This document shows, piece by piece, positions 1 through 20,820 of a DNA stretch of 20,820 bases. The notes under the pieces were generated by a model. That model was not told the origin of the DNA, did not search any database, and was given only the letters and a program-made list of their open reading frames with translations. The DNA is taken from positions 1,580-22,399 of the forward strand of contig CAZELK010000012.1 in NCBI GenBank assembly GCA_964513145.1. The letters run 5' to 3'. Both the position numbers and the translations under genes were made by a program. Numbering within the stretch: position 1 is the stretch's first letter; each line of letters opens with the position of its first letter. This stretch comes from Candidatus Woesearchaeota archaeon (GTDB taxonomy: Archaea > Nanobdellota > Nanobdellia > SCGC-AAA011-G17 > JACPIM01).

Positions 1-70
1 TTATAGGCTTGATATTTGGCATAATTGGCATGGCTAATTATTTTTATTTTTACAAAGCTGGAGACAAGTA

Positions 71-343
71 TTAATCACAAATTAAACTAAATAACCCTTT
101 TTGCAATAACCATATAGAGAAAATCCAGGTAAAACTAAAATAGAATCCTAAAGCAGCAAGGCCTAAAAAAATAGCTGTAACCAAATCTAAAATACTTGCT
201 ATATCCTTAATAAAAATCAGACTTTTAATGCCCAAGAAAATTGATAAAAATAGACCAATTTCTGTAAATGTTCCAAATCTAAGAATAATGATTACTAAAC
301 CAGACAATATATCCAATAATCCCAATAATTGTATTAAAACCAT
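71..343 (-). CDS. Small hydrophobic membrane protein (3-4 TM), function unknown
   Basis: 90-aa ORF that is almost entirely hydrophobic; lies downstream of and co-oriented with the phosphoesterase gene. Confidence 0.75.
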   Translation of the reverse strand: MVLIQLLGLLDILSGLVIIILRFGTFTEIGLFLSIFLGIKSLIFIKDIASILDLVTAIFLGLAALGFYFSFTWIFSIWLLQKGLFSLICD

Positions 344-398
344 TTGCTTGCATTTTGATTTTTATTTATAAATTTTACTAGAAAGAACTATATGTTAT

Positions 399-1007
399 TC
401 AAAGATTTATAATTTTCCCTTTTTTGCCAACATTTATAACTCTTGTTTTTCCAACTAACTCTTCTATTCCTTCTGCTTCATGTACATGACCGCAGATTAA
501 AATGTCTGGTTTAAAAGCGTCTATGGCTTTTTTAAGACCTGCACTTCCTTTTACAAATTTAGAAAAATTTTCCATTAAAGTGCCTGAAGGGTGAATATGG
601 GTAACCATAATTTTTTTCGGAAGGTCTTTTACTTTTTCAAAACCTTTTTTCAAAGTTTCATAAATTTCATCTTCAGATAATTGCGACAGACCAATATTTG
701 CACCGCCGCAACCAAATAAACCAATGTCATTAAATTTTATATAATAACCATGCAAATTTGTCACATTATAAAGCTCTGCCAAGAAATCTGTTGTTGCAAT
801 AGTTTCATGATTACCCGGAAGAATTATAACTTTCTTTTTCTTATTAATGAATGGGCCGATTATTCCAGATGTATCTTCTTCTTCAACCAAGTCTCCGTTT
901 AATATAACCAAATCTACTTTTTCTTTTTCAGCCAAGTCAGCCAGCTTTCTTGCTGCGCTTTTATCGCCGTGAAAATCTCCTGCAGCCAATAATTTGAATT
1001 TTTTCAT
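399..1007 (-). CDS. Calcineurin-like metallophosphoesterase
   Basis: Motifs GDFHG, LNGDL, PGNHE, MVTHIHP and CGHVHE. Confidence 0.92.
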   Translation of the reverse strand: MKKFKLLAAGDFHGDKSAARKLADLAEKEKVDLVILNGDLVEEEDTSGIIGPFINKKKKVIILPGNHETIATTDFLAELYNVTNLHGYYIKFNDIGLFGCGGANIGLSQLSEDEIYETLKKGFEKVKDLPKKIMVTHIHPSGTLMENFSKFVKGSAGLKKAIDAFKPDILICGHVHEAEGIEELVGKTRVINVGKKGKIINL

Positions 1008-1322
1008 TTTTTGAGTTTAGGTGGAAATCTTTTTGCATTTTTTTCCATCTTCAATGCAAAAGCCTTTTCTAAGTCAACATTACACTCGTTAGACATTTTT
1101 AACAGCAAGTATAACAAATCTGCTAGTTCTTCATCCATATTAATATCTTTTTCTGACGTGTGCTGCCCCCCCATAATTTTTCATATGTAAAACATTTCTT
1201 GCTACTTCTCCTAGCTCCTCAACTATATGAGTTAAAATATCACTTGGTGGTGTTTGCCATTCTCTCTCCCTTACAAAATTATTAACATAATCTTGCATTT
1301 TTCTTATTGTCTTATCTTCCAT
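1004..1322 (-). pseudogene. MazG-like nucleotide pyrophosphohydrolase, frameshifted at a G7 run (about 105 aa if one G is removed)
   Basis: ORF 1322-1140 has HIVEELGEVA. Removing one G from the G7 run (C7 at 1166-1172 on +) continues ...GGQHTSEKDINMDEELADLLYLLLKMSNECNVDLEKAFALKMEKNAKRFPPKLKK*. That restores the second MazG EELAD motif and ends in an ATGA overlap with the next gene. Confidence 0.85.
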
Positions 1323-1401
1323 TTACTACTTCTTTTTTATAAGTTACATTATTTAATTTCCTTATAAAATTCTAGGATTGGCTCTGTATGGTGTCTGGGA
1401 A

Positions 1402-2688
1402 TTATTTAACTTTTTTAATATTTTTTATTTCTTTAAAACCAGTATATTTTTGCAAAACTTTTGGAATTTTTACAGAACCATCTTTTTGCTGATAATTTTC
1501 CAATATGCAGGCTAAAGTTCTCTGTGTAGCAATGGCAGTATTATTTAATGTATAAACAAAATTTGACTCATTATTTTTTTTATATTTTGTATTAGTTCTT
1601 CTGGCTTGATAATCTTTACAATTTGAACAAGAAGCTAACTCCCTATAAACGCCCTGGCTTGGAAACCAAGCCTCCAGATCTATTGTTTTTGCAGGAACAT
1701 TTCCTGTATCTGCTGAACATAATAAAACCAACCTATATGGGATTTTAAGAGCTTTAAAAATTTCTTCCAAATTTTTTAAAATAAGACCATACTGTTTTTC
1801 TGCCTGATCTGGAGTACAAAAAACAAATTGTTCTATTTTTTCAAATTGATGAACCCGAAAAATTCCTTTTGTGTCCTTGCCGTGCGCTCCGGCTTCTTTT
1901 CTAAAGCATGGCGAGATACCTGCAAACTGCAAAGGCAATTGTGATTCATCAAGGGTTTCATTAAAATAAAGTGCGTTTAAGGCGTGCTCTGCAGTACCAA
2001 TTAAATATAAATCTTCATTCTCAATTTTATAGATTGTATCTTCAAAAGACGCAAAAGTAATTGCTCCTGAAATAATATCTTTTCTTAACATATATGGTGG
2101 CTGAATTAAATTGAATTTTTTCTTCTTTAAAAAATCTATAGCAAAATTAATTAATGCCAAATTTAATTTTACTAATTCATTTTTCAAATAATAAAATCTT
2201 GCACCAGCAACTTTAGCAGCCTTATCTAAATCCAGAATGTCAAGATCAAGGCATAAATCAGTATGGTCTTTTAACTTGAATTTGAATTTTGGAATTTTTC
2301 CAGCTGATTTTAAAACCTTATTGTCTTTTTCATCTTTTCCTATTGGGACTGATTTATCAAGAATATTTGGAATATTCATTAATTTTTCTTTTACATTGTG
2401 CTGCAACTGCCAGTAATTTTCTTCCAATTGCTTTATTTTATTGGGCAACTCTTTTATTTCCTGAACTTTTTTAGAAATATCCTTATTTTCTTTTTTTAAA
2501 AAATTAATCTCTTCCGAAATTGTATTTCTTTTATGTCTTAAGTCATCTAAGTCTTTTTTAATTTTTAATGACAGGTCATAATCCCTTATTATTTCATCAA
2601 CCCATTTTATCTTGTCAATTTGATTTCTGTTTTTTAGATTTAACTTTACGACTTCAGAGTTACTTTTGACAAACTTTATATCTAACAT
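1402..2688 (-). CDS. serS: Seryl-tRNA synthetase (bacterial-type, class II)
   Basis: N-terminal coiled-coil arm; motifs GTAE, FRKEAG..GIFRVHQFEKIEQF, ELASCSNC and TLNNTAIA. Confidence 0.97.
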   Translation of the reverse strand: MLDIKFVKSNSEVVKLNLKNRNQIDKIKWVDEIIRDYDLSLKIKKDLDDLRHKRNTISEEINFLKKENKDISKKVQEIKELPNKIKQLEENYWQLQHNVKEKLMNIPNILDKSVPIGKDEKDNKVLKSAGKIPKFKFKLKDHTDLCLDLDILDLDKAAKVAGARFYYLKNELVKLNLALINFAIDFLKKKKFNLIQPPYMLRKDIISGAITFASFEDTIYKIENEDLYLIGTAEHALNALYFNETLDESQLPLQFAGISPCFRKEAGAHGKDTKGIFRVHQFEKIEQFVFCTPDQAEKQYGLILKNLEEIFKALKIPYRLVLLCSADTGNVPAKTIDLEAWFPSQGVYRELASCSNCKDYQARRTNTKYKKNNESNFVYTLNNTAIATQRTLACILENYQQKDGSVKIPKVLQKYTGFKEIKNIKKVK

Positions 2689-2844
2689 GACTTAGAAATC
2701 TTATTTATACTTTTAAAAGTTTTGGTAGAATAATTTAATCATGATTATTTCAATATATATTTGAAAAAGAAACATTTAAATATAGATTGAAACTTACCAC
2801 CATCAAATTGGTAAAAAAAGAGGTACTACAGGGAGGGGATATAT

Positions 2845-3123
2845 TTGACTAAAGTACCAAAAGATATTTTTGAAGTTTTTTTTAGAAAAAAACCAGCTAT
2901 GATTTTAGTAGCTTTAAGAAAGGGTGGCAGAAACAGATATGGCTCGATTTTAGCTAAAGAGGTTGATTGCACTTATTCTCATGCTGTAAAGATACTGCAA
3001 GAAATGGAAAAGGCAAAGTTAGTTGACTTTGAAAAACAAGGACGAATTAAGACTATTAAGTTAACAACTAATGGTGACAGAATTGCAGACCACATAGAAA
3101 AAATAAAAAATATTCTTTTTTAA
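2845..3123 (+). CDS. Winged-helix DNA-binding protein (MarR-like)
   Basis: TTG start 6 nt after the GGGAGGGG SD; HTH region SILAKEVDCTYSHAVKILQEM followed by a wing (VDFEKQGRIKTIKLT). Confidence 0.85.
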   Translation: MTKVPKDIFEVFFRKKPAMILVALRKGGRNRYGSILAKEVDCTYSHAVKILQEMEKAKLVDFEKQGRIKTIKLTTNGDRIADHIEKIKNILF

Positions 3124-3150
3124 TTTATATTTAATTAAATATTATAAAAA

Positions 3151-3846
3151 TTATCCAAGATAAGTTAATTCTTTATTTTCCTTAGCTGCTGAAACTTTCT
3201 CTTTATTTTCCATTATTGTTTTTATCTTGCTTTCAAATTTTGCGGCTTTTTCCAGCAAAGGCTTGTAATCAATTTTTAAGTTTAAATATTTGTCAAGAAT
3301 TTCAATTATTTTTGCAGCTGCCCGTGAATCTGGCAAAGCTGAATGTGTTTCTGCAAATAAAGCAAGAAGATTATCTCTATTCTTTAATAATAAAGATCCT
3401 GTGACACCTATAACTATTCCTTCTTTTAATGGCTGCATATTTAATTTTTTAATATCGTCTCTCCCTTTATTTAAATAATAAACATTTGGATTTGTTGATT
3501 CTGGATTTCCTATGCCTTCAATAGTAACTATTTGTTTAGCTTTTAATTCATTGATTAAGTTAGATATTTGTACTTCTAATTGCCATTCTATATTATTTAT
3601 TGATGTTAAAGCATGCAGGATAACTAAATTATATTTTTTATCATAAAAAATTCCTAATGGCTCTATAACTTTGCCTTGGTGAACAGCAACTACTGGTGGC
3701 AATTCCTCCATTCTTATTCTCCCTATCTGAACTGCACTCAAATGCTCAATTAAAAATTCAGTAGTTATTGTACCTACTAAACCGAAACCAGGAAAACCAG
3801 CAATTATTCTTACCCCTTTTGGCTTTTTATCTAATTCTAAAATCAT
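3151..3846 (-). CDS. Proteasome assembly chaperone, PAC2 family
   Basis: IAGFPGFGLVGTI and PDSRAAAKIIEIL motifs; C-terminal coiled segment. Confidence 0.9.
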   Translation of the reverse strand: MILELDKKPKGVRIIAGFPGFGLVGTITTEFLIEHLSAVQIGRIRMEELPPVVAVHQGKVIEPLGIFYDKKYNLVILHALTSINNIEWQLEVQISNLINELKAKQIVTIEGIGNPESTNPNVYYLNKGRDDIKKLNMQPLKEGIVIGVTGSLLLKNRDNLLALFAETHSALPDSRAAAKIIEILDKYLNLKIDYKPLLEKAAKFESKIKTIMENKEKVSAAKENKELTYLG

Positions 3847-3869
3847 TTAAAATGCTTTAGTCAAATTAA

Positions 3870-3882
3870 TTTATATACCTTT
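3870..3882 (-). promoter_or_regulatory. BRE/TATA promoter of the PAC2 gene
   Basis: AAAGG-TATATAAA on -, about 23 nt before the ATG at 3846; similar spacing recurs at other genes in the window. Confidence 0.7.
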
Positions 3883-3966
3883 GCATGACATCCTCCCAGC
3901 CATGAATGGTGCTCGCTTACGCTCGCACTCCTCGCTTCGCTCGGAGCTGGGTTTCCAACAGAAGCA

Positions 3967-5193
3967 TTAATCACTTCTGTATATAGTTCCTGATTCAATG
4001 ACACGCGCCTTAATAGTTTTTGGTGAAACCTTTTTCCAAAAATGTTCTTTATTGTTTTTTGGTGAAGATTTTTTCCAAAAATGTTCAGGTCTTACAGTAT
4101 CTCCACAGGCGTTAAGTTCGGCATAGTCCATGCCTACTCTTCGTATATTAATTGAAGCATTTAAATCCCTATGACAAGCAAAACCACATTTGAAACATTG
4201 AAATTGTCTTTCACTAAGAGGCATTTCTTTAATTGCCCCGCAGTTGCTGCATGTCTTGCTTGTGTTTCTTGGATTGACTTTAACAAATTGTCCACCGCTT
4301 CTTACAGCTTTGTAAGACAGCATTCGTATAAAAGAATTCCAGGAAGCATCATTTATGTGTTTTGCTAGTTTATGATTTTTAACCATATTATTTATTCTCA
4401 GGTCTTCAACTACAATAGTGTTATATCCATTTGCCAAATCAGTGCTTGTTTTATGAAGAAAATCTGTTCTTTGATCAGTTATTTTAATGTACTGCCTTGA
4501 CAAACGAAGTTTGGCTTTAAACCTGTTTTTACTTCCTTTCTTTTTTCTGCTTAATTTTTTATGTAATTTTTTTAATTTGTTTTCAGATTTGGCTAAATAT
4601 CTTGGGTTCTTTATTATTTTGCCATCTGACAGAACAGCAAAATTTTCTAATCCAACATCAATGCCAACAGATTCCCTGGAAGAATGAACTATTCTGGGAA
4701 TTTCTACTTCACAGCTGAATATGGCAAACCACTGGTCTGCCTGATTTCTTTTTATTGTCATTGTTTTTATATTTCCTTTTGGGATTCTGTCTAAGACTAT
4801 TTGTATGTTTCCTATTTTAGAAACACATAATCTTTTTTCATTAATGAATTTAAATCCTGATTGTGGGTATGTTATGCTTTTTATAGAAGACTTAAACCTG
4901 GGAAATCCTTTCTTTTTTGAATTGGTTTTTATTCTCATGAAGAAATTATTGAAAGATTTATTTACCCTATCAGATACATTCTGCTTTACCTGAGAGTGTA
5001 GGTTTTGATATTTATTGGTTAAAAATTTATTGAAATCATATTTAAACAATCCTTTTCCAGTTTCCTTGTAATTGTTTATTTATAAATTAAGAAGCTCATT
5101 ATATATTGTTTTGCAGGTCTTGAAACAATCAAGAACTCTTATTTTCTGTTTTCTTGATGGATAGATTCTGTACTTGAACATTCTTAATTCCAT
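3967..5193 (-). pseudogene. tnpB: TnpB RNA-guided endonuclease with an in-frame TAA at codon 38 (5082-5080)
   Basis: Upstream of the listed ORF the frame reads MELRMFKYRIYPSRKQK...NELLNL*INNYKETGKGL, the typical IS605 OrfB N-terminus. RuvC D (GIDVG), E (VVEDL) and D (HRDLNA) and the Zn finger (CSNC..CFKC) are intact. Confidence 0.9.
4017..4086 (-). repeat. Two 31-nt hairpin-forming copies at 39-nt period inside the tnpB 3' end (EHFWKK.SPK x2)
   Basis: 4017-4047 and 4056-4086 are 28/31 identical; each has TTTTGG...CCAAAA inverted arms. Confidence 0.9.
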
Positions 5194-5442
5194 TTTATGC
5201 TTAAATTATTTTTTTGATATTTAAGCTTTATTCTGATTTAGTGTTATTCAAGAAGTATTTTCGGAAGATTTTCGGTTTCTTCGGAAGACTTACGGGATTT
5301 ATGAAAAGTTTCCGACATGAGATTAACTGCAGAAATGTTTAAGAATAAAAAAGATACTCCAATTCATCCATGTTCTGAAGAACATGGCTTTCTATATAAC
5401 AAATAAATTTTTAAATAACAAGTGGCGTATTTTTTATTTTAT

Positions 5443-5540
5443 GGGCTCGTAGCTTAACCTGGCTATAAAAAGTATGAAAACTTTTAGTTTGCATTCGGCT
5501 CTTAACCGAAAGATTGAGGGTTCAAATCCCTCCGGGCCCG
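5443..5540 (+). tRNA. tRNA-Lys(CTT) with a 23-nt non-canonical intron at position 23/24 (5468-5490)
   Basis: Acceptor stem GGGCTCG/CGGGCCC; anticodon arm TTCGG-CTCTTAA-CCGAA; T arm GAGGG-TTCAAAT-CCCTC. The intron forms a BHB: central helix GCTA/TAGT, bulges TA|A and TT|G, intron helix AAAGT/ACTTT. Splicing restores the D stem GCT/AGC. Confidence 0.92.
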
Positions 5541-5630
5541 TCTATTTTAAAAGAATGGTTAGCGAGCAGCCTGAAGCTTGCAGGGTGCGAAACGGTGGAT
5601 ATCAAAAATTGTTTTGAAATATCTGGAAAA

Positions 5631-6194
5631 TTAGTTGCCAAATACCACTTTTTTTATCACTTTTTTCTTTCTATTATAAACTGATATAGTAGAAACAGGA
5701 AAACACGCAGGAATATTTTTTTCTTTTATATAGTTCAACAAAAATTTTATTGTTATTGCAAAAGCTCTTGCTGTAGGTATATTTTGTATTTTTTCTGGTT
5801 TTGGATTTCTATGTAAATCCATAAGAAGATTATATTTTTCTTTTTGTTTTTTTCCTAAAAGTTTCAAATTAATTGCTTTATCATATAGATGTAATAAAAC
5901 AGAACAAGGCGTATATTCATACCAATTGCCAAAACCATAACCACCACCCAAAATATCCATTTCCTTGAATTTAAATTTATCAGAATCTTCTATGTCTCTA
6001 ATCACTTCAATAAGATTTCCTTTTAAAGAAATGGAATAGGTATCAAAATAAGAACCAAAAATCCCAAATTTATCAAGTTCTTCATTAGGACATTTCTCAA
6101 TTTTTTTTAGATATTCGTCTAAATTCATAAAAAATAATCTCTTTATATGGGTATATAAAATTCGTTTAAAAATAAAGAAGATAAAATAAAACAA
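5631..6194 (-). CDS. Hypothetical protein (likely start ATG 6128, about 165 aa)
   Basis: Open frame with protein-like composition from MNLDEYL; no recognisable motif. Confidence 0.65.
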   Translation of the reverse strand: MFYFIFFIFKRILYTHIKRLFFMNLDEYLKKIEKCPNEELDKFGIFGSYFDTYSISLKGNLIEVIRDIEDSDKFKFKEMDILGGGYGFGNWYEYTPCSVLLHLYDKAINLKLLGKKQKEKYNLLMDLHRNPKPEKIQNIPTARAFAITIKFLLNYIKEKNIPACFPVSTISVYNRKKKVIKKVVFGN

Positions 6195-6229
6195 ACATTT
6201 AAATATTAGTTGGTAATATATGTTACCAT

Positions 6230-6850
6230 ATGGTAGAACTTATTAACAATATCAATTTAGAAATTATTGGTCTTTACAGGACTAGCTATTTCAATCAATT
6301 TCATATAAGAGAAATGGCTAAACTAATTAGAAAAAGCCACGTTGGGCTATTACCAAATCTGAAAAAATTAGAAGATGAGAAAATTCTTTTATCAAAACAA
6401 GTCGGTAAAAGTAAAGTTTTTTCTTTAAATTTAAATAATAATCAAACAAAAGAATTAATATTATTAGCTGAAAAGAAAAAAACATTAGAATTATTGAATA
6501 AGGAATTTTTTATTAAAAAAATTTATGATGAATATATAAAAACTAATCTTAATGGGTGCTTAATCTTATTTGGAAGTTATGCTTCAGGAATAAACACAAA
6601 GAAATCTGATATTGATTTAATATATATTGGAGAAATAAACAATAATGAAGAGAGAAAAATTAAGGATCTGGGAAATATTTACAATAAAGAGATACATTTA
6701 ACAAAAATGAGTTTGAAAGAATTAAAAGAACAATTGCAAAAACAAAACGCTTTAATTAAGGAAGTAATAAAAAATCATATTATTTTATCCAATCACGATT
6801 TTTTAATAAATGAATTATGGAGATATTATAATGAAAAAAGAGAAAAATAA
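6230..6850 (+). CDS. wHTH plus minimal nucleotidyltransferase (MNT) antitoxin
   Basis: N-terminal wHTH (FHIREMAKLI..SHVGLLPNLKKLE); MNT motif LILFGSYASG....SDIDL. Confidence 0.88.
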   Translation: MVELINNINLEIIGLYRTSYFNQFHIREMAKLIRKSHVGLLPNLKKLEDEKILLSKQVGKSKVFSLNLNNNQTKELILLAEKKKTLELLNKEFFIKKIYDEYIKTNLNGCLILFGSYASGINTKKSDIDLIYIGEINNNEERKIKDLGNIYNKEIHLTKMSLKELKEQLQKQNALIKEVIKNHIILSNHDFLINELWRYYNEKREK

Positions 6851-7355
6851 TTTATCATTTTGCTTTAAACAATCAAAGGGATTAAAACTTATTAATCCAA
6901 ATGAAAATCTTGTAGAAGTTTATAAGAAAAAATCAAAATTAGCATTGAATATGCTTAGTTCAGCTATAGAAAAAGAAGAATTTGATTGGATACTTGATAT
7001 TTCTTATTATGCGAAATATTTTATTGTTTACGCTTTATTTATGAAAACAGGAATTAAATCAGAAATTCACGATTGTACAATATCTGCATTGAAGCATTTA
7101 TTTGTTGATGAAAAAATAATTTCTCAAAATATATATAATGAACTTGAAAAATCTAAAGAATTAAGAGTTGGTGCTTTATATTACGATAAAGATTTTGGCA
7201 AAGGAGAAATATTAGAAAGAGCAAATAAATCATCAGAATTTTGTTTGGAAGTTGAGCAATTTTTAGATAAAATTTCAGAAGAGATAATAAATCAAGTAAG
7301 AAATAAATTTAATTTGTTAAAAATGAAGGAGGCAAAAAATGTCAAAAAATATTAA
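6831..7355 (+). CDS. HEPN-domain protein (partner of MNT); likely start ATG 6831
   Basis: Overlaps the MNT stop; helical HEPN-like pattern SYYAKYFIVYALF...HDCTISAL...LRVGALYY. Confidence 0.8.
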   Translation: MKKEKNNLSFCFKQSKGLKLINPNENLVEVYKKKSKLALNMLSSAIEKEEFDWILDISYYAKYFIVYALFMKTGIKSEIHDCTISALKHLFVDEKIISQNIYNELEKSKELRVGALYYDKDFGKGEILERANKSSEFCLEVEQFLDKISEEIINQVRNKFNLLKMKEAKNVKKY

Positions 7356-7437
7356 ACTACAAAAAGAAAAGTTGCTACAGGCTAATAGCCAAAAGCCACA
7401 AGCTAATAATGGGGTTCAAATCTCCCCAGGCTCGTAA
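7339..7437 (+). CDS. 32-aa ORF with a strong SD that reads through the decayed tRNA 3' repeat (possible N-terminal fragment of an att-split gene)
   Basis: AAGGAGG at 7326-7332 and ATG at 7339; MSKNIKLQKEKLLQANSQKPQANNGVQISPGS*. Confidence 0.35.
   Translation: MSKNIKLQKEKLLQANSQKPQANNGVQISPGS
7374..7408 (+). repeat. Degenerate 7-nt tandem repeat x5
   Basis: GCTACAG GCTAATA GCCAAAA GCCACAA GCTAATA. Confidence 0.7.
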
Positions 7438-7439
7438 CA

Positions 7440-8129
7440 TTATTTTAGAACTTCTACAAAAATTCTTGAGTTTACGGAATCAAATTTTGAATAAGGATGA
7501 AAACCATAAATACCAACTTCACTAACTTCACCCTCAGTAAAAACTTCTAAATTTTCTGTTTTGAGGTTTAATTTTTTTAATAGGGTATCTATATTTTCTT
7601 TAGTGAAAAATACTTTGTCTCCGCTTTTTTGATTATCTAAAAGAAAATGATCTTCTTTTTGTATAAACTCTTTTTCTGGGTTATACATTTCTGCTATATC
7701 TATATGTGAAAATGTCAGGATTAATTTATCCTTTGCCACTCTTCTCATTTCCTCAAGAGCTTGCAAAAAACTAGAACCAAATAAAGTAATTGTTTCAATT
7801 GCTACAACTAAATCAAATGAATTATTTTTAAATGGTAATTCTTCAGCATAAGCATTTACTATTCCAGGAGTTTTAGATAAATTATTTACATTATCCAACT
7901 TATCTTTGGCTTTTTTGGCTGCTGAAAAAGATAAGTCTACGCCGACAAAATAATCTGCGTCTAATGGCAATGTAGAAAAAGTCAGATCACCACAACCAAT
8001 TTCCAGCACTTTTCCAGTTATTTTTGGCAATATTTTGTAGCCCCAACTGGTGCTTATGCTGCTTAAATCTTCTGACCAAATTTTCTCCCAAAAAGCCCTA
8101 TTGCTCATTAAATTTTCTAGTAAAAACAA
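7440..8129 (-). CDS. Class I SAM-dependent methyltransferase (likely start ATG 8108)
   Basis: VLEIGCG, FVGVDLS and AEELPFKNNSFDLVVA motifs. Confidence 0.9.
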   Translation of the reverse strand: MFLLENLMSNRAFWEKIWSEDLSSISTSWGYKILPKITGKVLEIGCGDLTFSTLPLDADYFVGVDLSFSAAKKAKDKLDNVNNLSKTPGIVNAYAEELPFKNNSFDLVVAIETITLFGSSFLQALEEMRRVAKDKLILTFSHIDIAEMYNPEKEFIQKEDHFLLDNQKSGDKVFFTKENIDTLLKKLNLKTENLEVFTEGEVSEVGIYGFHPYSKFDSVNSRIFVEVLK

Positions 8130-8164
8130 TCTTTTTAAATTTAACTAACATTTAATAATTATTT

Positions 8165-8503
8165 ATGATAAACGACATTGAAGAATGGAAAATGAAATTA
8201 CAAACTACAGAAAAATTAATTGTTGTAGAGGGCAAAAAAGATTTTAATGCTTTAACTTCTTTGGGTGTAAAAAATATTGTTTCTTTGAAAAATAAACCTT
8301 TGTATAAATTTGTAGAGGAAATTGCTGAAATTACAAAGGAAGCCATTATTCTGACAGATTTAGACAGTGAGGGAAGGAAATTATATTCTATATTAAGAGA
8401 AGACTTAGAAAAGAATGGTGTTAAAATTGACAAACAATTCAGGGAATTCTTATTAAACAATACAAAATTAGTCTGTATTGAAAGTATAGAAAACTTCTTC
8501 TAA
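8165..8503 (+). CDS. Small Toprim-domain protein (primase/RNase M5-like)
   Basis: IVVEGKKD and IILTDLDSEG Toprim motifs. Confidence 0.9.
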   Translation: MINDIEEWKMKLQTTEKLIVVEGKKDFNALTSLGVKNIVSLKNKPLYKFVEEIAEITKEAIILTDLDSEGRKLYSILREDLEKNGVKIDKQFREFLLNNTKLVCIESIENFF

Positions 8504-8614
8504 CTTTTTTAGGAAAAAGCTTAACCAAAGAACCCTTTTTACGAAAAGCGTTCACGGAAAAACGAAAAAGCTTAACAAAAGAGAAGCCTTAAGGAAAAAG
8601 CATTAAGGGAAAAA
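8504..8614 (+). repeat. Cluster of about 4 degenerate REP-like hairpin units, consensus about TTTTT(A)NGAAAAAGCTT(A/C)ACNAAAA
   Basis: Units: TTTTTTAGGAAAAAGCTTAACCAAAG; TTTTTACGAAAAGCGTTCACGGAAAAA; CGAAAAAGCTTAACAAAA; CCTTAAGGAAAAAGCATTAAGGG. They lie between convergent genes. Confidence 0.7.
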
Positions 8615-8641
8615 TGATAAAATAGTTTTATAAAAAATAGA

Positions 8642-8857
8642 TTAATATTCTTGTCTTTTCTTTTTAATTTTAATATGTGGGACTTCTTTTACTGCTGTTA
8701 AAACTTTTTCTAATTCGTCAATTCGCTTACTGTGCTCTTTTAAAGTCTGATCATAATTATTATGCTTTAATTTTACACGAGAAAAACTTTCCTTAGTTAG
8801 AATTTTATGATCCCTGAATTTTATCATTAATACTTTAAAAGCTTCACTTCTTGCCAA
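8642..8857 (-). CDS. Small coiled-coil hypothetical protein
   Basis: 71-aa ORF with a TTG start and a heptad-like segment. Confidence 0.55.
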   Translation of the reverse strand: MARSEAFKVLMIKFRDHKILTKESFSRVKLKHNNYDQTLKEHSKRIDELEKVLTAVKEVPHIKIKKKRQEY

Positions 8858-9114
8858 AAACCAATCACCAATTGCTATTTGATATCACCCCTATTACTTT
8901 AACATAAAATTAATATATAAATATTTGGATTTAATTTTATAACTTGCTAGAGAGAATAAAAGTATATATACTAATTTTGATTGTTAATTTATATCATATT
9001 CATGAGTCACATAACTCAGAAAATCAGGGGGTTGTTCTTACAAAATTTCGTACAGGGACTTAGCTCAATTTTTAGTTCTTTTATAATCTTGTTAAAATAT
9101 TCTGGGGTTGGAAC

Positions 9115-9756
9115 ATGACTCTTTACTTTGGAATAGATGAAAGCATAGTCCAATTAAAAAAAAGACAACAAGCATTTATTTATGTTGGCACATTTACCAA
9201 AAATTATTTTCAAGCAGAAGAACAAAAAAAGACAAGCAGAAAAATAAGAGACTTAAGTGAAAATACTTGTTTTGATTTTAGTGGTTTAGCTGGATTTTTA
9301 TTTGGTGTTTTTCTATTTAATAATTCAGCAAAAAGAGGAGAAAATAAAAAACCCGAGAAAAAATATAAACAATTTTTAAGTGTTTACACTTTAATTACTG
9401 AAGGCCTTGATGGTGCAGAATGTTTAGGAATTTTAGATGAAAATGAAGATGTTAAAATTGAAATTGATGGTCATGATACTTATAGATTGGGTGAGCCACT
9501 TTCAAATGAACTATCACAAACAAAATACAAAGGGGCTGAAATTAAATTTATTGCACATGGAGACCAGAAAGTTAAAATAATTAATCAGGCAGACATGATT
9601 GCTTATGTACTAAGGGGGTTAAGAAATATTGGTTATGCAATTGAAGATAATTTAAGTGAGAAAGGAATTGACGCATTATTAAAAGATGATAATCCAAGGA
9701 TTAAAAAAATTACTCCTTTTCATTTAGGGTATGATCTTGAAAGAAGGGTTGCTTGA
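9115..9756 (+). CDS. RNase H-like fold protein (DUF3800/RNase HII-like)
   Basis: N-terminal FGIDES, central IEIDG and C-terminal GD...INQADMIAY acidic motifs; lacks the GRGP of canonical RNase HII. Confidence 0.6.
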   Translation: MTLYFGIDESIVQLKKRQQAFIYVGTFTKNYFQAEEQKKTSRKIRDLSENTCFDFSGLAGFLFGVFLFNNSAKRGENKKPEKKYKQFLSVYTLITEGLDGAECLGILDENEDVKIEIDGHDTYRLGEPLSNELSQTKYKGAEIKFIAHGDQKVKIINQADMIAYVLRGLRNIGYAIEDNLSEKGIDALLKDDNPRIKKITPFHLGYDLERRVA

Positions 9757-9867
9757 AATTATTTTGTATAAAAATTATGATTACATATTTTAATCTTTAA
9801 TTATAATCTATTAGCTCATTATATGATAAAATGTTTTAATCTTTGATTAAAATTATTAGATTCAAAT

Positions 9868-10332
9868 TTATTCTACAAAATTATAAAATTCATCTAAAAA
9901 TATTGCTTTTTTCTTATTTCCATTATATTGTTCAAAAAGATCTCTGTCTCCAGTTATTAAAATTAGTTCAGGAATTTTATCTTTAGCTTTTAAAACCCCA
10001 ATATCTGTAATACCCAACCAACTTAAACTGTATAGTTCATCGATTATTTTCTCTTTCTCAATGTAAATTTCAAAACTTTCCTTTAAGAAAGGTATTGAAT
10101 ATGTTAAGATTTCTTCTCGCTCTCTTGAAGAGTTACCATAGTTTTTTTCCAGTGAATTAAATTCTGCTAAAATTTGAGGAGTAATATACTTTTTACGTTT
10201 GTCTAAAAAAGGCTCTAAATTCTTAAAAATTATTAAATCCTTAGGGTCCAATAAGTCTTTTTTGTACTTTCCTACTAAATAAATTATTAGAACAGAATTA
10301 TCAACCAAAATAGGATTAGAGGGGTTTTTCAT
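9868..10332 (-). CDS. PIN-domain ribonuclease (VapC-like toxin)
   Basis: ILVDNSVLI, ITPQILAEF, GITDIGVL and LITGDRDL carry the four PIN acidic residues. Confidence 0.88.
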   Translation of the reverse strand: MKNPSNPILVDNSVLIIYLVGKYKKDLLDPKDLIIFKNLEPFLDKRKKYITPQILAEFNSLEKNYGNSSREREEILTYSIPFLKESFEIYIEKEKIIDELYSLSWLGITDIGVLKAKDKIPELILITGDRDLFEQYNGNKKKAIFLDEFYNFVE

Positions 10333-10338
10333 TCGTAT

Positions 10339-10572
10339 TTATTTTTCTTCAATATTTTCAATAACTTTAGTTCCTTCATTATAAGTGATTATGTATCTTG
10401 TAGTTTCACTACCCATTCCAAGCCCCTTAACATTTATATCTATTTTATAGGTATCATATTTTGTAGGGTCTTGTTTTACTTCATTTATTTTAATAGAAAA
10501 CGCACTTGTACCCTTTAAATTATAAAGAAGTTCTTTTATTATTTTTATAGCTTGATTTAAATCTAAAACCAC
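10339..10572 (-). CDS. Small protein directly upstream of the PIN gene, putative antitoxin
   Basis: 77 aa, GTG start, 6-nt gap to the PIN gene. Role inferred from synteny only. Confidence 0.55.
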   Translation of the reverse strand: MVLDLNQAIKIIKELLYNLKGTSAFSIKINEVKQDPTKYDTYKIDINVKGLGMGSETTRYIITYNEGTKVIENIEEK

Positions 10573-10640
10573 CTACATATTTCTTTTTAATAATTATAAA
10601 AATGTTTCTAAATCTCTATAATCTATTTATTACAAGCTAT

Positions 10641-10669
10641 AATGCATTTATACGGCTTATAAACACATT
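10641..10669. other. Candidate tyrosine-recombinase core site (11-7-11 imperfect inverted repeat)
   Basis: AATGCATTTAT-ACGGCTT-ATAAACACATT, arms 9/11 complementary, just upstream of the recombinase promoter. Confidence 0.35.
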
Positions 10670-10716
10670 CCATAAAGGTTATATATTTGATTGCATAATA
10701 GAAGTAGTATTATGCA

Positions 10717-11580
10717 ATGTGGTGCAATAATGTGAAAAAAGAGGAAATTTCTAGATTTGAAGCTTTTCTTAATGGGTTTACTAAGAAAAATGGAAAAAAA
10801 TTAGGGGAAAAAACAATTCACAATATTTTGGTATTATCTAAATTTATAGAATATACTAAAGAAAATGAAACTATTGAAAATTTAATTTCTAAACATAAAA
10901 AATTCTTAGAAAATAGAAATTACCCAATGGGAAAATATAGTCTCTGGCTTTATTTGAAATTTTTGAATTATGATGAAAAAATTATAAAAGAGGTTGCAAG
11001 TTTTAGGAAAAAGAATCTAACTGCTTTAACAGATGAAGAAAAACTTGCGGCTTCTGTGTTATCTAAAAAAGAGCTTACTTTTTTAGTAGATTGTATTTCT
11101 AATTTAAGAGATAAAGTTTTATTAAGAATTCTTTATGATACTGGAGCTAGAATATCTGAAATCCTTAATTTAACATTAAAAGATATAGATTTTGATATAA
11201 AAGAAGTAAGTGTTATGGGCAAGGGCAGAAAACCTAGGACAATTTTCATTCAAAATAGTACAATTGAGCTATTAAAACTTTTAATCAAAAGCAAAAATAT
11301 AGTTTCTCCAAATAATTTGATTTTTCCAATAAAAGCAAACACAGCCTGGTATCATTTAAAGAAATATGGTAGAAAATTCTTAAATAGAGATCTACATCCA
11401 CACATGCTCAGGCATACCCGTTTGCAACATATGGCAGACGAAGGTGTAGATGCTTTTGAAATTAAAGCTTATGCGGGACATTCTTCAGTTTCAATAACAG
11501 AAACTTATGTTAAATCTTCAAAATATCAAAGAAAGTTAGCTTTTGAAAAGGCTGGGGATATATGGAAAAAGGAAAAATGA
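10717..11580 (+). CDS. Tyrosine recombinase/integrase (XerA/XerC-D-like)
   Basis: Catalytic set: R (TGARISE), K (MGKGRK), HxxR (HMLRH), H (AGHSS) and Y (TETYV). Confidence 0.93.
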   Translation: MWCNNVKKEEISRFEAFLNGFTKKNGKKLGEKTIHNILVLSKFIEYTKENETIENLISKHKKFLENRNYPMGKYSLWLYLKFLNYDEKIIKEVASFRKKNLTALTDEEKLAASVLSKKELTFLVDCISNLRDKVLLRILYDTGARISEILNLTLKDIDFDIKEVSVMGKGRKPRTIFIQNSTIELLKLLIKSKNIVSPNNLIFPIKANTAWYHLKKYGRKFLNRDLHPHMLRHTRLQHMADEGVDAFEIKAYAGHSSVSITETYVKSSKYQRKLAFEKAGDIWKKEK

Positions 11581-12101
11581 CTCCTGAAGAAATTGAAGAT
11601 ATTTTTCTACAAGGAGATGCAAGATATGAAACTTTTGCATCCGCAGATGTAGCTGAATTTTTTAATGATAATGCTTTGGAAATTATTAAAGAAGACATTT
11701 CTAATGTTGAAGCTGATGATGAAAATAAAATATATGGGCCACAAAAATTACAAAAAGCAGTAGCTAAAAAATTAATTTTAGCTCGAAATTTAATTTTAAT
11801 AGGTTATGAAAGAGATATTGGTTGGGGTAGAGTAGATGTTTTGGCCCAAACTAAAGACAATAAATTTATTGCTGTTGAATGCGGTCCATGTAGATTAACA
11901 AAAGTGATTGATTATTTTAAATGGAATGAATTGGAAGAATTATGGTTAATTTCTATTTATTATAAAGATGAAAAGTTATACATAATAAGAAGAGGTTTAA
12001 ATTGGGAAAAGAAAATTGAAGAATATAATCATATAAAAATGAAAGAGCTTGAAAAATGTCGGAAAACTATTGACTCTTTATTTAAAATTAACAATAAATA
12101 A
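11577..12101 (+). CDS. Hypothetical protein with a PD-(D/E)xK-like nuclease signature, translationally coupled to the recombinase
   Basis: ATGA overlap at 11577-11580; GYERDIGWGRVDVLAQ....FIAVECG pattern. Confidence 0.6.
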   Translation: MTPEEIEDIFLQGDARYETFASADVAEFFNDNALEIIKEDISNVEADDENKIYGPQKLQKAVAKKLILARNLILIGYERDIGWGRVDVLAQTKDNKFIAVECGPCRLTKVIDYFKWNELEELWLISIYYKDEKLYIIRRGLNWEKKIEEYNHIKMKELEKCRKTIDSLFKINNK

Positions 12102-12271
12102 TCAAAATATTTAATTACGCTTTCTATTTGATAATGGTGTCTCAAAAGCCAAGAATTTAGGCACTACAAAAAATTATAGACTTCAAGTTTTATAACCATA
12201 TAACAGTAAAATTTAATGATTTCTTTGGGATAACTTAAAAATACCTTCTTTTATTTGAAAGTGTACTTAAC

Positions 12272-12910
12272 TTATTCTTTATGCTTCTTTATTACTTCCA
12301 AAAGTTTTTTTCGTTTAGTTTTATCGTAATATATTAGCCCTTTTTCAGTTATAGAAATGAAAATTTGACGCCCTTTCCGGGTTTTTTTAATTAACCCATA
12401 TTCGTTCAACAGGTTAATGTAGTCTGAAATCATAGACCTTACATCATTATATTCTTTTTCTGGATATAACTCCTCAGCCAAATGCTTCATAGCTATTCTT
12501 CTTTGAGAAGATTCTATCTGTAACAGACCAAGTCTTAAAAAAATGTTTTGCTGAATATTTGTTAGGTCTTCCCATTTAACTAATAAATTTGGCTTTTTAT
12601 CTGTGTCTTTAGAAAACTCGATGTCATTGTAAGAAGGAGGTTCATTTTTTGGTATTTCCGCGACTATTTTCTCATGATATTTATGATTATTTAATTCACT
12701 TAATCTTGCTTCAAGAAAAAGTATTCTTTCTTTTAAATGTGCCAGGCTATTATCGTGGTGATACAAGAATGTATTTATTTTAGCAATATCTTTTTTAACA
12801 TTAAAAAAAGAATTTTTTAAACTATCTTCTATATTTTTTAATTTTCTATGTAGATGAAAGTCTAAATTAAAAGTATTTCCTCTTTTTTTATTTGAAAATA
12901 ACCACCACAT
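12272..12910 (-). CDS. Coiled-coil plus C-terminal winged-helix protein
   Basis: N-terminal coiled coil; wHTH LTNIQQNIF...MKHLAEELY...VRSMISDYINLLNEYGLIKKTRKGRQIFISIT. Confidence 0.8.
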   Translation of the reverse strand: MWWLFSNKKRGNTFNLDFHLHRKLKNIEDSLKNSFFNVKKDIAKINTFLYHHDNSLAHLKERILFLEARLSELNNHKYHEKIVAEIPKNEPPSYNDIEFSKDTDKKPNLLVKWEDLTNIQQNIFLRLGLLQIESSQRRIAMKHLAEELYPEKEYNDVRSMISDYINLLNEYGLIKKTRKGRQIFISITEKGLIYYDKTKRKKLLEVIKKHKE

Positions 12911-12958
12911 AAACTAATATTTTTAAAACTCCAATTTTTATAAAGGTTTTTATTTTTA

Positions 12959-13018
12959 TGACGCGTCACTGGAACTTCCTGTGACGTCAGTGACGCGTCA
13001 CTGACGTCAGTGACGTCT
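12959..13018. repeat. Array of TGACG(CG)TCA palindromes, including a perfect 28-bp palindrome (12982-13009)
   Basis: TGACGCGTCA at 12959 and 12991; TGACGTCA at 12982 and 13002; TGACGTCT at 13011. This is a GC-rich block in AT-rich DNA, just upstream of the TATA box (12937-12944) of the 212-aa wHTH gene. Confidence 0.95.
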
Positions 13019-13082
13019 TATTTTATTATTAAAGAGTAATTATTTGCTTAAATAAAAGCAGAAATTAACTATTTTAACTGTT

Positions 13083-13748
13083 TTATGAGAGGGTTGTTTG
13101 ATTTGGATCTGTTTTTGATAAAAGTGAGGCTAATCGAGATTTCAAACCCAAAGACCTAAATTCCTTGTCTATTACAAGAAGCGTGAGTTTGTTATTTAAC
13201 CTTATTTTTTGTAATGGAATACCCTTTTTTAACATTTGTGAGACATAAGTTCTTATACACCCTTCAGACAAAGATATGTTTCGTGAGAGTTCAAGATAAG
13301 ATGGACCTCGTTTTATGTCCTCTTCGAGCTGATAAACCACCATGAATGTGAAAAATTCTTGTTTTGTGAGAGTTAAAAATAAAGAATCAATTTGTTTTAT
13401 GTTGGATAAAGTCCAAGAAACTTTATTTTTGGAATTGATTTGTTGATTTTGTTGGTTTGGTGAGAATACTGGGTGAATGTTTGTCTGTTGAATGTCTGTT
13501 GAATGTCTGTTGAATGAATGAATGAATGAATGAATGTCTGCATAGACCCCTTCATTTCCTGTGGAAAATGTTTCCTCTGGAACATTTGGAACTTTAGTAT
13601 CTTCTTTTTGAGAAATTTCAGAAAAATCGTCTTTTTTTGAGATGCCTTCAATAAGGCTTTTAAGCTCATTTATTTGCACTTTTAAGGATTCTATATCTTC
13701 TTTAACTTTAAAAAAAGATTTTTTGAGTTTATCTTCGTCTAACTCCAT
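13083..13748 (-). CDS. Coiled-coil plus repeat linker plus C-terminal wHTH protein
   Basis: N-terminal LKKSFFKVKEDIESLK coil; linker encoded by DNA repeats; wHTH LTKQEF...SYLELSRNISLSEGCIRTYVSQMLKKG. Confidence 0.82.
   Translation of the reverse strand: MELDEDKLKKSFFKVKEDIESLKVQINELKSLIEGISKKDDFSEISQKEDTKVPNVPEETFSTGNEGVYADIHSFIHSFNRHSTDIQQTNIHPVFSPNQQNQQINSKNKVSWTLSNIKQIDSLFLTLTKQEFFTFMVVYQLEEDIKRGPSYLELSRNISLSEGCIRTYVSQMLKKGIPLQKIRLNNKLTLLVIDKEFRSLGLKSRLASLLSKTDPNQTTLS
13482..13540 (+). repeat. Intragenic tandem repeats: 3x TGTCTGTTGAA followed by (TGAA)6
   Basis: 11-mers at 13482, 13493 and 13504; TGAA run at 13511-13534. Confidence 0.95.
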
Positions 13749-13786
13749 TCAAAGAAATCTTATTTTTTTACTTATATGGATTATGA

Positions 13787-13850
13787 TTGTTGAATGAATG
13801 TTTAGATGTGTTTAGGATGTGCACAGGCTTTGTTGAATGAATGTTTAGAT
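13787..13850 (+). repeat. Two perfect 21-bp direct repeats TTGTTGAATGAATGTTTAGAT upstream of the 221-aa wHTH gene
   Basis: 13787-13807 and 13830-13850 (43-bp period); they share the TGTTGAATGAATG core with the intragenic array. Confidence 0.95.
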
Positions 13851-14336
13851 TATTTTATTAAAAATACCTATAAATATGTCTTTTTTTGGGCTAATTCCAG
13901 CATCTAAAAGCAGTTTAATAAGTTTAGCTCCTTCTCTTTTATCTTTATTCTTTGGTTTAAAACTAAATAAAGAATTTATTGTATAATTGCATAAATAACC
14001 ATCATTTATGCCCAAACAAACCTTTTTATTGGTATTTTTATCTATCACTTTTCTTTGTTTTAAATTGATTATAAAATTTGAGTAAATAAAATTATCTTTG
14101 TTTTTTTCTTCAAACCCATGATTTAGGAGTTCTTGCTTCAATAAATAGTAAAAAAGGTCTTTTTTAAGTGTTTTGAAAGGGTCTACAATTGTTTCAAATT
14201 TTATTCTATCTAATTTAATATATTTGCCTAAGTATAACCTGACTTTTTGTTTGGGTGCATATTTAACCCAAGAATTGTCAACTAAATAGGCATAAAAATT
14301 TTCATTACCCCTTTTTTTTAGTCTTATAAAAGACAT
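13845..14336 (-). CDS. Hypothetical protein; the N-terminus resembles the basic beta-hairpin seen at the start of IS1634-type transposases
   Basis: MSFIRLKKRG..FYAYLVDN...PKQKVRLYLGK; TATA box at 14359-14366, 23 nt upstream; no DDE domain. Confidence 0.65.
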   Translation of the reverse strand: MSFIRLKKRGNENFYAYLVDNSWVKYAPKQKVRLYLGKYIKLDRIKFETIVDPFKTLKKDLFYYLLKQELLNHGFEEKNKDNFIYSNFIINLKQRKVIDKNTNKKVCLGINDGYLCNYTINSLFSFKPKNKDKREGAKLIKLLLDAGISPKKDIFIGIFNKII

Positions 14337-14386
14337 AATATATTGGGCACTATGAAAGTTTATATATTTATTGAGTTAAACAAGAA

Positions 14387-14839
14387 TTAACCTATATAAC
14401 TTTCTGGACTAGACTTGGGATTAACTGATGGCAATGGCAAATGTGGTGGTAAATTTACTTCCTGGGATAAAGAAAGGGCTTTTATAGTTCCTTTAAATAA
14501 AATTGTATTAACTAAATGAATTGTTAATTCTTTTGATATTTTTTTGTCTTTTTTCCAGGTTTTAAATATATTTTTTATTGTCTCTTGTTCATCTAAATAA
14601 TAAATAAATCCAAGTAATTCTATTTCACCCACATTAGGTTCATATTGTAAAGAAAATTTAAAATCAAATCTTAAACCATCTGATTTAGCTTTGCCTGTAG
14701 GCAACTTTTCTTCTTGAACATCAGTTATTACTGCACTATTTTTTATTTGAATATTTGGTGTATTGTCTATTTTTGTCTTCTTTTCTACATATACTTTGCT
14801 AAAATTAAATCCCACGATTGGCATGAGGTTAACTACCAA
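14387..14839 (-). CDS. Conserved archaeal SecB-like-fold protein (likely start ATG 14824)
   Basis: MPIVGFNFSKVYVEK...FKFSLQYEPNVGEIELLG...LSQEVNLPPHLPLP pattern; immediately follows lon-C. Confidence 0.6.
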   Translation of the reverse strand: MVVNLMPIVGFNFSKVYVEKKTKIDNTPNIQIKNSAVITDVQEEKLPTGKAKSDGLRFDFKFSLQYEPNVGEIELLGFIYYLDEQETIKNIFKTWKKDKKISKELTIHLVNTILFKGTIKALSLSQEVNLPPHLPLPSVNPKSSPESYIG

Positions 14840-14845
14840 TAGTTA

Positions 14846-16216
14846 TTATTTAAATCTTTTTATTTTGTTTAAAATTTCTTCTTTACCCTTCCAATCTAAA
14901 GCTTCTTCGAGAACTTCTTGAATTGTAGACACGGAAATTATTTTTATTTTATTTTTATTTTCCTGTGATAAAATAATATCCTTCTCATTTGTTTTTGGAA
15001 CTATTACTTTTTTGATACCTGCTTCTATTGCTGCTTCTACTTTGGCTGAAACCCCACCAATTGCCATAACTTCTCCTCTGACTGACAAAGAGCCTGTCAT
15101 TGCAACATCTTGCTTAATGGGGACTTTTTCTAATGCTGAAATAATTGCTGTTGCAACTGCTATTGATGCTGAATCTCCTTCAACACCTTCATATGTTTGA
15201 ATAAATTGGACAAAAATATCATATTTTTCTTTAATATCTTCACCAAAATATTTTAGAATAATTGCTGAAACATTTTGTACTGCTTCTTTAGCTATTTTTC
15301 CTAATTTCCCAGTTGCTATAATTTCGGATTTTTTTCCACCTGGAGTAACTGCTGATTCTATTGGCAAAACTATTCCAGACATTGAAGAGTCTGAACCAAT
15401 AACTGCTAAACCATTTACTTTACCTATTTGAGTACCTGTAATTTTTATAATTTCATATTTTTTCTTGTTTTCAATATATTTGTCAGTAATTTGGTTTTCT
15501 AATGTTTTAGATAATTTCTTTGCTTTAATGATGTGCGACACATTAACTAAGTCTGCTTTTTCCTCTAATGCAACATCACCAGATGCTCTTATTAAACCAC
15601 CCAAGTCTCTTAATCTTAGAGTTAGTTTACCATATCTTCCAGTTCTTCTCCTAGCCTCTTCTATTATTACATCTACTGCTTCTTGATTGAAATGTGGAAT
15701 TTTTCCATCTTTTCTTACTTCCTGCGCAATAAACTGAACTATTTTTTCCCTATTTTCTTTATTATCATCCATTTCATTGTTCATAAAAACTTCATATCCA
15801 TAACCCCTTATTCTTGATCTCAGGGCTGGATGAATATGCTTAATTGTTTCAATATTTCCGGCTGCTACTAAGATAAAGTCACAAGGCACAGGATCACTTT
15901 TTACCATTGCACCACTAGATCGTTCAGACTGACCTGTAATAGAATATTTTTTTTCTTGTATAGCTGTTAATAGTTCTTGTTGTGATTCTGGTTTTAAATT
16001 TGAGATTTCATCTATATACAAAACACCTTTATTAGCTTTATGAATTATTCCTGGAATTAATCTTTCATATGCTGGTGTTCCTAGACCACCTGAGTTTTTT
16101 ACTAGAATTTTATTTGCAAACAAATTACCTGTGGTAGTTGTAAGATTATATAAATAACCACTATAATGTACTTTTTCTATTTTTTTTATTTTTTCAAATT
16201 TTAAACTCATCAACAT
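14846..16216 (-). CDS. lon: Lon protease (LonB) C-terminal half fused to a split-intein IntC (likely start ATG 16210)
   Basis: IntC ...[21 protein letters not shown]|SGGLGTP; Walker B LYIDEI; arginine finger LRSRI; catalytic Ser (GDSAS) and Lys (GVSAKVEA). Confidence 0.93.
16094..16216 (-). other. IntC half of the split intein (39-41 aa; blocks F/G; ends Lys-Asn, Ser+1)
   Basis: Block [18 protein letters not shown]; terminal Asn at 16096-16094 followed by TCA (Ser). Confidence 0.9.
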
Positions 16217-16232
16217 ATATAAGAGAAGAAAT

Positions 16233-16247
16233 TTTATAAATTTAACC
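16233..16247 (-). promoter_or_regulatory. BRE/TATA promoter for the IntC-lonC gene
   Basis: AAAGGTTAAA-TTTATAAA on -. The TATA 3' edge is 23 nt from ATG 16210, matching the PAC2 (24) and 14336 (23) genes. Confidence 0.65.
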
Positions 16248-16290
16248 TTTTGCTTTTATGTGTGTAGGTTCATGACATTTTGCTTTTATG
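16248..16290 (+). repeat. Two 13-bp direct repeats TTTTGCTTTTATG (30-bp period) upstream of the IntC promoter
   Basis: 16248-16260 and 16278-16290. Confidence 0.85.
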
Positions 16291-16475
16291 AGAAATTTGA
16301 TCAAAGATATAATTTCTTGATTGATTTATATTGAATAAAATTAAAAAGACTTATTATTGTAATAAATTCACTTAAAAATATGGACAAACAAGTTTTAGAT
16401 CACTATCTTGAATTTAGCAGAGAAACTTAAAATCCTAGTCCCTAATAGGCTGGGAATTTAGAAATTTATTCAGAT

Positions 16476-17280
16476 TTAATTATAAATTTCATCAAAATTT
16501 TCTTGATTTTCTATCATGTATAATGCTGCGGGAGTTAATTTTAATAAATTCATAATATTCTTCTGCGAATTGTTGGATTTTAGTAGAGAAATTTTCTGCC
16601 TTTTTATTTCTGAAAATTCATTCATTGTGTTAATCAATTTTTCTTTTTTATGAAAACAATAATTTATTTTTATTAAGGTCATAAAATTAACTACGTTTTC
16701 AAATTCTGTGGAAATTAATAATTTGTAAGTTTTTGTTGGTATCCCTTTTCTGTTTTTATGGTCTTGATCACTTAATGAAATTTTTCCAGTTTTAATAAAA
16801 TTTTCATTTAAATATAATGCAATAGAATTTAAAAAATCTAATCTATTTTGAGCTAAATCATCTTTTCCCGTAATTCCTAAAGATAGTGTATCCAGTCTGT
16901 TTTTCTTAATATGGACTTTAGGTACTCCTATCTCATTACCAAATATTGTTCCAAAAAATTCACTTTTTATTATTTTGGTACTTTTCGAAATCCATTCTGG
17001 GACAATTAATTTTATTTGGCCTTTATCTCCTATTGGCGCACCTAAAGCTTGAAAAAATCTTATTATGTTTCTGTTAGTATTTTGATAGCACCAAGAATGA
17101 CCCCATTCACCATCTTGTTTTATGATATGGTTGGTTCAAAAGTGTGGCAATTCTTTTATGGCCAAACTCAGGGTTTTCTTGCTTTATTTTTTTATAATTA
17201 TAATATAACTGAGATTGTTCTTGTTGCCATACTTGATAAGTATTTATTATATCTTGCTCTGAAATTATGTTCTCTTTCGC
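16476..17280 (-). pseudogene. Decayed intein-derived LAGLIDADG homing endonuclease between the split-intein halves
   Basis: 17280-17110 reads AKENIISEQDIINTYQ...NPEFGHKRIATLL...TRW*. A +1 frame, open 17135-16476, reads DGEWGHSWCYQNTNRNIIRFFQALGAPIGDK...EFFGTIFGNEIG...YKLLIS. The first LAGLIDADG helix is missing and there is no ATG/GTG/TTG start. Confidence 0.8.
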
Positions 17281-17406
17281 GTTACATCACCCCTGACTAT
17301 ATGAGATGATTTATTATATAAAGGCTAGGCGGGTCTTTGTCTTGTCCAGTGGTATTTATAAATAGAAGAAGTTACAACTTAAAGTAGTAAATAATTTTTA
17401 GAGAAA

Positions 17407-20184
17407 TTAATCTAGAGTTATTACTTTGTGCCAAGGTTTTAAATTTTCTGCAGCAATATATTTTATTTTATTAAAAAAATCTTTTACTGCAACTTTATGT
17501 TCTGGAGTTACAATTAATTCTTTTCCAGTTTCTGTTATTAATTTTATTAAGAATTTGTGCTTATTTTTATGTTTATTTACTGATAATACTTCAGCTTGTT
17601 CTATAGAGTTATTTTTTTCTCCAAGTACATTTAATTCCTCTTTCTCTAAATAAGAGGCTAAGTAATTTTCTTGTTTAATTAATTTATTTTTGTGCTTCTT
17701 TAATATGTTATGTACTTGTTCTTCAATTTGCTTCTCTTGTAATTGTAGTAAATTATTATTAGTTTTAGTTGTTGTAATTATTTTTACTACTGAAGAGTGA
17801 CATTGGAGAGGATCGTGCAAACAATCACCGAGTAGTGCTCCTGCGTGCGCTCCAGAAGCATCTAAAAAAGGAGATTTTCGTATTTGTGAATTATCAATTA
17901 ATAATTTTGGAACTCTTGATGTTGATTTTAATTTTCTATTTATATTTAAAAATAAAATGAAGGCTCCTAAAAAGATCATAGAACCTATTAAAGATGCTGC
18001 AGCCATTATATCCCCATATTGTCTTCTTATTAACCACGGGGTTATCATTGAAACTATAACTAAAACAAACAAAAAAGTACTTTGTTTTTTGAAAGATGTC
18101 AGGGCTTGAATTTTTGCTTTTGTTACTATTTCTTTACCTTCTCCTTTTGGTACTGTTTTTATTATTGGTGTGTTCTCGTCTAATGGATTATCAAATGAGA
18201 GAATATCTACTAATTTTTCTGCAGGAAGCAATTCTGCCAGAGCTTGCCCTAATAAGGAATTATGCACTATTAATCCCCCATTAACAACAAAGTTATGATT
18301 TGTTTCGACTTCAAAATCATATACTTCTTCTTTTACATGACTAATTTCTTTTATAGTATCAAAAAATATATCTGAGTTGGCAATTAAATTAAGTTTAGCA
18401 GTGAGATCTTCTAATTTTTGAATATTAAGATTTAATTTATTTCGGGTTTCCTTATATATATTTACTAATTTTTTTGTATTATTTAATAATAAATTTCCAT
18501 TTTCATAGATTGTCAGTGATTTTATTTTTGGAATTAATTCAGAAATTCCAGCAATATTTCGATTTATTTCAATAGATTTATTTGGCATTTCATTTAGAGA
18601 ACAAATTGTATTTAATGATGGCTCAGAAATATTATTTTTATAAAGATAAAACATTTTTTTTGATATAATTTCTTTCTTTTTGTTTATATCTGTATTAAAA
18701 TTATTAATCTTTAATTCTAATAGGTTTATATAATTCAAATGTGAAGTAAATAAATTGCGTTGTAATTTAATAAAATTTAAATCTGATTCTAAATTAGTAA
18801 TAAATCTTTTAATATATTTTCTACTTGGTTTTCTTTCGCCACGAATTATCCTGTTTATAGTCTGATTCCTTGTATTATATTTGTTGTAATTTATTTTAAT
18901 TATATCTTTTATCTCTTTTAAAATTTCTTCAATACCATAAATTAAATCAACATTTGTATGACTTTTTTTTAAAATTAAACTTTCTAGTTTTTGTTTTTTA
19001 TAATCTATTAATAAATTAAGATTTTCATTTAATTTTTTTAAATTTTCATTGCCTGTTATAGTAAGAAAATAATATATTTCTTTTTTCTTTTCTTTTGTAT
19101 TTGAAGCATATTTTAATTTTTTAGTTGTTCTTGATAAAATATTTAATTTTAACAAAATAAGTCTTAAGTTTTCTATTAATTCTTTACTTGCTGAACTTAC
19201 TTCCAACCCCTCTTTATCAAAATGCCCATCACCATCAATATATCCTGTTAAAAAGGACTTTATAATTTCTTCATTAGAATTAATGATTAAAGCAGGTATA
19301 TTTTTGAACCTCGCTTGTTTTGATAAAATCTTCCTTTTTTCGTAGTCCCAAAGTTTCTGGTCAAAATATGACTCCAATATATACACAAGAGACCTGGATT
19401 TCTTAAAAACAACTCCTTCTCTTTCAATTTCTATTAGTTCTTGTGGATAATTTAGATTCTCAATAGCTATCTTCTTTATAGTGCTTTTTATTTTTTCATT
19501 GTAATTAGATATTCGTAAACCCCTACTATAATCTCCTTCAGCTACAAACAAACCTAAAAAATAAGCTATTTCTTTATTTAATTTTTGAGGCATGCTCAAT
19601 TTAATAGAAGATCTGCCGTTTACTCCTTTATAAGAAAAAGAAATTCGCTCATTATCTTGAATATTATTATTGTTTATAAGTAACTTTCTTGTTGAACATA
19701 TAATCATTCCTTCTTTTAATAAAGAAGCATTTTTAAAGAAAAAGGATCCTTTTTCTAAGGATAATGTTGGGTGTTCGCCAGATATGACTAGTTCTGAACC
19801 AGATCTGGATTTAATGTTTAAACAAAGTTTTTGCTTATTTGATTTATATATTCTTTTTATTTTGGATTTAGTAATTTTACCTTCTTTAGTTATAGAAAAT
19901 AATAAAATTTCTTCTTTTGGCTCAATGTAAGTACCATCTTGCCTAATTTGCATTTTTTTAGGGTCTTTTGATAATAGATAATATAGGTCTTTTGCTTTTA
20001 GATTTCCTAATTCTGTTGGGATTAGCGTTTCTTTTCCAACACACTTTCCTGTGCCAGGGTCTCCTATTAAGAGAACATTTCTTCTTTGAGTAGCTGCTTT
20101 TTTTACAATTTCTAAGGCTTTATCCTGACCTATTACTTGTTCATAAGTTTTATTAGAAACTTTAATTTCTTTAGTTGATTTCAT
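17407..20184 (-). CDS. lon: Lon protease (LonB) N-terminal half with a cis intein and a C-terminal split-intein IntN
   Basis: QVIGQD; Walker A GDPGTGK|intein|S; two TM helices; GALLGDCLHDPLQ|CHSS; ends at a TAA after 131 aa of IntN. Exteins of 47+152+415 aa give about 614 aa, a normal LonB size. Confidence 0.93.
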   Translation of the reverse strand: MKSTKEIKVSNKTYEQVIGQDKALEIVKKAATQRRNVLLIGDPGTGKCVGKETLIPTELGNLKAKDLYYLLSKDPKKMQIRQDGTYIEPKEEILLFSITKEGKITKSKIKRIYKSNKQKLCLNIKSRSGSELVISGEHPTLSLEKGSFFFKNASLLKEGMIICSTRKLLINNNNIQDNERISFSYKGVNGRSSIKLSMPQKLNKEIAYFLGLFVAEGDYSRGLRISNYNEKIKSTIKKIAIENLNYPQELIEIEREGVVFKKSRSLVYILESYFDQKLWDYEKRKILSKQARFKNIPALIINSNEEIIKSFLTGYIDGDGHFDKEGLEVSSASKELIENLRLILLKLNILSRTTKKLKYASNTKEKKKEIYYFLTITGNENLKKLNENLNLLIDYKKQKLESLILKKSHTNVDLIYGIEEILKEIKDIIKINYNKYNTRNQTINRIIRGERKPSRKYIKRFITNLESDLNFIKLQRNLFTSHLNYINLLELKINNFNTDINKKKEIISKKMFYLYKNNISEPSLNTICSLNEMPNKSIEINRNIAGISELIPKIKSLTIYENGNLLLNNTKKLVNIYKETRNKLNLNIQKLEDLTAKLNLIANSDIFFDTIKEISHVKEEVYDFEVETNHNFVVNGGLIVHNSLLGQALAELLPAEKLVDILSFDNPLDENTPIIKTVPKGEGKEIVTKAKIQALTSFKKQSTFLFVLVIVSMITPWLIRRQYGDIMAAASLIGSMIFLGAFILFLNINRKLKSTSRVPKLLIDNSQIRKSPFLDASGAHAGALLGDCLHDPLQCHSSVVKIITTTKTNNNLLQLQEKQIEEQVHNILKKHKNKLIKQENYLASYLEKEELNVLGEKNNSIEQAEVLSVNKHKNKHKFLIKLITETGKELIVTPEHKVAVKDFFNKIKYIAAENLKPWHKVITLD
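17410..17802 (-). other. IntN half of the split intein (131 aa)
   Basis: Cys1 after DPLQ; block B ELIVTPEHKV; ends AENLKPWHKVITLD*, at the end of the N-terminal splicing domain. Confidence 0.9.
18259..20043 (-). other. Contiguous 595-aa intein with a LAGLIDADG endonuclease, inserted in the Walker A motif of Lon
   Basis: C1 (CVGKET); block B ISGEHP; LAGLIDADG helices FLGLFVAEGD and FLTGYIDGDG; block F/G VYDFEVETNHNFVVNGGLIVHN|S. Confidence 0.95.
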
Positions 20185-20222
20185 TTGTAAGAATAATATA
20201 ACTAGATTTAAAAGATTTTTGT

Positions 20223-20486
20223 TTATAATATGTCTTCTTCTGATATTACTACGAAGTCACCTACAGCTATAACTGATGAGAAAGGTATTAGAAAACTGCC
20301 TGTTTTGTCTTTTTCTAGTGTAAGGTTTTCTATATATTGTGTTGTATTTTTTAAGATTAAATGTATTAATTCTCCAGTTCTTGTTTCAAATGTTAGATTG
20401 CCTATTTCACCAAATTTTTTGCCTGATTTAGTAACTACTGTCTTTCCTAATAGTTGTCTAGAAAATTTTTTATCTTCGTCAGCCAT
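20223..20486 (-). CDS. PRC-barrel domain protein
   Basis: LLGKTVVTKSGKKFGEIGNL...LIPFSSVIAVGDFVVI; TATA box at 20511-20518. Confidence 0.9.
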   Translation of the reverse strand: MADEDKKFSRQLLGKTVVTKSGKKFGEIGNLTFETRTGELIHLILKNTTQYIENLTLEKDKTGSFLIPFSSVIAVGDFVVISEEDIL

Positions 20487-20820
20487 TTTAATGTTAGAAA
20501 CTTAAACTTCTATATAAAACTTTCGAGAAAACAAATTTTTAGTAAAAATTAACACCCACCCCATTGTTTCCCATGGAAATTTTAGTATTTTTTAGGTTAT
20601 TTTATTAATTTTTATTGATTATTACTCTTTTTTAGTTATTTCGGCGTGGTTAATTTATATTTTATATTTTATATTTAAATTTTTTGATATCATTATATAA
20701 TAATAAATATTTTTTCGGAAACTTTTCACATTCTATAGGAAATCAAAGGGTCTGGGGTTTGAGAATAGAGCTCTGGTGCATTCCTAATTTTTAAATAGAT
20801 AGAGGCATAGCCTTCTATTG

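What the first reader, a model, noticed from the sequence alone, without database searches (positions are those of the whole stretch)
13083..13850. wHTH gene whose own coding linker and upstream region carry the same iteron-like DNA repeat: candidate replicator-initiator module
Seen in sequence: inside the 221-aa gene are 3x TGTCTGTTGAA plus (TGAA)6. Upstream are two perfect 21-bp repeats that share TGTTGAATGAATG. The 11-nt and 4-nt units translate differently in each copy, so the repeat is maintained at DNA rather than protein level, yet the frame stays open. Established: lambdoid phage O-type initiators carry their iterons inside the gene, and plasmid Rep proteins autoregulate through iteron-like operators. 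Inference: the coiled-coil/wHTH protein binds this motif, acting either as a non-Orc1/Cdc6 initiator with an intragenic origin or as an autoregulated factor whose linker is a variable contingency locus.
Basis: partly seen in the sequence, partly recalled or inferred. Interest (0 to 1): 0.7.

Follow-up and report, generated by a model that had tools for sequence, protein, structure and literature searches.

The report
Replication-initiator box written inside a gene
The floppy middle of this small archaeal DNA-binding protein is encoded by DNA that doubles as a textbook binding box for the replication initiator Orc1/Cdc6 plus a fast-evolving repeat array mirrored at the gene's own promoter, which ties the gene to control of chromosome replication; the true origin lies 7 kb away.

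Summary
Their 13-nt shared core occurs three times in the 0.98-Mb genome, all at this locus.

The gene (13083-13748, minus strand) encodes a coiled coil, a disordered linker and a winged-helix domain. It is a near-universal, mostly single-copy gene of this DPANN order.

Two results stand out.
- In 42 related genomes the linker array is lineage-specific, with at least nine motif classes. The same motif recurs beside the gene's own promoter.
- Just 5' of the array lies a nucleotide-frozen block, GTTCCAnnGGAAATnAnGGGGT. It has one codon per residue in 35-37 of 37 genes and is kept in two reading frames. It matches the published archaeal origin recognition box (ORB).

The gene lies 1.5-15 kb from orc1/cdc6 in 15 of 15 genomes. 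The canonical origin (inverted ORBs around an AT-rich stretch) is at window 20558-20752, not here.

Best reading: an origin-proximal autoregulated wHTH gene whose linker carries an Orc1 box plus its own operator array. It is neither a non-Orc1 origin nor a phase-variable locus.

I reached the ORB reading before consulting earlier notes. This scan has already reported the ORB-in-gene on other DNA (e1-4670067, e1-938129). The co-varying arrays are, as far as I saw, new. I found no paper on this.

The parts
13083..13748 (-). Gene X, 221 aa: N-terminal coiled coil, disordered linker, C-terminal winged helix
   Evidence: ORF and translation. AF2 model: helix 5-45, pLDDT below 50 for residues 44-107, wHTH 114-212 with pLDDT above 90. 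The family has 824 clusters at 50% identity with E<=1e-3. It was found in nearly all sampled genomes of the order, one copy in most.
13614..13736 (-). Coding region of the N-terminal helix (aa 5-45) with the conserved SFxKVKEDIxxLK motif
   Evidence: The same motif is shared with neighbour P0002.
13570..13583 (-). Mini-ORB GTTCCAGAGGAAAC (dyad only, no G-string), read as V-P-E-E
   Evidence: A second tandem copy of this kind is also present in L001-L003 and L020.
13545..13568 (-). Full ORB TTTTCCACAGGAAATGAAGGGGTC (dyad plus G-string), read as (F)STGNEGV
   Evidence: It matches published ORBs in PMC4153887 Table 2. Its codons are frozen in relatives. The block is kept in another reading frame in L006, L009 and L013, and the matching alternative-frame peptide appears in nine family proteins.
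13482..13544 (-). Lineage-specific iteron array directly 3' of the G-string: TATGCAGACA, then (TTCA)6, then (TTCAACAGACA)3
   Evidence: The array class differs between lineages and matches each genome's own upstream array.
13113..13409 (-). Coding region of the winged-helix domain (aa 114-212)
   Evidence: The best structural neighbours are Orc/Cdc6 winged-helix domains at Z 9.3-10.7, then MarR/ArsR at Z 8-9. Foldseek gives MarR/SlyA at E about 3e-3.
13771..13778 (-). TATA-like element (ATATAAGT on the gene strand), about 25-30 nt before the ATG
   Evidence: Read from the sequence. An equivalent TATA-like element lies at -28 to -58 in 19 of 30 relatives. Promoter function is inferred.
13787..13850 (-). 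Upstream array: two perfect 21-bp copies ATCTAAACATTCATTCAACAA flanking the widely conserved block CTGTGCACATCCTAAACACAT (13806-13826)
   Evidence: The block recurs upstream of homologues that carry other array types.
20558..20752 (.). Canonical oriC. It is not part of the finding but decides its reading. ORB(-) at 20558-20579 and ORB(+) at 20730-20752 flank an AT-rich stretch.
   Evidence: The AT-rich stretch is 82-90% AT. The contig ends at 20820, and orc1/cdc6 sits at the start of contig C3. The same layout lies next to orc1 in relatives.

Best explanation
Gene X is an origin-proximal coiled-coil/winged-helix DNA-binding protein. The DNA that encodes its disordered linker is a composite cis element.

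(1) One or two canonical origin recognition boxes (dyad TTCCAnnGGAA plus G-string GGGGT) are the sites that Orc1/Cdc6 recognises at archaeal origins.

(2) Directly 3' of the G-string lies a lineage-specific array of short direct repeats of the (NNCA)n or 11-nt type. This array is duplicated just upstream of the gene's own TATA box, about 335 bp away.

Proposed mechanism:
- X binds both arrays through its winged helix.
- X bridges them through its coiled coil, enclosing its promoter and the ORB. This is autoregulation of the lac O1/O2 or gal OE/OI type.
- Orc1/Cdc6 occupies the intragenic ORB beside the X-bound array, so expression of X, or Orc1 availability, is coupled to replication initiation at the real origin 7 kb away.

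Shown: the ORB identity by sequence, nucleotide-level selection on it, the concerted change of the two arrays, origin proximity, and the wHTH fold.

Inferred: who binds what, the looping, and the direction of regulation.
For: - ORB identity. The consensus over 41 distinct loci is aGTTCCAnnGGAAATnAaGGGGTc. L008/L033 carry GTTCCAGTGGAAATGAAGGGGT, identical 22/22 to 'Ca. M. intestinalis' ORB3. It is close to the archaeal consensus CTTCCAGTGGAAACGAAAGGGGT in PMC4153887 Table 2. The invariant TTCC/GAA core and the G-string are described in PMC1904270, PMC1868953 and PMC3936714.
- Nucleotide-level selection. Columns S62, G64, N65 and G67 use one codon each (TCC 37/37, GGA 37/37, AAT 35/35, GGG 37/37). 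All 21 other amino-acid columns that are at least 90% conserved use 2-6 codons.
- Two reading frames. The same DNA is read as VPQExKGS or a close variant in L006, L009 and L013 and, judged from their peptides, in nine further family proteins of different array classes.
- Rarity. The strict ORB pattern occurs once per genome in 4 of 5 near-closed relatives. In 3 of those it lies inside X.
- Array match. A genome's own upstream region shares a mean of 6.0 8-mers with its intragenic array. Control windows of the same locus share 0.37 and the reverse complement 0.43. In 24 of 42 loci the value exceeds every one of 38-98 control windows. In 11 loci the own upstream is the best of all 42 upstreams.
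- At least nine motif classes are matched at both positions.
- The motif is unique to this locus in the genome and absent from oriC.
- Geometry is conserved. The ORB starts 141-276 nt into the gene. The array-to-array distance has a median of 335 bp. The upstream array mostly ends 13-65 nt before the TATA-like element.
- Origin proximity. X lies 1.5-15 kb from the main orc1/cdc6 in 15 of 15 genomes and is always transcribed away from oriC.
- wHTH fold.
Against: - There are no binding data for X or Orc1.
- The raw association between array class and the recognition-helix residue (R-T-Y with TTCA in 56/59; R-G-Y with the AACA, ATCA and AGCA classes in 11/17) cannot be separated from shared ancestry. 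Only one independent pair lies on supported branches.
- Upstream arrays are weak or absent in some lineages: L004, L052 and the other-order genomes L069-L073, where X follows a small gene closely.
- Direct repeats with a 4-nt period are not the usual palindromic operators of dimeric wHTH proteins.
- The neighbouring small wHTH or the P0002-like protein could be the array binder instead.
- A single off-origin ORB has little titration capacity compared with the 11-ORB oriC2D of Haloarcula hispanica.
Confidence: 0.55

Rival explanations
1. The X locus is itself a replication origin, either second or auxiliary. The ORB plus X-specific iterons would form a replicator, with X as initiator or co-initiator. 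This is a replicator-initiator pair of the lambda O/ori or WhiP/oriC3 kind and is the first reader's option (a) with Orc1 added.
For: - An ORB lies directly beside an iteron array inside the putative initiator's own gene.
- Cis pairing of origin and initiator gene is the archaeal rule, and WhiP shows that non-Orc wH initiators exist (PMC4010727).
- G183 has two inverted ORBs about 80 bp apart inside X.
- In G203 and G111 the N-terminal coding stretch next to the ORB is at least 84% AT.
- The top fold neighbours are Orc/Cdc6 winged-helix domains.
Against: - Every genome checked has a canonical ORB/DUE/ORB origin directly upstream of orc1, including this window at 20558-20752.
- The X locus in the window is 64-76% AT, against a window mean of 72.5%, so it has no unwinding element.
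- Most genomes have a single ORB in X, or two in direct orientation, not an inverted pair.
- The distance to oriC varies from 1.4 to 15 kb.
Confidence: 0.1
2. X's Orc-like winged helix binds the ORB dyad itself, acting as a WH-only competitor or partner of Orc1. The lineage-specific arrays are then bound by another factor, for example the neighbouring small wHTH or the P0002-like protein.
For: - The six best structural neighbours of the C-terminal domain are Orc/Cdc6/ORC2 winged-helix domains at Z 9.3-10.7.
- The ORB is the one invariant DNA feature of the gene across the family.
- The cluster holds other wHTH genes with their own lineage-specific arrays.
Against: - Profile-profile comparison of X with the genomes' own Orc1 finds no homology (hhalign probability 0.1).
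- The Z advantage over generic MarR/ArsR domains is about 1-2 units, so the rows are close to tied.
- X's recognition helix varies between lineages while the ORB does not.
Confidence: 0.15
3. The arrays are not binding sites. They are slippage-prone simple repeats in a tolerant linker, and their likeness to the upstream copy comes from gene conversion or unequal exchange between nearby direct repeats.
For: - The copies in the window are perfect, which implies recent expansion.
- Arrays turn over even within a genus.
- The linker is disordered and tolerates any reading frame of a 4-nt repeat.
Against: - The array always starts within a few nucleotides of the G-string, and the upstream copy keeps a fixed place beside the TATA-like element in most loci where one was found.
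- At least nine motif classes are matched at both positions.
- Exchange between direct repeats 335 bp apart would delete the promoter and the N-terminus, yet the genes are intact.
Confidence: 0.12
4. Contingency locus: gain or loss of one 4-nt or 11-nt unit shifts the frame and switches X off and on (the first reader's option (b)).
For: - The unit lengths are not multiples of three.
- Tetranucleotide coding repeats are the classic phase-variation device (general knowledge; PMC2791445 was listed but not read in depth).
- Logan contigs of four groundwater runs show 11-nt insertions or gaps at the repeat.
Against: - The frame is open in nearly all strong matches among 401 genomes. Only two listed matches carry stops.
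- Tracts are short, at most about 8 units.
- The 11-nt differences lie where contigs break inside a repeat longer than the assembler's word, and the tool flags them as mostly false.
Confidence: 0.05

Closest known systems
ORB / mini-ORB cluster inside the dp1 (PolD small subunit) coding region next to oriC in Thermococcales (Matsunaga et al. 2007, PMC1904270)
   Same: Orc1/Cdc6 boxes are written into a protein-coding sequence a few kb from the canonical origin. They are conserved across an order and, in Pyrococcus, bound by Cdc6 in vivo and in vitro.
   Different: The host gene there is a polymerase subunit, not a DNA-binding protein. No second, lineage-specific array adjoins the ORB and none is mirrored at the promoter. 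Conservation in two reading frames was not reported in the passages I read.
oriC2D, the ORB-rich region downstream of cdc6E in Haloarcula hispanica (Wu et al. 2014, PMC3936714); E. coli datA by analogy
   Same: Off-origin initiator boxes near the origin have no origin activity and negatively control initiation, probably by titrating the initiator.
   Different: oriC2D has 11 ORBs in a 722-bp intergenic region. Here there are one or two ORBs inside a gene, so titration capacity would be small.
Phage lambda O protein and ori-lambda; plasmid Rep/iteron autoregulation
   Same: Repeated binding sites lie inside the coding region for a flexible linker of a DNA-binding protein. Iteron-like copies also lie at the promoter.
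   Different: X shows no homology to O or Rep families. The locus has no unwinding element. A cellular Orc1 box is part of the cassette, and the real origin is elsewhere.
Auxiliary intragenic operators: lac O2 in lacZ, gal OI in galE (general knowledge)
   Same: One operator lies upstream and one inside the coding region, a few hundred bp apart, and the two are bridged by an oligomeric repressor.
   Different: Those operators are palindromes bound by LacI/GalR-family proteins. Here the arrays are direct repeats whose sequence changes between lineages.
WhiP and oriC3 of Sulfolobus (PMC4010727)
   Same: A winged-helix protein encoded next to its own origin-associated repeats.
   Different: oriC3 lacks ORB and mini-ORB elements according to the review. 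I did not compare X with WhiP or Cdt1 directly.

Membership tests
Archaeal origin recognition box (ORB, Orc1/Cdc6 site) | Dyad mini-ORB core with invariant TTCC ... GAA | tested here: met
   TTCCACAGGAA at 13556-13566 on the minus strand. The core is present in 41 of 44 distinct loci. The definition comes from PMC1904270.
Archaeal origin recognition box (ORB, Orc1/Cdc6 site) | G-string a few nt 3' of the dyad | tested here: met
   GGGGT lies 5 nt after GGAAA in the window and in the consensus. The G-string is described in PMC1868953 and PMC3936714.
Archaeal origin recognition box (ORB, Orc1/Cdc6 site) | Match to published ORB sequences | tested here: met
   L008/L033 match 'Ca. M. intestinalis' ORB3 at 22/22. 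By my count against the sequence printed, the window copy matches at 19/22, with two of the three differences in the dyad spacer.
Archaeal origin recognition box (ORB, Orc1/Cdc6 site) | Bound by Orc1/Cdc6 | not testable with these tools
   Needs EMSA, footprinting or ChIP.
Canonical archaeal oriC | Inverted ORBs flanking an AT-rich unwinding element, next to orc1/cdc6 | tested here: not met
   At X the ORBs are single or in direct orientation and AT content is 64-76%. The feature is met at window 20558-20752 and beside orc1 in relatives.
Iteron-type replicon (lambda O, plasmid Rep) | Initiator belongs to a known Rep/O family | tested here: not met
   No Pfam or NCBIfam family reaches its cut-off. 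The best hits are DnaD_N at E 0.07 and similar noise.
Iteron-type replicon (lambda O, plasmid Rep) | Repeated sites inside the gene and at its promoter | tested here: met
Simple-sequence contingency locus | Coding repeat whose unit is not a multiple of 3 | tested here: met
   4-nt and 11-nt units.
Simple-sequence contingency locus | Out-of-frame alleles among relatives or within populations | tested here: inconclusive
   Frames are intact in almost all relatives. Only assembled contigs were available, and they break inside the repeat.
Winged-helix (MarR-like) autoregulator | wHTH fold | tested here: met
   AF2 pLDDT is above 90 for residues 114-212. MarR/SlyA/ArsR matches appear.
Winged-helix (MarR-like) autoregulator | Palindromic operator at its own promoter | tested here: not met
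   The upstream sites are direct repeats, not palindromes.
Orc1/Cdc6 winged-helix domain | Fold and sequence kinship to the Orc/Cdc6 C-terminal WHD | tested here: inconclusive
   On fold, the top six VIA rows are Orc/Cdc6/ORC2 WHDs at Z 9.3-10.7, against 8-9 for MarR/ArsR. On sequence, hhalign against the genomes' own Orc1 gives probability 0.1.
WhiP / Cdt1 | Homology to WhiP | not tested

The most novel reading that the evidence does not exclude
The ORB-plus-iteron cassette is a dedicated control point of replication initiation. Orc1/Cdc6 bound inside the gene and X bound on the adjoining lineage-specific array would touch each other. X would then act as a fast-evolving, species-specific regulator or co-factor of the initiator, for example restraining or licensing re-initiation. 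In the extreme form, the locus would fire as an X-dependent second origin. Passage of the fork from the origin 1.5-15 kb upstream would reset the complex once per cycle.
Probability: 0.2. Interest if true: 0.85.

Novelty: new variant of a known kind. Interest (0 to 1): 0.72.

Why it matters
**Annotation.** An apparent conserved protein motif (SSTGNEGV) is really a translated DNA signal. This is a clean case of a cis element overriding codon choice in two reading frames, and a warning for motif-based annotation.

**Replication control.** Almost nothing is known about replication control in DPANN archaea, which cannot yet be grown alone. This locus gives a concrete, testable link between the universal initiator Orc1/Cdc6 and a lineage-specific DNA-binding protein. 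It also marks the chromosome origin in hundreds of draft genomes.

**Co-evolution.** The matched promoter and intragenic arrays that change together between lineages offer a natural series for studying how a DNA-binding protein and its sites co-evolve.

Tried and rejected
Homologue DNA therefore came from the search for related loci, the genome search and the fetch from genomes.
- Pfam and NCBIfam gave no family above its cut-off for X, P0002, P0003 or the 150-aa neighbour. The ESM Atlas returned only unnamed Nanobdellota clusters.
- A profile search of the PDB by sequence found nothing useful.
- Complex prediction with Orc1 and X gave no verdict, score 0.00. This is no evidence either way.
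- Sequencing runs: no RNA holder was listed. Only Logan contigs from four groundwater runs of one study hold the locus.
- The laid contigs show 11-nt insertions or gaps at the repeat. They end inside the repeat and the tool flags such rows as mostly false, so repeat-length variation is undecided.
- Co-variation of array class with the recognition-helix residue was tested with phylogenetic control. Only one independent pair lies on supported branches, so the test has no power.
- The array motif as a genome-wide regulon or dispersed repeat is rejected, because it is unique to the locus.
- The array motif at oriC itself is rejected, because no copy lies near orc1 in five genomes.
- No tRNA was found in the window, and no composition step at the locus that would mark an integrated element.
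- The PWM scores printed for the published ORB consensus sequences were computed one position out of register. I did not use them.
- The search of earlier findings by sequence failed.
- Literature searches for DPANN or Woesearchaeota origins or ORBs found nothing relevant.

Full report
**Observation**

The gene is on the minus strand at 13083-13748 and encodes 221 aa. Tandem Repeats Finder reports (TGTCTGTTGAA)x3.2 at 13482-13516 and (TGAA)x6.5 at 13511-13536, both perfect. The perfect 21-bp pair lies at 13787-13807 and 13830-13850, upstream of the gene. On the gene strand the block encodes ADIHSFIHSFNRHSTDIQQT, with the three 11-nt units read in three frames. The shared 13-mer CATTCATTCAACA occurs three times in the 977,603-bp genome, only here. 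My arithmetic from base composition expects about 0.08 copies.

**The protein**

- AlphaFold2, run with a 26-sequence alignment, gives a long N-terminal helix (residues 5-45).
- Residues 44-107 are a low-confidence linker that holds the repeats.
- Residues 114-212 form a confident winged helix.
- Foldseek finds MarR/SlyA-type domains weakly.
- The full-library structural aligner ranks the winged-helix domains of Cdc6/Orc proteins first at Z 9.3-10.7, with MarR/ArsR at Z 8-9.
- A profile-profile comparison with the genomes' own Orc1 is negative, so I treat the Orc likeness as a lead only.
- No curated family matches.
- The family is large: 824 clusters at 50% identity.
- In a sample of 401 genomes of the phylum it is found in nearly all genomes of the window's order, as a single copy in most.
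- That tally includes six unpublished genomes: G243, G359, G332, G395, G242 and G321. No sequence-level claim here rests on them.

**Arrays co-vary**

I collected homologous loci from species-representative genomes and kept 44 distinct ones. In nearly every one the linker carries a short tandem DNA repeat whose sequence differs by lineage:
- (TTCA)n or TTCAACAGACA, as here
- (AAGC)n with GTTAAGCA
- GTTGAACCAAC x4
- (AACA)n
- (ATCA)n
- (CTCA)n
- (CGCA)n
- TGTGCACAT units
- GGTTATTCAC units

Tetranucleotide repeats read in three frames explain the odd periodic peptides seen across 170 of 200 family members, such as IHSF, NKQT, NQSI, KQAS and DRQT.

The same lineage-specific motif recurs in the roughly 200 nt upstream of the gene. 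Over 42 loci:
- The genome's own upstream region shares a mean of 6.0 8-mers with the intragenic array. Control windows of the same locus share 0.37 and the reverse complement 0.43.
- In 24 loci the value exceeds every control window.
- In 11 loci the own upstream is the best of all 42 upstreams.

The geometry is conserved:
- The array-to-array distance has a median of 335 bp.
- The upstream array usually ends 13-65 nt before a TATA-like element.

Some lineages lack a detectable upstream copy (L004, L052 and the other-order loci L069-L073).

The raw association between array class and the residue after the invariant Arg of the recognition helix is suggestive. It has no power once relatedness is controlled.

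**The frozen block is an ORB**

Directly 5' of every array lies aGTTCCAnnGGAAATnAaGGGGTc, present in 41 of 44 distinct loci. Three results show selection on the nucleotides rather than on the peptide.
- Among amino-acid columns that are at least 90% conserved, the four in this block use a single codon each: TCC 37/37, GGA 37/37, AAT 35/35 and GGG 37/37. TCC and GGG are G+C-rich codons in a genome of about 29% G+C. All 21 other such columns use 2-6 codons.
- In L006, L009 and L013 the same DNA sits in another reading frame and reads VPQExKGS or a close variant instead of SSTGNxGV.
- Nine further family proteins of different array classes show that alternative-frame peptide.

The sequence matches the published archaeal origin recognition box. 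PMC4153887 Table 2 lists the archaeal consensus CTTCCAGTGGAAACGAAAGGGGT and 'Ca. M. intestinalis' ORB3, GTTCCAGTGGAAATGA-AGGGGT. The latter is identical to the block in L008/L033. The invariant TTCC/GAA core and the G-string contacted by the AAA+ domain are described in PMC1904270, PMC1868953 and PMC3936714.

The window carries a full ORB at 13545-13568 and a dyad-only copy at 13570-13583. The strict pattern is very rare. It occurs once per genome in four of five near-closed relatives, and in three of those it lies inside X.

**Where the origin is**

The genome has a canonical orc1/cdc6 (419 bits) at the start of contig C3 and a weaker paralogue on C5. At the end of the window, which is also the end of contig C12, two ORBs in inverted orientation (20558-20579 minus, 20730-20752 plus) flank a stretch of 82-90% AT. 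That is the textbook origin.

In relatives where orc1 and X share a contig, the same layout lies directly upstream of orc1, and X lies on the far side of the origin. It holds for G142, G203, G031, G248 and G084, and in part for G060, G113, G183, G338 and G111.
- X is 1.5-15 kb from orc1 in 15 of 15 genomes.
- X is always transcribed away from the origin.
- In the seven genomes compared, its ORB has the same polarity as the nearest origin ORB.

The X locus itself is not AT-rich, and the array motif is absent from the origin region. The locus is still tied to replication through Orc1.

**Mechanism**

I propose that X binds the two arrays and bridges them through its coiled coil, autoregulating its promoter. 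I also propose that Orc1/Cdc6 occupies the intragenic ORB next to the X-bound array. Two precedents support off-origin ORBs near an origin:
- The ORB cluster inside dp1 of Thermococcales is bound by Cdc6 in vivo (PMC1904270).
- The ORB-rich oriC2D of Haloarcula hispanica restrains its origin, probably by titrating Cdc6 (PMC3936714).

Which protein binds the arrays, whether a loop forms, and whether Orc1 regulates X or X regulates Orc1 are all inferences.

**Rivals**
- A second origin at X. The main arguments against it are the missing unwinding element and the canonical origin nearby.
- X binding the ORB itself through an Orc-like winged helix.
- Neutral slippage plus gene conversion. The fixed positions of the arrays and the intact genes argue against this.
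- A contingency locus. Frames are intact in almost all relatives, and the read data are uninformative.

**Range and context**

The ORB-plus-array linker also occurs in other orders of the class (L069-L073). More distant homologues of about 175-190 aa have no linker and no ORB.

The gene sits in a conserved origin-side cluster: ArgRS or LonB, a protein of about 145 aa, often a small wHTH, then X, then a P0002-like coiled-coil/wHTH gene. The P0002-like gene has its own lineage-specific CG-palindrome arrays upstream.

**Novelty**

I found no paper on origins or ORBs in these archaea. I reached the ORB reading, before consulting earlier notes. This scan had already reported the ORB frozen inside this gene family on other genomes (e1-4670067, e1-938129). 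What I add:
- the concerted change of the intragenic and promoter arrays
- the codon-level and two-frame proof on this set of loci
- the origin map for this window

Noticed in passing
window 20558-20752: This looks like the canonical chromosomal origin. ORB(-) TTTCCATGGGAAACAATGGGGT and ORB(+) ATTCTATAGGAAATCAAAGGGTC flank about 150 bp of 82-90% AT with 7-20-nt tandem repeats. The contig ends at 20820, and orc1/cdc6 is at the start of contig C3, so the assembly probably breaks at or just beyond the origin.
   Followed up: partly
window 12272-13082; also the X-to-neighbour spacers of L001, L004, L006, L010, L013, L015, L018, L019, L021 and L022: The downstream neighbour P0002 (212 aa) has an N-terminal MWWLF motif, a coiled coil with the same SFxNIKKDI motif as X, and a wHTH. 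It has its own lineage-specific array of CG-containing palindromes upstream: TGACGTCA/GACGCGTC here, and GAACGTTC, TAACGTTA, TTACGTAA and GTCAAC...GTTGAC elsewhere. This looks like a second co-evolving protein/site pair in the same cluster.
   Followed up: partly
window 12966-12988: Inside the P0002 upstream array the sequence CACTGGAACTTCCTGTG carries two half mini-ORB-like TTCC(A/T)GTG arms in everted orientation. It is conserved in L001 and L004. Its meaning is unknown.
   Followed up: no
window 13806-13826 and the upstream regions of many loci (L004, L013, L015-L017, L038, L044): The block TGTGCACATCCTAAACACAT and 11-nt units of the form yTnnnCACATC recur upstream of X in lineages with different array types. 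L021 has six tandem CTCTGGACACA units. This may be a second conserved site near the promoter.
   Followed up: no
L015, L018, L019, L021, L022 just after the stop codon of X; upstream of X in L004 and L021; also window 13360-13372: The motif AACTCTCAC(T)TT recurs in spacers after stop codons. The same letters encode the conserved LTLTKQEF start of the wHTH domain. It is unexplained.
   Followed up: no
window 14846-16216 and 17407-20184: LonB protease is encoded in two pieces, with intein and LAGLIDADG domains in the upstream piece.
   Followed up: no
window 3967-5049, 6230-7355, 10717-11580: A TnpB/Cas12f-like gene, a nucleotidyltransferase/HEPN pair, and a tyrosine recombinase of 287 aa.
   Followed up: no
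L059 (G183:C1:240241-240332): In this relative, X carries two ORBs in inverted orientation about 80 bp apart that bracket the array. This is the most origin-like version of the cassette seen.
   Followed up: partly

Follow-up and report, generated by a model that had tools for sequence, protein, structure and literature searches.

LonB in two pieces

How can a small Woesearchaeota-type archaeon make a membrane-anchored Lon protease when its lon gene is broken in two inside an intein? The locus lies in a window of 20,820 nt (the whole stretch of DNA analysed), and an initial sequence-only reading had proposed that the second lon intein is naturally split, so that active Lon would require protein trans-splicing. 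On the basis of their matching intein halves, the two LonB halves are very probably joined after translation; our best explanation, to which we assign a probability of about 0.8, is that the single LonB is encoded by a "fractured gene" needing two splicing reactions to yield the enzyme. The two genes and their parts are as follows.

17407..20184, minus strand: ORF A, LonB N-half, 925 aa, stop TAA; matches the TIGR00764 LonB profile up to position 198
20044..20184, minus strand: N-extein 1, residues 1-47, with the Walker A motif GDPGTGK at its end
18259..20043, minus strand: intein 1, 595 aa, contiguous, within Walker A, with a nested LAGLIDADG endonuclease (profile matches)
17803..18258, minus strand: N-extein 2, residues 643-794, with two hydrophobic helices typical of LonB and HDPLQ at its end
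17410..17802, minus strand: IntN, 131 aa, with Cys1 and block B TPEH; its stop TAA (17409..17407) is positioned as in relatives
14846..16216, minus strand: ORF B, IntC plus LonB C-half, 456 aa
16094..16216, minus strand: IntC, 41 aa (ATG 16216) or 39 aa (ATG 16210), blocks F and G
14846..16093, minus strand: C-extein, 415 aa plus stop, with Ser+1, Walker B, the LonB LID domain, and a Lon_C domain with GDSAS and Lys

Along ORF A, N-extein 1 is followed by intein 1, N-extein 2 with the membrane hairpin (called from sequence inspection alone), DPLQ, IntN, and TAA. ORF B scores 631 bits against TIGR00764 (cut-off 516.6) over profile positions 195-607, and the two ORFs match abutting stretches of that profile (..198 and 195..607). 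These matches confirm the division of domains between two polypeptides as first described, with Walker A and the two hydrophobic helices on ORF A, and Walker B (VLYIDE), GDSAS, and the Lys on ORF B.

Intein 1 is bounded by GTGK/C and VHN/S (slashes mark splice junctions), matches Intein_splicing (3.6e-23), LAGLIDADG_3 of Pfam (1.9e-14), intein_Nterm, and intein_Cterm, and is predicted to splice in cis. The second intein begins at DPLQ/C and ends at LVKN/SGGLGT (16094/16093); it has the layout of a natural split intein, with halves on two polypeptides and a break between blocks B and F, and in the window it carries the class 1 residues Cys1, TPEH, and a C-terminal Asn followed by Ser+1. The ATG at 16210, which gives an IntC of 39 aa, is the start kept in relatives. 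By profile, IntN matches the Mja KlbA intein (2jmz, 7.6e-8) as well as PolB and CDC21 inteins and hedgehog Hint domains; its AF2 model (pLDDT 84.5) predicts a HINT fold, and the top 26 Foldseek matches are all inteins, with TM scores held down to 0.3-0.43 by the modelling of half a domain by itself. All coordinates of the sequence-only reading hold, and it was right about the IntN stop at 17407, the 39-41 aa IntC, and the separate ORF about 1.2 kb downstream; its view of the gap as heavily decayed has to be revised (see below).

Cutting out both inteins in silico restores GTGKS and HDPLQ/SGGLGTP and yields a 614-aa LonB that shows 66-73% identity to LonB proteins lacking inteins from the same order, with no gaps at either junction (colinearity references G010, G012, and G016) and with GTGKS, VLYIDE, GDSAS, and GVSAK all present, as expected of LonB (TIGR00764). 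An intein-less lon from the same genus (G002) was dropped as a colinearity reference because it contains an in-frame TAA. A second intact lon, which the sequence-only reading had named as evidence that would speak against it, is absent: LonB is single in this 98.8% complete genome, and the other Lon_C match, a protein of 270 aa, lacks an ATPase domain.

The same break in related genomes

Could the break be an assembly or sequencing artefact, or a case of recoding, so that the true gene specifies a single precursor with an unbroken intein? AT-rich DNA such as this (26% GC in the gap) is prone to homopolymer errors, and the genome is apparently an 18-contig assembly from an uncultured organism. 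However, the gap is 1190 nt long, which is not a multiple of 3, so that IntC lies in another frame, and it holds 34, 15, and 46 stops in its three frames, of all three kinds; the IntN stop differs by genome, being TAA, TGA, or TAG; an unrelated gene occupies the gap in some relatives; and dozens of independent assemblies show the break, including that of a single cell, SCGC AAA011-G17 (G034), in which 42 nt separate the lon halves. An artefact or recoding is thus extremely improbable and already largely refuted. Stop-codon reassignment and read-through are rejected in view of the stops in the gap.

The end of IntN and the ATG of IntC coincide in nine related loci (G001, G003, G008, G009, G019, G029, G030, G034, and G036), at intergenic distances of -4 to 1605 nt, and 29 more loci were inspected directly for the IntN/IntC break. 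The sequence-only reading had recommended a comparison with related lon genes. Across the order, 204 genomes have a LonB junction, and in about 41 of these, or roughly one fifth, an ORF of 453-485 aa begins with IntC; these genomes span at least 13 families, and most of the others listed carry frames of about 616-650 aa without an intein. The split is not a recent event of one genome but old and widespread, and the break is not local damage. Among 30 IntN sequences, position 1 is Ser in 23, Cys in 4, and Thr in 3, and every one has T/S-x-x-H; all 39 IntC sequences end in KN followed by Ser+1. An IntN stop and IntC start shared by dozens of independent assemblies, together with retention of the catalytic residues, support the split-intein reading.

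No fully contiguous form of the split intein was found among the 26 representatives matching IntN. Internal IntN matches (P0015, P0016, P0021, and P0022) are IntN fused to an endonuclease, with IntC not in the chain, and at locus L112, whose contig has a 'ptg' name that suggests a long-read assembly, the fused IntN-endonuclease (682 aa) overlaps the IntC ORF by 4 nt. Relatives such as these, in which one reading frame covers IntN and the same endonuclease while the next ORF holds IntC, support the earlier suggestion that the split intein arose by fracture of a normal one. A 627-aa frame in G058, considered as a contiguous form, is really made up of IntC, part of an extein, and another split intein, which occupies a third site.

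The DNA between the halves

The intervening DNA had been described as heavily decayed. It is instead a recognisable endonuclease pseudogene in two fragments.

17110..17268, minus strand: fragment 1, aa 15-67 of the intact homologue, 85% identity
16479..17132, minus strand: fragment 2, in another frame, aa 150-366, 71% identity, with LAGLIDADG motif 2 kept

Fragment 1 has no start codon and is flanked by a stop on either side; one internal deletion of about 80 codons, accompanied by the frame change, has removed motif 1 (aa ~68-149). Because motif 1 and the start codon are missing, we regard the window copy as a pseudogene that does not qualify as a LAGLIDADG homing endonuclease, whereas the intact homologue of G003 has both the motifs (...FGDGG... 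and ...GGEIG...) and the fold. Pfam has no family for the gap gene, and a PDB sequence-profile search gave no LAGLIDADG match, so that the identification comes from a fold search alone: a model of the intact homologue (pLDDT 87.8) matches E-DreI, I-DmoI, PI-SceI, PI-PfuI, and the TliVMA intein endonuclease. The endonuclease is free-standing and intact in G003, G008, G019, and others (intact at about 11-13 loci besides these three, or about half of the related loci), and missing from some; the 1014-nt gap of G036 resembles neither the endonuclease nor the small ORF.

Selection and divergence

That the gap holds a pseudogene raises another possibility, that lon itself is a decaying pseudogene, broken as the endonuclease region of its intein degenerated, and DPANN archaea have indeed lost many genes. 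The halves, however, are intact and evolve at dN/dS of 0.03-0.25 for both extein halves, 0.04-0.24 for IntC, and 0.29-0.50 for IntN, values that are rough because several pairs have a dS close to saturation or past it; the break is kept in at least 13 families, at some loci without any gap; and the genome has no other LonB. Decay of lon is accordingly very improbable and already largely refuted. Instead of relaxed selection on the lon halves, another observation that would have weighed against the sequence-only reading, there is purifying selection, which together with the sole LonB backs its proposal of a functional split intein; trans-splicing as such we infer from sequence.

Divergence is much faster in IntN than in the exteins (59% versus 82-86% identity within the genus), and the distribution of the split intein is patchy, G002 of the same genus being without it. 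The IntN of G003 is 63% identical to that of another genus and 52% identical to that of its congener, although the exteins of the two congeners are 93% identical. Given this kinship and the patchy distribution, the cassette of IntN, endonuclease, and IntC may still be mobile between species as a split unit.

Splicing or docking

A third alternative is that the halves assemble without splicing, IntN and IntC serving as a non-covalent docking pair for the LonB fragments. Interaction domains reportedly hold together a fragmented ribonucleotide reductase (PMC3045599), and since the break falls between Walker A and Walker B of one AAA+ module, non-covalent reassembly is conceivable in principle. 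Atypical assisting residues also fit docking: by alignment of IntC to blocks F and G of intein 1, three common ones are absent, the penultimate residue being Lys rather than His, F:4 being Asn rather than Asp, and F:13 not being His. Functional inteins with residues other than His at the penultimate position (G:6) are documented, and F:4 and F:13 are less conserved (PMC4031507). The fast divergence of IntN would likewise suit a docking pair. What decides for us is that all nucleophilic and cyclising residues are kept over about 30-39 divergent sequences, position 1 remaining a nucleophile while its codon class shifts among C, S, and T, with Asn invariant and TxxH kept; a pure docking module would not require them. 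We therefore consider docking improbable, if the least so of the three alternatives, and prefer ligation of the LonB halves by trans-splicing.

Under trans-splicing, we envisage that i) the Walker A intein would remove itself in cis from the product of ORF A; ii) the N-half would enter the membrane by its two helices, leaving the 131-aa IntN at its cytosolic C-terminus; iii) the C-half, with the 39-aa IntC at its N-terminus, would be expressed from a promoter of its own, the mRNA probably being leaderless and starting near 16210; iv) IntN and IntC would associate into one HINT domain; v) Cys1, TPEH, the terminal Asn, and Ser+1 would then ligate ...HDPLQ to SGGLGTP... by protein trans-splicing; and vi) this would yield the 614-aa LonB, uniting Walker A, Walker B, and the Ser-Lys site in a single chain. 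What lies between the halves would be the inactive remains of a LAGLIDADG homing endonuclease that belonged to the intein itself, and which may first have been fused to IntN, then have become a free-standing gene, and finally have lost its start and first catalytic motif here.

The candidate promoter of the C-half is the following.

16233..16240, minus strand: TATA-like TTTATAAA following a purine-rich stretch, 22 nt ahead of the ATG at 16210

For comparison, 21 nt separate TTTTAAAT from the ATG of the lon N-ORF, in keeping with the TATA element at usual spacing described in the sequence-only reading, and a motif resembling that of the C-half occurs at about -31 in G008, G036, G030, G018, and G009. 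TTTATAAA is thus a candidate for the C-half's own promoter, by consensus match only. This, the three absent assisting residues, the fast divergence of IntN, and the near-saturated dS count against the trans-splicing explanation.

A separate promoter for the C-half, which is soluble, may give the cell post-translational control over how much membrane LonB is active; nothing so far supports the earlier suggestion of a "conditional switch" for proteolysis. We regard as rather doubtful the joint reading in which the cassette moves as a split unit, the C-half promoter makes LonB a conditional switch, and the split inteins form a large Ser1/Ser+1 family.

Comparison with known split inteins

The PolB of Nanoarchaeum equitans (Neq Pol), a DPANN-type archaeon, is an essential-type enzyme made by way of a natural split intein, the halves of which lie far apart in the genome, in a DNA polymerase gene. 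The LonB halves, in contrast, are adjacent, with endonuclease remnants between them, and the IntN model matches the NeqN/NeqC complex only weakly (PDB 5oxx, E 0.72). Neq Pol had been cited in the sequence-only reading as the sole archaeal natural split intein; the genomes examined here add further archaeal cases. The cyanobacterial DnaE split inteins (Ssp, Npu) consist of about 102-123 plus 36 aa, and the LonB intein is similarly divided into 131 plus 39 aa, the break of both lying between blocks B and F, the point of endonuclease insertion. DnaE split inteins, however, are bacterial, with Cys1/Cys+1 and unlinked halves, whereas the window intein has Cys1/Ser+1, most relatives have Ser1/Ser+1, and the penultimate residue is Lys.

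Inteins within archaeal LonB are known from Thermococcales (the Pyrococcus abyssi Lon intein of O'Brien et al. 2010, as cited in ref 84 of PMC4031507); those are contiguous and cis-splicing, and the second one here is split. Similar in arrangement are the "fractured genes" of Dassa, London, Stoddard, Schueler-Furman, and Pietrokovski (2009), with the split inteins gp41-1, NrdJ-1, IMPDH-1, and others, among which endonuclease-less loci also occur; their hosts, from marine metagenomes, are enzymes that synthesise or repair DNA, the accompanying endonucleases are of GIY-YIG or Vsr-like type, and the text mentions neither Lon, nor LAGLIDADG, nor archaea (PMC2677866). LonB agrees with them in locus and orientation and is probably a fractured gene in their sense, yet it is an archaeal membrane protease with a LAGLIDADG endonuclease, free-standing in G003, G008, and G019 and only a pseudogene in the window. 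Because relatives have IntN fused to the endonuclease, the comparison suggests that the latter came from the intein's own nested domain and not from an invading free-standing gene. A literature search of incomplete coverage found no paper on a split Lon intein.

To our knowledge, most natural split inteins reside in enzymes of DNA replication and nucleotide metabolism, in cyanobacteria, phages, and one nanoarchaeon. The membrane-anchored AAA+ protease of free-living DPANN archaea, with its widespread split intein, would be a new kind of host, and in a genome of about 1 Mb a key protease would require one cis- and one trans-splicing reaction. Relatives offer a near-complete series in which the endonuclease is fused to IntN, free-standing, decaying (as in the window), or absent, and the origin of a split intein therefore becomes testable by comparison. 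Many of the LonB split inteins are Ser1/Ser+1 and might serve as protein-ligation tools; if they splice, they would constitute a large natural split-intein family with cysteine at neither nucleophile position, a type that protein engineers call rare. Sample names indicate that the split LonB inteins probably come from moderate-temperature habitats such as groundwater.

A LonB gene divided within its second intein

The minus strand of the window carries LonB as two long ORFs. ORF A begins as LonB up to the Walker A residues GDPGTGK, where it is interrupted by intein 1, a contiguous intein with Cys1, a block B SGEH, a nested LAGLIDADG domain, and a canonical ...NHNF...VHN/S end; it then continues with SLLGQALAE and two hydrophobic helices typical of LonB before ending in the N-terminal half (IntN) of a second intein. 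ORF B opens with the C-terminal half (IntC) of that intein and goes on through Walker B, the LonB LID domain, and the Lon_C domain.

Features of the lon region of the window
20223-20486, minus: PRC-barrel protein gene, 87 aa (Pfam 1.9e-08), upstream of lon
20184..17407, minus: ORF A, LonB N-half, 925 aa
20043..18259, minus: intein 1, complete, 595 aa, within ORF A
17802, minus: start of IntN with Cys, after HDPLQ; 131 aa, includes TPEH
17409..17407, minus: IntN stop TAA, end of ORF A
17268..17110, minus: endonuclease pseudogene fragment 1, aa 15-67 at 85% identity; no start codon, a stop on each side
17132..16479, minus: endonuclease pseudogene fragment 2, aa 150-366 at 71% identity, in a different frame
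16216..14846, minus: ORF B, LonB C-half, 456 aa
16216, minus: start of IntC, opening ORF B (41 aa; 39 aa from the second ATG at 16210)
14387-14839, minus: small protein gene without clear family, 150 aa, downstream of lon

The 1190-nt gap between the ORFs cannot be read through: 1190 is not divisible by three, and every frame holds many stops (34, 15, and 46, of all three kinds). The ORFs abut along TIGR00764, the NCBIfam LonB model, ORF A covering up to position 198 and ORF B 195 to 607 (631 bits; cut-off 516.6), and removal of both inteins in silico leaves a colinear protein of 614 aa, which shares 66-73% identity with LonB proteins of the same order that lack inteins and aligns to them with zero gaps at either junction. 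This bears out the sequence-only reading that Lon is fractured into two genes carrying intein halves. The same two small genes flank lon in all close relatives.

The break is conserved

Ten of 40 relatives, from several genera and families, have a 455-479 aa ORF opening with the same IntC; in the remaining relatives LonB is a single intein-less frame of about 620-640 aa. N-halves in the split relatives terminate at the same residue as IntN of the window, and the stop codon varies between genomes (TAA, TGA, or TAG). In the fetched loci IntN is 118-132 aa and IntC, counted from an ATG whose position is conserved, 37-42 aa, and the distance from IntN stop to IntC ATG, 1190 nt in the window, is 743, 1389, 1605, 1047, 1014, 158, 82, 42, or -4 nt. 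An order-level search of 240 genomes found the LonB junction in 204, and an IntC-first ORF in about 41 of these, representing at least 13 families; relatives bear the names Candidatus Woesearchaeota, Nanoarchaeota, or Nanoarchaeia. The 42-nt gap belongs to a single-cell genome (G034, SCGC AAA011-G17), and a related arrangement lies on an ENA contig whose name ('ptg') suggests a long-read assembly. We conclude that the break in lon is conserved and not local damage; misassembly or homopolymer error is not a credible cause, given that the same break appears in a single-cell genome and many assemblies, and a related arrangement on a suspected long-read contig.

In the congeneric genome G002, lon lacks inteins but meets an in-frame TAA after about 364 codons (L008, G002:C2:48134-52378); the gene may be broken, or the stop may be an error. 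LonB of G058 is in at least three pieces (L072, G058:C6:109000-116500): the first gap holds an unrelated 161-aa ORF, and the 619-aa C-half ORF comprises IntC, an extein piece to ...EAVP, and the N-part of a further intein, to which a LAGLIDADG endonuclease is fused, then a stop. In another relative (P0003) the first intein (GEPG/C ... HN/TGKS) lies three residues earlier in the P-loop than that of the window (GTGK/C ... HN/S), so inteins are inserted at two or more points of LonB Walker A.

Catalytic residues and selection

Pooling 29 further loci with the first set gave 30 IntN and 39 IntC sequences. Among the 30 IntN sequences, position 1 is Ser (23), Cys (4), or Thr (3); T/S-x-x-H is kept in 30/30, and IntC ends in KN in 39/39. 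An IntN profile search matched the M. jannaschii KlbA intein (2jmz, 7.6e-8), PolB and CDC21 inteins, PI-PkoII, and hedgehog Hint domains; the top 26 PDB matches of an IntN AF2 model (pLDDT 84.5) are all inteins, with modest TM-scores as expected for a half domain folded alone. Aligned with intein 1 of its own LonB, IntC matches blocks F and G at 34% identity (E 0.002). Judged against intein 1 and family alignments, the catalytic set of the split intein family is unusual: Lys replaces the penultimate His, Asn stands at the usual block F Asp, and F:13 lacks His. The penultimate, F:4, and F:13 residues are assisting ones, F:4 and F:13 being less conserved, and inteins that function with a different penultimate residue have been documented (review, PMC4031507). 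We count the atypical assisting residues as a real difference, and not as evidence against splicing.

Nei-Gojobori dN/dS, a rough measure here since dS is at least about 0.8 and in some cases saturated, is 0.03-0.25 for the exteins (N-extein 2, between intein 1 and IntN, and the C-extein, after IntC), 0.04-0.24 for IntC, and 0.29-0.50 for IntN. On these values neither lon half behaves like a pseudogene; the intein halves too are under constraint, weaker in IntN. Nor is there a second intact lon in the host genome (977,603 bases, 18 contigs, 98.8% complete), which has a single LonB; the one other Lon_C match, a protein of 270 aa, lacks an ATPase domain.

The recurrent break, the retained catalytic residues, and purifying dN/dS in both lon halves favor the proposed split intein. 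We infer, with a probability of about 0.8, that the LonB halves would be joined covalently by trans-splicing; the main rival explanation is that they assemble non-covalently through the intein halves.

A decaying endonuclease gene in the gap

An intact ORF of about 360 aa, in its own frame, lies in the gap of three relatives (G003, G008, and G019). Pfam and PDB sequence searches did not recognize it. It bears a pair of LAGLIDADG-like motifs, and the structures matched by its AF2 model (pLDDT 87.8) are E-DreI, I-DmoI, I-Tsp061I, PI-SceI, PI-PfuI, and the TliVMA intein in its endonuclease part. By sequence comparison the gap of the window holds a dead copy of this gene, with roughly 80 codons, including the first LAGLIDADG motif, deleted between the two fragments. 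Across 29 loci with both lon halves on one contig, about half have a full-length endonuclease, five have remnants (G000, G001, G120, G105, and G045), and eight show no trace. In four proteins from a large protein library (P0015, P0016, P0021, and P0022) IntN continues in frame into the same endonuclease, and in P0021 the adjoining ORF starts with IntC, overlapping by 4 nt.

The endonuclease is accompanied by an ORF of 99-102 aa that contains a CSCCG motif and for which a Pfam search gave no family. This small ORF sits after the intact endonuclease gene in G008 (L035:5880-6176) and is joined to a 70-codon endonuclease remnant in G001 (L033:3665-3970); just its last ~30 codons are left in G003.

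The sequence-only reading proposed searching related lon genes for the same split or a contiguous ancestor: the split recurs, and a fully contiguous form of the second intein was not found among 26 IntN-matching representatives. The simplest order of events would be i) a contiguous intein with nested endonuclease; ii) a break after the endonuclease; iii) a second break setting the endonuclease gene free; iv) its decay, the stage of this window; and v) its loss. The cassette may also have moved. G003 and G001 exteins are 93% identical and their IntNs only 52%; between G003 and G008, which are of different genera and both have an intact endonuclease, IntN identity is 63%. This mismatch hints at exchange of the cassette between lineages.

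Expression of the C-half

A TATA-like TTTATAAA lies at 16240..16233, 22 nt upstream of the ATG at 16210, and TTTTAAAT lies 21 nt upstream of the ATG of the lon N-ORF; similar motifs occur about 31 nt upstream of the IntC ATG in G008, G036, G030, G018, and G009. Use of a separate C-half promoter is a candidate argued from consensus. In G029 and the 'ptg' contig locus (L112) the two lon ORFs overlap, which suggests translational coupling there instead of a dedicated promoter.

Comparison with known systems

Other known natural split inteins include cyanobacterial DnaE and N. equitans PolB. The lon of the window has the layout of the 'fractured genes' (Dassa et al. 2009, PMC2677866), but those are marine-metagenome DNA-metabolism enzymes with GIY-YIG or Vsr-like endonucleases, whereas here the host is lon and the endonuclease LAGLIDADG; the text of PMC2677866 mentions neither Lon nor LAGLIDADG nor archaea. 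Contiguous Lon inteins are known from Pyrococcus, as cited in PMC4031507 (its reference 84), and a literature search found nothing on a split Lon intein. These comparisons support the reading of lon as a fractured gene with a natural split intein, for which host protein and lineage would both be new.

The 0.98-Mb genome is very intein-rich, with 32 matches to the Pfam intein splicing model spread over contigs C1, C2, C4, C5, C6, C7, C8, and C14, several of them in each of two frames, of 2013 aa (C6) and 1845 aa (C2).
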